A stretch of DNA of 64,000 nt from Chloroflexota bacterium (GTDB lineage: Bacteria > Chloroflexota > Dehalococcoidia > Lucifugimonadales > UBA3495): contig JAQBVF010000008.1 of NCBI GenBank assembly GCA_027623675.1, positions 32,001 through 96,000 on the forward strand, in the 5' to 3' direction. The notes under the pieces were generated by a model. That model saw only the letters and a list, made by a program, of their open reading frames with translations, did no database searches and was not told the DNA's origin. The translations under genes were made by a program, and so were the position numbers. Of this stretch, positions 1 through 64,000 are shown one piece after another. The number at the start of each line of letters is the position of its first letter. Position 1 is the first letter of the stretch.

Positions 1-433
1 TCCCGGCGGCACCGCGGGCATGGGCTGGGCGCTGCCCGCCTCGGTGGGTTTGAAGCTGGCCTTCCCTGACCGGCCGGTGGTCTGCGTGTCCGGCGACGGC
101 GGCTTCATGATGACCGTGAACGCCATCTCAACCGCCGTCCAGTACGATCTGCCCATCATCTGCGTGGTCTTCAACGACAATGTCTTGGGCATGGTCCACG
201 ACCACCAGCCGGATGGCCATAAGATCGCCTCCGAGTTTTATCCCACCAATAACGCCACGGTGGCCCAGGGCATGGGCGCCTTCGGGGTGCAGGTGAGCGA
301 TTCCAAAGACCTGCCCGACGCCCTACGAGCGGCCCAGGCCTCGGGTAGACCGGCGGTGGTTGACGTATTGGTAGACCCGGTCCCCAGCCCCGACGACTGG
401 CGCGCCGGCGCCTGGCGACAAGGCCAAACCTAG
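1..433 (+). CDS. ThDP-binding enzyme (acetolactate synthase-like), C-terminal part, 5' truncated by window edge
   Basis: GMGWALPASVG and ThDP-binding motif SGDGGFMM...VVFNDN. Confidence 0.9.
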   Translation, partial: PGGTAGMGWALPASVGLKLAFPDRPVVCVSGDGGFMMTVNAISTAVQYDLPIICVVFNDNVLGMVHDHQPDGHKIASEFYPTNNATVAQGMGAFGVQVSDSKDLPDALRAAQASGRPAVVDVLVDPVPSPDDWRAGAWRQGQT

Positions 434-470
434 GCCAAGAACCCGGGCCAAGAACCCGGGCTACGAACTT
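433..470. repeat. 13-bp tandem repeat (ggccaagaacccg x2 plus a degenerate copy)
   Basis: Direct inspection. Confidence 0.7.
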
Positions 471-492
471 GGACCAAACGAAGGCGTCAGAT

Positions 493-639
493 ATGCCGGA
501 CACACTCAAAAACGAGGTCGCTCTGGTCACCGCCGCCGGTCCGGGAATCGGCCGCGCCACATCGTTGTTCCTGGCCCGCGAGGGGGCAACCATCGTGGTA
601 GCGGATGTGGACGCCAACGGCGGGTCCAGCGCCAAGTAG
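493..639 (+). pseudogene. N-terminal fragment (48 aa) of a short-chain dehydrogenase/reductase
   Basis: Translates MPDTLKNEVALVTAAGPGIGRATSLFLAREGATIVVADVDANGGSSAK*; classic SDR Rossmann start, then a stop with no continuation. Confidence 0.8.
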
Positions 640-811
640 CCAAGTCCCGAATATAAACCGCTCCACACCTGCCCCGTTGGACTGGTTTTGTGCCCGGTGG
701 TAGTATAGTCGCAGACTCGGTTCCCGGCTGAATCGACCTTATCCGCCGGCCCGTTAGCTTTGGGCCGGCCCGACCTTATATACCACCCGTATATCCCACC
801 CGGAGGCCCCA

Positions 812-3800
812 TTGGCGGATTTACTGCAAATAGTGGACCTGGCCGACTCGGGCCAGGTCCAACTTTCCTGTTTGACCGGCGTCGATTCATCTGACTCTGC
901 GCCCGCGGCCAACTTCTCCCTGCCTCTCACCGACGCTGAATCGGCCGAGATACGCTGGTATCTGACCGAATACCCCCTGAACACCTTTGGCGAGGCCAAG
1001 ACTCGCGCCGAGTCCGTCGAAGCGGGCTTCAAAGACCTGGGCCGCTTATTGTTTGAAGCGGTGTTCAACTCCAGCGGCGAGGCCCAGGCGATCTTGAAGC
1101 GGGCCACAGAATCTGAGACGGCGCTTTCGATCGTGTCCACCCGCCCCGAATTCCTCGGCCTTCCTTGGGAGTTGATGAACGACGGCGTCGACGCTTACCT
1201 GGCGTCCAAGCTGACCGGGATCTCCCGGCGTCTTTCCGCCGGACCGATGGAGCCTTTCGCCGGGCAACTGCCCACAGACCAACTCAACGTCCTGCTGCTT
1301 CTTCCGCCCACGGGTGGTGACGGGTCCGGCAGCATCGCCACCCAAGCCTTCGCCGCGCTGGAGTCCCTCTCGGTGGAAGCCGAGTTGGAATGCTTGCGCC
1401 CCTCCGCCCTGCCCAACCTGGAGGCACAACTGGACGGCAAGCCAAGTCACTACCACCTGGTCCACCTGGACGGCTTCTCCATAAACAGCGGCGGCATCCA
1501 GATGGAAGACGGCTCCGGCGGCGTTGCAACCGTCACCGCCAAGGAGTTGGCCCGACCCCTGAATAACGCCCAGACCCCGGTGGTGTTGCTGAACGCTTCG
1601 GCGTCGTCGGCCACGAACGACGTTATGTCATTCGCCGCGGGGCTGGCAGAGGGCGGCGTCCCGCAGGTGGTCGTCAATCCGTTGCCCATCACCGGGTCAG
1701 GCGCAGTGTTGGTCTCAGAATTCTTCTTCCGGGGACTGGTTGGCGGCTCATCCGTCGCCCAGACCGTGGCGACCATCCGCCAAGCCTTGATGGAACATCC
1801 CCAGCGACCCTCCGCAACTGGCCCGTTGGCCACCTGGGATTGGACCCTGACCGTATCATTCGAGTCCCGTGAGTATTCTCCGGCTGCCATCGTAGCTGAG
1901 GTTCAGGACCCTCTTGTGCCAGGCATGCCCCAACCCGAGCCGGAATCCCACGGACCGGACCTGCCGAGGGGCGGCCCCTACGGTCTGATCGGCCGCCACG
2001 GCGAGATATTGGACCTGGAACGTAAGTTCCGGCAAGACCCGGTGGTGCTGCTTTCGGGAAACGTGGGCAGCGGAAAGTCGGAGTTAGCCTTGGGGTTGGC
2101 ATCGTGGCTGCGCAACACCGGCGCCCGGCCCGGCGGCGTGTTCTATGCCACATTCGAGGTGGGCGCCGGCCTGGAGAGAGTGCTCCACGAGATCGGGACC
2201 GCCCTGGCCGGCTTGGATTTTGCCGACCTGCGCAGCGACGCCCGCCGGTCCTGGGTGGTCGAATACCTGAGAGACCATCCCGCACTGTTGGTATTCGACA
2301 GCCTGCAAAACCTGGCTGGGTTCCCCACCGGCGCTCCTGGCTTGCTGGAAGAATCGGAAATGGCCAACCTGGACGCGTTCATCAAAGAGGTGGCTGAGGG
2401 CGGCCAGACCTGGACCCTGTTGGTCAGCCGGCGGGAGCAGGAGTCCTGGCTCACCGTGCCCCACGGGGACTACCGTCTGGGAGGGCTGGGCCAAGCAGAC
2501 CGGATCATCTTTGGCACGCGCCTGCTGGAAGAGGCCGGGGCCGACCCCCTGCGCCTTGGCCCCGAGTACCTGGAGATACTCGATATGTTGGAAGGCCATC
2601 CGCTGGCCATGGAGATCGCCCTTCCTCTATTGAAAGATGTCCCGTCATCGGTCTTGGCGGGCGAACTCAAGTCGGCGTTGAGCGAGCACCAACCGGGCGC
2701 CGACGAAGAAGGCCGTCCGCCTTACCTGACCGTGGTCATGGACCATGCCTTCAGCCGGATGACCCACCGCAGCCGAACACACCTGCCCTTCCTATCCATG
2801 TTCCGCAGCCGGGTGATGATGGACATCCTGACCCACATCAACCAGGAGCAGGTCTACCGGTCGGTGATGGGCGAGCAACTGGGCTACGGGGCAACCCGAA
2901 CCCTGCTCCGCACCGCGCGAGCCGGCGGGTTCCTGGAACCCATCACGCCCAGCGTCTACCAGATCCACCCGTCGCTGCCTTGGTTCTACGGGCGCAGCCT
3001 GTACCGCCAACACTCGCCAGAAGCCATCTCCCGATTGGAGCAGGAGGTCGTGCGGGTCTACGCCGACACAGCCGACTATTTCATGGAGACCCTCTACGAG
3101 AACCAGGACGCCGGCACCACCGCCATCCTGGCCGAGGAGGGCAACATCACCCAGGCGCTGGCCCTGGCCGTGGAGGCCGGACAGTGGGAGAACGCCCAGC
3201 TGCTGGTCCAACCCCTGGCCCAGGTCTTCCGCATGCAGAAGCGCTACCCGGAACTGCGCCGCCTGCGCCGCCAGTTGCTGGAAACCACCGGCGCCACCGC
3301 CGAGGAAGCCGAGCAATCGGGCGGCATCCAACTCTGGCTGTACCTGATGGGCACCGAGGCCAGCGAGTGCATCGAGACCCGCGAGTTCGACCAGGCCGAC
3401 GCCCTGAACCAGCAGTTGCTTGAATATCTGGCGAACAAGGAGGACGGAGAAACCGACCCGCGCACCGCCGCGGTCTTCCACCAGATGGGCCAGGTGGCCC
3501 TGAACCGGTGGCAACTGGAAGAGGCCCAGGAATTCTTCACCCAGTCTCTAGCGATAATCGAGGGCGGCGAAGACCAGGAACCGGTGGCCGACGATTATTA
3601 CGGTTTGGGCCTGGTATCTCAGTACCGGCGCCGCTATACCGAAGCCAAGGAATGGTTCAGCAAGGCCTTGGACATCCACCAGCGGGTCAACGACATGGAA
3701 GAGATGGTCAAGGACTACCGCTCCCTGGGTCTCTGCTCCCAATACAAGTTCGAGTACGACGAGGCCGCCAGTTGGTACCAGCGGGCCAGGGAGATCCTGG

Positions 3801-4438
3801 AAGAGAACCGTGACGAAGAGACCGCCGTCCTGGTCTACCATTCCCTGGGCACCGTCTGCCACGCCCAATACCACTACGAAGAGGCCCAGAACTGGTACGA
3901 ACAGGCCCTTAGCCTCAGCGACCGCATGGGCAACCACGCCCAGATGGGCATCGAGTTCCATCACCTGGGCATGGTGGAGCAGGCCCGTGAATTCTTCGTC
4001 GATGACGCGGAGCACTGGTACCGGATGGCCGTGGAGAAGTGGCAGCTGCTAGGGGACCGCCGGTCCGAGGGCGACGAGTACCGCCAACTGGGCGTGCTGT
4101 TCCACGAGCAGAAGGACCTGGACAAAGCCGAGGAATGGTACGGACGGGCCAGGGACGTCTTTGAAGAATTGCAGGACCTGAACCGCATCTGCCGCACCTA
4201 CGGGCAGCTCGGCATGGTGGCCGAACAGCGCGACGACGTACCGGGGGCGCTCTTGTGGGCCGGACGCACCTACCAACTGGCCGAGAGCAACCAACTGCCG
4301 GTTTTGGTGCAGGTCAAAGCCCACCTGGCCCGGCTGAAGGAAAAACACGGGGAGGACAACTTCGCCGCCTGGTGGCAGGAGTTCGCCGGAGAACCTGCTC
4401 CCACCGACCTGGACGTCGACCCGGAAACCGTTATCTAG
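812..4438 (+). CDS. CHAT-like domain + STAND (NB-ARC-like) NTPase + TPR repeat protein, 1208 aa
   Basis: LPWEL CHAT motif; Walker A GNVGSGKS; Walker B LLVFD; GHPLA; YQIHP; C-terminal TPRs; TTG start with GGAGG RBS. Confidence 0.85.
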   Translation: MADLLQIVDLADSGQVQLSCLTGVDSSDSAPAANFSLPLTDAESAEIRWYLTEYPLNTFGEAKTRAESVEAGFKDLGRLLFEAVFNSSGEAQAILKRATESETALSIVSTRPEFLGLPWELMNDGVDAYLASKLTGISRRLSAGPMEPFAGQLPTDQLNVLLLLPPTGGDGSGSIATQAFAALESLSVEAELECLRPSALPNLEAQLDGKPSHYHLVHLDGFSINSGGIQMEDGSGGVATVTAKELARPLNNAQTPVVLLNASASSATNDVMSFAAGLAEGGVPQVVVNPLPITGSGAVLVSEFFFRGLVGGSSVAQTVATIRQALMEHPQRPSATGPLATWDWTLTVSFESREYSPAAIVAEVQDPLVPGMPQPEPESHGPDLPRGGPYGLIGRHGEILDLERKFRQDPVVLLSGNVGSGKSELALGLASWLRNTGARPGGVFYATFEVGAGLERVLHEIGTALAGLDFADLRSDARRSWVVEYLRDHPALLVFDSLQNLAGFPTGAPGLLEESEMANLDAFIKEVAEGGQTWTLLVSRREQESWLTVPHGDYRLGGLGQADRIIFGTRLLEEAGADPLRLGPEYLEILDMLEGHPLAMEIALPLLKDVPSSVLAGELKSALSEHQPGADEEGRPPYLTVVMDHAFSRMTHRSRTHLPFLSMFRSRVMMDILTHINQEQVYRSVMGEQLGYGATRTLLRTARAGGFLEPITPSVYQIHPSLPWFYGRSLYRQHSPEAISRLEQEVVRVYADTADYFMETLYENQDAGTTAILAEEGNITQALALAVEAGQWENAQLLVQPLAQVFRMQKRYPELRRLRRQLLETTGATAEEAEQSGGIQLWLYLMGTEASECIETREFDQADALNQQLLEYLANKEDGETDPRTAAVFHQMGQVALNRWQLEEAQEFFTQSLAIIEGGEDQEPVADDYYGLGLVSQYRRRYTEAKEWFSKALDIHQRVNDMEEMVKDYRSLGLCSQYKFEYDEAASWYQRAREILEENRDEETAVLVYHSLGTVCHAQYHYEEAQNWYEQALSLSDRMGNHAQMGIEFHHLGMVEQAREFFVDDAEHWYRMAVEKWQLLGDRRSEGDEYRQLGVLFHEQKDLDKAEEWYGRARDVFEELQDLNRICRTYGQLGMVAEQRDDVPGALLWAGRTYQLAESNQLPVLVQVKAHLARLKEKHGEDNFAAWWQEFAGEPAPTDLDVDPETVI

Positions 4439-4486
4439 CCCAACCCAACACGATCCAGCACGACCCAGCACAACCGGAGGTGAACG

Positions 4487-6457
4487 ATGGCGGTTGTTTC
4501 CATCGACATCAAAGAACGCGGCCCCTACGCCGGCGGCATGGCCTTTGGCGACAGCGGCGCCTACGAGCGGTTGGACGGCACGGTCTGCTTCGCTGTCGAC
4601 CCGTCCGCCCCGGCCAACAGCCTGATTACCGACCTGGAGCTGGCCCCCAAGAACCCAGCCAACCTGGTGGAATTCTCAGCCGACTTCCGGATATTGAAGC
4701 CCGTTGACCAACAGAAGGGCAGCCACAGGTTATTCTTCGACGTGGTGAACCGGGGCAACCCTCTGGCGTTGATGCGCATCAACAGTGCCCCAGCCAGCGC
4801 GCCCATGGACCCAGGCAACGGGTTCTTGATGCGGCGGGGCTACACCCAAGTCTGGTGCGGCTGGCAGCATGACGTGCCCAGTTCCCCCGCCGCGTTGGGC
4901 ATCAACGTCCCGGAAGCTTCCGGCCCAAACGGCCCGGTCACCGGCAAGATCGCCGTGACCTTTCAGCCGGACACTTCGGGCACGACCCGGATGCTCTCCG
5001 ACCGGGGCCATCTGCCCTACCCTGTCAACAGCCTGGACCAGCCCGAAGCGGAACTAACTGTCCGCGAACATGACTCCGGCCCAGCCACCGTCATACCCCG
5101 CGCCGAATGGTCCTTCGGCAAGCTGGAAGACGGCAATATTGTCCCCGACGCCAGCCATGTCTGCATGGCCGCCGGTTTCGAACCGGGCAAGGTTTACCGC
5201 TGCATCTATACCACCGCCACCGCGCCGGTTGTGGGGCTGGGCCTGGCGGCCGTCAGGGACTTCATCTCCCACATCAGGTATTCGACCAGCGAAGACAACC
5301 CCTGCGCCGGAGATATCCAGCACGCAATGGCCTTTGGCTCCTCCCAGAGCGGACGCTTCCTGCGGCATATGCTCTACCTGGCGATGAACCAAGACGAGGA
5401 AGACCGGCCGGTTTTCGACGGCATCATCGCCAACATCGCCGGAGGCCGCCGGGGCGAGTTCAATCAGCGGTTCGGCCAGCCGTCCAACCTGGTGCAGGTC
5501 AGCACCGGCAGCCTGTTCCCCTTCGCCGACATCGAACAGACCGACCCGGAGACCGGCCAGACCGGCGGCCTGCTGTCACGGCTGGCCGCCCGAGGCAAAC
5601 TACCCAAGCTGTTCTTGACCAACACGTCCAGCGAATACTGGTCCGGCCACGCCGCCCTGACCCACACAGACGCCACCGGCTCCGAGGACATCACGCCGGG
5701 CGATAACGTGCGCATCTACCACTTCTCCGGCACCCAGCACAGCGCCGGCGTTCTGCCGCTGGCCCACACCCAGCCCACCGGCGCCAAAGGCCTCCACCCA
5801 TTCAACTGGGTGGACTGGCGGCCGCTCATGCGCGCCGCGGTGGCCAACCTGGACGCCTGGATCAGCGACGGGTCCGCCCCAGCGCCCAGCAAGCACCCCA
5901 GGCTGGATGATGGCACCGCCGTGCTTGGAGCGACTTTGAAACCGAGATTCCAAGCCCTCTCCCCGATCGGGTTCCCCGGGCACCTGCGGCAGATGGTCCG
6001 GTTGGATTTCGGACCCAACGAAGGCATAACCGAGATACTGCCTCCAAGCATTGGGAAGCCTTATCCGGCGCTGGTGTCCAACGTCGATGAAGACGGCAAC
6101 GAGTTGGGCGGCATACGTCTCCCCGACGTCGCCGTCCCGCTGGCCACGGTCACCGGCTGGAACCTGCGCCATCCCGACACCGCTGGCCCCGGCCAGACCC
6201 ACCAGACCATGGGCGCAACCGTGCCCTTCGCCTTCACCCGGCAGGAGAGGGAGGACTCATCCGACCCCCGCCCTTCGGTGGAAGAGCGGTATCCTTCCCG
6301 CCAAGACTACCTTGACCAGGTCCGGCAGGTGGCCCAAGAGTTGGCCGCCCAAGGGTACATGCTGGAAGAGGACATCGAAACGGTGGGCCGACAAGCAGGC
6401 GAACGCTACGACCTGCTGGAATCTCGGGTGAGACAGGTCCAGCCCGCGGGAGACTAA
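4487..6457 (+). CDS. alpha/beta hydrolase domain protein (Abhydrolase_10-like)
   Basis: DVVNRG, GWQHD, GSSQSGRFLR nucleophile elbow, GTQH, DEDGNELGGIRLP; GGAGG RBS. Confidence 0.85.
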   Translation: MAVVSIDIKERGPYAGGMAFGDSGAYERLDGTVCFAVDPSAPANSLITDLELAPKNPANLVEFSADFRILKPVDQQKGSHRLFFDVVNRGNPLALMRINSAPASAPMDPGNGFLMRRGYTQVWCGWQHDVPSSPAALGINVPEASGPNGPVTGKIAVTFQPDTSGTTRMLSDRGHLPYPVNSLDQPEAELTVREHDSGPATVIPRAEWSFGKLEDGNIVPDASHVCMAAGFEPGKVYRCIYTTATAPVVGLGLAAVRDFISHIRYSTSEDNPCAGDIQHAMAFGSSQSGRFLRHMLYLAMNQDEEDRPVFDGIIANIAGGRRGEFNQRFGQPSNLVQVSTGSLFPFADIEQTDPETGQTGGLLSRLAARGKLPKLFLTNTSSEYWSGHAALTHTDATGSEDITPGDNVRIYHFSGTQHSAGVLPLAHTQPTGAKGLHPFNWVDWRPLMRAAVANLDAWISDGSAPAPSKHPRLDDGTAVLGATLKPRFQALSPIGFPGHLRQMVRLDFGPNEGITEILPPSIGKPYPALVSNVDEDGNELGGIRLPDVAVPLATVTGWNLRHPDTAGPGQTHQTMGATVPFAFTRQEREDSSDPRPSVEERYPSRQDYLDQVRQVAQELAAQGYMLEEDIETVGRQAGERYDLLESRVRQVQPAGD

Positions 6458-6514
6458 AAAGCTTAACCAAAGCCAACCCACCCCGCCGACCAAAACAACA
6501 CGGGAGAACTGAAC

Positions 6515-7360
6515 ATGAACGTTGGAACATCGGTACCCCTGCCGGCCTACACTATCGACCCGGCATTCATGGCCAAGAAGGCCGAAGACCTGGGCTTCGA
6601 GTCCATCTGGTACGCCGAGCACGCGGCCGTGCCGGTCCACAGCGATAGTCCCTTCCCGGCCACCGGCGGAGAGATCCCCTGGACCTACTCCCACTTCACC
6701 GACCCCTACATCGCGCTGGCCCGGGCCTCCGGCGCCACCAGCAAGATCAAGCTTGGCACCGGCATCACCCTGATTCCGGAGCGCAACCCCCTGCTCCTGG
6801 CCAAAGAGATCTCCACCCTGGACCTGTACAGCGGCGGCCGCTTCATGCTTGGCGTCGGCACCGGCTGGCTCAAGGAAGAGACCGAGATCATGGGCGGCGA
6901 CTTCGAACACCGCTGGACCCAGACCAGAGAGGCCATCGAAGTTATGAAGGAACTCTGGACCAAGGAAGAGGCCGAGTACCACGGCCGGTACTTCGACTTC
7001 CCATTGGTCAAGTCCTACCCCAAGCCGGCGCAGAAGCCCCATCCACCGGTGATCCTTGGCGGCATGGCCAAGAACGTGCTGCGCCGGGTGGTGGCCCACG
7101 CCGATGGCTGGATGCCCAACCGGGTCACGCCCGCCGACGTGGAAGAGAGCCGCAAGAAGCTGGACGCCATGGCTGCCGAAGCCGGGCGCGACCCCAAGTC
7201 CATCACCATCTCGGTCTATGGCCAACTGCCCCAGCGCGAGATCGTCCAGTCGCTGCTGAATGCCGGCGCCGACCGGGTGGTGGTCCGCCCGGAGCACGTG
7301 GAAACCGAGCAGGAGATGGGCGACCAACTAGAGCGCATGGCCGACGCCGTCCTCCGCTAG
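6515..7360 (+). CDS. LLM class (probable F420-dependent) oxidoreductase
   Basis: GFESIWYAEH, DPYIAL, LGTGI, SGGRFMLGVGTGW, PKPAQKPHPP. Confidence 0.9.
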   Translation: MNVGTSVPLPAYTIDPAFMAKKAEDLGFESIWYAEHAAVPVHSDSPFPATGGEIPWTYSHFTDPYIALARASGATSKIKLGTGITLIPERNPLLLAKEISTLDLYSGGRFMLGVGTGWLKEETEIMGGDFEHRWTQTREAIEVMKELWTKEEAEYHGRYFDFPLVKSYPKPAQKPHPPVILGGMAKNVLRRVVAHADGWMPNRVTPADVEESRKKLDAMAAEAGRDPKSITISVYGQLPQREIVQSLLNAGADRVVVRPEHVETEQEMGDQLERMADAVLR

Positions 7361-7474
7361 GGGAAGCGGCATGGCCGCGTCATTCCGTGGGCGGCCATGG
7401 TTCCACTGATCGGGACAAGGCTGCGCAGCCAGGTTTGACGCCGCATTTAAGCAAAGATTCGAGGAGAAGACCCG

Positions 7475-8848
7475 ATGGACCGTACCACCGAGATGCTGGC
7501 CTCATACGCCTGCCGGCTCAGCTATGAAGACCTGGGGCCCAAGACCGTGCATCAGGTCAAGCGCACCCTGGTTGACACCCTGGGTTGCGCCATGGGCGGG
7601 TATGTGTCCGAGCCGGCCAAGATTGCCCGGTCGATGGCCTCCACCATCTCCAGCACCAACCCGGCGCGGGTATTGGGCACCGACTCCTACACCTCGCCCG
7701 ACATGGCCGGGTTCGTCAACGGCGTCATGGTCCGGTACCTGGACTGCAACGACTCCTACTTCTCCCCCGGCGGCGGTCACCCCAGCGACATGATCACGGC
7801 GGTGCTGGCCCTGGCTGACCCGATGGTCGCCGATGGCCGCACGGTTATAACCTCCATCGCCCTGGCCTACGAGGTCTTCTGCCGCATCTCCGACGAGGTG
7901 GTGGCCGGCGACCTGGGCTGGGACCAGGGCATCTTCAGCGTGATCGGAGCCGCCTGCGGGGCCGGCAAGATACTCGGCTTGGACCACGAGCAGATGGCCC
8001 AGGCAATATCTCTGGCGGTCACCCCGTCGCTGCCGCTGGCGGTCACCCGCAGCGGAGAACTCTCCATGTGGAAGGGCTGCGCCACCGCCGCCGCCACCCG
8101 CTCCGCGGTGTTCGCGGCCATGCTGGCGGCCGAGGGTATGAGCGGCCCCGACGAGCCCTTCGACGGCAAACGCGGACTCTGGGAGCAGGCCGTGGGCAAA
8201 CCGGTAACCATACCAGACTTTCCGGTGGGCGGCAGCCGGGGCGAGGACGACCCATTCCGCATCAACCAGACCATCGTCAAGAGTTACCCGTCGCAGATAC
8301 ACACCCAGGCCCCCATCGGCCTGGCCCTCGAACTGGGCAAAGAGGTGGCCCTGGCCGATATCAAGTCCATCCACATCGACACCTATGCGTCGGCCGCCAG
8401 CAGCGCCGCCAGCGAGCCGGAGAAATGGGACCCCAAGACCAGGGAGACCGCCGACCACTCCATACCTTTCTTGGTCGCGGCGGCGCTCCAGGAGGGTGCG
8501 GTCACCCCCGGCACCTTCACGCCCCAGGGCATCGCCGACCCCGTCAAAAGGGCGACCATGGCCAAGATGACCCTGAGCGAAGACCCGGATTTCACCGCCA
8601 GATACCCTTCCCAATACAACTCGCGCATCACCATCACCGACCAGTCAGGCGGCGTCCACACCGCCCATACTTCCTACTCCAAGGGCCACAAGAACAACCC
8701 ACTTGACGACCAGGAGTTGGAGGCCAAGTTCCGCGGCTTCGCGTCGGGTGTTCTCTCCGAGGCGCAGTGCAGCCAGGTGTTGGAAACCATCTGGACCATC
8801 GACAACGCCACCGACCTGGACGACCTATTCGACGGCCTGGTGGTCTAA
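7475..8848 (+). CDS. MmgE/PrpD family protein (2-methylcitrate dehydratase-like)
   Basis: RYLDCNDSY, GGHPSD, GELSMWKG, KWDPKTRETADHSIP. Confidence 0.9.
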   Translation: MDRTTEMLASYACRLSYEDLGPKTVHQVKRTLVDTLGCAMGGYVSEPAKIARSMASTISSTNPARVLGTDSYTSPDMAGFVNGVMVRYLDCNDSYFSPGGGHPSDMITAVLALADPMVADGRTVITSIALAYEVFCRISDEVVAGDLGWDQGIFSVIGAACGAGKILGLDHEQMAQAISLAVTPSLPLAVTRSGELSMWKGCATAAATRSAVFAAMLAAEGMSGPDEPFDGKRGLWEQAVGKPVTIPDFPVGGSRGEDDPFRINQTIVKSYPSQIHTQAPIGLALELGKEVALADIKSIHIDTYASAASSAASEPEKWDPKTRETADHSIPFLVAAALQEGAVTPGTFTPQGIADPVKRATMAKMTLSEDPDFTARYPSQYNSRITITDQSGGVHTAHTSYSKGHKNNPLDDQELEAKFRGFASGVLSEAQCSQVLETIWTIDNATDLDDLFDGLVV

Positions 8849-8874
8849 TCAGACCCGCTTCCATTCGGTAGAAC

Positions 8875-8916
8875 CAAGACGCCCGGCAGGAGATACGTTC
8901 TCCGCCGGGCGTCTTG
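8875..8916. terminator. Inverted repeat between convergent genes, likely terminator
   Basis: caagacgcccggc...gccgggcgtcttg 13-bp stem. Confidence 0.65.
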
Positions 8917-8942
8917 AGCATCAGGCTGATTTCCGGATCGGC

Positions 8943-9206
8943 TTATGGGGTCAGGTCCAGGGCCTCGACGATTCCGTTGAACGGCAACTCGGCGGTAACG
9001 TTGACGTCTTTAACCAGGTCCTGGCTGTCAGACTCGAACAAGCACATGCACCGGGAGTCGCCGGGAACGAAGGTGCTCCTGATGTAGCGGACCGGCTTAC
9101 CCTCTGCCGTGAACTTTTGAGAGGTTTCGATCGCGGCCTTCTGCGCCCTCGCGAGTTGGTCCATGGTCAGCCCCGTAAGGTCTCTTTCCACCATATAAAC
9201 AGCCAT
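8943..9206 (-). CDS. DUF4242 (SCO4226-like) small protein, copy 1
   Basis: MAVYMVERDL...RYIRSTFVPGDSRCMCLFES...LPFNGIVEA; GGAGG RBS before ATG at 9206. Confidence 0.85.
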   Translation of the reverse strand: MAVYMVERDLTGLTMDQLARAQKAAIETSQKFTAEGKPVRYIRSTFVPGDSRCMCLFESDSQDLVKDVNVTAELPFNGIVEALDLTP

Positions 9207-9364
9207 CTCTGTTCCTCCTATCCGGTTTATGCGTCCGCCGGTCCGGCGGCGTGGAGGAATAATAACCTTCCAGGGAACGTTGGGCATCGGCAGAAGTTCC
9301 CCTTTCCGCCAACAGGAATCTTCCAGGTTCGGGGGAATCATTAAGGGTGACGAACGGGTCTGCC

Positions 9365-9380
9365 TGGGAATTAGTTCCCA
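9365..9380. promoter_or_regulatory. Palindrome TGGGAA-TTAG-TTCCCA, candidate LuxR-type operator
   Basis: Dyad lies between the LuxR gene stop and the DUF4242 start. Confidence 0.4.
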
Positions 9381-9406
9381 TGTCCACGGTGGCTGCGGCG
9401 AGCCGG

Positions 9407-11045
9407 TTAAGGGACCAAACCGTTCCGGTTGGCGTAGACCGCAGCTTCAGTGCGGTTCCCGGAGTTGGTTTTGGTCAAGATACTGGTTACGTGGTGGGCA
9501 ACGGTCCGCAGACTGATAAATAGCTCAGCCGCGACTTCTTGGTTGCTTCGGCCTTGGGCAACCAGAATCAAAACCTCGATCTCTCGCGGCGTAAGCCCTC
9601 CCAACAACGGCCGTGTCTCTTGATTGGATTCCATTTCGCCTTGGTCCACGGTAAACCACTCTCTTGGGGCCAATTCGTGAGCAGTATTCAGGTGTTCGTC
9701 TGCCTCAGCCTCCCGTCCCTGAGCCCGGAGCAAAAGGCTGAAATTGTAATGGATAGCCGGGTCGCCCGGCCGGGACCGCAAGACCTCTGAATAGTGAGTC
9801 TCTGCCGCCGCCAAATCTCCCTTCGTATGCAGTAAGACCGCAAAGTTGTTGTGGGCCTCGGGGTACTCCGGCCTTAGACGAATCGCCTCCAGGTAGGATG
9901 CGCTGGCTTCTTCCAGTTGGCCGGCGTTTTCCAGAGCTAGTGCAAAATTGTAGTGGGCTTCGGGGTATTCCGGCCGTATCCGCAAGGCTTCCCGGTAGTG
10001 ATGCCGGGCTCGCTCGACATGACCCAGGTCATCCAACAGGATCGCTAAGTTATTGTGGACCTCGGCATACTCCGGCCTCAGACGTAGCGCCTCAGAGAAG
10101 TGACTCTCCGACTGAGCGGCTTCACCCACTACACGGAATAGGTTACCCAACCCGTAATGAGCGTCCACATAATCGGGGCGCAAACGCAGCGCCTCTTGAA
10201 ACCGTTCCGCGGCTCCATTGAGATTGCCCAGCGATTGTAGGAGCACCCCGTAGTTGTAGTGGGCTTCTGGATACCTGGGACGGACCTTGATGGCCTGGCG
10301 GTAATGCTCGGCGGCCTGGCCCCTCCTCGCCCTTGGCCCGCATGACAGCCCCCAGATTATTGTGGGCCTCTGCGTAGTCGGGCCTCATCTTCAGGGCCTG
10401 CTGATAATACCCAGATTCTTCTTCGCTATTTTCTTGGGCTGTGCCGATACAGGCAACACCGGCCAAAAAAAGGGTCTCTGCAGTGTGTCGCTCACCTATG
10501 TTGCCGGGCGAGTGATTGGGAGATGGTCTGATTTTATAGAGGGTTCTCTGCGGAAGATGGTCTCCCTCCAAAGCGTGGAGGCCGGCAGACTCGAATTCGT
10601 ACATCACCACATCCGAGGCGTCGAGAACGTTCTCAGTAACCAGCAACGAACCGGAATCCGCGGCCCCTGCGATCCGCCGGGCCAGGTCGATGGACCGTCC
10701 GATCCAGGCATCGCCACCATCAAGCCTAGTTGCATCACCAAAATGGCAGCCGAGGCGTAAAGGCAGTCGTGGTAGTTGTTCCTGGCTGCCGAACTTTGAA
10801 AGACCCGAGTTCCATCTCTCGATCAGTTTCAGGCTGAACTGCATCGCCCCATCGGCGCTTTCAAATATGAAGAGATGCCCATCGCCCTGAAAATTCCAGT
10901 ATAGACAGCCGTGCTGCGACGCCAACGATTCCGCCAAGTAACGGTACTCAGCAATCACGGCGACCACTTCGTCACGTGGGATTCGGCCCCAGAGAGATGT
11001 CTGGCGCCCCAAGTCTGAAAACACCGAGGCGAAATATGAAGCCAT
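9407..11045 (-). CDS. Class III nucleotidyl cyclase + TPR repeats + LuxR HTH regulator, split by a 1-nt insertion at about 10320-10323
   Basis: Cyclase motifs [23 protein letters not shown]; about 7 [14 protein letters not shown] TPRs; LTPREIEVL...[16 protein letters not shown]uxR; removing one G from gggg joins the two ORFs into a perfect TPR ([26 protein letters not shown]). Confidence 0.85.
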
Positions 11046-11124
11046 AGAATGCCACCTAGATCGCTACTGAGGAACACGAATGGGGGTGACAAAAGAAACC
11101 GGCGGGGGAGCCCAGCGCAGTTAT

Positions 11125-11400
11125 CTAATTGATCTCTTCCGTGGTGATAGACAGCGCCTCAGAGATGTTCTCCACGGGCAGCTCGGCCCTCTGGTTGGCC
11201 AGCAGCACCGAATCTGGTCCCTCTCCCTCGAAGAGGCAGTAACACTTGTCTTCTCCGGGGATGAAGATGGAGCGCAGATACCTCACGGGCGTGCCTTCCC
11301 TGGTCATTTCCAAAGTGGTCTGTTTGGCCCGCTTGGCAGCTGCGGCGACCTGCTCTCCGGTGAAGTTGGGCAGATGCCGTTCCACAACGTATTGGGGCAT
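11125..11400 (-). CDS. DUF4242 (SCO4226-like) small protein, copy 2
   Basis: MPQYVVERHLP...RYLRSIFIPGEDKCYCLFEG...LPVENISEA; clear paralog of 8943-9206. Confidence 0.85.
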   Translation of the reverse strand: MPQYVVERHLPNFTGEQVAAAAKRAKQTTLEMTREGTPVRYLRSIFIPGEDKCYCLFEGEGPDSVLLANQRAELPVENISEALSITTEEIN

Positions 11401-11548
11401 ACGGGGCCTCGCTTGCCAGATCAATCGTAGGATCCAGTGGAGTATAGATGGGTGGCTTACGCCAGTCAATTTGCCAGTTTTCGGGCCGCGATGACGCGCC
11501 TGAATCGCCGCCAGCTCTCTCGGCGCGACCTGATGGCTAACCGCTCCG

Positions 11549-11557
11549 TGATATAAT
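11549..11557 (+). promoter_or_regulatory. Extended -10 promoter element (TGnTATAAT)
   Basis: tgatataat about 115 bp upstream of the gene at 11672. Confidence 0.45.
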
Positions 11558-11671
11558 CCATGCCACTCTGATCACCGTGGTTTAGCCTATTCCACGGCTG
11601 ATTCCTTGCCGATTTCACAACCCCAGTCCGGCCCATTTATCGCATTTCCGAGGCCGGGTCTTTGGATATAA

Positions 11672-12535
11672 ATGAGCTCCCACGGCACCTCAGATTTCCG
11701 CACTCTTTTCTCCCAGATCGTTCGGTCGCCGGAAGAAGATATCGAACTAGACCGGGCGGCGCTATACCTCGCGGGGGAAGAGTATCCGAATATCGAGGTG
11801 CATCTCCATCTGGCGGAGTTGGATGCCCTAGCCGGCCAGATATCGCTCCGAGTGAGCACCGAAGCCACGCCGGCGGAACTGGGGCGCGCCATCGCCGGGC
11901 ATCTGTTTGGCGAAGCCGGATTCCACGGGAATTCCGGCCGGTACTACGACCCGGACAACAGCTACCTGAACCGGGTCTTGACCACGCGGTCCGGTATCCC
12001 CATAACCCTGTCGCTGGTCTTCATGGAGGTGGGACGCCGCCTGGGACTGCGGTGCCACGGCGTAGGTCTGCCGGGTCATTTCATAGTCGGGATAGACGAC
12101 CCCGAAGCGACCGGCACCGGCAGCCCGATGACCTACCTGGACCCATTCAACGCCGGCGCGATATTAACCGCCGGAGACTGCCGGAACGTGGTCCAGAATA
12201 TGTCGGGCGGACGCATGGAATGGTCAGACGGGTTCCTGGCCCCCTGCACCAAGCTCGACATCCTCTTCCGCATGCTGAACAATCTAAAGAGCATCTACAT
12301 GCGGAGCGAGCAGCACGGCAAGGCCATCGGCGTCATTCAGCGGATGGGCATCATCTCCCCCGGTTTGCCGTCGCTGTACCAAGAGCAGTCCTGGTGCCAT
12401 GCCGAACAGCACGAGTACCGGCGGGCCATCGAATGTTTGGAAGATTACCTAAAAACTGCCGACGGCGCCCAAAACGCCCAGCGTGTCAAGGAACAGATCA
12501 ACGGACTCTGGGCATCGCTGAGCCGGCTGAATTGA
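11672..12535 (+). CDS. SirB1-family transglutaminase-like + TPR protein
   Basis: GFHGN..YYDPDNSYL..V...R.GIPITLS, GLPGHF, DPF, RMLNNLK. Confidence 0.88.
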   Translation: MSSHGTSDFRTLFSQIVRSPEEDIELDRAALYLAGEEYPNIEVHLHLAELDALAGQISLRVSTEATPAELGRAIAGHLFGEAGFHGNSGRYYDPDNSYLNRVLTTRSGIPITLSLVFMEVGRRLGLRCHGVGLPGHFIVGIDDPEATGTGSPMTYLDPFNAGAILTAGDCRNVVQNMSGGRMEWSDGFLAPCTKLDILFRMLNNLKSIYMRSEQHGKAIGVIQRMGIISPGLPSLYQEQSWCHAEQHEYRRAIECLEDYLKTADGAQNAQRVKEQINGLWASLSRLN

Positions 12536-12674
12536 GCCCTCTGTTGATTGAAACACTCCCCGATACCGCCGCGAGAAAATCCGTCCGGGAACATCCGCCG
12601 TATATAATATCAGACATGATTTTCATGTCTGAAGAATTCCCTCGGCCCCACGGGACCAACATCCGGAGCACCCT

Positions 12675-13250
12675 GTGGCCGACTACGAGTCATTAGACGA
12701 CCACCAGTTGATCCAGCGGGTCTCCGAGGTCGACAAGGACGCACTGGAAGCCCTGTATGTCAGGTATCAGACACCGGTGTATTCCCTTGCTATGTTCATG
12801 CTGAAACAACCCGCGTTAGCCGAAGAGGTGACTCAGGACATCTTCCTGAATATCTGGCTGAAAGCCTCCAGCTTCAACGGGGAACGCGGCCAGCCCAAAG
12901 CCTGGATCATGAGCGTGGCACACCACAAGATCGTCGATCTCATCCGGTCGCGGCGCCGGACGATCGTCAACACCGAACCTGCCGATTACGAAACCCTGGA
13001 CCTGCTGCCAGCCGGCGGCGCCTCCACCGAGGCGCAGGTCGAACAGACGATGGACCGGGAACGCATCATGCGGGCCCTGGAGACGATTCCTGGACCGCAA
13101 CGCGAAGTAATCATGCTGGCCTATTTCGGGGGACTTTCCCAATCGGAGATGGCCGAGAGATTGGAACTACCGCTGGGCACTATCAAGACCCGAGTGCGCC
13201 TGGCGATTCAAAAACTACGCACAGTATTGGAAAACGATGGCCACGAATAA
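12675..13250 (+). CDS. ECF sigma-70 factor (SigK-like)
   Basis: AEEVTQDIFL, WIMSVAHHKIVD, YFGGLSQSEMA...PLGTIKTRVR. Confidence 0.92.
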   Translation: MADYESLDDHQLIQRVSEVDKDALEALYVRYQTPVYSLAMFMLKQPALAEEVTQDIFLNIWLKASSFNGERGQPKAWIMSVAHHKIVDLIRSRRRTIVNTEPADYETLDLLPAGGASTEAQVEQTMDRERIMRALETIPGPQREVIMLAYFGGLSQSEMAERLELPLGTIKTRVRLAIQKLRTVLENDGHE

Positions 13251-14232
13251 CCCGAATTACGATCCTGGAGATCGAGATGCTAGGCCGGGCCACCCGGTTG
13301 ACATGCTCGAGGCGTTTGCGCTCGACGCCCTGGACCTGGACGAGGAAGAATCGGTCCAGGACCACCTTGACGCCTGCGGTCAATGCAGCGAGGCGGTGGA
13401 CCGGTACCAGGAAACCGCCGCCACATTGGCCGGGTCAGTCGCCATCCATGAACCGCCTCCGGGACTGCGGGCCAGCTTGATGCAGGCCATATCCAGGGAG
13501 GAACCGGCCACGGCGGCCGGCCCTGGGCCACTGCTTGTGCCTCTGATGGGAAACGGCGCCGCCGGTGGAGAGGAAGCGGGAGGCGGACTGTTCGACAGCC
13601 GCCTGGTCCGTATCTTTGCCCCCATGACCGCTTCCGTCGCCATGGTGCTGGTGGTGCTCGCCGTGACTATGAACGTCCGAATCTCCGGTCAGGTCGACGA
13701 CCTAAAGAGGGAAAACGCCAGTCTCCAGGCCAACGTCGACTCCAACTCCGCCACGGTGACCGCCCAGCTAAACGCGTCTGCCCAAGCGGGGTCCGATGTC
13801 ATCGAGTCGGTGCTCAAGCTCCAACAAGCCAGCTTCGAGATGGCTCAACCCGACAACCGCTCCCTGGCGTTGCGCTCACCTACCACCGGAAGCGCCTCCC
13901 AGGGAATCTTGCTGGTGAGCAGCGACGGCAGCCGAGGGGTGATCATGGTCACTGGTTTGGAGCCGCCCGACCCCGCCACCGACTACCAAGTCTGGCTGAT
14001 GCGCGGCCGCGACAAAGTGTGGGCCGGCACGATCGGCGTCGACTCTCGCGGGTCCGGCACGGTCATGTTGCAACTTCCCGAATCCATCATGGGCTTCGAG
14101 AAAGTGGAATTGACCGCCACCAGGAATGACAGCGCCTCCCAGCCCCAGACCAACATGGTCCTGGAAGGAGACCTGGTGTCGATGGTCACGCAGACTGCGC
14201 CCCGCATGGTGACTTACTCCCCCTGGCGGTAG
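13237..14232 (+). CDS. Anti-sigma factor (RskA-like) with zinc-binding HxxxCxxC and TM helix
   Basis: HLDACGQC, PPPGLR, hydrophobic segment, DYQVW; overlaps the sigma gene. Confidence 0.85.
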   Translation: MATNNPNYDPGDRDARPGHPVDMLEAFALDALDLDEEESVQDHLDACGQCSEAVDRYQETAATLAGSVAIHEPPPGLRASLMQAISREEPATAAGPGPLLVPLMGNGAAGGEEAGGGLFDSRLVRIFAPMTASVAMVLVVLAVTMNVRISGQVDDLKRENASLQANVDSNSATVTAQLNASAQAGSDVIESVLKLQQASFEMAQPDNRSLALRSPTTGSASQGILLVSSDGSRGVIMVTGLEPPDPATDYQVWLMRGRDKVWAGTIGVDSRGSGTVMLQLPESIMGFEKVELTATRNDSASQPQTNMVLEGDLVSMVTQTAPRMVTYSPWR

Positions 14233-14334
14233 CGCACCCAATCAATCACCTGGCCAAACTCGCGGGGGCTGTTCTTGGCCCAGGTGAAAAACGGCTGGTA
14301 TACTCCGCGCAATCTCAGACGAGGGAATGGTGTA

Positions 14335-14475
14335 GTGAGCGTGTTCTTTCTAAAGTCCCTTCTTCATAAAGCCTACGACCTGAACTGCGAGATCTGCGGC
14401 GCTTCCATGATTGAGCAGAAGTGCAAGATCAGATGTCCCAACTGCGGATTCACCCGGGACTGCTCGGACCCATAG
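14335..14475 (+). CDS. Small Cys-rich zinc-ribbon protein (CPxCG-like)
   Basis: CEICG...CKIRCPNCGFTRDCSDP, 6 Cys; start uncertain. Confidence 0.7.
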   Translation: MSVFFLKSLLHKAYDLNCEICGASMIEQKCKIRCPNCGFTRDCSDP

Positions 14476-14534
14476 ACGCCTGTCTCCAGATCAGCGCTCT
14501 GTGACCGCGATAACTTGGCTATCGGAGACCTGGC

Positions 14535-16022
14535 TTATTCTTCGACCGGGTGGGGCCACCACTCTGGATAATCCCTAAGCTTCAGGTGGCGAAAGAACTG
14601 GGGTTGGACCTCAACCGCCAAGCGCAACGCTTCAATCATGGGTTCCCTGATGGAGAAGTGGGCTTCTTCGGAGGTCCGCATCTTGAAAAGGTGATAGCAC
14701 TCCCGCAGATTGAACTTGCTGACCACCCGCCGGTTGTGCGCATGGGTCACCAGGTATTGGGCTGCCAGAGGCAAAACCTCCCGCACCTTCCAATAGGCTG
14801 CTTCCGCAGGGCGTAGGGATTCTTCAAACTCCTCCGTAAGCCCAGCCTGGGCCACCACCGGCGGGACGCGGTAACCGTGGGCCACGGTCAACGGCTGGGG
14901 CAGGTAGGACATCATCCGGTGGCGTTTGAACTCCCGGTACGCGCCGTAGTCCAATAAGAACTCAAAGCTGTAGTCCACAACCTCAAACTCACGCAGCGGC
15001 GCGTCGTGGGGCCCCAGACCGGCGGCGCACTCGTCGATGATTGCCTGCCTTGATTCCGGGCCCAATTCGTTCACCCGCTCCAACACTTGGTCATAAGCAA
15101 GGTTGGAGTGGCGGTACAGCAGCGCCGCCGCTAGCTTGGTTTCGCCGTCGCGGTCCCAGTGGACCAGACGGACCTCGGGGGCGCCAGTATTCGAAGCATC
15201 CACCGGTCCTTTCGCCGGAGGTTTTTCTGGTGGAAATCCAGACCGGACGGCCAGGTCACGTTGCAGGCCCGACGCCCGCGCGATGTACTCAACCCTGTCG
15301 GCATACTTGATCAGCGTGGGCGTGACCGCCCGGCCTTGGTCCCGCACCTCCCCGCCCAGGCGCTGTTCCTCGATAAGCTCCGAAGACACCAGCTTGGCGA
15401 TGGCGTGCTCCAGGGTGCGGGCATTGGCCGTCACTCCCACGTTGGTCAGCGTGGCCGCGGGCAGTATCGCCCGGCAATGGTCGGTGGCTACCCGGCGCAA
15501 GCGCATATTGTAGGCCCCGTCCCTTTCGGTGGCGATGCGGGGCGTGGTCTTCTTTAGATGCTCCATGCAGCCGTCGATCAGCTTGAAGTAGCCTTGGAAC
15601 AGGGACCTACAGGCAGTTTCGTATTCTTTCTTCAGGGCCGGATGCTGGGCCAACTCCTCGGGGACGTGGTAATAATCCTCAGGCATCACCTGGTAGCGGG
15701 TGGACTTCTCCGTGTAGGATGCCAGTCGGTTGTCCTCCAGCGTGTCGCAGGCCAGCCGGGACACGTTCTCCACCGCCAGATGCACCACGGCGTGTTCCGC
15801 CACCGAGGCGTGGCCGTAGCCGAGCACCCACCGCTCGTGAAAGTCGGCCGCCTTCTCCTGGCTAACCTGCTCGGCGATCTCATCGAAGGCCTCGGGGCGG
15901 CGCGAGGTCATGGCGAAGGCAACCGCGATCTGCTCCTCGCTCAGTTCATGGGCGTCCATCGGGTAAACACGCCTGCCATATGAAGGCGTGGTGGACCCGG
16001 TTCCTGGTTTCGGTTCGGTCAT
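14535..16022 (-). CDS. thyX: FAD-dependent thymidylate synthase, tandem Thy1 domains
   Basis: GHASVAEH, YTEKSTRY, second domain FKRHRMMS, NLRE. Confidence 0.9.
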   Translation of the reverse strand: MTEPKPGTGSTTPSYGRRVYPMDAHELSEEQIAVAFAMTSRRPEAFDEIAEQVSQEKAADFHERWVLGYGHASVAEHAVVHLAVENVSRLACDTLEDNRLASYTEKSTRYQVMPEDYYHVPEELAQHPALKKEYETACRSLFQGYFKLIDGCMEHLKKTTPRIATERDGAYNMRLRRVATDHCRAILPAATLTNVGVTANARTLEHAIAKLVSSELIEEQRLGGEVRDQGRAVTPTLIKYADRVEYIARASGLQRDLAVRSGFPPEKPPAKGPVDASNTGAPEVRLVHWDRDGETKLAAALLYRHSNLAYDQVLERVNELGPESRQAIIDECAAGLGPHDAPLREFEVVDYSFEFLLDYGAYREFKRHRMMSYLPQPLTVAHGYRVPPVVAQAGLTEEFEESLRPAEAAYWKVREVLPLAAQYLVTHAHNRRVVSKFNLRECYHLFKMRTSEEAHFSIREPMIEALRLAVEVQPQFFRHLKLRDYPEWWPHPVEE

Positions 16023-16148
16023 CTTGCGGTGAAATCTCCGGCCTGGAATAACTGAAAAATCGCCTAAACCATTTGCCTGGATTCAGACCCGGCGCGTCAA
16101 GGACGCCGTGCCTCAACTTTATGTCAATTGTGGCCGTCAACCGGCCAA

Positions 16149-16189
16149 CAGACAAGGGCCTGGAAGCGCTGCTTCCAGGCCCTTGTCTG
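16149..16189 (-). terminator. Perfect 19-bp hairpin downstream of the ThDP enzyme gene
   Basis: cagacaagggcctggaagc-gct-gcttccaggcccttgtctg. Confidence 0.7.
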
Positions 16190-16209
16190 ATTTCCGGAAT
16201 GGGCGCCGC

Positions 16210-17850
16210 TTACGTCAAAGAACCGAACCCGTCGGGGATCTGGACCTCCACCAGGTGGGTCTTGCCCGACCCGATGGCGTCGCCCAGAACTTTGCCGAGG
16301 TCCTTCACGTTAGAGACCTTGGTGCCCTCGAACCCGTAGGACTCGAACAGCTTCACAAAGTCGGGGTTGACCAACTCAGTGGCGAACTGGCGGCCCTCGC
16401 CGAACCGGTCCTTCTGGTAATTTTTAAGCACGCCCCAGGCGCTGTCGTTGAACATCAGCACCACGGGGTTGATGCCGTACTGGGCGCAAGACGCCAACTC
16501 CTGGAAGTTATACTGGAATCCGCCGTCGCCGGTGACACAGACCACCGGGTTGTCCGGCTTGCCCACCTTGGCGCCGATGGCCGCGGGGAAGGCGAACCCT
16601 AGCCCCAGCCAACCGTGGGGATGCATGTAGGTGCGGGGCTCGTAGATGTCCAGGCAGCGCGCCGCCCGGCTGGCCGGCACCGTCGGGTCCAGCGAGAAGA
16701 TGGTGTTTCTTGGCGTAACCTCGCGGACCGTTTCAAAGACCTTTAGCTCGTTGCCCCAGGTCTCTTCCAGCTTGCGGCGTACCTCGCCCTTGATGGACGC
16801 GATCTCGTTCTTGAAGGCATCTCCCTTGTCCACGTCCTGGTTGCCGATGGCGCCCAGCCATTGCTGCACCACGGCCTGGGAGTTAGCCACGATGGGCACG
16901 GTGGCCGGGTAGTTCTTGCCGATGGCATCGCCGTCCAGCAGTACGTGGACCGTGTCTTTGGGCAACTGCAACTGGATGCCGGTGGTGGACCGCTGGGGCA
17001 GGATGCAGCCCAACACGACCACCAGGTCGCAGGTTCCCAGCCAATCTTGGACCGGGTTCTCGCCCCAGATGCGGCGTCCCAACGTCTGACCCACGGACAG
17101 CGGATGGTCCTCAGGGAAAGCGCCCTTGGCGCCGTCGCCGGTGACCACTGCCGCGCCCAACTTCTCGGCCAATTCGATGATCTGCTGGGTGCCGCCCAAC
17201 ATCTGGACTTCCTCTCCGACCAGGATGACCGGCCGTTTGGCCTTCAGAATCATCTGCAGCGCCTGCTCGACCTTGTTCGGGTCGCCCTTGGGCACGTCGG
17301 GCTGCCGGGCGGTCAGCACCTCCACATCCGCCTCTTCGCCCAACAGGTTGGTGGGTATCTCCAACTCGATGGGCCTGGGACGGCGGGTCTGGAACCGGTC
17401 AAAGGCCTCCATGATATTGTCGGGTATGGACTCCACCTGGTTGATCATGGCGTTCCAATCGGTGACCGACTCGAACATGCGGAGCTGGTCCTTAGTCTCG
17501 TGGGTTGAGAGTTTGCCACTGCCGATGAACTCCTGCTCCACGTTGGTGGTGATCTGCAAAACCGGAGAGCCGGAGAAATAGGCCTCGCCCATCGCTCCCA
17601 TGGAGTCGGCCGCACCGGGGCCGGTGCTGGTGAAGAGCACTCCGGGTTTGCCGGTGGCCCGGGCGTAACCGTCGGCCATGAACCCGCAGCCCAATTCCAG
17701 CCGCCCGCCGATGAATCTCATGCTGTCTTGACTCCCAAACAGGGAATCGAACAAGTCCAGATTATGAATGGATATGATCCCGAATACGGTGTCCACTCCC
17801 TGGGCTTTAAGGGACTCAACCACCGTCTGTCCACCGGTTAATTTAGGCAC
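16210..17850 (-). CDS. ThDP-binding enzyme, acetolactate synthase/pyruvate oxidase family
   Basis: RLELGCGFMADGYAR, TGPG, GLGFAFPAAIG, GDGG...NDSAWG. Confidence 0.9.
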   Translation of the reverse strand: MPKLTGGQTVVESLKAQGVDTVFGIISIHNLDLFDSLFGSQDSMRFIGGRLELGCGFMADGYARATGKPGVLFTSTGPGAADSMGAMGEAYFSGSPVLQITTNVEQEFIGSGKLSTHETKDQLRMFESVTDWNAMINQVESIPDNIMEAFDRFQTRRPRPIELEIPTNLLGEEADVEVLTARQPDVPKGDPNKVEQALQMILKAKRPVILVGEEVQMLGGTQQIIELAEKLGAAVVTGDGAKGAFPEDHPLSVGQTLGRRIWGENPVQDWLGTCDLVVVLGCILPQRSTTGIQLQLPKDTVHVLLDGDAIGKNYPATVPIVANSQAVVQQWLGAIGNQDVDKGDAFKNEIASIKGEVRRKLEETWGNELKVFETVREVTPRNTIFSLDPTVPASRAARCLDIYEPRTYMHPHGWLGLGFAFPAAIGAKVGKPDNPVVCVTGDGGFQYNFQELASCAQYGINPVVLMFNDSAWGVLKNYQKDRFGEGRQFATELVNPDFVKLFESYGFEGTKVSNVKDLGKVLGDAIGSGKTHLVEVQIPDGFGSLT

Positions 17851-17887
17851 GTATACTCTCCTCGGTTCGAGCTTTCAAATGATTGGA

Positions 17888-19315
17888 TCAAATCACCAGG
17901 CGTACTGGGTTCTCCAATAGGTTCTTGATCTCCACCAGGAACTGGGCTGCCTCCGCTCCGTCGGCCACGCGGTGGTCCGTGGAGAGGGTTGCTTTCATCA
18001 TCTGGGCCACGGCCAACTCGCCGCCACGGACAACCGGCTGTTCCTTCACCGTGCCAACCGCCAGCACCGCCGCGTGGGGCGGGAAGATGATGGCGGTGAA
18101 GCTTTCGACATCGAACATACCCAGATTGCTCACGCTGAAGGTGGTTCCCGAGTATTCGTCGTTGCGCAGTGTGCCGTTGTTGGCCCTGGCAACCAGGTCG
18201 CGGCTGGCGGCGGCGATCTGCACCAGGCTCTTGTTCTCGCACTCGTTGATGCCCGGCACGATCAGCCCGGACTCCAGGGCGATGGCGATGCCTACGTTGA
18301 TGGACGCATTCATCTGAAGGTGGTCGTCCCGAAAGAAGGAATTGAATTTGGGGTGGCGTCCGATGGCGATGGCCGACGCCTTAACTATGAGGTCGTTCAC
18401 GCTGACCCGGCTGTCGGCGTCCACTGCGTCGTTGATGTCCCGCCGGAAGGACATGGCCTTGGTCATGTCTATGTCCACGACGACGTAGAAGTGGGGCGCC
18501 TCCCGCTTGCTGTCCACCGTGACCCGGGCGATTGCCTGACGCATCCGCGAAAGCTCCACCCTCTCGGATGTCATCGTTGCAGCCGCCGCGGCAGTTGCCC
18601 CGGAATGCGGGGCGGAGACTTCCGGTTGCTCGACGCGCTCCGGGACGTCCGCTTCGACGATACGGCCGCCAGGGCCGGTCCCGGTCAGGGTTGATAGATG
18701 TATCCCCCGTTCCTTCGCCAAACGGCGGGCCAGGGGCGATGCCCGGAATGCCCATTCCGATTCCGGCGGGGCTCCGGCAGGCGCCGGCCCTCCCACGGAA
18801 GCAGGGATGTCCGCCTCGGTTACGCGGCCGCCGGGGCCGGAACCCGCGATCGTCGAAAGGTCTATCCCGCGCTCTTCAGCCAACCGCCGGGCCAGGGGCG
18901 ACGCCCGGACTTCGCCGTTAGACGCGGCGGATACCGCCGAAGCTGGTGTTGCCGCCGGTTGAGCGTCGGCTGGAATCTGCCATTCTTCAGTGCCAGCCAA
19001 TGCTTCAGTTGGTGCTTTTGTTGGTGCTCCAGCGGAAGCGCCCGACTCCCCAAGCAGATCGGCTGGGACCGCTTCACCCGGTGCCGTTAGCACGGCGATG
19101 AGCCCGCCCACCGGTATGGAGACACCCTCTTCGGCAACGATCTTGCCCATCACGCCGCCGGTATAGGCCTCATATTCCACGGTGGCTTTGTCGGTCTCTA
19201 TCTCGGCGATGACTTCGCCCCGAGCCACGATTTCGCCCTCTTTCTTCAGCCAGCGGACCACCTTACCCTCGTGCATGTCGTAGCCCATCTGGGGCATAAC
19301 TATCGATGTGGCCAA
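17888..19315 (-). CDS. 2-oxoacid dehydrogenase complex E2 (dihydrolipoamide acyltransferase) with one lipoyl and two peripheral-subunit-binding domains
   Basis: IETDKA lipoyl site; two ASPLARRLA...GPGGR repeats; DHRVADG; TTG start with GGAGG RBS. Confidence 0.93.
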   Translation of the reverse strand: MATSIVMPQMGYDMHEGKVVRWLKKEGEIVARGEVIAEIETDKATVEYEAYTGGVMGKIVAEEGVSIPVGGLIAVLTAPGEAVPADLLGESGASAGAPTKAPTEALAGTEEWQIPADAQPAATPASAVSAASNGEVRASPLARRLAEERGIDLSTIAGSGPGGRVTEADIPASVGGPAPAGAPPESEWAFRASPLARRLAKERGIHLSTLTGTGPGGRIVEADVPERVEQPEVSAPHSGATAAAAATMTSERVELSRMRQAIARVTVDSKREAPHFYVVVDIDMTKAMSFRRDINDAVDADSRVSVNDLIVKASAIAIGRHPKFNSFFRDDHLQMNASINVGIAIALESGLIVPGINECENKSLVQIAAASRDLVARANNGTLRNDEYSGTTFSVSNLGMFDVESFTAIIFPPHAAVLAVGTVKEQPVVRGGELAVAQMMKATLSTDHRVADGAEAAQFLVEIKNLLENPVRLVI

Positions 19316-19424
19316 ATCTGCCTCCTGGTATGAGCGGGCATTCAACCGGCCCAGTAACGCTGCATAGATATTAATGCACCACTCGTGGCGGGGCAACCGC
19401 TGGTAATCTGAACCCGGCGCCAAC

Positions 19425-19463
19425 AAAAAAACACGGGAGCGAAACTTGGTCCGCTCCCGTGTT
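19425..19463 (-). terminator. Intrinsic terminator after the oxidoreductase beta-subunit gene
   Basis: aacacgggagcg/cgctcccgtgtt stem followed by a U-run on the minus strand. Confidence 0.75.
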
Positions 19464-19501
19464 CGGCGCCAATCTAGGTTTACAAGTTCAGTGGCCGACG
19501 G

Positions 19502-20389
19502 CTACATCATCCGGTCGATGATTTTCTGCGCCTCGCCCTTGTCCAGTCCCAGGGGCCGCATGGAAAGGGGTCCGCCGCCCTTGGCCAACACCGGTTCCAC
19601 TTCCTCCAACGAGGACCGGTTTCCCTCGAAGAACACACCGGTGTAGATGGTGTCACCGAACAGCATGGCCTTCTCACACGCAGTCTTCCAGTCGCTGGTG
19701 TCGTGTTGCTCGTCTTCCAGCTTCTTGACCCGCTCCTTGAAGAAGTCGTGGGTGTTGTTAAGGTTGAATGTCACGCAGGGGCTGAACACGTCGATTATGG
19801 AGAATCCCTTGTGCTTGATGCCCTGCTGAATCAGGCTTGAAAGATGCCGTACGTCGCCGCTGTAGGCGCGGGCCACGAACGTCGCGCCGTTCATGATCGC
19901 TGACGTTATCGGATTGATCGGCTGTTCCACGTTGCCAAACGGGGTGCTCTTGCTCGTCATCCCCAAACTGCTGGTGGGAGATATCTGGCCGGTGGTCAAC
20001 CCGTAGATCTGGTTGTTCATCACAACGTAGGTCAGGTCGGTGTTGCGCCGGGCGGTGTGGGTAAAGTGGTTCCCGCCGATGCCATACCCATCGCCGTCGC
20101 CGCCGGTAACCAGCACCGTCATCTCATGGTTGGCCATCTTGACGCCGGTGGCCATCGCCAGAGACCGGCCGTGGAGGGTATGCATTCCATAGGCGTTGAA
20201 GTATCCCGGCAGGTTGGATGAACAACCGATGCCGCTGACCGCCATAATCTCATGGGGGCGCATCCCAAGTTCCGCGACGGCCCGCTGGATCGCGTTAAGA
20301 ACTCCAAAGTCTCCGCAACCCGGGCACCAGTCTGGGTCAGTCTTGCCTTTGAAATCTCTTGGCGTAAGGTTTATCGCTGTGGTCGCCAT
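19502..20389 (-). CDS. korB: 2-oxoacid:ferredoxin oxidoreductase beta subunit
   Basis: WCPGCGD, SGIGCS, HTLHGR, GGDGD, YGLTTGQ, SPCVTF. Confidence 0.93.
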   Translation of the reverse strand: MATTAINLTPRDFKGKTDPDWCPGCGDFGVLNAIQRAVAELGMRPHEIMAVSGIGCSSNLPGYFNAYGMHTLHGRSLAMATGVKMANHEMTVLVTGGDGDGYGIGGNHFTHTARRNTDLTYVVMNNQIYGLTTGQISPTSSLGMTSKSTPFGNVEQPINPITSAIMNGATFVARAYSGDVRHLSSLIQQGIKHKGFSIIDVFSPCVTFNLNNTHDFFKERVKKLEDEQHDTSDWKTACEKAMLFGDTIYTGVFFEGNRSSLEEVEPVLAKGGGPLSMRPLGLDKGEAQKIIDRMM

Positions 20390-20480
20390 GTTGTCACCTC
20401 TCTGCGCGCCGGTTCCTATCTATGTCCGGGACGATGCCCCAGCTATAGGACGGCAAAACAGTTGATTCCTGATTGGTCTG

Positions 20481-22259
20481 CTAGACGGTGATCTCCTGGT
20501 AGGGAACGTATTTATTGGTCTCGCCCCCTATCTGGGCCTTCACCCCGTCCACGATATGGTGGGGCATGAAGGGTTCGCCGTCGTACTTGCGGATATGACC
20601 ATCCGCCGCGAACCCGGTCTCGCTCCGCAGATAGCGGGCGAACTGACCCGAGTAGTTATTCTCTACTATGATGGTCCGCTTGGCCTTGGACAATATCTCC
20701 AAGATCTGATCTGCGTGGAAAGGCACCATCCACTTGACCTGCAAGCGATTTGTGGAGACACCCGCCGCGTTCAGGGCGTCCGCCGCTTCGGATATTATTC
20801 CCGCCGTCGAACCCCAGCCAATCAACATGACGTCGGCGTCGGCCGGGCCCTCGAGAACCGGAGGGGCGATATCCGCCAAGATGTTGTCGAACTTCCTGGC
20901 CCGCTTCTCCACCATCGCCCGCCGCCGGTGGGGGTTGGTGAATTCGTCGCTGAGCAGGGTCGAGTCCTCGTCATGCTCGTCGGTGGCCACCAGGTGGACG
21001 TACCCTTCCAGGCCGGGCAAGGCCCTGGGGGAGATGCCGCTCTCGGTATCCTTGTAGCGAAGGAACCCATCGCCATCGGAAGGCTCAGTGATTAAGGCGC
21101 CCCGGTCTATCTTGGGGTGCATGTCAATCTTGTCCGGGTCCACGCTGAAACGCCCCTCCGAGATATAAAGATCGGAGACAACGATGGCCGGGCATTGGTA
21201 TTTATCGCTGAGGTTGAACACCTCGGGCATGGTGTTGAAGGCGTCCAGCGAGTCGGTAGGCGCGACGATTATTCGTTCAAAGTCGCCTTGGCTCGCGCCC
21301 AGGGCCTGCCACAGGTCACCCTGCTCAGTCTTGGTGGGGACGCCGGTGGACGGGCCGGCCCGCATCACGTTTATGAAAACAACCGGTATCTCCATCATGG
21401 ACGCCGCGCCGATGGCCTCGGTCATCAAAGCGAACCCACCGCCAGAGGTGGCGCACATCGACCGGGTCCCGGCCTGCCCGGCGCCGACAACCATGTTGGC
21501 GACACCGATCTCATCTTCGACCTGCCGGACCATGATGCCCAGGTTGCGGGCGTTGGAGGCCATCCAGTGCAGCACTCCCGAAGCCGGACTCATGGGGTAG
21601 GCGGCGTAGAACTTCACGCCGGCCGCCGCGCCGCCCATGGCCAAGGCATCGTTGCCCGACCACACAGCAAGCGGTTTGGCGCCAACGGGCGGCGCCTGCT
21701 CAAAGGCCGTGAAGTGTTCTTTCGCGTAATCGTATCCGGCCCTGGCGACGCTCACGTTCTCGTCAACCATCTCCTGGCCGCGGCGTTGGAACCGCAATGT
21801 CAGGCTTTCTTCCAAAACCTCGAACTCGATACCCATGAGATAGGCAGTAGCAGCCATCCCGACCGTGTTCTGGACCAGCCGGTTCCGGCTCTGGGTTAGC
21901 TCGGCAACGGGTAGGCCGCACAGGTCCGCGCCCATGTCGTCGGCCCCTGGGGTGATCGTGTCACTGTTATAGACGATCCGGGTCCCGGGTCCCATCAGGC
22001 GTTGGTGCCGGTCCATGGTGTTTTGGTTCAGGCACATCAGCAGGTCCAGCTTGTCGCCGTGATTACCGATCTCCGCGTCGCTGATCCTGATCGTTAGGAA
22101 TATGTGCCCGCCCCTGATTATCGACTGATAGGCGTTATAGGTGCACAGGTGCAGTCCCCGGCGCACGATGATCCGCGCCAATATGTCTCCGGGCGTGGCG
22201 ATTCCCTGTCCCGCCTCGCCGCCAATCGCAAGTGCGAAATCGTAAGTTCCCAACCCCAT
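20481..22259 (-). CDS. korA: 2-oxoacid:ferredoxin oxidoreductase alpha subunit
   Basis: GGEAGQG, YPMSP, EDEI, TSGGGF, RAGPSTG.PT. Confidence 0.93.
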   Translation of the reverse strand: MGLGTYDFALAIGGEAGQGIATPGDILARIIVRRGLHLCTYNAYQSIIRGGHIFLTIRISDAEIGNHGDKLDLLMCLNQNTMDRHQRLMGPGTRIVYNSDTITPGADDMGADLCGLPVAELTQSRNRLVQNTVGMAATAYLMGIEFEVLEESLTLRFQRRGQEMVDENVSVARAGYDYAKEHFTAFEQAPPVGAKPLAVWSGNDALAMGGAAAGVKFYAAYPMSPASGVLHWMASNARNLGIMVRQVEDEIGVANMVVGAGQAGTRSMCATSGGGFALMTEAIGAASMMEIPVVFINVMRAGPSTGVPTKTEQGDLWQALGASQGDFERIIVAPTDSLDAFNTMPEVFNLSDKYQCPAIVVSDLYISEGRFSVDPDKIDMHPKIDRGALITEPSDGDGFLRYKDTESGISPRALPGLEGYVHLVATDEHDEDSTLLSDEFTNPHRRRAMVEKRARKFDNILADIAPPVLEGPADADVMLIGWGSTAGIISEAADALNAAGVSTNRLQVKWMVPFHADQILEILSKAKRTIIVENNYSGQFARYLRSETGFAADGHIRKYDGEPFMPHHIVDGVKAQIGGETNKYVPYQEITV

Positions 22260-22507
22260 TTGGTCCGCTCCTTCCCTTACAGTGCCCCTTCGCAGGGTTC
22301 CTTTCGCGGGGTTCCTTCCGAAGAATCTCGTTTGAAAGTTTCCCTCGGAAGTCTACCGTTGACCTTGGATGGTGCACCCGGTCTATCTATTTAATCTCTT
22401 AATCGAGTCTACCGCCAGCCGAGTGAGTCATTTAACAGCCGTATGATCGTAGCCGACGATTGCATTAGTATCATCTGCACGGTACTACATCGAGACCGGC
22501 AACGAAA

Positions 22508-23908
22508 CTACATATGGATCGTTCTGCCTTGGGCGCTCAGCGCCGCCTCTTTAAGCATCTCAGATAATGAGGGGTGGGCATGGACCGCCCAGCCCAACTC
22601 CAAGACGGTTCCCTCCAGGATCCGGGTCATGGACAGTTCGCCCAGCAACTCGGTTACTTCAGGGCCAATCATGTGGCCGCCCAGTAGTTCTCCGTATCTG
22701 GCATCGACCACCAGTTTAACCAGGCCGCCGGACTCGCCCATGGCCAGGGCCTTGCCGTTGGCCTGGACGTTGAACGTCCCCACGTTGATTTCCTTGCCCT
22801 GCTCCCGCGCCTGGGCCTCGGTCAGACCAAAACTGGCGATCTGGGGTATGCAGTAGGTGGCGCGGGGAATGTAAGTATAGTCCAAGGGCTGAGTCTCCAG
22901 GCCGGCGATGGTCTCCACGGCCACCATCCCTTGAGCGGATGCCACATGGGCCAGGGGCATCTTGCCGTTCACATCGCCGATGGCATAGATGCCGCCGACG
23001 TTGGTCGCCATTTTCTCATCGACTGTGATGCCGGTCCGGTCGGTTGCGATGCCCACGGTCTCCAATCCCAGGTCTTCCACGTTCGGCTGGATACCGATAG
23101 CCACCAGCACCTTGCCGCACTCCAGTGTCTGCGCCGTGCCGTCTTTGTCCACGGTAACCGTCACGCCGTCTCCTGAGGTGTCCACCCCGGTCACGCCGGC
23201 GCCGGTTAAGAAGTTGATGCGGTGCCGTTTGAAGGCCCGCTCCAGTTGGGCGCTAACATCTTCGTCTTCGTTGGGGACCAACCGGGGCAGCATCTCGACG
23301 ATCGTGACTTCCACACCATACATCTTATAGATATAGGCAAATTCCACGCCAATGGCCCCGCCGCCGACGATGATGATGGAAGAGGGAAGGTCGCCGAGGA
23401 CGATGGATTCGCGGCTGGTGATGATCTTTTCGCCGTCGATGGGCAGAGGGGGTATGCTGCGGGGCCGGGCGCCGGTGGCGATGATGATGTTCTTGGCCTG
23501 AATCACACCGCCTTCTGTGTTGTCGCCGGTGGGCGCCACCTCCACCTTGCCGGCCCCAACGATCTTGCCGGCGCCCTGGATGTGGTCGACCTTGTTCTTG
23601 TTCAGTAGAAAGGCCACGCCTTTGGTGTTCCGGTCGACGACCTTGCGGCTGCGGTCGATGGCTACCGAATAATCGGCATGAAAGTTGTCCATCGACAGAC
23701 CAAATTCGTCGGCCCGCTTGAAGTACGACACCACCTCGGCGTTCTTAAGCAGGGACTTGCTCGGGATGCAGCCCCAGTTCAGGCATACACCGCCAAGGGC
23801 TTCTCGCTCGATGATGGCCGTTTTCAAGCCCAATTGGCCCGCCCGGATCGCGGCCACATAGCCGCCTGGGCCGGAGCCAATCACCACCAAGTCGTAGTCA
23901 GAATCCAT
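22508..23908 (-). CDS. lpdA: Dihydrolipoyl dehydrogenase (E3)
   Basis: GSGPGG, GGVCLNWGCIPSK, ATGA, AIGD, HAHPSLSE. Confidence 0.95.
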   Translation of the reverse strand: MDSDYDLVVIGSGPGGYVAAIRAGQLGLKTAIIEREALGGVCLNWGCIPSKSLLKNAEVVSYFKRADEFGLSMDNFHADYSVAIDRSRKVVDRNTKGVAFLLNKNKVDHIQGAGKIVGAGKVEVAPTGDNTEGGVIQAKNIIIATGARPRSIPPLPIDGEKIITSRESIVLGDLPSSIIIVGGGAIGVEFAYIYKMYGVEVTIVEMLPRLVPNEDEDVSAQLERAFKRHRINFLTGAGVTGVDTSGDGVTVTVDKDGTAQTLECGKVLVAIGIQPNVEDLGLETVGIATDRTGITVDEKMATNVGGIYAIGDVNGKMPLAHVASAQGMVAVETIAGLETQPLDYTYIPRATYCIPQIASFGLTEAQAREQGKEINVGTFNVQANGKALAMGESGGLVKLVVDARYGELLGGHMIGPEVTELLGELSMTRILEGTVLELGWAVHAHPSLSEMLKEAALSAQGRTIHM

Positions 23909-24186
23909 GTCCACCTGCGCTTCAAGTAGCCGAGGGCGGCCGAATCTTCGAGCGGCGCCGCTAACGATTCCACGGCAAGGCCCGATTTTTTACATAACTC
24001 AAGATTATAGTGTCGGCCCTTTATGTATACAATATATATCATGCCTCGCATTCGACGCCTAGGATACGACACCGCATTGCTACTCACACCAGGGACCGAT
24101 CACGGTCAGAGTCGCCGGTTGCAGGCGTGAATCGTACCCGCCTTTCATTGTGGCGGCAGACGGTATCTGCTACTATCTTAGTAGAA

Positions 24187-24220
24187 AGAACCCGCAGGCT
24201 TGGTTAATAGAACCCGCAGG
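24187..24220 (+). promoter_or_regulatory. 12-bp direct repeat (agaacccgcagg) with 22-bp period upstream of tatA
   Basis: Copies at 24187-24198 and 24209-24220. Confidence 0.4.
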
Positions 24221-24296
24221 GTGATTGACGAGACGCACCGGCCCGCCGGTAGGGCCACGCTGACGCCGTTGTCAGCCGCTATCAGGAGGAAGTGAC

Positions 24297-24503
24297 ATGA
24301 GAGTCGGACCCCTGGGAATACCTGAACTGATCGCCATCTTAGTCGTGATTCTCTTGGTCTTTGGCGCACGCCGTCTGCCCGAGATTGGCACCTCCTTGGG
24401 CAAGGGGATCCGCACCTTCAAAACTGCCCTCATGGGCGAGGACGAGGTGGAAGAAGCGGAAAAGAGAACCGTGGCCAGCGGAAAAGACGACAGCGCCGCC
24501 TAA
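24297..24503 (+). CDS. tatA: Twin-arginine translocase TatA
   Basis: GIPELIAILVVILLVFGARRLPEIG.SLGKGIR.FK; AGGAGG RBS. Confidence 0.93.
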   Translation: MRVGPLGIPELIAILVVILLVFGARRLPEIGTSLGKGIRTFKTALMGEDEVEEAEKRTVASGKDDSAA

Positions 24504-24525
24504 AACGCAACAGGAACCGAAAACC

Positions 24526-24564
24526 AAAAAGGACCGGTCATCTCTGCCAGACCGGTCCTTTTTT
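24526..24564. terminator. Bidirectional terminator between tatA and tatC
   Basis: aaaaaggaccggtc...gaccggtcctttttt. Confidence 0.85.
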
Positions 24565-24585
24565 ATTGCTCTCGTTCAGCCGGGG

Positions 24586-25338
24586 CTAAGTGGAGGTTAA
24601 CGCTTTGGACTTCCTGCGGTTTCGCCCGGCGAGGCGCGCCAGCAGTATCCCGACCTCGTAGAGCACCAGCAGCGGTCCCGCCACCAAGGCCTGGTTAACC
24701 GGGTCGACCGTCGGCGTGATGATGGCCGCCAATACGAACGCCACCACCACCCAGTACCGGCGGAACCGGGCCAGCGACCCGGCGGTTACGATGCCCAACT
24801 GGGCCAGCAGGAACATCACCAGCGGCGTCTCAAAGGCGAGTCCCATCCAGAACAGCAGCCGGATCATCAGGTTGATGATGTTACTGATCCGGATCAACGG
24901 CACGGCCACGTCGCCACCGAATGTGAGCAAGAAGTGGAGGGCCGGCGGCGTTAGTATGTAGTAGCCAAAGGCCACACCCCCGGCGAAGGCCCCGATCACG
25001 GCCGGCATGAACCCAAATAGCAGCCGTCTCTCGTGTCCGGTCAGGCCAGGCGACACAAACATCACGGCCTGGAACAGGATCACCGGCGAGGCCAACACCA
25101 AACCGCCCATCAGAGACACCTTGATGGCGGTGGTCAAAAGCTCCGTTACCTCGGTGTAGATCAACTCGCCGCCGGTGCCCACGTTCAGGTCCCGGGCCGG
25201 CCGCACCAGAATCTCGATGATCTCCTGGAAGAATACGAAGGCCACGGCGCTCCCGATCAGCACCGACAATACGCAGATGAGAACCCGCTTCCGCAGCTCA
25301 CCGATATGCTGCATGAAGGTCTGTTCGCCGGAGTTCAT
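24586..25338 (-). CDS. tatC: Twin-arginine translocase TatC
   Basis: HIGELRKR, PGL...ER, FETP, AAIITPTVDP, LYE. Confidence 0.95.
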   Translation of the reverse strand: MNSGEQTFMQHIGELRKRVLICVLSVLIGSAVAFVFFQEIIEILVRPARDLNVGTGGELIYTEVTELLTTAIKVSLMGGLVLASPVILFQAVMFVSPGLTGHERRLLFGFMPAVIGAFAGGVAFGYYILTPPALHFLLTFGGDVAVPLIRISNIINLMIRLLFWMGLAFETPLVMFLLAQLGIVTAGSLARFRRYWVVVAFVLAAIITPTVDPVNQALVAGPLLVLYEVGILLARLAGRNRRKSKALTST

Positions 25339-25694
25339 CCCTTGCTGCTTACCCCGCCGCCGTCGTCAGATTCGCCTTCCGCCGGGCCTGCGGTGGCGGG
25401 TCCGTCTGCTCCCCCGTCTACTTTCCCGTCCTCGTTTTCCGGTGGAAGTTCCGCCCGCACGGGCACGCCCGGGGCTGCCTCAGACGAAGGTTGGCTTCCG
25501 GGCCGGGCCAAGTTCTTCTGTTCCATGGCCTCAAGGGACACGGCGCTGGTCACATCGTTGAATTGACGGCGCAGGTCGCCCAGGACCTTCCCAACGTTTC
25601 GGGCCATTTCGATGGATTTTCCGGGGCCCAGCACCAGGAACGCCACCAGCAGGATCACGCCCAACTCGGGGATGCCCATTCCCATGAAGTTCAT
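25335..25694 (-). CDS. tatB: Twin-arginine translocase TatB
   Basis: MGIPELGVILLVAFLVLGP; directly upstream of tatC with ATGA overlap. Confidence 0.85.
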   Translation of the reverse strand: MNFMGMGIPELGVILLVAFLVLGPGKSIEMARNVGKVLGDLRRQFNDVTSAVSLEAMEQKNLARPGSQPSSEAAPGVPVRAELPPENEDGKVDGGADGPATAGPAEGESDDGGGVSSKG

Positions 25695-27631
25695 GGTGTG
25701 GCGCCTCCCGGTTCGTCATTGTTGATCTCGCAGTCCTCGCCGCAGATTATGTCGTCGGGCGCGGTCCAGCCCTCCGGCAGCGGGTGGCCCAACTCCCGCA
25801 GCATCTTCAACAACCGGCAGACGGGCAGTCCCACGATGTTGTTGTAGCAGCCCTGCCAGTCGGCAGCCGGCCGAAGCTCCGTGTCCTGCACGGCATAGGC
25901 CCCGGCTTTGTCTCGGGGCACGCCCGAGGCGATGGAAGCCTCGATCTCCTGATCGGTTATGTGGCGCAGCGTGATCTCGCTGGTCATGGCGGTGCTCAGG
26001 GTCCGGCCAGTTCCGGCATCAACCACGGTTAGTCCGGTGCTGACGTGGTGGGAGGTGCCGCTCAGTTGCCGCAGCATACTCCGGGCATCGTCGTCATCCA
26101 CCGGTTTGCCCACGGCCCGGCCCTCAAACACCACGGTGCTGTCGGCGCCGATAACCAGCCCCGAGGTCATGTCAGCAGCCACCGCCTGGGCCTTCTCACG
26201 CGAGAGGCGCTCGACCATCTCCTGGGGCGATTCGCCGGGTAGTTGGTCCTCGGCCAGGTCGGCCGGCTTGACGGTGAAGTCCAGACCCAACGTCTCCATC
26301 AGCTCGCGGCGGCGGGGCGATGCCGAAGCCAAGGTCAACCTGGCCGATGTGTGGCCGGCCGGATCCCCGGGATTGGACTCGCTCCTCGACAGCAGCGCCA
26401 CGCACTCGACGTGATGGGTCTGGGGGAACATGTCCAACGGCACGACCTCGTCCAGTTGATAGCCGCCATGGCACAGTATCTTCAAGTCGCGTCCCAGGGT
26501 TTCGGCATCGCAGGAGACGTAGGCCAACCGGGCCGGGGCCATCTCGACCAGGCTCTCCAGGGCGCTGGGCTGGCAGCCGGAACGGGGCGGGTCCAGCAGC
26601 ACAACGTCGGGTTTCTCGGGCAGGTGCCTCAGAACATCCTCGGTGCGGCCCAGAACGAAGTTCACGTTGGTCAGGCCGGCGGCGTTCTGTTTGGCGTCGG
26701 CCACCGCGGCCGACGATTCCTCCACGGCGATGACCCGCTTGACTGAATGCGCCAGCAGGATGGCAAAGGTGCCCACGCCGGTATAGGCGTCGAGCAGCAA
26801 ATCGTCCGGACCCAGATTCAGCCGCTCCCGGACGACATTGGCGGCGGCGGCAGCCTGGTCCACGTTCACCTGGAAGAATGACGGCGATGAAACCAGGAAG
26901 TCGCGGCCGTCCACCGACTCCGTATACCGCTTCTGGCCGGTCTTCGCCGTGATCTCGGGATGGACCAGGTACGGCTGGATCAGGTAGTCGCCCGAATACT
27001 TTCCGGCGCGGATGGAAAGCTGGGTGGTCTCGCCGCAGTGGTCCTGCAGGTCTGCCAATAGGGTATTCACGCCGTCGTGCATCAGCAGGCACCGGTCGAT
27101 GCGAACGAACCGGCGGGTCTCCCGGTTGATGAAGCCCAAAACGCCGTCGCCATCACCGTCCCACCGGGCCTTACGGCCACGTCCAGTTTTGCCGGTATCA
27201 ACGCTGCTCCCGATGGTGAAGCGGGCATGGTTTCGGTAGCCGTATTGGTCCGGGGAAGGTATTACCTCAGACACGGGAGGGTTTTCCAGACCGCCGACGC
27301 GCCGCAGGGCGTCGATCACTTTCTCGCGCTTGGTCTTCAATTGAGCGCCGTAGGAGAGGTGCTGCCATTGGCACCCGGTGCAATCGCCAACATAGGGACA
27401 GGGAGGCTCCACCCGGTCTGGCGACGCCTCCAGAACTTCAACCACCTTGGCTGAAACGTACTTGCGGTGTACCTTGACGACCTCGGCCACAACCCGCTCG
27501 CCGGGAATGCCGCCGGCGACGAACACGTCATGTCCGTCAAAATCGGCCATAGCTTCGCCCAAACGTCCCCAAGACGTTAGCGAAAGGGTGACCCGGTCCC
27601 CTTGTTGCGTGATGCGTTCGGCAATCTCCAT
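25691..27631 (-). CDS. rlmD: Fusion protein: RNA m5U methyltransferase (RlmD/TrmA family) + Maf nucleoside triphosphate pyrophosphatase
   Basis: TRAM-like N-terminus, CPYVGDCTGCQWQH, FFQVN, DPPRSG, YVSC, DMFPQTHHVE; then LASASPRR, GAD, GKP, DKAGAYAVQ, NIVGLP in the same frame. Confidence 0.9.
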   Translation of the reverse strand: MEIAERITQQGDRVTLSLTSWGRLGEAMADFDGHDVFVAGGIPGERVVAEVVKVHRKYVSAKVVEVLEASPDRVEPPCPYVGDCTGCQWQHLSYGAQLKTKREKVIDALRRVGGLENPPVSEVIPSPDQYGYRNHARFTIGSSVDTGKTGRGRKARWDGDGDGVLGFINRETRRFVRIDRCLLMHDGVNTLLADLQDHCGETTQLSIRAGKYSGDYLIQPYLVHPEITAKTGQKRYTESVDGRDFLVSSPSFFQVNVDQAAAAANVVRERLNLGPDDLLLDAYTGVGTFAILLAHSVKRVIAVEESSAAVADAKQNAAGLTNVNFVLGRTEDVLRHLPEKPDVVLLDPPRSGCQPSALESLVEMAPARLAYVSCDAETLGRDLKILCHGGYQLDEVVPLDMFPQTHHVECVALLSRSESNPGDPAGHTSARLTLASASPRRRELMETLGLDFTVKPADLAEDQLPGESPQEMVERLSREKAQAVAADMTSGLVIGADSTVVFEGRAVGKPVDDDDARSMLRQLSGTSHHVSTGLTVVDAGTGRTLSTAMTSEITLRHITDQEIEASIASGVPRDKAGAYAVQDTELRPAADWQGCYNNIVGLPVCRLLKMLRELGHPLPEGWTAPDDIICGEDCEINNDEPGGATP

Positions 27632-27658
27632 AGGCTCGCACCTACTATAATTCAAGCA

Positions 27659-27794
27659 GGGTGATAAACCAAGGAGTCCAAGCGATCCCGCAGGCACGAT
27701 ACGCACCTGCCGCAGTGGGAATCTTCAGGAATCTTCCGGGGCGCCCCACTCGCCCTAATGGGGACTCACGCCGGTTGACCTTGGTGTATGCGCC
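27659..27794 (-). ncRNA. Candidate structured ncRNA, 6S RNA-like
   Basis: Long closing stem (accaagg/ccttggt), central bubble with hairpin gcaggtgcg-tat-cgtgcctgc, inner stem agtggg/cccact; G-U pairs favour the minus strand. Confidence 0.4.
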
Positions 27795-27981
27795 GATTAA
27801 ACTGAGGCGGATGCAGGCCGAATCCCAGGTTCTGTCAGTAGACGGTTTCAAACTAGGGTTTCGATCCCAGGTTCACCGGACCCAGGACCAACTGGCCCAG
27901 GCTCAGATGAACCCCCAACCAGCTAACCGCATCTAAGATATTGCGCGGTAAAAAAGCGTAAGAGATTCCGGAGGATGGAAC

Positions 27982-28311
27982 ATGGCAGAGCCTATCGAAG
28001 TAAATGACGACACTTGGCAAAAACTGGTATTGGAATCGGACACACCGGTAATGGTGGACTTTTGGGCCGAATGGTGTGGACCGTGCAAGATGATCGCCCC
28101 CGCCGTGCACGACATGGCCGTGGACTATGAAGGTCAGTTGAAGGTGGCCAAGCTGGACGTGGACAGCAGTCCCAACGTTGCCATGCAGTACGGCGTGCGC
28201 AGCATCCCGGCCTTGATCTTCTTCAAAGGCGGCCAGCCCGTCGACCAGATCATCGGCGCGGTGCCCAAGGGCGCGCTGAAGAAGAAGGTCGACTCCGTCC
28301 TAGCCAGCTAA
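27982..28311 (+). CDS. trxA: Thioredoxin
   Basis: DFWAEWCGPCK, SIP; GGAGG RBS. Confidence 0.96.
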   Translation: MAEPIEVNDDTWQKLVLESDTPVMVDFWAEWCGPCKMIAPAVHDMAVDYEGQLKVAKLDVDSSPNVAMQYGVRSIPALIFFKGGQPVDQIIGAVPKGALKKKVDSVLAS

Positions 28312-28569
28312 ACCCCTCTGGTCTGCTGGCGGCTAGCGTTCATTGACGCTGGCCATGGGGACCGGCCCTGGCCGCTGGCCCAGGCAGGTTTTTGGGTTAG
28401 TTCCCAGGGGCCGATTTCCCGGTCAGTTGCCAGTGGGGTTTCCCGGAAAGCCGCCAGAAAAGTTAGCGACAAGTTGACAGGAACCAACCAGGCGCCGCCG
28501 CCCGGCGGCGCCTTTGATATTCTCCCGTGATATCTCCCCGGCGCCGGCAACGGTCAGACCGGCCAACTC

Positions 28570-28666
28570 GGGAGTGGATGGGGCCCGGTGGCCCCTGCGG
28601 ACTTCAAATCCGTTATGCCTCGTGACGAGCGGGGTAGGTGGGTTCGACTCCCTCGCACTCCCGCCA
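28570..28666 (+). tRNA. selC: tRNA-Sec (anticodon UCA)
   Basis: 6-bp D-stem GGGGCC-CGGT-GGCCCC, anticodon loop CTTCAAA, long variable arm, TTCGACT T-loop, GCCA end; 97 nt. Confidence 0.93.
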
Positions 28667-28694
28667 GCGTTTTTGGGCACGGATAAGTGGTTCA

Positions 28695-28734
28695 CAAAAG
28701 ACTCCGGCTCTGGTGACAGGCCCGGGGTCTTTTG
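28695..28734. terminator. Terminator downstream of selC
   Basis: caaaagactccgg...ccggggtcttttg. Confidence 0.7.
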
Positions 28735-28817
28735 AATTTGGCCTAAATGTCGCTGGATTGTCCACAACCCTCTCTCTGGGACCAATTTCTCGGGCATGAA
28801 AAGACCCACCGGTCTGA

Positions 28818-29411
28818 TTAGAGGATAATCATTTCCGCGTCGCCCACTATCCAGGCATCGTTGGCTTCAGAGTCCTGGCGATACCAATGCCAGCGAACCT
28901 CGAAATTGAGGACATACCGTTTTCGACCCATTCCTAGCGGGTGAAGCAAGAACAGCACCAATTCCCGAGGTGTTGAATAACTTACATTAATCGTCAGCGC
29001 CCCAGACGGCATTGGATGGGGGACTTCGTGTATCGCCAGCATCACATTTCGGCTAGAAAAATGAGTAGAAAAATTCAAGGGGCTGCCGGCGAACAATCTG
29101 CCGAGGCCGAATTCTAAATCGGCGGAATGTCCCACACCGTATCGCAGATTGAATCTCACGTAGACATCTTCGGCATTGGCGTCAGCAGAAACATTCTGAA
29201 GTTCGTATCTAACGATCCAATTAGGAACATCTGATATTAATGCAGGGAAGTTTGGAATTTCCGCCAACCGTAAATCGGGAGCAATATCACGCAAATATCG
29301 TGCTCTTTGGACGGCGTAAGCGAACACCGCAGCAAATGCCAGAACTAGGCCCGACGACACGGTAAATAGCGCGACCAGCCAATCTAGCCAATCGCGGTCT
29401 GGTGTAGGCAT
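28818..29411 (-). CDS. Hypothetical protein with N-terminal TM helix, atypical AT-richer composition
   Basis: 197-aa ORF with hydrophobic N-terminus; no family recognised. Confidence 0.65.
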   Translation of the reverse strand: MPTPDRDWLDWLVALFTVSSGLVLAFAAVFAYAVQRARYLRDIAPDLRLAEIPNFPALISDVPNWIVRYELQNVSADANAEDVYVRFNLRYGVGHSADLEFGLGRLFAGSPLNFSTHFSSRNVMLAIHEVPHPMPSGALTINVSYSTPRELVLFLLHPLGMGRKRYVLNFEVRWHWYRQDSEANDAWIVGDAEMIIL

Positions 29412-29660
29412 TTTCCTATCTTACCAGCCGATGGAGTATCAAAGGGTATCCATCAAATTCCAATACCGGCCCTTCATAGAGTCAAGGCTGGAGGCTTCGA
29501 CTTTACCTCTTCGAAGAATAACGGCACTGAGTTCTAGACGGCCAAACTTCAGAACTTGCGGAGCGCCCTTCCACCCACAACCGTGCTATCCTGTCGCGGG
29601 CATTTATGTAAGTCCGATATAATCCGCTGCACCATCCGTTTTCATTTAGGAGATACTGCC

Positions 29661-30404
29661 ATGCCGTCTTTTACCAAGGGAGATGTCACCATCCATTACG
29701 AGGAGGCCGGGTCCGGGTTCCCGCTGCTGGTCACCCCCGGCGGGGGATTGAACTCCGTGGCCAGCGGCTGGCCTCGCCAGGTGTTCAACGCGTTCGAGGA
29801 GTTATCGAGCGACTTCCGCTGCATCACCATGGACCAGCGCAACGCCGGCGGCGGGTCCACTGGGCCGGTCCAGGTCGAAGACCCTTGGGGGGCCTTCGCC
29901 GATGACCAATTGAGCCTGTTGGACCACCTGGGCGTGCGACAGTTCGGTTTCATTGGCTTCTGCATCGGCGGCCCCTTCGCTCTCAGGCTGATGAAGAACG
30001 CGCCCGATCGCATCATGTCCGCCGTGCTCTGCCAGCCCGTTGGCAGCAACGCTGAATTCCCCGATTCCATGTACGACTCAGGCCAGAACCAATGGGGACC
30101 AGGACTGATGGCGCAGCGGCCGGATATAACCAAAGAAACTATCGACGCGTATCTGCACAACCTCTACCGGGACCTTGAACCTGACTTCGTATACAGCGTG
30201 TCGCGCGACTTCGTCCGTTCCTGCCAAACGCCGATGCTGGTCATGCCCGACAACACGCCGTCGCACTCGTACGAGGTCGCGATCGAGGTGGCCGAGTTAG
30301 CGCCGAACGCCGAGGTGACGGTCTATCCCTGGAAGGAAGACCCGGATGTGTTGGCCGCTACCATCAACCAGGTGCGCGAGTTCTTTAAAGCCCACCAAAC
30401 CTAG
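29661..30404 (+). CDS. alpha/beta fold hydrolase with Cys nucleophile elbow
   Basis: IHYEEAGSGFP, MDQRNAG, GFCIGG; AGGAG RBS. Confidence 0.88.
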   Translation: MPSFTKGDVTIHYEEAGSGFPLLVTPGGGLNSVASGWPRQVFNAFEELSSDFRCITMDQRNAGGGSTGPVQVEDPWGAFADDQLSLLDHLGVRQFGFIGFCIGGPFALRLMKNAPDRIMSAVLCQPVGSNAEFPDSMYDSGQNQWGPGLMAQRPDITKETIDAYLHNLYRDLEPDFVYSVSRDFVRSCQTPMLVMPDNTPSHSYEVAIEVAELAPNAEVTVYPWKEDPDVLAATINQVREFFKAHQT

Positions 30405-30451
30405 CCAAGGGCGCGGGTTCCATCAAGCCCGCCAAACCTAGAAAGAAGGGT

Positions 30452-30487
30452 AACCCGTTACCGAACCCGTTACCGGACCCGGGACCG
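30452..30487. repeat. 12-bp tandem repeat (aacccgttaccg x2 plus a degenerate copy)
   Basis: Direct inspection. Confidence 0.65.
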
Positions 30488-30495
30488 AACCAACC

Positions 30496-30540
30496 AAAGG
30501 AACGTCGGCAGCCGCTAGGGGCCGCCGACGTTCCTTTTTT
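30496..30540. terminator. Terminator between convergent genes
   Basis: aaaggaacgtcggc...gccgacgttcctttttt. Confidence 0.8.
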
Positions 30541-30639
30541 CAGCCCGACCAGTACCGGCCCGTGGACCGATCGTCTGCCAGACGTGGTCGATTGCGGCTG
30601 AAACACCGCTGGAGCGATCCCGTTAGTGACCGCTCGCCA

Positions 30640-31482
30640 TCAGAAGCTCGGCTTGGTCGGGAACGGAGTCAATTGGATCTCGTGCGTCCAACAAGATCTG
30701 TCCTGGGTGTGCAGGTAATAGAACGCCTCGGCGATCTTAACGGGGTTCATCACCAGGTCGGGCTGCTGCTGCGCTTTCGGCAGCGCCCGCGTGCCCGGGG
30801 AGTCGATCGTGCCGTCGATGATTACGTTGGCCACGTGCACGCCGTGCTCGGAATATTCCTCGGTCAGCACCTGCGCCAACGTGCGCATCATCACCCTTGG
30901 GTAGTACAGCGACTGCCCGGTCTCCCGCTTCTTCCCGCGCAGGGATGACGGGTTATTCGAGATGAGGAAAGAACCTTCGCCACGCTTCCGCATGGCCGGC
31001 AGCACCTGCTTGGCGACCAGGAACGGCCCCCGGCTGGCGATGTGCTGGGCCGTTTCGAACATCTCCACCGGTATGTTTTCAAGCAATTCCATCTCTGGCG
31101 GAAGGTCGCGCCCCTCCAGGTAACCCGCGTTGTAGACCAATACGTTTGGGTCGCCGGCCTCATCCCGGACCCGGGCGAACGCGTTGGAGATGGAATCCTC
31201 CGAGACCAGGTCAAGCTCCACGATCATGCTCTCGCCGCCTTGCTCCCGGATCGCCGCCTCCAATGGCGCCGCGTTGGGGGCGTTGCGGGTAGTCAGCACC
31301 ACGAAGAATCCTTCCTGCGCAAACTTCTGGGCCACGGCGCCCCCGATGCCCCAGCGCACGCCGACGGGCAGGCCGCTGTCGTCGATGGCGCCGCCGTGGG
31401 CCAGTTTGGTGTTGCGGCCGTCCGCCTGCCATTTGGATGTCGCCCCCACCACGACGGCGACCGGTTTATCGTTCGAGTTCAT
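30640..31482 (-). CDS. Atypical SDR family oxidoreductase
   Basis: VVVGA...GIG, LVYNAG, GVHVANVIIDGTID. Confidence 0.85.
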   Translation of the reverse strand: MNSNDKPVAVVVGATSKWQADGRNTKLAHGGAIDDSGLPVGVRWGIGGAVAQKFAQEGFFVVLTTRNAPNAAPLEAAIREQGGESMIVELDLVSEDSISNAFARVRDEAGDPNVLVYNAGYLEGRDLPPEMELLENIPVEMFETAQHIASRGPFLVAKQVLPAMRKRGEGSFLISNNPSSLRGKKRETGQSLYYPRVMMRTLAQVLTEEYSEHGVHVANVIIDGTIDSPGTRALPKAQQQPDLVMNPVKIAEAFYYLHTQDRSCWTHEIQLTPFPTKPSF

Positions 31483-31532
31483 GCCGGGTTACCTCCTCTG
31501 CTGATGCGATTTCTCGCGTAGTGTAACGCGTT

Positions 31533-32650
31533 CTACCGGGGCGGCTCGTCCTTCAGGCCGAAGCCCGTGACCGGAACCAGCACCGTGCCGCCCGCTTGGA
31601 CCGCGCCCTGACCGCTGAGCAGCTCTAGTCCCGCGAACGCCGACGACGACGTTGGTTCGGCGAAGATGCCTTCCATCTCGGCCAGGTCTCGCTGAATCTT
31701 CAGGATGCTGGGCTCCTCGACCGCCACCGCGGACCCGCCGGTCCGGCGCAGGATATCCAGTATCTGCCATTGACGGGGCGGCGTCGCCACCGCGATGCCC
31801 CCGGCCACCGTTCTCGCGGCGGCGTTGGGTGTCCAGTCCTCTCCATTGTGGGCGGCCACCAAAGGCATGACGCTCCGGGACTGGACCACGTGGAGCCGGG
31901 GCATCTTCTCGATGAAACCTCCGGCTAACAACTCGCTGAAACCCTTGAATGCCCCATGAAGAGGGAGCCGTTCCCCACCGGGAAAACAACGTGGTCCGGC
32001 GGCTCGCCGTTGAATTGCCTCACGGCCTCGTAGGCAAATGCCTTGGCGCCCTCGGCGAAGTATGGGCTCATCATATGCGACGCGTAGACCAGGCCGTGCT
32101 GCTGGTAGTAAGCGACGGCCGCCGCCGCCACCGCGTCCCTCGTGCCTTCGGCCGGGTGGACCACCGCGCCATAGGCCCGAATCTGCCGGAGCTTGGCGTC
32201 GGGCGCGCCGGCCGGCACGAAGATATGCGACTTGATCCCGGCCCGGGACGCGTAGGCCGACACCGAAGCCCCCGCGTTGCCCGACGAGTCTTCGACCATC
32301 TCCGTCACACCGTGCTCTTTGGCGACCGAGACCATGGTTGCGGCGCCCCGGTCTTTGAAAGACCCCGTCGGATTCAGGAATTCCAGCTTGGCATGCAGGT
32401 GGAGCATTGGAAAACGCGCTCCCAGCGTGGGCAAGGGCACGCAGGGCGTGTTCCCCTCCCCCAAGGACACCTCGGAGCCGGGATCATGCACCGGCGTAGG
32501 AATCTCATAGCCGCCCGGCACGATCCGTGCCTGGCCGCCGGTTATGTACGCAACATCAAAGGGCGCGCCGCAGTCGCCGCACGCCTCCGCCAACATATCC
32601 GCCGCGCGGGCTCTTCCGCACCGTGGGCAACGTAACTCGATGTGTGACAC
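31533..32650 (-). CDS. thrC: Threonine synthase-like PLP enzyme, split by a 1-nt deletion at about 31952-31955
   Basis: CPRC..CGDC, SLGEGNTP, NPTGSFKDRG, SSGNAG, PVGNG; adding one G restores MGAFKGFSELLAGG and continues to EPTSS...TGFGLK. Confidence 0.8.
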
Positions 32651-32782
32651 GGATCTTGTTCTATATTGATTCTGGTTCGGCCATCGCCGGCCGCCTTCGG
32701 TATTTGTTAGAAATTCGATTTCACACCGAAAATCTCAGCAACCATTCCGCAATCAATCTTGACCTCTCCGTGAATAGAGATT

Positions 32783-34045
32783 CTAACAATACTTGGTATC
32801 TAAACGACAAGCGCTGGTAATATCCGCTTCCGCCGCTGCATTCCTGCCCAATTGTTGCCAAGCGTATGAACGATTAACAAAATTAATCGCTGAGGTGCCC
32901 CCAGAAATCTGCACGGCCTGGGTGTAATCATCTACAGCTTCGTGATAGAAGCCCAGGACGTAATACACGTTGCCCCGATTGTTGTAATAAGCGGAATCCG
33001 GTACTGCGGTCTGTTCTATCGCCCGAGAGTACTCAATAAGAGCCTGGTAGTATTGCTGGCTGTTGTAAAGAAATTCGGCTTCCATGAAATGTTCGTAAGC
33101 GGACATCGCGGGAGTAGGGCTTGGCCAAGGCGTCGAAGTTGGTCGGGGAGTAGCAGTCGGAAACGGAGTCGGCGTTACCAATGCATATTTGAACCCGCCT
33201 TTCAGGACTGGGATTTGGTTAGCTATATCAAATGATGGAACCAGAAACCCGATGTTGTCTGCTTCTAGCTTCGAAGTGGGAATCCCGATCAATTTACCAT
33301 CTCGGTCAACCGCCGCTCCTCCGCTGTTCCCAGGGTTGATTGCCGCGTCGGTCTGGATAACCGTCTGTCCGTTGAGTTGTCTGATAGCCGACACTACACC
33401 TCTGGTGGTCGTGCTTTCGCCGGTCAAACCCAGCGGGTATCCAATCGTAGTTATCTCTTCATTTACAGCCGGCCTCCGATTCGAGAGCGTCAGGTACTTT
33501 AATGTCCTGAAAAAAGGTTCTACTTTGACAATCGCAATGTCCTTTAATTCGTCGAAGCCGACGACAGTACCCAACAAGGTATAAGAATCTTCTATGCGGA
33601 TATCCACATATGAATAACCACTGACCACATGGTAATTTGTGAGGATATAGCCACTGGAATCAATGATTGTACCCGATCCTCTACTGGCCGGGGTTTCGAT
33701 TCGAACAATAGCATCTTGAACTCTTGCCGTTACCTCCGCGAATGTTGGAGTCGAGGTCGCTTTCGGCAACGCAGTTGAAGTGGGCGCAGGAATCGCCGTC
33801 CGAGTTGGGGTGGGAACCGGGGTGGCAGAGGGAACGACGGTAGAGGTGGGCGCTGGCGTTACGGTTGCCACCTCGGACAACCGCAGGCTAACGATTGCCT
33901 CAACCGTACCAGCAATATCGGGTGTGGGTGTAGGCGTGGGCTGTGGAGTATCAGTCGGAGGAATGGGTGTCGCAACAGCAGAGCAACCGACCAGGACTCC
34001 AATCGCTGCTATCAAGGCCACGACTGGAATTGGGCGATGCTTCAT
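32783..34045 (-). CDS. Lipoprotein trypsin-like (S1C) serine protease with Pro/Thr linkers and C-terminal TPRs
   Basis: LVGC lipobox, TNYHVV, DIAIVK, INPGNSGG, YYNNRGNVY TPR; AT-richer than flanks. Confidence 0.88.
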   Translation of the reverse strand: MKHRPIPVVALIAAIGVLVGCSAVATPIPPTDTPQPTPTPTPDIAGTVEAIVSLRLSEVATVTPAPTSTVVPSATPVPTPTRTAIPAPTSTALPKATSTPTFAEVTARVQDAIVRIETPASRGSGTIIDSSGYILTNYHVVSGYSYVDIRIEDSYTLLGTVVGFDELKDIAIVKVEPFFRTLKYLTLSNRRPAVNEEITTIGYPLGLTGESTTTRGVVSAIRQLNGQTVIQTDAAINPGNSGGAAVDRDGKLIGIPTSKLEADNIGFLVPSFDIANQIPVLKGGFKYALVTPTPFPTATPRPTSTPWPSPTPAMSAYEHFMEAEFLYNSQQYYQALIEYSRAIEQTAVPDSAYYNNRGNVYYVLGFYHEAVDDYTQAVQISGGTSAINFVNRSYAWQQLGRNAAAEADITSACRLDTKYC

Positions 34046-34342
34046 TTGGTTTCCTACCCTCAATTGGCTCGGCGGGCGAAGGACCCATATTCAGGCCAGA
34101 TTCCCCGATAATTTCGGGCCTGTCGATTATATCATCACGCGTAACTTAATCGGTAATATACGAGGAAGCGGGTCAACTTGCTCATGCAAGATGAGTTGGC
34201 TAACGTGCTTGGAACGCGCCAATCATCCCAATCGCAAGCGGACCTCTCCCCAACTGACTGTGCCCCCGGCGCGGTAGTGATATTGCTCCAACGAGATCTT
34301 GGGCCTGGGACCACGCTGGGGCCCCGAGTAAAGGGCGTCACT

Positions 34343-34561
34343 GTGAAAGATAGCAAGAAGAAGTTTCACCTCGCCCAGTTTCTGGTACATGGTCCGACAT
34401 ACCATAGTCTAGCCATGTGGCGTCATCCCCGCACCGATTGGCCCGACGATAGTTGGCGCAAACCCGAACTCTACCAGCATATTGCCAAGTTCCGCGAGCG
34501 GGGCCGGTTCGAGATCGCGGTCTTCGCCGACCCCGTTCCCACTGAACGCAGTGCCGCTTAA
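34343..34561 (+). pseudogene. N-terminal fragment of NtaA/DmoA-family FMN-dependent monooxygenase
   Basis: AMWRHP...YQHIAKFRERGRFEIAVFAD, then the similarity ends and a stop follows. Confidence 0.7.
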
Positions 34562-34694
34562 AGTCGACCGTGCCGGTTGCGGGGCTTCCCCGTGGGTATC
34601 TTATAGGCGACCGCCCCCTAAGCTATAATCCCCGGCGTCACTTCAGAGTGGGACCCACGGGGGAGACCCGAGGGGAGATTTAAAGGGGAGATTC

Positions 34695-35150
34695 ATGAAA
34701 GCCAAATCCATCTCGCATATCGCGGTTTGTGTCAGTGACTTGGATCGGTCGCTGGCCTTCTACCAGGGCATCCTGGGCATGACCGTCTCGCTGGACACGG
34801 TCCAGGACACCCGCGGCGGCTCCCGGACCTACACCTACAAGAACGAGCGCGACACCCGCCGGGTGGCCCACTTGAGTTGGGGTGAGGACCAAGAACCCTA
34901 CCTGGTGATGACCTGCCACCCCGGGAGCCAGCCCGACGGCGCGCCCATCAAGTTGGACCAGATCGGTGTCAGTCACTTCTCATTCACCGTGGATGATGTG
35001 CTGGGTCTGGCCAACGAACTGGTGGCCAAAGGCGTGGAGATCCCGGGCGGCATCCAGGCATTCACCAACGCCAAGGGCGAAGTAAGCTCCTTCTACGTAA
35101 CCGACCCGGACGGCATACTGGTCCAATTCGACGGTGGGTCCGCGGCCTAG
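34695..35150 (+). CDS. VOC (glyoxalase-like) family protein
   Basis: SHIAVCVSDLDRSLAFY..ILG, HFSFTVDD, DPDG. Confidence 0.88.
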   Translation: MKAKSISHIAVCVSDLDRSLAFYQGILGMTVSLDTVQDTRGGSRTYTYKNERDTRRVAHLSWGEDQEPYLVMTCHPGSQPDGAPIKLDQIGVSHFSFTVDDVLGLANELVAKGVEIPGGIQAFTNAKGEVSSFYVTDPDGILVQFDGGSAA

Positions 35151-35163
35151 CGGCTGACCGCCG

Positions 35164-36627
35164 CTATTCGCAGAAATCGCTGGTGGCGCCTTCCTTGCCC
35201 GTGGGCAGAGAGCGCATCTTCTCGCCGTCGGCGGCGGGCAGGTAGTCGAAGAAGCACACACCGTAATGGCCGAACTCTTTGTCGGAGGCGAAAAGGTCAG
35301 CCCACGCCGGGTTGGGGACCACGTTGTTGGGCTTTCGCACGTCGTAGAGACCAAAATCCACGAATATGTTTGCCGGCGGAATCCCGACCGCGGTTCCCAC
35401 CACATCCCCCTGGTCGACCCAGAACGGCGGGTTGATAAAGCTGGTCCGGCTGTCGCCGGAATTCGCGGGCGGGATGTCTTTCAGCGCCTCGGCAAGCTCG
35501 GGCGGCACTTCTAGGACGTGATCGAACCGGTAGAAGAACCCGCACGGCACCGAGAAGAACAGCAGGTATTGGGGCACGCCCGATTCCAGGTATTTGGCGG
35601 CCTGCACCAGGTGTGACCCCACCGGCGCTCTAACCGTGACATTGTTGTCGGCATTCCCGTCGAACCGGAACCCGCCGTGGGCGACGTACGCGCCGCGCTG
35701 CTGGCCGGGCCACAACGCCGAGGTCACGATGCTCATATCCACCGGCGTCTGCAGGACAAACGGGTCGTCACAATTTGGCGCTTCGCCGTTGGGCGACCAC
35801 TCTACGCCGTTGAACATCCACCGGACGCCGGACTCCGAAGCCGCTACCGGTGCGTCGTGGCTGGCGGGCGTTGGCGTGGCCGGTGGCCGCTGAGTAGGAA
35901 CGGGGATGGCTGCCGGTGGTATTTGCGTCTGCCGAGCTCCCCGGACCAGCGTTTCCTTGATCGATAGGGTCCCGCGTTCCCCGACCACCGTGAGGTCAAT
36001 GGCCACCGATTGGCCGGCGTCGATTCCGGACACGCCCTCCAGATACCACTGCAACTTCGCCTTCTCACCCGGCAGGAGCCGCAATGGCTCTCCCTCGTAT
36101 CGAGACGGCGGGATTGAGATGTATTCGTTGCGGTCCCATCTGACCCTGGACGGGAATCTCTCCCAGGTACCGCTGGTTTGGGCCCGCGCGGCCCCTCCTT
36201 CGACGAACGAGATCGTCACCGACTTAAACTCGATGGTCTCGCCGCTTTCGTTGTAGGCAAGTATCTGGGTCTCTTGCGTTGAAAGATTATCCGGTTCATC
36301 CAGCGGCCAATAGTACTCAAGAATCAGGCCGTTCTGCTGGTAGAACACGTTGGTTGGGACCTGACTCTGGCCGCCTGCCGGCTGTGTCTCTGCTGATTTC
36401 GGCCCGGCGGCGTGCTCTATTGCCGCCGGCCCAGGCGTCGCCAGAGGAACAGCGGATTCCTGGGGCGTCGTTGTCGGAGCAGGGTCTACCGCCAGACCGG
36501 GTATGGGAATGGGAACCGCGGTGGCCAAGCCCGGAACTTGCGTTCGTATCGACTCAGCCCCACATGCCATTAGAAGCAACAGGGTGACTGGGGCGGCCAG
36601 AAGGAACGCCAGTCTGCGAAGGTTCAT
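35164..36627 (-). CDS. Hypothetical lipoprotein with a C-terminal M23/LytM-like domain
   Basis: LMAC lipobox, Pro-rich linkers, HGGFRFD, VRAPVG, YRFDH, VDQGDVVG. Confidence 0.65.
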   Translation of the reverse strand: MNLRRLAFLLAAPVTLLLLMACGAESIRTQVPGLATAVPIPIPGLAVDPAPTTTPQESAVPLATPGPAAIEHAAGPKSAETQPAGGQSQVPTNVFYQQNGLILEYYWPLDEPDNLSTQETQILAYNESGETIEFKSVTISFVEGGAARAQTSGTWERFPSRVRWDRNEYISIPPSRYEGEPLRLLPGEKAKLQWYLEGVSGIDAGQSVAIDLTVVGERGTLSIKETLVRGARQTQIPPAAIPVPTQRPPATPTPASHDAPVAASESGVRWMFNGVEWSPNGEAPNCDDPFVLQTPVDMSIVTSALWPGQQRGAYVAHGGFRFDGNADNNVTVRAPVGSHLVQAAKYLESGVPQYLLFFSVPCGFFYRFDHVLEVPPELAEALKDIPPANSGDSRTSFINPPFWVDQGDVVGTAVGIPPANIFVDFGLYDVRKPNNVVPNPAWADLFASDKEFGHYGVCFFDYLPAADGEKMRSLPTGKEGATSDFCE

Positions 36628-36716
36628 GAACCGATCCTAGCAAATGCAGGCGTCTAAATCTAACCGGCAGTCAGCCCTTCTCCATAACCAGATCACCGGG
36701 ATTCAAGGCGTCCAAT

Positions 36717-36730
36717 ATGACTTATGTCAT
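36717..36730. promoter_or_regulatory. ATGAC-N4-GTCAT palindrome in a divergent promoter region
   Basis: atgacttatgtcat between the divergent lipoprotein and MFS genes. Confidence 0.35.
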
Positions 36731-36853
36731 GTCATTTCCGGCGCTGCCTACACTTGGTGTGTTTTGGTCTGAGACTGCCCCTACCTCATTTCATATCAAC
36801 TATCACGATACTTATGCTAGGCTGATATCGTAAATAATGTTACCGTATTAGGC

Positions 36854-38170
36854 GTGTCCAACTCTGATTCCACCAACAACTCGAACGCTGGGAACGGCTC
36901 CAACCCCGCAGCCAGACTGAAAGAGACTCTGGCCTACCCCGGTTGGAGGGTCGTTGGCGCCTGCTCTTTTTTGGCCGTGTTCGTCGGCAGCATCTTCGTC
37001 TACGGATTCCCCGTTTTCTTCCTGCAGATCCAGCGCGACCTGGAACTGAGCAGCGCGGCCACATCGCTGATCTTCGCCCTATCCAGAGGCGAGGCCGGGA
37101 TTGCCGGGCCCATCACGGGCTGGATCGTGGACAAATTCGACTCCAGACCCATCGTCATCTTCGGCGGGTTGATGGTGGGAGGCGGGTTGGCCATCCTGTC
37201 GGTGGTCCACACCTATTGGATATTCCTGGTTGTGTTCATCGGCATGGTGGCGGTGGGCAACAACACCAGCTTCGGCCAAACGTTCCTGGCGGTGATCAAC
37301 CGGTGGTTCGTCAAGCGCAAGGCCGTCGCCATGACCCTGGTCATCACCTCCTACACCATCGGCGGCGCGTTCATGGTGCCCCTGCTGTCCCGTGGCGTTG
37401 AGGCCCTCGGCTGGCGGACAGTGCTGCTCTACGCCGGCATCTTCGTGGTGGCTCTGTCCATCCCGACCTCGTTCTTCATCCGCCGTTCACCCGAGAGCGT
37501 GGGCATCGACATCGACCAATCACCCGAAGCGATTGACAGAACCGCATCGCCGTCCGCCCGGGCAAGCATCTCGGACACCGACTTCGGGGTTAAAGAAGCG
37601 CTCAAGACCACCACCTTCTGGTTATTGATGGTCGCCAGTTCTCTGCGCATCTCAGTAACCAGCGGATTATTGGTCCACGCCATACCGATCATGACCTGGC
37701 GGGGACTCAGCGAGCAATCGGGGGCCGACCTGATCGCACTGCTCTTCTTCATCGCCATCCCGGCCCGCCTGTTCTTTGGACTCTACAGCTCCGGTATACA
37801 GACCCGCTTCATACTGGGCATGGGCATGGCCTTCGGCACATTGGGGCTATTCACGCTGATATTCGTCAGCGCTGGCTGGGCGGTCTACACCTTTGTGGCC
37901 GGGATCGCGCTCTTGGAGGGCGCCACCACGCTCAACTGGGTGCTGATGGGTCAGTACTACGGACGGCGCAACTTCGCCACAATCATCGGCATGATCACCG
38001 CCGTCTACAGCGTCGGGATGCTGGCCTCGCCGTTGTTCCTGGGCTGGGTCTTCGACAGCACAGGCTCCTACCGGGCCGGCCTGATCGTGTTCCTGGTGAT
38101 GTACGGGACCAGCGCGGTCTTCTTCCTGTTCAGCTCCCGGCCCACGAAACGCGCCGTCCAACCGGCATAG
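36854..38170 (+). CDS. MFS transporter (MCT/OFA-like)
   Basis: YPGWRVV, GWIVDKFDSR, WFVKRK, YYGRRNF; about 12 hydrophobic segments. Confidence 0.92.
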   Translation: MSNSDSTNNSNAGNGSNPAARLKETLAYPGWRVVGACSFLAVFVGSIFVYGFPVFFLQIQRDLELSSAATSLIFALSRGEAGIAGPITGWIVDKFDSRPIVIFGGLMVGGGLAILSVVHTYWIFLVVFIGMVAVGNNTSFGQTFLAVINRWFVKRKAVAMTLVITSYTIGGAFMVPLLSRGVEALGWRTVLLYAGIFVVALSIPTSFFIRRSPESVGIDIDQSPEAIDRTASPSARASISDTDFGVKEALKTTTFWLLMVASSLRISVTSGLLVHAIPIMTWRGLSEQSGADLIALLFFIAIPARLFFGLYSSGIQTRFILGMGMAFGTLGLFTLIFVSAGWAVYTFVAGIALLEGATTLNWVLMGQYYGRRNFATIIGMITAVYSVGMLASPLFLGWVFDSTGSYRAGLIVFLVMYGTSAVFFLFSSRPTKRAVQPA

Positions 38171-38472
38171 CCCGGCCTCAGCCTGCCGATTTCACCGGCA
38201 CCACTTGGCCGGCGTCATCCAGAGGGAGAGTCATGGCAGCAACGGCTGTGAATACCTCCTGCGCTGCCACACCGGTCCTCACTTGGGGTCCGGGCCTCTC
38301 CAATGACACCCCACTCGACCGCCACTGTAAAGAGATGGCACCTACTACAACGGCCGGTTCATCTTGGTCGAAGAACCGCAAAGCATTCAGGTTTCAGGGA
38401 ATCGGTATAGTACAATCCCACCCATGCTAAACTACCCCAATCCGAACCATATCCGACTTTCGGAGTTACAAC

Positions 38473-39033
38473 ATGCAGGCAGAGATACAACACCTGAACC
38501 AGGCCGCCTTGGAAGCCGGGCTTGATGAGATACGCCGTTCGCCCAAGGACCAGTCCGTCCTCGACCTGATCGTGAGCCGTCCCGGTGAGAACGAGCGGGA
38601 GGTCATGGAACTGGCCGACCTGGACACCAACCTGGGGCTGGTGGGAGACACCTGGGTCGACCGGCCCAGCTCCCGCAGCGGCGACGGCAAAGCCCACCCC
38701 GACATGCAGATCACCATCATGAACTCGCGGGTCGCCAATCTGGTGGCCCAGACCAAGGACCGTTGGCCGCTGGCCGGCGACCAGTTGTTCGCCGACATCG
38801 ACCTCAGCGCCGCGAACATGCCACCCGGCACCCGCATCGCCGTGGGCCAGGCCGTCCTGGAAGCCACCGACCAGCCCCACACCGGCTGCAAGAAGTTCGC
38901 CGCCCGGTTCGGTGTTGACGCGTTGAAGCTCCTCAACTCCCCCGCCGGCAAGGAACTGCAACTCCGGGGCATCAACCTGAAAGTGGTGCAGAACGGCGAG
39001 ATCAAGCCCGGAGACCCGATTAAAAAACTTTAG
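38473..39033 (+). CDS. MOSC domain protein
   Basis: GLVGD, GDQL, PHTGCKKF, LRGIN..VV..GEI..GD. Confidence 0.88.
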   Translation: MQAEIQHLNQAALEAGLDEIRRSPKDQSVLDLIVSRPGENEREVMELADLDTNLGLVGDTWVDRPSSRSGDGKAHPDMQITIMNSRVANLVAQTKDRWPLAGDQLFADIDLSAANMPPGTRIAVGQAVLEATDQPHTGCKKFAARFGVDALKLLNSPAGKELQLRGINLKVVQNGEIKPGDPIKKL

Positions 39034-39104
39034 GCCAGACACTCTCGTCAAGAAGCCATAGGGCCATACCTGACTCCCCGGAAATAACCGATAGAGGTGC
39101 CACC

Positions 39105-40205
39105 ATGGTCACTCTGACCGCGCCCGACGCCGTGTCGATGGACAGCCAGAAACTGGACCACGTGAAGCAGCTATTCCACCAGCAGATAGCCGACGGCCTG
39201 CATCCGGGGGCCGGACTGGCCGTGTACCGCTACGGCCACCTGGTCCTGGACATCTTCGGAGGCGTCACCGACTCCGAGCCGGTAACCTCCGGCACCATGT
39301 TCGTGCTGATGTCCTCCACCAAGCCTCTGACCGCCTCGTGCCTCTACATGCTGAAGGAGCGGGGCAAGATTGCCTATGACGACCTGGTCTCTAAATACTG
39401 GCCCGAGTTCGCCCAGAACGGCAAAGAGACGGTGACCATCCGCCACATCTTGACCCACCGCGGCGGCTTTCCGGAGACCCCCAAGTCCCTGCCATCCAGC
39501 GATTGGCCCGACTGGAGCAAGGTGACCCGCGCCATGGAACAGGCGCCAACGATCTACACCCCCGGCGAGACCATGGCCTACCATCCCATCAACTATGGCT
39601 GGGTCATCGCCGAGATCGTCCGGAGGGTGGATGGGCGAACCTTCGACCGGTTCATCGCCGAGGAACTCACCGCCCCGCTTGGCATGGACAACACCTACGT
39701 GGGCTTGCCCGCGGGCTTGGAGGGCCGGGTGTCGCCCATGCACAAGATGGAAGATGACGCCGACCCCAGCGGCTACAGCGCGACGTTCAGCCAACCGCCG
39801 GTGTGGCGGTCCATCGTGCCCGGCGCGGCAGGGGTCGCCACGGCCGGAGACCTGGCCCGGTTCTACGCCATGATGGAGCGCCAAGGCTCCCTGGACGGCG
39901 CCACGGTGGTCCAGACCGATACGGTGGCCGAAGCCGTCGCATTGCAGGTGGAAGGCACCGACCAGTCGTTGGGCGCCTTCGCCCAGCGCTCCTTGGGTCT
40001 GGCCCTGGCCGACGAGCGCATGGGCAGGTCCGCCGGAAGCCCGTTGAACACATTCGGTCACGGCGGCGCCGGCACGTCCATCGGGTGGGCCGACCATGAC
40101 TCGGGCCTGGCCGTGGGCTACATCACCAACGGCTTCCGGGGCAACGTCAACAACAATGCCCGGCTGGCCGCCATCTCCCAGTCAATCAGGGACGCCTGCG
40201 TCTAA
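39105..40205 (+). CDS. Serine hydrolase, beta-lactamase/esterase family
   Basis: SSTK, LTHRGG, AYH, FGHGG. Confidence 0.92.
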   Translation: MVTLTAPDAVSMDSQKLDHVKQLFHQQIADGLHPGAGLAVYRYGHLVLDIFGGVTDSEPVTSGTMFVLMSSTKPLTASCLYMLKERGKIAYDDLVSKYWPEFAQNGKETVTIRHILTHRGGFPETPKSLPSSDWPDWSKVTRAMEQAPTIYTPGETMAYHPINYGWVIAEIVRRVDGRTFDRFIAEELTAPLGMDNTYVGLPAGLEGRVSPMHKMEDDADPSGYSATFSQPPVWRSIVPGAAGVATAGDLARFYAMMERQGSLDGATVVQTDTVAEAVALQVEGTDQSLGAFAQRSLGLALADERMGRSAGSPLNTFGHGGAGTSIGWADHDSGLAVGYITNGFRGNVNNNARLAAISQSIRDACV

Positions 40206-40344
40206 ACTGGCCAGAACTCCACCGCCTTAAATACCTCTTGAATCACCGTACGCGGATCGCATCCGATGCGGTGATTCGTTGCGCATCCGGTCCAGACAGT
40301 CACTCACTGAACCTAGCACATGCCATCGGCTGGAGGTTAGAACC

Positions 40345-41262
40345 GTGGGAACCACCGAAGGAATCTTGGGCGGCAACCTGTCCCGGCGGGCGTTCCTAAG
40401 CAAGCTGGCCCTGGCCGCCGGCGGCTCGGCGGTCGCCTTGGCTTGCGGCCCCGAAGCCACGCGCATCCTGTCCACCACCACCTCATCCCAGACACCGGCC
40501 ACTGAGGCCTCCCCGGCAACCGCACCGACAACGGCGTCCACCGCGGACCGCGGAGATTCCCAAGATTCCATCGAGGCCGGTCCGGTTGAGTTCGAGGGCA
40601 ACGGAGCGAAGCTGCTGGGGTATCTTTCCCGGCCCACTCTGCCCGGACCCCATCCCGGTATCGGGGTGGTGCACGAGAACCGGGGCCTGCTGCCCCATTT
40701 CGAAGATGTCACCCGCCGGTTCGCGCGGGAGGGGTACGTCGCCCTGGCCATCGACGCGCTGTCTCGGGAAGGGGGCGCGGCGGCTTTCGCCGGGGGCAGT
40801 GAGATGCTCGCTGCGTTGCGCGGCATCCCCACGGAACAGGTAGTCGCCGATGGCAACGCCGCCGTGCGGTTCCTCCAGGACCAGAGTTATGTCCGGAGCG
40901 ACCGGGTCGGCGCCACCGGGTTCTGCTTCGGCGGCAGCATCGTGTGGCTGATGGCCGTCGGCAATCCGGAGTTGCGGGCAGCCGTCCCCTTCTACGGCAG
41001 CGCGCCGCCACTGGAAGACGTGCCCAACCTACAGGCGCCGGTGTTGGGCATCTACGCCGGTGAGGACTCGCGCATCAACGCGGGGGTTTCAGCCCTGGAA
41101 GACACCCTGAGATCGGAAGGCAAGGACTACAAGTTCGTGACCTATCCGGGCGCCAACCACGCGTTCTTCAACGACACTGGCAGCCGCTACAATCCCCAGG
41201 CGGCTGAGGCGGCCTGGATGGAAACCCTGGACTGGTTCGAAGACCATCTGATGGATACCTGA
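40345..41262 (+). CDS. Dienelactone hydrolase family protein with Tat lipoprotein signal
   Basis: SRRAFL twin-arginine motif, ALAC, HENRGL, GFCFGG, HAFFND. Confidence 0.9.
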   Translation: MGTTEGILGGNLSRRAFLSKLALAAGGSAVALACGPEATRILSTTTSSQTPATEASPATAPTTASTADRGDSQDSIEAGPVEFEGNGAKLLGYLSRPTLPGPHPGIGVVHENRGLLPHFEDVTRRFAREGYVALAIDALSREGGAAAFAGGSEMLAALRGIPTEQVVADGNAAVRFLQDQSYVRSDRVGATGFCFGGSIVWLMAVGNPELRAAVPFYGSAPPLEDVPNLQAPVLGIYAGEDSRINAGVSALEDTLRSEGKDYKFVTYPGANHAFFNDTGSRYNPQAAEAAWMETLDWFEDHLMDT

Positions 41263-41376
41263 CCGGAGGCCTAGTCAGGGACCCTAAAACCCTGGCCTGG
41301 TAGGGCTCCGGTCACCGCCACGGCCATCTCAGCCCCGGGTGCCCCTTCCCTCCTAAGGCGCCGCGCCATCACGCCG

Positions 41377-42669
41377 CTAGGCCGGGCCGGGGTTGCCGGT
41401 TGCGGCGGCTTTGGCGAAGTCGGCCGCAAAGGCCTCCGGGCTCATGTTGGCGAACCTGGCTAGTTGCTCCAGGGTCTCCCGGTTGTCCAGGTCCTTTTGC
41501 TCCAACCGGATCATGTACTCCTGCGCCACCGCGTAGTATTCGGAATGAACATCCACCCGGCGCACCCGTATCCGGCCGGTGTCCGGGTCCCGCAGTTCGT
41601 CGAAACCCAACACGGTCCGGTGGCCGTCCACCTGGCAGATCAGCCCGCCGAAACGCAGTTTCTCGTCCTCGGTGTCGGACAGTAGGAACCGGACCGCGCC
41701 GTAGCCCAAGGTACGCGTGTAATCGATGTCGAACGGGATGGGACGCGCGCCACGAAGCTGGTAGCCAAGGGTAACATCCACGATGGCGATGTCCTCGCCC
41801 CGCTGGGAGAAGGCCTGCTGGACGTACCTGCGCAAGATGATCGCCAATGGAATGTCGTTCAGGCTGATGTGGCCGTAGGAGTCGTGTTCCACGCTCACGC
41901 CAGGCAGGTTTTCCAATTCATCGGCGGCCAGCTTCTCAGCGATGCCCTCGGCGATCACCGCCACTCCGTGATTGTTGCCCATCACCCGCCGCTTCAGTAT
42001 GGCGCCTTCCAATATCTTGGAGATCTCCGCCAAGCGCGGGCCATCGCCGGAGAATTCCTCCGGGATCAGCGCCAACGTTGCCCCCGCCGCTTTGGTGATA
42101 CCCAGCGCCAGGTGGCCGGCCTCCCGCCCCATCACCACTACGAAGTACCACCGGTTGGTCGTCCGGGCTTCCTCCATCAGATTGAGCACCGCCTCGGTGC
42201 CGGCCTGGCGCACGGTCTCGAATCCGAACGTGGGCTGGCCGCCCGGCAGCGGCAGGTCGTTATCGATGGTCTTGGGCACATGGGCCACCTTGAGTCCGCC
42301 ATCGGCGGCCCTGGCCACCTCCGATGCGCCGTAAGCGGTGTCGTCGCCGCCGATGGTCACCAGGTAATCGATGCCCAGTTGCTTGATGCTCTCCACGGTC
42401 CGGCGCAGGTCTTTTTCCCGCCGGGCCGGGTTGGTGCGCGAGGTCCTGAGGACCGACCCGCCCTGGGAGTGGATCCGCGACACATCGGATATCGCCAGCG
42501 GACGGACCATGTCGGTCCGGCCGTCCGCCAGGTGCTTGAAGCCGTCGATGATGCCCACCACCGACAGGCCGGAATTTACCGCTTCGATGGTGGCGGCGCT
42601 GATGGCGCTGTTGATGCCCGGCGCGGGCCCGCCGCCGACGAGGATACCCATCCGTCCGATCTTAGCCAT
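41377..42669 (-). CDS. pfp: Pyrophosphate-dependent phosphofructokinase
   Basis: GGGPAPG, GGDDT and PKTIDND (PPi-type signature), MGR. Confidence 0.88.
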   Translation of the reverse strand: MAKIGRMGILVGGGPAPGINSAISAATIEAVNSGLSVVGIIDGFKHLADGRTDMVRPLAISDVSRIHSQGGSVLRTSRTNPARREKDLRRTVESIKQLGIDYLVTIGGDDTAYGASEVARAADGGLKVAHVPKTIDNDLPLPGGQPTFGFETVRQAGTEAVLNLMEEARTTNRWYFVVVMGREAGHLALGITKAAGATLALIPEEFSGDGPRLAEISKILEGAILKRRVMGNNHGVAVIAEGIAEKLAADELENLPGVSVEHDSYGHISLNDIPLAIILRRYVQQAFSQRGEDIAIVDVTLGYQLRGARPIPFDIDYTRTLGYGAVRFLLSDTEDEKLRFGGLICQVDGHRTVLGFDELRDPDTGRIRVRRVDVHSEYYAVAQEYMIRLEQKDLDNRETLEQLARFANMSPEAFAADFAKAAATGNPGPA

Positions 42670-42826
42670 GGTTATGTCACCCCCATCCAGTCGGGTTCGT
42701 TTTCAGCCAATCTCAATGCAGTACCAAGAGATCCATTCACCGGTTTGGTGCCCGGAACGCCAGCGCTGGTCTTGCGCCCCGGGACCGTCGCCCCAGACTG
42801 CGCGGACCTCGCCGCTCAGGCGAAGG

Positions 42827-43843
42827 CTAGTCCATCACCAGCACGCATTTGCCGGTGGTCGACCCGTCGAATTCGCGGAAGGCCTCCACCGCCTTATCCA
42901 GCGGATAGCGGTGGGTGATCAGCTTGTTCAGCGGGGCCTTGGTGGTCACGAAGAAGCGCTCGATCTCGATCAGCTCCGCCTTGCTAAAGGTCCACGACCC
43001 GAAGATCGTGGCCACCTTGAATATTACGTCGCGGTTGAAGTCGATCTCCGCCGGGCCGCCGATGCCCACGTAACAGCACCGGCCAAAGGGCCGCAGACAC
43101 TCCAGGGCCTGGTGACGGGCCAAGGGGTTGCCCGATGTCTCCAGCGACGCCGTGACGCCCAGTCCGCCGGTCAGGTCCCGGATGGCCTCCACGGCGTTGG
43201 CCTCGGATGAGTTGATGACGTGGTCAGCGCCCAATTCCTTGGCCAATTCCAATCGCTCCGGCACGACGTCGATGGCGATGACCCGCGCGCCCATCGCCTT
43301 GGCCGACAGCGTGCCGCTGGCCCCCACCGGCCCCTGGCCGAACACCGCCACGATGTCCCTGCCCGAAAGGTTCATCTTCTTCAGACCGTTCCAGGCGGTG
43401 CCGGTGCCGCAGGAGATGGCCGCGCCCTCTTCGAACGACAGCTCGTCGTCGAGATGCACCAGCGTGCGGGACGGCACCAGGATGTAGTCGGCGTTGGCGC
43501 CGTGGCCCGTGCCGCCGCCGTAGGTGACTCGGCCCTGGGGGCAAAGCTGCTCGTAGCCCATGGAGCAGTTCTCGCAGACCCCGCACCCGGCGTAGTGGTG
43601 GCAGATGACCCGGTCGCCGACCTTGATTCCGGGAGGAGCGCCGGGACCCATCTCTTCGATAACGCCGCACGGCTCGTGGCCGGTGATCATGTTGGTCGGC
43701 TCGGAGCTTCGGTACCGGTGCAGGTCAGTGCCGCAGAGTCCCGACGCCCGCACCTTCAGCACCGCCTCTCCCGGACCGGCATGGGGGTCTGGAAACTCCC
43801 TGATCTCGGCCTGCCTATTCCCCGGAAATGTCACTCCGCGCAT
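42827..43843 (-). CDS. Zinc-binding alcohol dehydrogenase (MDR)
   Basis: GLCGTD, GHE, CGVCENC.......C, GQGPVG. Confidence 0.92.
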   Translation of the reverse strand: MRGVTFPGNRQAEIREFPDPHAGPGEAVLKVRASGLCGTDLHRYRSSEPTNMITGHEPCGVIEEMGPGAPPGIKVGDRVICHHYAGCGVCENCSMGYEQLCPQGRVTYGGGTGHGANADYILVPSRTLVHLDDELSFEEGAAISCGTGTAWNGLKKMNLSGRDIVAVFGQGPVGASGTLSAKAMGARVIAIDVVPERLELAKELGADHVINSSEANAVEAIRDLTGGLGVTASLETSGNPLARHQALECLRPFGRCCYVGIGGPAEIDFNRDVIFKVATIFGSWTFSKAELIEIERFFVTTKAPLNKLITHRYPLDKAVEAFREFDGSTTGKCVLVMD

Positions 43844-44140
43844 CTTATAACTCCTGGTACGGTTGTTCGGGATATTTTAGCGGTCCCGCCGGTCCTCTGC
43901 ATTTGCGGCGCTAGGTCAGCGTGTTGCCGCGGGTGGCTGTCTGGCCGACGTGAAGTTCCGACGTTAAGTTCCGTGGAATCCCCCTGTCTAATCACTGGTC
44001 ATCTTTCGGGCTAAACTTCTTTCGGGCGTTCACCCGGCGGCATCAACTTCGATTTAATCTACTTTCCTCTTTGGAACGTCCGCCGTCAATCTGCCATAAT
44101 GGGCGGCATCTCAAAGAGGTAGCCCCCCACTGCGAGGACC

Positions 44141-44917
44141 ATGCCCCACCAAACGGTACACGACCGGTTCTACAACGCCCGCCACGACCCGTCTCTGGTG
44201 GTTATCGAGGGATTCCATCCTTTGAAGCACGCCATCAGGTTCGGCGCCGAGGTGATGGAGGCGGTCAGCCCCAACCTGGAAAACCTGGCGGCGCTGCAGG
44301 CCGAGTATGCCCCCGACATCACGGTAGCCATGACAGATTGGGTATCGGAGGTCACCGGAGAGCTATTCGACACCCTGGCGCCGGTCAGTCCTCCCACCGG
44401 GGTGATGGCCATCGCCCGGCACCCTGACGTGGATGTTGCGGCCCTCTTGGCCGACCCGGCCCCAGCGCCCGTGGTCCTGCTGGAGAACCCCCGCAACCTG
44501 TTCAACATCGGGGCCGCCGTGCGCGCCGCCGCCGCCGCCGGGGCCGCCGGAGTGTTGAACACCGGGAACCTGGACCCCTTCAAGCCCGCGGCATTAACCA
44601 GCGGTGTCGGACTACAATTCGCCATGCCGGTGGCCCGCGTCAGATCCCTGCCCCAGTGCGGCCGCCCTCTGGTGGCCGTCGACCTGGGCGGAGAATCCCT
44701 GCCGGACTTCGAACTTCCCCAACGGGCACTGCTGGCATTTGGCACCGAGCGGCAGGGACTGAGCCAGGAGCTGCTCGACGCCGCCGACCACCGGGTGTCC
44801 ATCCCCATGGAGAACGGGGTATCGAGCCTGAATCTGGCCTGCTCCGTGGCGGTGGTCCTCTATCATTGGAAGCTGGGCGGTACTCGGGGGAAGCTAATGG
44901 GAACTAGGCGTTACTAG
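44141..44917 (+). CDS. TrmH/SpoU family RNA methyltransferase
   Basis: EG, NPRNLFNIGA..R, FGTERQGL, IPM...VSSLNLA. Confidence 0.9.
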   Translation: MPHQTVHDRFYNARHDPSLVVIEGFHPLKHAIRFGAEVMEAVSPNLENLAALQAEYAPDITVAMTDWVSEVTGELFDTLAPVSPPTGVMAIARHPDVDVAALLADPAPAPVVLLENPRNLFNIGAAVRAAAAAGAAGVLNTGNLDPFKPAALTSGVGLQFAMPVARVRSLPQCGRPLVAVDLGGESLPDFELPQRALLAFGTERQGLSQELLDAADHRVSIPMENGVSSLNLACSVAVVLYHWKLGGTRGKLMGTRRY

Positions 44918-44972
44918 GCGGGAATTCGGCAGTTAACCCGAGGCTTGCGCAATTCAACCATGAGGGATCGAG

Positions 44973-45863
44973 ATGAGCACTAGAGATCTGGTCGGCTACG
45001 GCGCCAATCCACCGGTGGTCAAATGGCCCAACGACGCCCGGATCGCCATATCCGTGGTGGTCAACTACGAAGAGGGTTCCGAATACTCGACACTGGACGG
45101 CGATCCCAGCGGCGAGACCGGAGGGGAATCGCCGTCGCCGGTGGGTCCGGGCGAGCGGGACCTGGCCAACGAGTCGTTCTTCGAGTACGGCAGCCGGGTC
45201 GGTGTCTGGCGAATCATGAACGTCCTGGACAAACACGGCGTCAACGGCACCTTTTTCGCCTGCGCACTGGCCCTGGAACGCAACCCCGAGGTCGGGCCGG
45301 AGATCATCCGCCGAGGCCACGAGGTCATGGGCCACGGCAACCGTTGGGAGGAATACTACAAGATGGACCGGGACTCGGAGCGGGAGGCCATCCGCCAGGC
45401 GGTGGAGTCCATGACCAAGACCACCGGGCAGCGCCCCACCGGCTGGTATACCCGCTACGGACCCAGCTTGAACACCCGGGAGTTGGTGGTCGAAGAGGGC
45501 GGGTTCGATTACGACTGCAACGCCTACAACGACGACCTGCCCTACTACACCCAGGTCCACGGCAAGCCCTGGCTGGTGGTGCCCTATTCACTGGAGGTAA
45601 ACGACTTCAAGTTCTGGCGCGGTGAGTTGATCACGCCCAGCGACTTCTTCGAGGCGGCCAAGTCGTGCTTCGACATGCTCTACGAAGAGGGCGCAACCCA
45701 CCCCAAGATGATGTCGGTTGGCCTGCACTGCCGTATCATCGGCAAACCCTCACGGGCGTACGCTCTCGACCAGTTCCTCAAATATGCCTCGGAAAAATCG
45801 GGGGTCTGGTTCGCCCGCCGGGACGAGATCGCCCGCTGGTGGAAAGAGCAGTATCCGGCATAG
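44973..45863 (+). CDS. Polysaccharide deacetylase family, PuuE/allantoinase-like
   Basis: RDLVGYG, VNYEEG, EYGSRVG, HG.RW, DDLPY, GLHCRIIG. Confidence 0.88.
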   Translation: MSTRDLVGYGANPPVVKWPNDARIAISVVVNYEEGSEYSTLDGDPSGETGGESPSPVGPGERDLANESFFEYGSRVGVWRIMNVLDKHGVNGTFFACALALERNPEVGPEIIRRGHEVMGHGNRWEEYYKMDRDSEREAIRQAVESMTKTTGQRPTGWYTRYGPSLNTRELVVEEGGFDYDCNAYNDDLPYYTQVHGKPWLVVPYSLEVNDFKFWRGELITPSDFFEAAKSCFDMLYEEGATHPKMMSVGLHCRIIGKPSRAYALDQFLKYASEKSGVWFARRDEIARWWKEQYPA

Positions 45864-45885
45864 GATATCCCGCAGCCCCGGACCG

Positions 45886-45953
45886 GCGTTCCCGAGATCC
45901 CCGCGTTCCAAAGATGCCCGCGTTCCAAAGATGCCCATGTTCCCGAGATGATG
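45886..45953. repeat. 17-bp tandem repeat, 4 copies (gcgttccaaagatgccc)
   Basis: Units start at 45886, 45903, 45920 and 45937; no spacers. Confidence 0.85.
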
Positions 45954-45963
45954 GAGGCCAAGA

Positions 45964-46398
45964 TTGATCGAACTTACTGAAGAGATGACGGAGCTGGTGA
46001 ACAACGCCCGGGAGAGCGGCAACCCCTGCATCGTGGCCACCGCCGCGCCCGGCGGCACGCCCAACTGCGGCTACATCGGCACCGTTCTGGCGCTGGACGG
46101 CGGATCGTTCGTCTACCGGGACCGCAGCGGCCGCACCCCGCTGGAGCACATTGAAGAGAACCCCAAACTGGTCCTCTTATTTCGGCACGCTGCGTTGCAG
46201 ACCGGATGGAAGTTCCGTTGCACCGCATCCGTCCACCGCGACGGCCCGGTTTACGACGACTCCATAAACCGGCTCTTTCAGGCAGGGCTAATCACCGACC
46301 CAGAGTCGAAAACCGCGGCCGTAGTGCTGCGGATCGACCAGATATTGACCCTGTTCGGCGAGGTGCTGCAGGAGCGTGAACCGGGACTTGTCTGGTAG
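45964..46398 (+). CDS. Pyridoxamine 5'-phosphate oxidase-like (split-barrel flavin-binding) protein
   Basis: IVATAAPGGTPN, IEENPK; TTG start with GGAGG RBS. Confidence 0.75.
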   Translation: MIELTEEMTELVNNARESGNPCIVATAAPGGTPNCGYIGTVLALDGGSFVYRDRSGRTPLEHIEENPKLVLLFRHAALQTGWKFRCTASVHRDGPVYDDSINRLFQAGLITDPESKTAAVVLRIDQILTLFGEVLQEREPGLVW

Positions 46399-46517
46399 GA
46401 GCGCCGGGCAATGTCCACCGGTCGCTTCTAGCGCCACAGGCGGCTAAAGGGCTAGCCCGAATCTCACCCCCAGATTAGCTCTGTTGGGTGATGCCCCTGC
46501 CCCGCGCTGACCCCAAA

Positions 46518-46910
46518 ATGGTATTCATGATGATGTATCAGTTAAAGGGTTGTCAGAAGTGCCGCGGGGACCTTACTTTGACGGGTGACGAATGGCGCTG
46601 CATGCAATGCGGACGCTACTACTATCCCAAGCTGGCCACCTCCGGTCCAGTCAACAGGATGCTCCCTCCGGATGTGCCCATCGCCGAACGCCGGCAAGTC
46701 CGGCAGCCAGGCGGAGTGGTGAGCAATAACCCTAACCGGTTGATCGATGCCCAGGCATCCAGGGACCGGCAATGGAAGGACCGGAACAAGCTGGTTGTCC
46801 ACTACTTGGACCGGGGCTTCGACATCCGCGAGATTGCCGAACGGACCGGGATCACACCAAGAAATATACGCTCGGTAAGGGAACGGCTGTCCGAATACGC
46901 AACTGACTAG
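46518..46910 (+). CDS. Hypothetical zinc-ribbon + HTH protein
   Basis: CQKCRGDL...CMQCG and IREIAERTGITPRNIR; start uncertain. Confidence 0.7.
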   Translation: MVFMMMYQLKGCQKCRGDLTLTGDEWRCMQCGRYYYPKLATSGPVNRMLPPDVPIAERRQVRQPGGVVSNNPNRLIDAQASRDRQWKDRNKLVVHYLDRGFDIREIAERTGITPRNIRSVRERLSEYATD

Positions 46911-46987
46911 GCGGCCACTAGAAAATTCCCATTTGGTCCGTCACCCCAATTGCAATTTTTATTGCAATCTTTGTCCGCGCCTGAGTT

Positions 46988-47758
46988 TTAGTGCCCCCTA
47001 AACTCAGGCGCACGTTTTTCCAAGAACGCCGTCATACCCTCGTGGGGTATCCCCGTGTTGAATATGCGCGCGAATTCCTGGATGGTGAATCGCGCCGATT
47101 CCTCTTCGCCAACCTCCAGCCACTTAGCGACGATCTCCTTCTGCGACGCCAGCACCTCGCGGCTCATACCGGCCAGATCCTCGGCCGTTTCCTGCGCAAT
47201 TTGCAGCAACGAACCGGCGGGAACCACCCGGTCCACCAGACCGATGGCCAGCGCCTCTTGGGCGTCCACCGTCTCACCGGTTAAGAGCAGACGCCTGGCC
47301 CGGCCCAGACCAATGGTCGGCGGCAGCAGCGACGCCTCAATCACCGACGGGATCCCCACCCGTACCTCCGGCAACCCCAGTACGGCATCTTCTGCCGCGA
47401 GCCGGATGTCGCAGGCAAGCGCCAACTCCAGTGCCCCGCCCAGGCAGGGACCACGGACCGCGGCGATGGCTGGGACGGCCATGGTGAGCAATTTTCTAGC
47501 TGGGGCGTGCAGCGCTTTGATGAAGATTTCGGCGGCGGCCGAGTCCAGGTCTTTCATCTCATTCAAGTCAACGCCGGCGGAGAATGCGCGGTCTCCCGAC
47601 CCCGTAAGGATGACGACCCGGACATCAATGTCCTGCTCAAGCCGCTCCAGTTCCGTCTGCAATGCCAAAAATGTCTCCAGGCCCATTAGATTGAGCGGGC
47701 CACGGCCCTCGAGCTTGGTTACCACCACACCTGACTGATCTCCACCATTCCGGATCAT
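46988..47758 (-). CDS. Enoyl-CoA hydratase/isomerase
   Basis: AFSAGVDL, CLGGALELALACD, GLPE, EGMTAFLEKR. Confidence 0.92.
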   Translation of the reverse strand: MIRNGGDQSGVVVTKLEGRGPLNLMGLETFLALQTELERLEQDIDVRVVILTGSGDRAFSAGVDLNEMKDLDSAAAEIFIKALHAPARKLLTMAVPAIAAVRGPCLGGALELALACDIRLAAEDAVLGLPEVRVGIPSVIEASLLPPTIGLGRARRLLLTGETVDAQEALAIGLVDRVVPAGSLLQIAQETAEDLAGMSREVLASQKEIVAKWLEVGEEESARFTIQEFARIFNTGIPHEGMTAFLEKRAPEFRGH

Positions 47759-47903
47759 CTGCAATTTCCTCCTGGCTCTGCCTTCGGCCCGCATCATACT
47801 TTCAACTTTGAAGTATAATACCGCCCGTGTGTTACGGACCGGCTTCGACCGTGAACACGTTAATCATCACCATCGAATCAACCATCAACTGGAGGCGGCA
47901 CAG

Positions 47904-48599
47904 ATGAATCTGCTCGTAATCACTGGCGGTAGGCACCCGTATGAAGAATCCACACCCGTTCTTGAGAGTTTCCTCAAGGCGGCGGGCCACGATGTCACCG
48001 TCACGGAAGACGCTTCGGTATTGGCCGACGCGGCCGGCATGAGCGCCTACGACGCGCTGGTCTTCAACACTCGGCGCGAAAATGCCGCCGACTTCGCCGA
48101 GATGAGGTTGCCCGAGGCCTCGCAGCACGGGATCATCAACTACGTGAAGTCCGGCAAAGGGTTCGTCTGCCTGCACATCTCCGGCTGCGGCTCTGACTAT
48201 TGGTCCGAGTTTGCCGAGATTACGGGCGGCGGCTGGGTCACGGGCACCAGTTTCCATCCACCATATGGCAACTTCGGCGTCCAGGTGAGCAACCCCAGCC
48301 ACGTGGGTGTTGCCGGGGTGTCCGACTTCAACACCGACGACGAGCTCTACATGGGCATCGACTACAAAGACGGCAACGACGTATTCCTCACCGCGACCTC
48401 GGAAGAGGGCACCTGGCCCTGGGGACCGGACCGCGCCCCCACCCACATGCCGGCGGGGACCTTCCCCCTAGCCTGGACCCGCAGCTACGGACAGGGCAAG
48501 GTGTTCACCCTGCTGCTTGGCCACGACGGCAAGAGCTTCCAATCGCCCGAGTTCCAAAAGATGGTGCTGAACGGCGTCGACTGGACCACAGGGGCTTAA
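47904..48599 (+). CDS. ThuA-like domain protein
   Basis: GGRH, GKGFVCLH, HP, DELY, WTRSYGQGKVF...LGH. Confidence 0.88.
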   Translation: MNLLVITGGRHPYEESTPVLESFLKAAGHDVTVTEDASVLADAAGMSAYDALVFNTRRENAADFAEMRLPEASQHGIINYVKSGKGFVCLHISGCGSDYWSEFAEITGGGWVTGTSFHPPYGNFGVQVSNPSHVGVAGVSDFNTDDELYMGIDYKDGNDVFLTATSEEGTWPWGPDRAPTHMPAGTFPLAWTRSYGQGKVFTLLLGHDGKSFQSPEFQKMVLNGVDWTTGA

Positions 48600-48764
48600 A
48601 TGATGTTCCAGCTCGTCAAGTTGGTGATGTTTCCCATCAGGTTCGCCCTGAAGCTGTTACGGCTGCCATTGACCATCATGAGCTGCATCACCAAGCTGGG
48701 TTGCCTGTTGGTGCTGCTCGGCATCCCGTTGGTCATCATAGTGCTGTACTTCTACCTTTACTAA
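48600..48764 (+). CDS. Small (54 aa) membrane protein not in the ORF track
   Basis: MMFQLVKLVMFPIRFALKLLRLPLTIMSCITKLGCLLVLLGIPLVIIVLYFYLY*; ATG abuts the upstream stop. Confidence 0.55.
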   Translation: MMFQLVKLVMFPIRFALKLLRLPLTIMSCITKLGCLLVLLGIPLVIIVLYFYLY

Positions 48765-48881
48765 AGGCGGGAAAGCGCTGGGGACCCAGCTTATCGGCCA
48801 GGCAGACCAAAGGGGATCAGCCCCCGCGCCCGGAAAGCCGGCGCTCCACTTTGGATACATTTAAGATCCAAAAGCCCGTAA

Positions 48882-48920
48882 AACCAAAAGCCCGGCCAAC
48901 AGTTGGCCGGGCTTTTGGTT
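48882..48920. terminator. Bidirectional terminator
   Basis: aaccaaaagcccggccaac-a-gttggccgggcttttggtt. Confidence 0.85.
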
Positions 48921-48959
48921 GATACATCACACTCGAATGTGAGTTGCCTAGGTATTTGG

Positions 48960-49910
48960 CTAGCCGGTCACCAGGTTGGGGGTGACCTCTGCCGGCAATC
49001 CTGGGTGGCCGGTGAGCGCCTCGCCCTCGGCCAGCATCTCGCGTGCCCGCTTGCTCATCTCGGGCATAACAGCTTCGATCATGTCTTGGTCCAGGTCGGC
49101 TGCCACGCCCGGATATCCGGCGCGCTCAATCATCGGCCCCAATTTTTTGCGGTCGAATTTGTCCAACACCCAGCCAAGATAGTCGGTGACCAGGGTCTTG
49201 TCCCAGTAGATCCGGTGGTTCTTGTTGCGGGGACCATAGTGGTAGTGCGGGCCGTCCCAGAAGAGGTCGAAGGCCATGATCTCGGTCTCTTCGACGAAGG
49301 ACTTCTCGGTGCTGCCGCCGATGTCGGTTAAAACGTGGACTGCCAGACCGCCGTCGCCAACGGGCAGGCGGCGCATCTCCAGGCCAAACCGAATGTTGCC
49401 GGCCTCGAAGATATCGGTGCCCCGGTTATGCTTGACGGTATTCCTCTTGGCGGCGAACAGATCACGGGCTGATGCCTCTAGGCCCGGCAGGATCAGATCA
49501 ACTTCTTCCCGGTCCATCTTGTCGGCGATCTCAGGATAGCCGGCCCAATCAATCATCTCAGGAAGTTTGGCCCTGATGGTCTTGATCGTCCAACCGATGG
49601 GGTTGCCGTCGGTCGTCGGGTCCATGCGGTACAGTTTGCCAACGCCGTTGCTGGTAACGGCCCTGCCGCCGAGCATGGCGGGTCCGTCAATCTTCAGATC
49701 GGGGTTCTCGGGGCCGTAGATATAGCTCTTTTCAATGTCGAAACAATTGAAACGCAAAAGGGCGGTTTCCTCACCTGCGACATCCGCGGTGACCGTGATC
49801 GCGACACCCTGATCGGCGTGGTCTTGGATATTGCCGTCCCAGAGCTCATGCCTGACTGTGAACGTTAGGGGACCTGCTTCGAATCTGGTTTGAATTTCAG
49901 CTTGGACCAT
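48960..49910 (-). CDS. Hypothetical protein with an internal domain duplication
   Basis: Two homologous halves (FEAG...YxYGP...GW...MI..AGYP..A). Confidence 0.8.
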   Translation of the reverse strand: MVQAEIQTRFEAGPLTFTVRHELWDGNIQDHADQGVAITVTADVAGEETALLRFNCFDIEKSYIYGPENPDLKIDGPAMLGGRAVTSNGVGKLYRMDPTTDGNPIGWTIKTIRAKLPEMIDWAGYPEIADKMDREEVDLILPGLEASARDLFAAKRNTVKHNRGTDIFEAGNIRFGLEMRRLPVGDGGLAVHVLTDIGGSTEKSFVEETEIMAFDLFWDGPHYHYGPRNKNHRIYWDKTLVTDYLGWVLDKFDRKKLGPMIERAGYPGVAADLDQDMIEAVMPEMSKRAREMLAEGEALTGHPGLPAEVTPNLVTG

Positions 49911-50039
49911 TTCCTGGTGCACCTCTTTTAGAATTAGATCTGGACTATCTAAAACCGCTAAAACGGAGTTAGCAGCATACTAGCACAAATCTTGCCTATC
50001 TGGACATTTTTTGCTGCCCACAATGCCGCGAACTCGACT

Positions 50040-50279
50040 TTAGGCAGGCTTGATCAGGTCTGCCTGGTCTTCGTTCAGATTGAAGGTCCGGCCTAACCGG
50101 TCCCACCTGATCACCAGCCACTGCAATCTCCCCGCTTTGCGCTTGGCCGTAATCTCTCCCAGGTCCCCAGCCTCAACGCTGAACTTTCCGCTGCCGACCG
50201 GGGCGCCCATGCCCATCTGGACTTCGAATGTCTCGACCGCTTCAACCTTCGAACCGGCTTCCAATCCGTCCCAACTCAT
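50040..50279 (-). CDS. Small hypothetical protein (beta-rich, possibly SH3-like)
   Basis: 79-aa ORF with GGAG RBS. Confidence 0.6.
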   Translation of the reverse strand: MSWDGLEAGSKVEAVETFEVQMGMGAPVGSGKFSVEAGDLGEITAKRKAGRLQWLVIRWDRLGRTFNLNEDQADLIKPA

Positions 50280-50329
50280 AGCTTCTCCCGACATATACCC
50301 AAGATCCAAAGACTGCCCCAGGCACGGGC

Positions 50330-51373
50330 CTATCCCAGATTGGGGGCAACCTCTTGCATCATCAACCTAAGACTATTCAACTGACTCTCGAGAACGATCT
50401 TGTTGCCGAAATTGACCTCAAACATGATCTGGTCCAAGCCCAGTTCCCCGGCGAGGCCCTGCAACTTATCAGTCACCGCGCTGGGAGTGCCGTAGGCCAC
50501 TTTGTCCCGGAACCAGTCTTCGTAGGACATGTTCTTTACCGCCTCAGCCTCCTTGGCCCAGTTACCGGTGGTGCCGCCATACTCGGCATAACTGGCCACC
50601 CGGTCCGAGAGGCGACCCATGGAGAAAAGCGCGCTTTCCATCGGCTCGTCGTGCGCCCGCGCCGGGTCATCGGAGATAAATACCGGCACCCTAAGCCCCA
50701 CCTTGCCCCTTCCCATGTGTCCGGCATCCTTCCAGGCCTGGTGGTACTCCTCGATCTGCGGCTTGAGCCCGGCCAAAGTGAACACTCTGGACGGGTTGAT
50801 CAGGATGTCGTGGCCCATCCGGCCCGTGGTCGAGAAACTCTCAGCGGATGTCACGCCCACCCGCACCGGTGGATGTGGGCGCTGGTATGGTTTGGGTGTC
50901 ACCGTCAGGTCTTGCAGATTGTAGTACTCGCCCTCAAAGGAGAACGTCTCGTTGGTCCAGGCCTTGATGATGATCTCCAGACTCTCTTCGAACCGTCCTC
51001 GGCTCTCGGCGAAGGGCGAGTTAAATCCTTCATGAACATTGGGGAAGGTGCCGCGCCCGATGCCGAATTCCACCCGGCCTCCGCTGACCAGGTCCAGGGT
51101 GGCGATCTCCTCGGCCACGCGCACCGGGTTGGCCAGAGGAAGCAGGATCACCGCCGTGCCCAGTCTTATACGTTCGGTCCGGGCGGCGATGTTGCTCAAG
51201 ATCGTGATCGGCGCGGCCATGACGCGGCCCGGATTGAAGTGGTACTCAGCCAGCCAGAGCGAATCCACCCCCAGTTTCTCGGCCTCGTTTACCAGGTGCA
51301 TCGAGTCGTCAAAGGCGTCTTTCTCGGTCCCCCCATCCTGGACCGGAAACTCTAGGAACATTCCAAATTCCAT
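50330..51373 (-). CDS. LLM class flavin-dependent oxidoreductase
   Basis: WLAEYHF, RIRLGTAV, PVRVAEEIATLD..SGGR.EFGIGRG, PKPYQRPHPP. Confidence 0.92.
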   Translation of the reverse strand: MEFGMFLEFPVQDGGTEKDAFDDSMHLVNEAEKLGVDSLWLAEYHFNPGRVMAAPITILSNIAARTERIRLGTAVILLPLANPVRVAEEIATLDLVSGGRVEFGIGRGTFPNVHEGFNSPFAESRGRFEESLEIIIKAWTNETFSFEGEYYNLQDLTVTPKPYQRPHPPVRVGVTSAESFSTTGRMGHDILINPSRVFTLAGLKPQIEEYHQAWKDAGHMGRGKVGLRVPVFISDDPARAHDEPMESALFSMGRLSDRVASYAEYGGTTGNWAKEAEAVKNMSYEDWFRDKVAYGTPSAVTDKLQGLAGELGLDQIMFEVNFGNKIVLESQLNSLRLMMQEVAPNLG

Positions 51374-51579
51374 GGTAGCCTCTCTCGCCATTGCACGGCG
51401 GCCCGAACGGAGTCTCCGAATAAGGAGACCGGCGCTCATCTGAATGTTGAATATCGTAAATCAACGATCCGGGGGGGATGTTGGCATCGTGGGCGCTATG
51501 ATAGTACAGGCCCGTAGGTGGGCGTCAACCCACGACTGGCAGCCACACTCCCGGCCCGGTGACCAGGCTCGCGACCGGG

Positions 51580-52050
51580 CTAAGGCTCCAGGTATCCCAG
51601 CCGCATCCGGCGCGGGGCCGGGGCCAGACCAACCAGCAGATCCCGGACCTCTCGTGCGCTGTTCACCCGGAAAAGGTGGGTGGGGCAACGGCAGTCCGAC
51701 GAGCCGAACCCCGGCGCGGGCTGCGACACCCCTGCCGAAGCCGATGCCTTGTTGGCCCAAACGCACTCCCAGCGCTGACCGTCGGCCAACCGCCAGGCTT
51801 GGGTCCAGGGAACTTGGGCGCTCAGGTAGTCGGCGTGCCAGTGGAGCTTCTTATCGTGGCGAAGGTGCCGGGAGACGCGGGAGCGCAGTCCGCCCAGAGC
51901 GCTGCCGAAATAGATGTAGTGGCCCCGGGGAAAATCAACCAACCCCAACCTGCCGACCGCTATCTCGCGGCGGGACGGCAGATACAGCGCCAGGGCATAA
52001 CCACCGGTTATTCTCGGCTTCGATCTATGAGTTCTGGTGATAGCGGTCAT
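51580..52050 (-). CDS. GIY-YIG-like nuclease family protein (DUF123)
   Basis: GGYAL, GHYIYFGSA, R..RH, HWHADYL, GFGSSDCRCPTHL. Confidence 0.85.
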   Translation of the reverse strand: MTAITRTHRSKPRITGGYALALYLPSRREIAVGRLGLVDFPRGHYIYFGSALGGLRSRVSRHLRHDKKLHWHADYLSAQVPWTQAWRLADGQRWECVWANKASASAGVSQPAPGFGSSDCRCPTHLFRVNSAREVRDLLVGLAPAPRRMRLGYLEP

Positions 52051-52090
52051 TGGCTGCACCGGGAAGCGGCCCGGCGTTACGGCGCCTCCC

Positions 52091-53146
52091 CTATCGTTGC
52101 GGTTGCAGAATCACCTTCAACGAGGTCTGGGCTTCCGCCGTCAGCTTGAACCCCAAGCCCGCTTCGTCCAATCCCAGCCGGTGGCTGATCATCTGATCGA
52201 CCTGTACCCGGCCCGAAGCGATCATCGCCAGGGCTGTTTCCAGGTCGCCGGGCGCGCCGGCGTAGGTGGTGGTCAGGGTGGCGTCGTTCCGGAAAAACAG
52301 GTCGTTCACCGGAACGTTGATGCTGACGCCCGGCTCGGTGGGAGCGAAGAACAATACCGTGCCGCCCCGGTCCACCGAGTCCAGTCCCTGCTGCAAAGCC
52401 GGGGGCGCCCCGGTGCAGACGATGACCAGTTCGGCCAAGCGGCCATCGTTCACCTCGCGCAGGCGGGCCGGGATGTCATCGGTGGCCATGAAGGTGAAGT
52501 CGGCGCCCAGCTTCCTGGCGGCATCCAGCCGGTCCGGTACCATGTCCGTGGCGATGATCCGCCCGGCGCCCAGCGCTCTCGCCAGGTTGATGTGCAGCAG
52601 CCCGGCCAGCCCGCTGCCAAGCACGATAACCGTCTGTCCTGGTTGTATGTTGGCCCGCTTCTGACCCCGGTACACACAGGACAATGGCTCGGCGAACGAG
52701 GCCGCATCGAATGCCAGACCGTCCGGTATGGCGAATACGCCCCGGTCCACATTGATTGCCGGCACCCGCACGTACTCGGAGAAGCCGCCGGGATCGAAGG
52801 TGGTCTCCCGCAGGGTGTCGCAGACCGTGTGATGACCGCTAAGGCAGTAGTGACAGGAGTTGCAGGGCACGTGATGGGTGACGATCACCCGGTCTCCCTC
52901 TTTGAACCGTATCTCGCCGTACGGGCCGGGACCGGACCCAGTCTTCACCACGGTGCCCGAGACCTCGTGGCCCAGGACCATGGGCGCCCGCTGGATGCGG
53001 TACCATTCCATGACATCGCTGCCGCAGATGCCGCTGGCCTCCACCTTTATCAGCAACTCGCCGGGGCCGATCTCGGGCACCGGCACATCCTCGACGCGCA
53101 CGTCGTGGTTGTTGTAATACATCGCCACTCGCATGTTAGCTGTCAC
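52091..53146 (-). CDS. Zinc-dependent (sugar) alcohol dehydrogenase
   Basis: GICGSD, LGHE, CNSCHYC.......C, EPLSC, GSGLAG. Confidence 0.92.
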   Translation of the reverse strand: MTANMRVAMYYNNHDVRVEDVPVPEIGPGELLIKVEASGICGSDVMEWYRIQRAPMVLGHEVSGTVVKTGSGPGPYGEIRFKEGDRVIVTHHVPCNSCHYCLSGHHTVCDTLRETTFDPGGFSEYVRVPAINVDRGVFAIPDGLAFDAASFAEPLSCVYRGQKRANIQPGQTVIVLGSGLAGLLHINLARALGAGRIIATDMVPDRLDAARKLGADFTFMATDDIPARLREVNDGRLAELVIVCTGAPPALQQGLDSVDRGGTVLFFAPTEPGVSINVPVNDLFFRNDATLTTTYAGAPGDLETALAMIASGRVQVDQMISHRLGLDEAGLGFKLTAEAQTSLKVILQPQR

Positions 53147-53210
53147 TTCCTGATGGTTGATTGGCCTTGCCTGCCGGGGCTATAGTGCGGCCGGCACGCT
53201 TTGCACTACC

Positions 53211-53478
53211 CCCGCTCATGGTGAGCCTGTTTTTCAGCACATGGACTTACCGTCCCCACCCGCTCATCCCGAGCCTATCGAAGGACCCGTTCTGCCAGAG
53301 CACTTATCGTTGAGCATCACGGCCTACCCCAACCCGTGGTTCGACATGCTAACCATGAGCGGACTATTGCGAACCTGTTCTTCAGGACGAGGACTTACCG
53401 TCCCCACCCGCTCATCCTGAGCATGTCGAAGGACCCGTTCTGCGCAAGATCGGTTCGCCGGGGCTCACCACGAGCGGG
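53211..53478. repeat. REP/BIME-like cluster of palindromic units
   Basis: cccgctcatcctgagcatgtcgaagga-type units and inverted ggttcgacatgctaaccatgagcgg units; 53-bp direct repeat at 53243 and 53391. Confidence 0.8.
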
Positions 53479-53528
53479 TGGCGGTTACGGCAAGTTGACC
53501 CAAACCAACATCCCGCGGAGCAAAAACC

Positions 53529-54344
53529 CTACGCCGGGACCGTGGCCGCCACACCGTTGCTGGCCTTGGCGCTGTCGAAGACCTCCTGGGCCTCCGCCAC
53601 CGACGCACCCTCATGGACGATCTGGCGCAGCGCCCGGATCATGGGCACCGGGTAATCGCTCTGCCAGATGTTCCGGCCCAGGTTGATGCCGATGGAGCCC
53701 TTGTCCATGCCGTCCTTGACGAACTCCAAAACCTCGCGCTCGGTGTCGGCCTGGGGCCCGCCGGCCATGACCACCGGAACCGGGCACCCGCTGGTCACCT
53801 TGTCGAACTCCTCGCACCAATAAGTCTTGACCACCTTGGCGCCCAGTTCGGCGCAGATGCGGCTGCATAGAGCCAGGTAGCGCGCGTCCCGCTTCTCAAG
53901 CTCCTTGCCCACGGCGGTTACGGCCATGACCGGGATCCCGTATCTCTCGCCCTCGTCCACCAATCTGCCCAGGTTGAGCAGGGACTCTTTCTCGTATTCG
54001 GTGCCGATGAAGACCGAGATGCCAACCGCCGTGGCGTTGATGCGCACCGCGTCTTCCATGGAGGTGGTCAGGCCCTCGTTGGCCAGGTCGGGACCCACCA
54101 TGCTGGTTCCACCCGAAACTCTCAGGATGATCGGCTGGTCGATGGCCGGGTCGATAACCGCGCGCACCACCCCGCGGGTGGCGAATACGGCGTCGGAGTA
54201 TGGAAGGAGGGGCTTGATGGTCTCGCCCGGCTGCTCCAGCATGTGGGTCGGGCCTTGGAAATAGCCGTGGTCGATGGGCAGGAACATGCAGTGCCCATCG
54301 GGTTGAATCAGCCGAGCCATTCGGTTTGCCATTCCCCAGTCCAT
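53529..54344 (-). CDS. lsrF: LsrF-like class I aldolase/thiolase (DhnA family)
   Basis: MDWGM.NR, DHGYFQGP, RDARYL, ELGAKVVKTY, AGGP, GRNIWQS. Confidence 0.85.
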   Translation of the reverse strand: MDWGMANRMARLIQPDGHCMFLPIDHGYFQGPTHMLEQPGETIKPLLPYSDAVFATRGVVRAVIDPAIDQPIILRVSGGTSMVGPDLANEGLTTSMEDAVRINATAVGISVFIGTEYEKESLLNLGRLVDEGERYGIPVMAVTAVGKELEKRDARYLALCSRICAELGAKVVKTYWCEEFDKVTSGCPVPVVMAGGPQADTEREVLEFVKDGMDKGSIGINLGRNIWQSDYPVPMIRALRQIVHEGASVAEAQEVFDSAKASNGVAATVPA

Positions 54345-54548
54345 ATCGAAACCTCTCATCATTTAGGTGTGATTTAGGTGTGCGCACGTGATATTTGAGT
54401 GCGCCCATGCATCAGCGTCTTGGGAAGCCGATTTCCCCGTCCGTGCGATGTCGTGCGATGTTATGTAGACCGCAGCGTCGGGGACATTATCTCCGCTGGA
54501 AGGCCTGGTAACAAGGCGAAATCCAGCCGGGGCCGCCCTATGTTGCCT

Positions 54549-55397
54549 TTATCTGCCAGGCTCCCAGGTGATGAGCACCTGGCGCACGTCGGGCAGCCAT
54601 TGGGGGATGAACCCATCGGCGTCATGCTCGAACAGGCCGTCGAAATTCTCCAGTATCACTTTCTCAGCCCGGTCCCGGTGCTGGGGCGCCAGCCAGATGC
54701 CGGCCAAAGCCATCTCGACCGCGTCAGCCTTACTCTGAGGAAAGGCCGGTTTCTGCGGCACGCCGTTGAACCTGGTCCCCTGTGGCAGGAACCGGACGTC
54801 GGGGAGGACGCCCAACTCCCAGAGCGCCGGCAGCAGTTGGGCGTGGCCGGGCACCAGGGCCTGGTCCTCGCCGTAGACCATCTTGAACAAAACGGCGTTG
54901 TGCATCGGGTTGGCAACGCTCCAAACTGAGATGATCACCCGGCGGCGGGCGGCGGCCTCCAACTTGGCCACGAACCGGGCGATGTCGCGGACAAAATAGG
55001 TCACATTGGCGGCATGTACCACGTCTCCTTCCACGCCATCAGCGTCCAGCCAGTCAGCCAAGACGAACCTGGCGTTGGCGATTCCAGACTCTGCCACGCA
55101 ATCCTCGAATTCCTGCCCCATGCCCGGCGAAGGGTCAACGTTGATCACCTCGCGACAGCGGTACGACATGGGCAGGCTCAACCGGCCCGCGCCCCCGCCG
55201 GCGTCCACGAACACATCGCCGGGCCTCACGAAGGCGGCCATCGTTTCGTAGTCATCATCCAACTGACGCTTGGGGTCGGCTCGGAACCGTCTGGCGTTCG
55301 CCCCACCCCAAAAGTCGGAAGCAACCGGCCCCTGAAGCCGTTCCCTCTGGGCCCCAACCTGGTCGATCAAGGCGGCGTAATCTTCAACTGCGCCCAT
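54549..55397 (-). CDS. Class I SAM-dependent methyltransferase
   Basis: VDAGGGAGR, VDPSPGM. Confidence 0.8.
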   Translation of the reverse strand: MGAVEDYAALIDQVGAQRERLQGPVASDFWGGANARRFRADPKRQLDDDYETMAAFVRPGDVFVDAGGGAGRLSLPMSYRCREVINVDPSPGMGQEFEDCVAESGIANARFVLADWLDADGVEGDVVHAANVTYFVRDIARFVAKLEAAARRRVIISVWSVANPMHNAVLFKMVYGEDQALVPGHAQLLPALWELGVLPDVRFLPQGTRFNGVPQKPAFPQSKADAVEMALAGIWLAPQHRDRAEKVILENFDGLFEHDADGFIPQWLPDVRQVLITWEPGR

Positions 55398-55561
55398 CAG
55401 TCCTCTCGTAAGTCTCTCGATTCATCGTTCCCCAGGCCGACGGCCCGCATGCCCGGTATTATCCTCACGTCATCCCCTCAATACAAGGAAGGCCGATAAC
55501 ACGGATCCGTCGCCGACGCCCCGATATCCTCCGATTGCTGTGCATCGTTGTCCCTGCGTTC

Positions 55562-55590
55562 TTGACACTGCCATGGCCCTCTGTTACAAA
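55562..55590 (+). promoter_or_regulatory. Sigma70-type promoter of the dioxygenase pair
   Basis: TTGACA-N17-TACAAA with TG extension. Confidence 0.6.
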
Positions 55591-55612
55591 CAAGCAAATT
55601 CGCGATACTGAT

Positions 55613-55651
55613 CATCACCGGGTAGCATCACCGGGTAGCGTCACTGGATAG
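55613..55651. repeat. 13-bp tandem repeat x3 (catcaccgggtag) in the leader
   Basis: Units start at 55613, 55626 and 55639. Confidence 0.75.
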
Positions 55652-55690
55652 CATTCGATTCAACCGTGGACGGCTATCAGGAGGCCAATC

Positions 55691-56755
55691 ATGGGCGAGA
55701 TTCTAGGCGTCGGCACCACCCATTACCCTCCGCTGATCAACCCCGATGAGGACCGCATCTTCCCTCTGACCCGCACCCTGCGGAACAACGACAAGGTGCC
55801 AGAGGAGATGAAGCTCCCCACCAATTGGCCCGAGCCCATGCGCGTGGAGTTCGGCGAGGACGAGGGGTTCAAGTCGGCCCAGGAACACCGGAAGCGGCTG
55901 GTCGCTGCCTTTCGGGAGATTCGCACGGCCATCGACGGATTCCAACCCGACCTCGTCCTCATCTGGGGCGACGACCAATACGAGAACTTCAAAGAAGACA
56001 TCATCCCCGCGTTCTGCGTGCTGGCCTACGACCGGTTCGAGGGCGCGCCCTTCACCAACCGGGATGGCAGTTACCGGCGCAACGTTTGGGATGAGCCACA
56101 GGAAAAGAGCTTCATCTACCGGGGCGCACCCCAGGCGGGCCGTGCCCTGGCCAGCGGTCTCATCAATGAGGGGTTCGATATCGCCTACTCCTACAAGCCC
56201 CTCCACGAGAAGGGCCTGGGCCACGCCTTCTTGAACACCCTGCTATACCTGGACTACGACCGCAAGGGCTTCGATTATCCCGTCCTGCCCATCGCCGTCA
56301 ACTGCTACGGCAGCAGCGTGATTCGCAACCGGGGCGGCACCATCACCCAGAAAGTGAACGGAGTTGACCTGCCCTTCGACCCGCCCGGACCGTCTCCCAA
56401 GCGCTGCATGGAGTTGGGCGCCGCCACCGCCAGGGTGATGCGAGACAGTCCCTACAGGATCGCCCTAGTGGCCTCGTCCAGTTGGTCCCACGCCTTCCTC
56501 ACCCCCAAGAATCACTGGCTCTGGCCTGACCTGGAATCGGACCACGCCCGGTTCGAGGAACTGCGCGACGGCGACTACGACGCCTGGAAGCGGATCTCCA
56601 CCGGCCAGATCGAGGATGCCGGCCAGCAGGAGATGCTCAACTGGATGTGCCTGGCCGGGGCCATGCAGGAGCTGGGCCGCAAGCCGGAGATCCTCGATTA
56701 CGTCGAGACCTATGTCTTCAATTCCAACAAGTGCCTGGCGCTGTTCAGTCCGTAA
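55691..56755 (+). CDS. Extradiol ring-cleavage dioxygenase (LigB-like), copy 1
   Basis: GTTHYP, GDDQYENF, GHAF, SSSWSH, GQQEMLNW. Confidence 0.8.
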   Translation: MGEILGVGTTHYPPLINPDEDRIFPLTRTLRNNDKVPEEMKLPTNWPEPMRVEFGEDEGFKSAQEHRKRLVAAFREIRTAIDGFQPDLVLIWGDDQYENFKEDIIPAFCVLAYDRFEGAPFTNRDGSYRRNVWDEPQEKSFIYRGAPQAGRALASGLINEGFDIAYSYKPLHEKGLGHAFLNTLLYLDYDRKGFDYPVLPIAVNCYGSSVIRNRGGTITQKVNGVDLPFDPPGPSPKRCMELGAATARVMRDSPYRIALVASSSWSHAFLTPKNHWLWPDLESDHARFEELRDGDYDAWKRISTGQIEDAGQQEMLNWMCLAGAMQELGRKPEILDYVETYVFNSNKCLALFSP

Positions 56756-56786
56756 CCGGCCAATAACTAAATACCGGAGTAACAAC

Positions 56787-57848
56787 ATGGCAGAGATACT
56801 CGGAGTCGGGCTAACCCACTCCCCTTCGATCATCGTCCCCGATGAATTGAAGCAATACTCGCTAACCCGCGCCCTAAAAAGCAACGACCGCATTCCCGCC
56901 GAACAGAAGGACCCAACTTCCTGGCCCGAACCCATGCGGGCCGAATGGGGCGACGATGAGGGCTACACCGCAGCGAAGATTCAGCGCGAAAAGATCGCCA
57001 ACGGCTTCCGGAGGCTCCGGGCCGAGATCGACGCCTTTAACCCGGACGTTGTCCTGGTCTGGGGCGACGACCAGTACGAGAACTTCAAAGAGGACATCAT
57101 CCCCGCGTTCTGCATCCTGGCCTATGACGGCTTCGAGTGCCGGCCCATGGCCGGCCGGGACGGCGGCCAACGCCCCAACATCTGGGACGAGCCGGCCGGC
57201 AAGGTCTTCAACTACCGGGGGCACGAGTCCAGCCGCTACCTGGCCAGCGCCCTGCTGGAAGACGGGTTCGACATCGCCTACTCTTACAAGCCCCTCCACG
57301 AGCCGGGTCTGGGCCACGCCTTCGTGAACACCCTGCTCTACCTGGACTATGACCGGAAGGGATTCGATTACCCGGTGATTCCCTTCTCAGTGAACTGTTA
57401 CGGCAGCAGCATCATTCGCAACCGCGGCGGGTCCATCACCCAACAAGTGAACGGCGTCGATCTTCCCTTCGATCCGCCCGGCCCTTCGCCCAAACGGTGC
57501 ATGGAACTGGGCGCGGCCACGGCCCGGGCGCTCCAGGCCAGCCCTTGGCGCGTTGCCCTGGTGGCGTCGTCTAGCTGGTCCCACGCCTTCCTCACCCCCA
57601 AGAACCACTGGCTCTACCCCGATGTGGAGTCGGACCTGGCCCGCTTCAACGAACTGAAGGCCGGGAATTACGAGGCCTGGCGGAACATCCCCAACAGCCA
57701 GATCGAGGACGCCGGACAACAGGAGATGCTGAACTGGATGTGCCTGGCCGGGGCCATGTCGGAGTTAGACCGCAAGCCCGAGATAATCGAGTTTCTGCAG
57801 ACCTATATCTTCAACTCCAGCAAATGCTTGGCGGTGATGAAGCCGTAA
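56787..57848 (+). CDS. Extradiol ring-cleavage dioxygenase (LigB-like), copy 2
   Basis: Close paralog of the previous gene; GGAG RBS. Confidence 0.8.
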   Translation: MAEILGVGLTHSPSIIVPDELKQYSLTRALKSNDRIPAEQKDPTSWPEPMRAEWGDDEGYTAAKIQREKIANGFRRLRAEIDAFNPDVVLVWGDDQYENFKEDIIPAFCILAYDGFECRPMAGRDGGQRPNIWDEPAGKVFNYRGHESSRYLASALLEDGFDIAYSYKPLHEPGLGHAFVNTLLYLDYDRKGFDYPVIPFSVNCYGSSIIRNRGGSITQQVNGVDLPFDPPGPSPKRCMELGAATARALQASPWRVALVASSSWSHAFLTPKNHWLYPDVESDLARFNELKAGNYEAWRNIPNSQIEDAGQQEMLNWMCLAGAMSELDRKPEIIEFLQTYIFNSSKCLAVMKP

Positions 57849-58094
57849 CCCAGAGGGACGGTACCGGAAGCAGTTCTTCCCAGCCGAGGGCCAGGTGCTT
57901 TACCGCGTGGCCGACTGCCCGGTGAACCGGTGGGTGGCTCTCGGCCGACGCCGGATTTTGAAGCACTTTGAAGCCGATCACCTGTCAAGATAGATGGACA
58001 ACACCAAGGCCGAGGGATTCGCCGTAGACCGGTTGAATGAACAGAGCATGGAAGGCGGTCCCGAGTTCCTGGCCGGCACGGTCTCTGGCGACGA

Positions 58095-58832
58095 CTAGGC
58101 CTCTGCCCCCGCCACTCCAACAAACAGCCACGACCCGTAGCCGCCCTCGTTGGGCGGCAGGGGTCTGAGTTCCACCGCGAACCCCGCATCTTCCATCAGG
58201 CTGGCCCAGGTGTTGATGGCGAATAGGCCGGTGATGTGGCGATCGGTCTCCACCGTGGTTTCTCCGCCCTGGGTGATGGTGTAGGTGTAGGTCGATTCCA
58301 CCTGCGTGTCGGCGGGGTCAGGGTCCAGCATCACCTCTTCAATCTTGACCGTTATGTCATCTCGATGTCGGTCCCAGGTGTAGACCCAGCCATCGGGGAA
58401 AGTCTCCACGACCCAGTCAGGCGCCACTAGGAACACCCCGCCGGGCCGCAGATGCGCCGCAGCCGTCTGAAACGTCTCTTTCAGGTCCTCCTCGGTCAGG
58501 AGATAGGAGGCGGCGTCATGCACCAAGATAGCGTCGAATGTCCGGCCCAGGCGCACCTTTCGCATGTCGCCCACATGATGCTCGATGCCAGGGTTCAGAG
58601 CTTGAGATAGCGCTACCATGTGCGGCGATAGGTCAACGGCCGTACAGTCGAAGTTGGGGGCCAGGTGGAAAAGGTTATGCCCGCCGCCCACGCCAAGCTC
58701 CAGCAAGGTGTGACGCCCAGCGCCCAGCCGCTCGCGGATTACGTCCCCTAAGAACGCCGCTTCGTCGCCGTACTCGTCGGGCGGACTGATGATCGGCCAA
58801 AGATATGACAGGTCGGAGTAGAGTCGGTTCAT
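58095..58832 (-). CDS. Class I SAM-dependent methyltransferase
   Basis: LLELGVGGG, VDLSPHM, GDMR, HLRPGG. Confidence 0.9.
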   Translation of the reverse strand: MNRLYSDLSYLWPIISPPDEYGDEAAFLGDVIRERLGAGRHTLLELGVGGGHNLFHLAPNFDCTAVDLSPHMVALSQALNPGIEHHVGDMRKVRLGRTFDAILVHDAASYLLTEEDLKETFQTAAAHLRPGGVFLVAPDWVVETFPDGWVYTWDRHRDDITVKIEEVMLDPDPADTQVESTYTYTITQGGETTVETDRHITGLFAINTWASLMEDAGFAVELRPLPPNEGGYGSWLFVGVAGAEA

Positions 58833-58860
58833 GGTATCGCCAGGAGGTTGATGATCGGAC

Positions 58861-59214
58861 CTATCGGTCCGCGGGGCCGGTCAACAGCCGCATGACCGCT
58901 TCGTCGACGGGCACGAAACTGAATCCAGCTTGGTCAGACGCCCGGCGGTCCGTCTCAGTGTCGCCCACATGGTAGTACTCTTCAGCCGGGAAGAGGTCTT
59001 TGACACCCACCAACCGGTGCTTCAGGACTGTGAACTCCACCGCGATGCCATTGTCCCGCCAGATGCGCTGCTGCTCGCTCACCGTTCGGTCGGAGCAACT
59101 GCCGATCAGGTAGCCACTCTCCTGGGCACGGCGCACCATCGCCATGGTGATCCCGCCCGGCGGTTCCCCAACCTCCAGTGTTCCATCTATGTCAAAGCTG
59201 ATCAGTTTCGCCAA
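58861..59214 (-). CDS. Small HAD-family hydrolase
   Basis: FDIDGTL, HVGDTETD. Confidence 0.8.
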   Translation of the reverse strand: MAKLISFDIDGTLEVGEPPGGITMAMVRRAQESGYLIGSCSDRTVSEQQRIWRDNGIAVEFTVLKHRLVGVKDLFPAEEYYHVGDTETDRRASDQAGFSFVPVDEAVMRLLTGPADR

Positions 59215-59417
59215 TGGTCCGCCTGTGTCCCCTAGGGATGTCTTGGATCTATCATCGGGAGGTCCCGACGCTATTGAGGGAGTTAGTCCTCCAATGCCAG
59301 GAACCGAATTTTCTCTTGCGTATCAACCCCGACCCACCCGCGCCCTTCGTTGTACTTTAGGGTACTTTAGGGGAAAGCCAGGACTAATGATTCTGAAGTT
59401 GGCTTAATTGCGGCAGA

Positions 59418-59921
59418 TCAGATCGAATGCTGCCAGGTCGGGCCGCTGTCCGGCTCTCCGGACAGCTTGAAATGGGGGATGCTGATGCCGCCGGGCTCGT
59501 CGTCGAAGATGACTTCGACCCGCTTGCCGATGGCCACGTTCTCCTCTTTCTCTGGGTTCAGGCCGGCGTCTAGGAGATTGGCGATGATGCGGAGACCGTC
59601 GTCGGGCGTGGGGTGGCCGCTCTGTTCGTCCAGCTCCACCAGCACGATGGTGAAGGGCGCCATGTCCTTCAGGGCGGGCACCACGGTATGGGCAACGATC
59701 TGGTAGCTAAAGATAGTCCCCTTGCCGCTCACTTCGGTCCAGTCCCACTCCAAAGATGGGCACCAGGGGCAGCCAGGCCCCGGCTCGCCCCGCAGCAGAC
59801 CGCAGGCGCGGCATTTCTTGACCACCAGTTTGTGCTCGCCGGCGGCCTCGAAGTAGCCCCGGTACTCGCTGTCGTTGTCGGGGATGTCCAGGCGCTGTCC
59901 CCTATATTCGTATACCGCCAT
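59418..59921 (-). CDS. DUF35 zinc-ribbon/OB-fold protein
   Basis: CRACG...CPWC, SGKGTIFSY, LVELDEQ. Confidence 0.9.
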   Translation of the reverse strand: MAVYEYRGQRLDIPDNDSEYRGYFEAAGEHKLVVKKCRACGLLRGEPGPGCPWCPSLEWDWTEVSGKGTIFSYQIVAHTVVPALKDMAPFTIVLVELDEQSGHPTPDDGLRIIANLLDAGLNPEKEENVAIGKRVEVIFDDEPGGISIPHFKLSGEPDSGPTWQHSI

Positions 59922-59923
59922 GG

Positions 59924-61144
59924 TTATCTCCTCATGATGAGAGCGCTGCCCACGGCGGGGGTGCCCCATCCCATATTCATGCTGATCTCGGCGTCTTTCA
60001 CCTGCCGGCAGCCGCCCTCGGAGTAATCGTAGGTGTGCTCGCCATCTGCGGCGTTGGGGCAACAATCGTCCACCGTGCCCCGCAATTGCCGCACGTTCTC
60101 AATGACCATGTTCATACCATGGGTGTAGGCCTCGCAGAGGTGGCCGCCGCTGGTGTTGTTGGGGATCTTGCCGCCAAGATTTATGGCGCCGCTCCGCACG
60201 TAGTCCTTGCCCTCGCCCTTTTTGCACCAGCCGTAATCCTCCAATTGGAGCAGCACGGTGTAGGTGAAGGCGTCGTAGCAGCCGGTAACGTCGATGTCGT
60301 CGTGGGTGACCCCGGCCAGTTCGAAGATGCGCGGGCCCACGTAGTGCCCGGCAACCCTGGTCAGAGGACCGTGCTGGAGATGGAAATCGCCGCCCGGCTT
60401 GGTGCCCCTGCCCTGCGCTCCCAAGATGTGGACCGGCGGCTGGCGCAGGTTCCGGGCACGCTCGGCCGAGGTAACGATCACGCAGGTGGCGTTGTCGGTT
60501 TCCAGGCAGCAGTCCAGCAGATGGGCCACGGGGCGGATGATCCAGCGGGAGTCCAGCACGTCCTGCACCGTCACCCTCTGCTTCATCATCGCCTTGGGGT
60601 TGTTGCTGGCGTGGTTGCTGTGGGCCACCTTGATATGGGCCAGGTCCTCGCTCTTCACCCCGTACTCCGACATATGCTTGGTGAAGTTGAAGGCGAAATT
60701 CTGGACGGCGCTGATCAGCCCATAGGGACGCTTCATCAGTTCCAAGCCAGATATGGCCGAAGCCGCCCTGGCCCCGGTGCCACCGATGCGGAAGTTGGAG
60801 TAGCCGTTCATGGAGCGGAAGATGGCCACGGTGTCGCACATCCCCGCCTCGATGGCCCCCATGGCCAGGCCGATCAGGGCCTCCGAGCTGGAACCTCCGC
60901 CGGAGCAGTCCATGTAGAAGTTGGGCCTCAGACCCAGGTCGTACATGATGGACGTCGATGGCGTGGAATCCCCGCTGTGGTAGCTAAGCATGCCATCCAC
61001 TTCGTGGGAGCCCAGTCCCGCGTCGTCCATGGCCTTCCGGATGGCCTCCGCCCCCATGGCCCTGGTGCTGCGGCCGGAGCCACGGCTGTACTCGGTCTCG
61101 CCGATGCCGACGATGGCGTATTTGCCCCTTAGGCTAGTCTCCAA
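59924..61144 (-). CDS. Thiolase-superfamily protein, SCP-x/Ltp2-like
   Basis: AIVGIGET, NPKA, LLDCCLETD, YDAFT, NTSGGHLCEAY, VRQLRG. Confidence 0.88.
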   Translation of the reverse strand: METSLRGKYAIVGIGETEYSRGSGRSTRAMGAEAIRKAMDDAGLGSHEVDGMLSYHSGDSTPSTSIMYDLGLRPNFYMDCSGGGSSSEALIGLAMGAIEAGMCDTVAIFRSMNGYSNFRIGGTGARAASAISGLELMKRPYGLISAVQNFAFNFTKHMSEYGVKSEDLAHIKVAHSNHASNNPKAMMKQRVTVQDVLDSRWIIRPVAHLLDCCLETDNATCVIVTSAERARNLRQPPVHILGAQGRGTKPGGDFHLQHGPLTRVAGHYVGPRIFELAGVTHDDIDVTGCYDAFTYTVLLQLEDYGWCKKGEGKDYVRSGAINLGGKIPNNTSGGHLCEAYTHGMNMVIENVRQLRGTVDDCCPNAADGEHTYDYSEGGCRQVKDAEISMNMGWGTPAVGSALIMRR

Positions 61145-61244
61145 AACTTCTCCTTGGTCGCGTCGATATAGACGGGAATCTTGAGGCTGGGGGATCGAGC
61201 GGTATTATGGGTCTTGAGCCTTTCTTTGACAATCTAGGAGCAGG

Positions 61245-62471
61245 CTAATCAAATGCCCCGGCGATGGCCATCTCCGCCAGTTCTTCATCGTCCACGCCGA
61301 GTATCTCGCTCAGGACAAAGGTCTGGTCCGCCCCGAACTCGGGCGCTCCCCGGGTCACGCTTCCGGGCGTGCGGGACAATCTATAGGGCGCCCTCTCGAT
61401 GGTCCGCAGCACCCCTTGTGCGTCTGGCACTTCCTGGAACAGCCCCCTTTCCCGCAATTGCGGGTCGTGCTCCGCCAGGTCTTCCCCGGTTTGCGCTACG
61501 CCCGCGGCGATGCCGGCCGCCTGCAAGAGGTGCATCGCTTCCTCCGCGTCCTGCTGCGATGTCCACGACTCAACCAGCGGATCCAGTTCGCCGGCATACT
61601 TGGCCCGAGACTCGGCGCTGCTGAATCGTTGCTTCGAAGCCCATTCGGGAGAGCCGATGGCCCTGGCGAACGCCGTCCATTCATCTTCGGTGAACACCGT
61701 GATGGCCAGCCAGCGGTCCTCGCCCCGGCACCGGTACACGCCGTGGGGAGCGCCGCCGCCGTGGGCCAGACGGTTGCCCGTGCGCTGCACGTCGGCTTGG
61801 TTCGCGCTGAGATCCAGCGTCATCGGCCCCAACAAGGCCGACAAAGCCTCCATCTGGGAGACGTCGATCCACTGGCCCTGGCCGGTGCGCGCCCGCTGCA
61901 GCAACGCCAGCAGGACCGCCTGCGCCCCCGCCATGCCCGCCACGGCATCGCTGTAGGCGCTGGCCGGGCCACTGGGAGCGGAGTCGGGAAAGCCGGTCAG
62001 GTCGGTGAAGCCGGACCAGGCTTGCAGCGTCTGCCCGTAACTGACCCGGTCCTTCCACGGGCCGGTGCGCCCGAACCCAGACATGCTCAGCATGATTATG
62101 TCCGGCTTGATCCGTCGCACGCCTTCGTAGTCCAGGCCCCAGCCAGGCATGACCCGGCCGCTGAAATTCTCGGCCACCACATCGGACACTGCCACCAGTC
62201 TGCGGGCCAACTCTTTCCCGGCATCGGTCTTCATGTTCAACGATATCGACAGCTTGCCAGCATTCCAGTTGTGACGCTGCCCCAGGCCACGGGCCGTGTT
62301 TGACGCCGGGCCTCCGACCACCGACAGGGCCTGGTTGGACTCGACCTTGATTACCTGGGCGCCCTGGTCCGACAGGATGCGGGTCGCGGACGGGCCGGCA
62401 TGTATCCAGGTGAAATCCAGGACCCGGATGCCCCTCAATGCCAGCGGTGAGTCATGCTCTCGGCCGGCCAT
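61245..62471 (-). CDS. Class III CoA-transferase (CaiB/BaiF), Asp-containing subunit
   Basis: RVLDFTWIHAGP, IKVE, NAGKLS, ENF, GFG.TGP, AYSD. Confidence 0.92.
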   Translation of the reverse strand: MAGREHDSPLALRGIRVLDFTWIHAGPSATRILSDQGAQVIKVESNQALSVVGGPASNTARGLGQRHNWNAGKLSISLNMKTDAGKELARRLVAVSDVVAENFSGRVMPGWGLDYEGVRRIKPDIIMLSMSGFGRTGPWKDRVSYGQTLQAWSGFTDLTGFPDSAPSGPASAYSDAVAGMAGAQAVLLALLQRARTGQGQWIDVSQMEALSALLGPMTLDLSANQADVQRTGNRLAHGGGAPHGVYRCRGEDRWLAITVFTEDEWTAFARAIGSPEWASKQRFSSAESRAKYAGELDPLVESWTSQQDAEEAMHLLQAAGIAAGVAQTGEDLAEHDPQLRERGLFQEVPDAQGVLRTIERAPYRLSRTPGSVTRGAPEFGADQTFVLSEILGVDDEELAEMAIAGAFD

Positions 62472-62472
62472 C

Positions 62473-63696
62473 TCAGACCACACCCGTGTCTTTCAGGTGT
62501 TGGTATTCTTCGTCCGAAAGGCCCAATTCTTCGCAGTAGACCTGCCGGTTGTGCTGGCCGACGCTGGGGGCGGGCGCACCGAACCGCCAGCCGTCTCCCG
62601 ACAGCTTGTAAGGGGCACCTGGATACACCAACTTCCCGCCGCCGTCTTCCACCTCGAGATAGAACCCGCGGTCCCAGAGCTGCTCGTTGTCCAGCAGCTC
62701 GGAGGCGGTGGATACCGGCCCCCAGGGATGATGGTTGGCCTGGCCCCGATCGGTGATCTCCTTGCGGGTGTGGGTCTTGGTCCAAGCCTCCACCAGCCCT
62801 TCGATGTGACTGGACAGGTCGCCGCGAAGGATGAAACGGTCGTCGTACTGCTCGTCCATCAGGTCGCCGGCCATCCCGTCACGAGCCATCCAGGCCCGCA
62901 GGTCGTCCCAGGCCTTCTGGGTGTTGGTCGTAATGCTGACGTAGCCGTCACGGCAGGGCCAGGTGGCCACGAATTGGCCACCGTGCCGGAACCCGCAGCG
63001 GACGGCAGACTCCCCGGTGTAGTTGTAGGTGGTGTTGACGTGCTCGGTGGTGGCGGCCACGGACTCCTGCATGGACACGTCCACGTACTGCCCTAGTCCC
63101 GTGGCCAGCCGGTGGTAGAGGGCGATCAGGATGCCGATGAACGCCCGGTTGGAAGTGGTTTGATACGCCTGCAGACCCCATAGCTTGTTGGGCGGAGTGT
63201 GGGACCAGCCGGTGGGGTACAAGTAGCCGCCCATGGCGAAGCCGGTCAGGTCGCTGGCCCGGTAATCACGGTAGGGCCCGGTCTGACCGTACGGAGTCAA
63301 AGAAGCATAGACCAAGCCCGGATTCGTTTCGCTTAGTTGCCCGTACCCCAGGTCCAACGACTCCAGGTAACCCGGCTGGAATGATTCCACCAGAACATCA
63401 GACCGAGCGGCCAATCTCCGGAGCATCACTCCTCCGGCATCGGACGCGATGTCCAGGGTTATGCCGCGTTTGTTGGTGTTGTAATGCCGCCAGTCAAGGC
63501 TGTTCTCAGGCGGTGCCGCGCCTTCCAGGAAAGGACCGATGCGGCGCATGGGGTCGCCGCCCAACGGTTCCACCTTGATGACGTCGGCGCCCACGTCGGC
63601 CAGCAGCTTCCCGCAGTAGACGCCCGATTCGCCCGACAGGTCCAAGACCCGGATACCCGTCAGCGGCTGGGCGTCGTTTCCGCCTGGTCCGGGCAA
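62473..63696 (-). CDS. Class III CoA-transferase (CaiB/BaiF), subunit lacking the catalytic Asp
   Basis: RVLDL, IKVEP.GGD..R, NTNKR, PYGQTGPY; start uncertain. Confidence 0.9.
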   Translation of the reverse strand: MPGPGGNDAQPLTGIRVLDLSGESGVYCGKLLADVGADVIKVEPLGGDPMRRIGPFLEGAAPPENSLDWRHYNTNKRGITLDIASDAGGVMLRRLAARSDVLVESFQPGYLESLDLGYGQLSETNPGLVYASLTPYGQTGPYRDYRASDLTGFAMGGYLYPTGWSHTPPNKLWGLQAYQTTSNRAFIGILIALYHRLATGLGQYVDVSMQESVAATTEHVNTTYNYTGESAVRCGFRHGGQFVATWPCRDGYVSITTNTQKAWDDLRAWMARDGMAGDLMDEQYDDRFILRGDLSSHIEGLVEAWTKTHTRKEITDRGQANHHPWGPVSTASELLDNEQLWDRGFYLEVEDGGGKLVYPGAPYKLSGDGWRFGAPAPSVGQHNRQVYCEELGLSDEEYQHLKDTGVV

Positions 63697-63697
63697 C

Positions 63698-64000
63698 CTA
63701 GGCCGTGCGTGGACCCAGGTTTTTCTGCAGGTCGGCAATGGTCTGGTCGCGGGTCTTCTTCTGCCACCGCACCCGCTGGTTGATGGGCGTGTTCTCGACC
63801 TCGGGCGCCACCTTCATGGTCACAAAGACCGGGCCGGGCTGGCTGAGTATCTGCTCGATGTTGTTGGTGAAATCTTCCAGGTTGTCGAAGGCATAGGTCG
63901 AAGGGTATCCCGACCCTTTGGCGATGACATCGTATTGAACGTTCTTGGCGTTGGGCACGGGCTGGCCGCCGGTGGTGGCGTACACCTCGTTGTCCAGCAC
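63698..64000 (-). CDS. ThDP-dependent decarboxylase beta-type (sulfopyruvate/phosphonopyruvate decarboxylase-like), C-terminal part, cut by window edge
   Basis: LDNEVYATTGGQP, IAKGSGY, GPVFV. Confidence 0.75.
   Translation of the reverse strand: MLDNEVYATTGGQPVPNAKNVQYDVIAKGSGYPSTYAFDNLEDFTNNIEQILSQPGPVFVTMKVAPEVENTPINQRVRWQKKTRDQTIADLQKNLGPRTA

What the first reader, a model, noticed from the sequence alone, without database searches (positions are those of the whole stretch)
8943..11400. DUF4242 / cyclase-TPR-LuxR / DUF4242 three-gene signalling module
Seen: two paralogous proteins of about 90 aa (YxVER...RS.F.PG...CxCLFE) flank one co-oriented gene encoding a class III nucleotidyl cyclase, about 7 very regular TPRs and a LuxR HTH. 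The block looks AT-richer than its neighbours and is bounded by a terminator and a divergent promoter. Known: DUF4242 includes the Streptomyces nickel-binding protein SCO4226, and cyclase-LuxR regulators such as M. tuberculosis Rv0386 carry an ATPase domain that is absent here. Inference: this is a self-contained circuit in which small CxC proteins (metal or redox sensing) bind the TPRs or cyclase, and the regulator controls the downstream copy. I know of no description of this arrangement.
Basis: partly seen in the sequence, partly recalled or inferred. Interest (0 to 1): 0.75.

Follow-up and report, generated by a model that had tools for sequence, protein, structure and literature searches.

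The report
Cyclase-TPR regulator with two DUF4242 partners
Two small genes of unknown function flank a signalling gene that is broken by one extra base in this genome but intact in close relatives, where it likely switches on the second small gene through a conserved DNA palindrome, while the first small gene accompanies it across several bacterial phyla and is likely its input partner.

Summary
The module is real, but the window's middle gene is frameshifted. One extra base at 10318-10323, also in contigs of two possibly source runs, cuts the cyclase-like domain off from six TPRs and the LuxR HTH. Congeners carry an intact 542-546 aa gene. Both small proteins are PF14026/DUF4242 but form two subtypes and lack SCO4226's nickel ligands. 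The upstream type lies beside the cyclase-TPR gene at 19 of 19 GTDB loci over five phyla, including LuxR-less forms. The downstream type appears only with the LuxR fusion (13 of 13 versus 0 of 25 loci). It sits behind a 7-4-7 palindrome and a second site centred at -42.5 from an inferred -10 box. So the regulator likely activates a one-gene regulon, and the upstream protein is likely its input partner. Binding, ligand and cyclase activity are untested; metal-binding aspartates decay in distant LuxR-fused forms (2 of 22 kept). My paper searches found no description. This scan has noted DUF4242 beside cyclase-STAND-TPR genes on other DNA before.

The parts
11441..11469 (-). sigma70-type promoter (TTGACT-17-TATACT) in front of the upstream DUF4242 gene and, likely, the regulator
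   Evidence: 10 of 12 consensus matches; 2 sites found vs 1.3 expected by chance; both boxes kept in the 6 aligned genomes, one with an N in the -10 box
11125..11400 (-). upstream ('partner') DUF4242/SCO4226-like protein, 91 aa, invariant C53-x-C55, acidic C-terminal tail
   Evidence: PF14026 55.5 bits; subtype alignment of 49; AlphaFold2 model of a congener's copy, pLDDT 96.9, top fold hit SCO4226 4oi6
10324..11045 (-). 5' part of the regulator gene: class III cyclase-like domain (about residues 1-175; D11, G54-D55, R124 kept; N51, A113, D120 non-canonical) and the first TPR; the ORF runs on out of frame to a stop at 10143-10145
   Evidence: the 300-aa product is a singleton cluster
10318..10323 (-). 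+1 frameshift: one extra base in a short G4C2 stretch
   Evidence: 4 of 4 congeners aligned lack it; contigs of runs X1 and X2 match the window with 0 differences and 0 gaps (one study, possibly the source)
9407..10317 (-). 3' part of the regulator gene: six TPRs, a linker and a LuxR/GerE HTH (HTH at about 9431-9595); no clear ribosome-binding site before its internal GTG at 10246
9364..9381 (-). distal operator-like palindrome, ATGGGAA-N4-TTCCCAT type (1 mismatch here)
   Evidence: only site with <=1 mismatch in 3.07 Mb (0.25 expected); perfect and single in 5 of 5 module-bearing congeners; no perfect site in 5 module-less congeners
9286..9303 (-). proximal degenerate copy of the palindrome, 21 nt before the -10 box, so centred at -42.5 if the -10 box is right
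   Evidence: same spacing in 5 of 5 genomes and in G005
9259..9264 (-). inferred -10 box (TATTAT) of the downstream DUF4242 gene, with a poor -35 (ATGCCC); ribosome-binding site AGGAGG at 9214-9219
   Evidence: start of transcription not mapped
8943..9206 (-). downstream ('target') DUF4242/SCO4226-like protein, 87 aa, no His, ends in DLTP
   Evidence: PF14026 57.3 bits; 15 downstream copies form one clade (FastTree support 1.0)
8875..8916 (.). G+C-rich 18-pair hairpin between converging genes; terminator-like but without a clean U tract
   Evidence: z = -4.5; not called by the scan; single copy in the genome

Best explanation
This is a frameshifted copy of a conserved three-gene cassette whose intact form likely works as a one-gene regulon: the cyclase-like/TPR/LuxR protein likely binds the two palindromes and activates the downstream DUF4242 gene, and the upstream DUF4242 protein is likely its input subunit. 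Step 1 (shown): gene order, two DUF4242 subtypes, both sites and the promoter are conserved in intact relatives. Step 2 (inferred, about 0.8): the LuxR HTH binds the 7-4-7 sites and acts as a class II activator from -42.5 at a promoter with a poor -35. Step 3 (inferred, about 0.85 for a functional link, about 0.55 for direct contact): the upstream DUF4242 belongs to an older two-gene unit with the cyclase-TPR protein and passes a signal to it, most likely by docking on the asparagine-lined TPR groove or the cyclase domain. Step 4 (inferred, about 0.6): in LuxR-fused forms the output has moved from cyclic nucleotide to DNA binding, and the cyclase fold mainly serves as a dimerising or ligand-binding switch; LuxR-less relatives are likely active cyclases. 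Step 5 (speculative, about 0.35): the induced downstream DUF4242 feeds back by competing or pairing with the upstream one. The signal is unknown; a pocket lined by E7, C53, C55 and N69 is the best candidate site, and it is not SCO4226's nickel site. In this genome the circuit is likely off, because the HTH half has lost its start.
For: CO-OCCURRENCE: PF14026 occurs in two copies in exactly the 6 of 20 genus genomes that have the regulator, and in none of the other 14. A DUF4242 gene starts within 500 bp upstream at 19 of 19 GTDB loci (5 are congeners) and 42 of 51 metagenome loci. The GTDB loci span Chloroflexota, Actinomycetota, Pseudomonadota, Rokuibacteriota and Gemmatimonadota. Flanking genes differ from locus to locus. 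LUXR LINK: among complete loci with >=600 bp of downstream flank, a second DUF4242 follows 13 of 13 LuxR-fused and 0 of 25 LuxR-less genes. The palindrome follows 12 of 13 and 0 of 25; the 13th lies inside a read-through tail. The arms change together to CCGGCAA-N4-TTGCCGG in L040, L042 and L090. The first residue of the recognition helix tracks the arm type (R with ATGGGAA/ATAGGAA, S with CCGGCAA). Lux boxes centre at -42.5 (PMC4471428). PARTNER LINK: DUF4242 is fused to a canonical cyclase in L016 and joined to TPR arrays in P0194, P0196 and P0214. In a phylum sample, 8 of 15 other DUF4242 genes lie beside TPR, LuxR or STAND genes. TPR asparagines N264, N366, N400 and N434 are invariant in 95 of 95 rows. 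CYCLASE STATE: both metal aspartates are kept in 77 of 78 LuxR-less, 12 of 13 close LuxR-fused and 2 of 22 distant LuxR-fused proteins. LESION: dN/dS of each half against congeners is 0.06-0.10, like intact pairs at 0.05-0.11, so the frameshift looks recent.
Against: No start of transcription, binding or expression data exist; -42.5 rests on an inferred -10 box. Loci are related: LuxR-fused and LuxR-less proteins are split by a single branch, so 13 vs 0 of 25 is one evolutionary contrast, and the helix/operator covariation is about two changes. A divergent short clade (L080, L084, L085, L086, L088, L092) has the cyclase-TPR gene with no DUF4242 next to it (L086 lacks flank), so the partner is not obligatory. 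The TPR fusions are singletons and may be read-through artefacts; the cyclase fusion is of the His-rich subtype, not this one. 5 of the 15 phylum-sample genes have no such neighbour and 2 more had no Pfam match. The close clade keeps D, D, R and an Ala like active XC_0250, so 'mainly a switch' may be wrong for it. dS exceeds 1, so dN/dS is rough.
Confidence: 0.55

Rival explanations
1. The DUF4242 proteins are small enzymes of the dimeric alpha/beta-barrel type that make or destroy a diffusible ligand sensed by the regulator (LuxI/LuxR or LsrG logic), with no direct protein contact. The regulon part of the best explanation would still hold.
For: After SCO4226, the next fold hits are LsrG and other barrels (E about 2e-3). 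Polar residues E7, R8, R40, Y41, R43, C55 and N69 are conserved in both subtypes, as in an active site. Co-occurrence data cannot tell an enzyme from a binding subunit.
Against: Those fold hits are weak (TM about 0.5, 11-18% identity) and generic for a ferredoxin-like fold. No pathway gene travels with the cassette. The Asn-lined TPR groove suits a peptide better than a small molecule (established knowledge of OGT-type TPRs, which are top fold hits).
Confidence: 0.22
2. The intact close-clade regulator is an active cyclase, possibly a guanylyl cyclase, and cyclic nucleotide rather than DNA binding alone is its main output, with the DUF4242 proteins tuning the enzyme.
For: The window keeps D11, D55 and R124, and 10 of 13 close-clade proteins keep all three. 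Ma1120 is active with Ala at the Asn site (PMC4215837). XC_0250 is reported as an active guanylyl cyclase with two Asp, an Ala at the base site and no Asn/Arg (PMC3770947). The genome has 3 cNMP-binding genes elsewhere.
Against: The base-selecting Lys/Glu is Asn and the transition-state Asn is Asp in 13 of 13 close-clade proteins. 20 of 22 distant LuxR-fused proteins have lost one or both metal aspartates yet keep the cassette. No cNMP-binding gene is a shared neighbour.
Confidence: 0.15
3. The frameshift is not a loss of function but a switch (slippage or phase variation), or the two halves are made as separate proteins.
For: Both halves show purifying selection, and the promoter and sites are intact. 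The break lies in a short G run. Mycobacterial mclx genes are often frameshifted with little other change (PMC4452763).
Against: The run is only four G. Congeners do not share it. No in-frame allele showed in contigs of X1 or X2 (contigs drop rare variants). There is no clear ribosome-binding site before GTG 10246. A recent lesion explains the same data.
Confidence: 0.08
4. The small proteins sense nickel as SCO4226 does.
For: Same Pfam family and fold. SCO4226 binds four Ni per dimer (PMC4186839).
Against: The ligands conserved in Streptomyces map to other residues. In the 49 upstream-type proteins: His23 to Ala (49 of 49), Asp43 to Ile/Val/Met/Leu (49 of 49), Ser46 to Glu (47), Glu74 to Arg/Ser/Asn/Lys, and His76 to mostly Val/Ser (His in 5). 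Downstream-type proteins have no His at all (15 of 15).
Confidence: 0.05
5. The cassette is a Pycsar-like anti-phage system.
For: Patchy presence in the genus (6 of 20); a weak PycC match over 31 residues (E 3e-4).
Against: No cNMP-binding effector travels with it. It sits at one fixed chromosomal place in the genus. Other PADLOC hits cover only the TPR or HTH parts.
Confidence: 0.04

Closest known systems
Mycobacterial Mclx regulators (Rv0386, Rv1358, Rv2488c): cyclase-AAA/NB-ARC-LuxR (PMC4452763, passages)
   Same: N-terminal class III cyclase homology domain and C-terminal LuxR HTH; some members lack catalytic residues; frameshifted copies occur.
   Different: No AAA/NB-ARC domain: seven regular TPRs follow the cyclase directly. 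It has two dedicated DUF4242 genes and a readable operator, neither mentioned in the passages read.
Xanthomonas campestris XC_0250, cyclase-TPR guanylyl cyclase (PMC3770947, passages)
   Same: Class III cyclase linked to TPRs, with both metal Asp and an Ala at a base-selecting site.
   Different: 886 aa with three distant TPRs, and partnered by a cGMP-binding GGDEF protein. No HTH and no DUF4242 in the passages read. Direct sequence relatedness was not tested.
Streptomyces coelicolor SCO4226 (PF14026/DUF4242; PDB 4OI3, 4OI6; PMC4186839, parts 2-3 of 5)
   Same: Same family and ferredoxin-like fold; C55 matches its Cys51.
   Different: Nickel ligands not kept; CxC subtype; tied to cyclase-TPR and LuxR genes, whereas SCO4226 lies by phoU-phoRP (PMC4991794, passages).
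LuxR-type class II activators at lux boxes (PMC4471428, passage)
   Same: GerE HTH and a palindrome centred at -42.5 from the inferred start.
   Different: 18-bp 7-4-7 site plus a distal copy; input through a cyclase-like/TPR module rather than an AHL-binding domain.
MalT/LAL-type STAND regulators and RRNPP TPR peptide sensors (both recalled, not tested beyond domain scans)
   Same: TPR sensor coupled to an HTH; DUF4242 genes also sit beside STAND-TPR-LuxR genes.
   Different: No NTPase domain; the small neighbours are folded 87-91 aa domains, not short peptide precursors.

Membership tests
PF14026 SCO4226-like / DUF4242 | Pfam score above the gathering cut-off | tested here: met
   55.5 and 57.3 bits vs 28.5
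PF14026 SCO4226-like / DUF4242 | Ferredoxin-like fold of SCO4226 | tested here: met
   model pLDDT 96.9; 4oi6 the only hit at E<=0.001 (upstream type only)
SCO4226-type nickel-binding protein | Ligands His23, Asp43, Ser46, Glu74, His76 | tested here: not met
Class III nucleotidyl cyclase | Homology to the cyclase domain | tested here: met
   Ma1120 E 5e-9; profile E 4e-12; hhalign 96%; LuxR-less relative L039 passes PF00211. The window's own domain does not hit PF00211.
Class III nucleotidyl cyclase | Two metal-binding aspartates | tested here: met
   D11 and D55 in the window; 77 of 78 LuxR-less, 12 of 13 close and 2 of 22 distant LuxR-fused proteins
Class III nucleotidyl cyclase | Canonical base-selecting pair (K/D or E/C) and transition-state N/R | tested here: not met
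   N51, A113, D120, R124 in the window; active exceptions exist
Class III nucleotidyl cyclase | cNMP synthesis | not testable with these tools
   needs an enzyme assay
Mclx (Rv0386-type) regulators | Cyclase domain and LuxR HTH in one chain | tested here: met
   in intact relatives; broken in the window
Mclx (Rv0386-type) regulators | Central AAA/NB-ARC domain | tested here: not met
   no such Pfam match in L024; helical repeats start at residue 189
MalT/LAL STAND regulators | P-loop STAND NTPase domain | tested here: not met
LuxR-type class II activator | GerE HTH | tested here: met
   61.3 bits vs 23.5
LuxR-type class II activator | Palindrome centred at -42.5 of the target promoter | tested here: inconclusive
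   spacing fits in 6 of 6 genomes, but the -10 box and start site are inferred
LuxR-type class II activator | DNA binding and activation | not testable with these tools
   needs EMSA and a reporter
Pycsar anti-phage system | Adjacent cNMP-binding effector gene | tested here: not met
   no shared third gene in an NCBIfam scan of 75 neighbours from 19 loci at E<=1e-15; PycC match only 31 residues

The most novel reading that the evidence does not exclude
CxC-type DUF4242 proteins are a general, undescribed class of plug-in sensory subunits for TPR-based bacterial signalling proteins. One subtype docks on the TPR array and sets the output (cyclic nucleotide, or DNA binding once a LuxR HTH is fused), and a second subtype is induced by the regulator and resets it. 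This cassette would be the minimal, ATPase-free form, and it would record a cyclase turning into a transcription factor with a pseudo-enzyme switch.
Probability: 0.3. Interest if true: 0.8.

Novelty: new variant of a known kind. Interest (0 to 1): 0.56.

Why it matters
DUF4242 is annotated as a nickel-binding protein on the strength of one structure, and this subfamily lacks those ligands. The cassette gives the subfamily a cognate partner, a predicted operator and a one-gene readout, so its function can be tested with three short genes and a reporter. It also adds an ATPase-free cyclase-TPR(-LuxR) family that Pfam mostly misses, with a graded loss of catalytic residues in the DNA-binding forms. 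The window's own copy is broken, so intact relatives (for example L024) are the ones to study.

Tried and rejected
Complex prediction (two upstream DUF4242 chains with regulator residues 1-468): no verdict, score 0.00, controls not folded; counted neither for nor against binding. The downstream type was not tried. Sequencing runs: no RNA holder listed, so nothing on expression; run X3 laid nothing. Assembly error as the cause of the frameshift: disfavoured, because contigs of X1 and X2 (depth 9.5 and 46.8) agree, though both are one study and may be the source. My first reading that G005 lacks the downstream gene and palindrome was wrong: the locus was cut short. My first residue tally used a wrong base-site position and two wrong class labels; it was redone, which left out 7 of 120 rows (P0014, P0017, P0028, P0029, P0030, P0037, P0046: gaps or fragments). 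A wider regulon: not found with the strict motif; the perfect site occurs once per module genome, and G003 has two further 1-mismatch sites that I did not examine. A degenerate motif gives 13 genome-wide matches and is not specific. Horizontal island by composition: weak. NCBIfam names neither small protein, and its TPR hits on the regulator are all under cut-off. The ESM Atlas returned only DUF4242 clusters. Foldseek on the full regulator model listed TPR and other helical-repeat proteins only. Wide structural searches could not be run. One search used wrong coordinates and is not used. The term search in PMC2447327 returned nothing from the text held. The tree (46 rows) has no root, so I do not claim whether LuxR was gained or lost; L045 and L046 appear LuxR-less there only because their contigs end. 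L083 (truncated at 303 aa) is among the 25 LuxR-less loci counted.
Full report
What is in the window. The minus strand carries a 91-aa gene (11125-11400) and an 87-aa gene (8943-9206). Both are SCO4226-like/DUF4242 above the Pfam cut-off, and they are the only two in the genome. Between them lie a cyclase-like domain, TPRs and a LuxR HTH, but in two frames: 10143-11045 (300 aa) and about 10318-9407. The DNA has one extra base at 10318-10323 against all 4 congeners aligned. Contigs of two runs match the window without a difference or gap; they come from one study and may be its source, so they argue against an assembly slip but are not independent. Close homologues are named SAR202 cluster or Dehalococcoidia by their sources, which places the organism by inference.

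The intact form. Five of 19 other genus genomes hold a strong match. Four have an intact 542-546 aa gene with both small genes; the fifth is split over two contig ends with one small gene on each. PF14026 occurs in two copies in exactly these five and the window's genome, and in none of the other 14 (78-92% complete, one 62%). An AlphaFold2 model of the intact protein (mean pLDDT 84.9) shows an alpha/beta domain to about residue 175, helical repeats from 189 to 471 and an HTH. Pfam counts seven TPRs and no ATPase. Each half of the window's gene has dN/dS 0.06-0.10 against congeners, like intact pairs (0.05-0.11; dS above 1, so rough), which fits a recent lesion.

The wider family. A homologue search gave full-length LuxR-fused proteins of about 545 aa and a larger class of about 474 aa without the HTH (best 120 of 4093 listed). 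Scans with the N-terminal domain found 19 GTDB and 51 metagenome loci; the scans rest on two short peptide patterns each, so they are a sample. A DUF4242 gene starts within 500 bp upstream in 19 of 19 and 42 of 51. Of the nine misses, three lack flank (L047, L081, L086), one has an IS-like ORF there (L071), and five belong to a short divergent clade (L080, L084, L085, L088, L092). The upstream gene is co-oriented in 18 of 18 LuxR-fused loci, and divergent in 25 of 29 LuxR-less ones. Other neighbours differ between distant loci (75 proteins from 19 loci). Many loci are near-duplicates or kin, so these counts are not independent events.

Two subtypes. Upstream copies (49) are mostly 86-91 aa, keep C53 and C55 in all, and mostly end in an acidic tail. 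Downstream copies (15) are 87 aa, have no His, end in DLTP and form one clade. The fold is SCO4226's, but the nickel ligands named in PMC4186839 are not kept. Both cysteines lie in predicted strand 52-59. By alignment they alternate with the residues that form SCO4226's dimer core, so they likely face the helices (inference). Metal or redox sensing by them is possible but untested.

The operator. Between the regulator's stop and the downstream gene lies ATGGGAA-N4-TTCCCAT (9364-9381, one mismatch), the only site with at most one mismatch in 3.07 Mb, where 0.25 is expected. The perfect site occurs once in each of 5 module-bearing congeners, at the module, and in none of 5 module-less ones. A degenerate copy (9286-9303) ends 21 nt before a TAxxAT-type box in 6 of 6 genomes, which puts its centre at -42.5, the position given for lux boxes (PMC4471428); the -35 box is poor. 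In three distant loci both arms have changed to CCGGCAA-N4-TTGCCGG, and two are hybrids. The first residue of the recognition helix is Arg with the first arm type and Ser with the second, about two changes on the tree. With at least 600 bp of flank, the second DUF4242 follows 13 of 13 LuxR-fused and 0 of 25 LuxR-less genes, and the palindrome 12 of 13 (the last inside a read-through tail) and 0 of 25. This is the best-supported functional inference, though the two classes are split by a single branch.

The cyclase. The domain is homologous to Ma1120 and other class III cyclases. Both metal aspartates are kept in 77 of 78 LuxR-less, 12 of 13 close LuxR-fused and 2 of 22 distant LuxR-fused proteins (113 of 120 rows). 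Among LuxR-less proteins 22 of 78 have Glu/Gly at the base-selecting sites, the pair that raised guanylyl cyclase activity in Ma1120 mutants (PMC4215837), so some may make cGMP (inference). The window has D11, D55 and R124 but N51, A113 and D120. Ma1120 and XC_0250 are active without the canonical Asn, so activity of the close clade is open. The loss in distant forms that keep the cassette suggests catalysis is dispensable once the HTH is fused.

The partner link. Besides co-occurrence, a same-order genome has DUF4242 (His-rich type) fused to a canonical cyclase (L016). Three singleton proteins join the upstream type to the end of a TPR array, and four join two DUF4242 units; these may be read-through artefacts. 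In a sample of 400 other genomes of the phylum, 12 had 15 matches. Eight lie next to a TPR, LuxR or STAND gene: seven by Pfam, and one is this family's LuxR-less cassette by sequence. Two more lie next to ORFs with a visible P-loop but no Pfam match at E 1e-7, and five do not. Four TPR asparagines are invariant in 95 of 95 rows, which suits a peptide-binding groove; that the acidic tail is its ligand is a guess. Two earlier notes of this scan report a DUF4242 partner of cyclase-STAND-TPR proteins on other DNA; they are leads, partly checked here.

Mechanism. In intact relatives a conserved sigma70 promoter likely drives the upstream DUF4242 and the regulator. The DUF4242 likely relays a signal to the cyclase-like/TPR part, the HTH likely activates the downstream gene from -42.5 with help from the distal site, and the induced protein may feed back. 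In this genome the HTH half has no clear start of its own, so the circuit is likely off. The main rivals are that the small proteins are enzymes acting on a diffusible ligand, and that cyclic nucleotide is still the main output.

Literature. 'DUF4242' occurs in 4 papers and 'SCO4226' in 6. None of the listed titles or abstract openings concerns a cyclase or LuxR partner, and combined searches listed no description of the arrangement (listings only). The library lacks most subscription journals. Seen: PMC4186839 parts 2-3 of 5, whose figure legend lists homologues annotated as guanylate cyclase; passages of PMC4215837, PMC4452763, PMC4471428, PMC3770947 and PMC4991794; nothing usable from PMC2447327. 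No supplements were read; those of LuxR or cyclase surveys such as PMC3466318 (listing only) could list this architecture. MalT/LAL, RRNPP and the LsrG function are recalled.

Verdict. Observation partly confirmed: the parts are real, but the single gene is broken. Interpretation partly supported. This is a new variant of cyclase-LuxR one-component regulators, with a cognate small partner and a predicted one-gene regulon. Interest 0.56.

Noticed in passing
L016:1399-2217 (G025): 272-aa fusion of a His-rich SCO4226-type DUF4242 to a canonical class III cyclase (PF14026 64.2 bits, PF00211 60.2 bits).
   Followed up: partly
P0124-P0139 and P0199: Downstream-type DUF4242 runs directly into a hydrophobic, lipoprotein-signal-like segment and a domain with no Pfam match (for two of them); a recurrent fusion or loss of a stop codon before an exported protein.
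   Followed up: no
P0189-P0192: Tandem proteins with a diverged DUF4242 followed by an upstream-type one; may hint at heterodimers between subtypes.
   Followed up: no
L080, L084, L085, L086, L088, L092: Divergent clade of shorter cyclase-TPR proteins (375-412 aa where complete) with no adjacent DUF4242; in L085 it lies near ruvC-ruvA. A natural control for what the partner needs.
   Followed up: partly
L071:505-1401: An IS-like ORF occupies the place of the upstream DUF4242 gene.
   Followed up: no
L048:4100-4190; L056; L079; L083: Other loci also show frameshifts in the cassette (regulator read-through over the palindrome, split upstream DUF4242, truncated regulator); errors or further lesions.
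   Followed up: no
window 812-4438 (+): 1208-aa CHAT (caspase-like)-AAA-TPR protein, a STAND-type signalling gene 4.5 kb from the cassette; a matching C-terminal ORF lies at the same place in G005.
   Followed up: no
window 11672-14232 (+): Transglutaminase-like/TPR gene followed by an ECF sigma factor and an RskA-type anti-sigma factor; the first gene flanks the cassette in congeners too.
   Followed up: no
L043, L044, L047, L051 and L013 intergenic regions: A third, degenerate site lies between the distal and proximal palindromes where these are about 77 bp apart.
   Followed up: partly
G003:C32:24154-24171 and G003:C57:20278-20295: Two further 1-mismatch copies of the palindrome in G003; chance or extra targets.
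   Followed up: no
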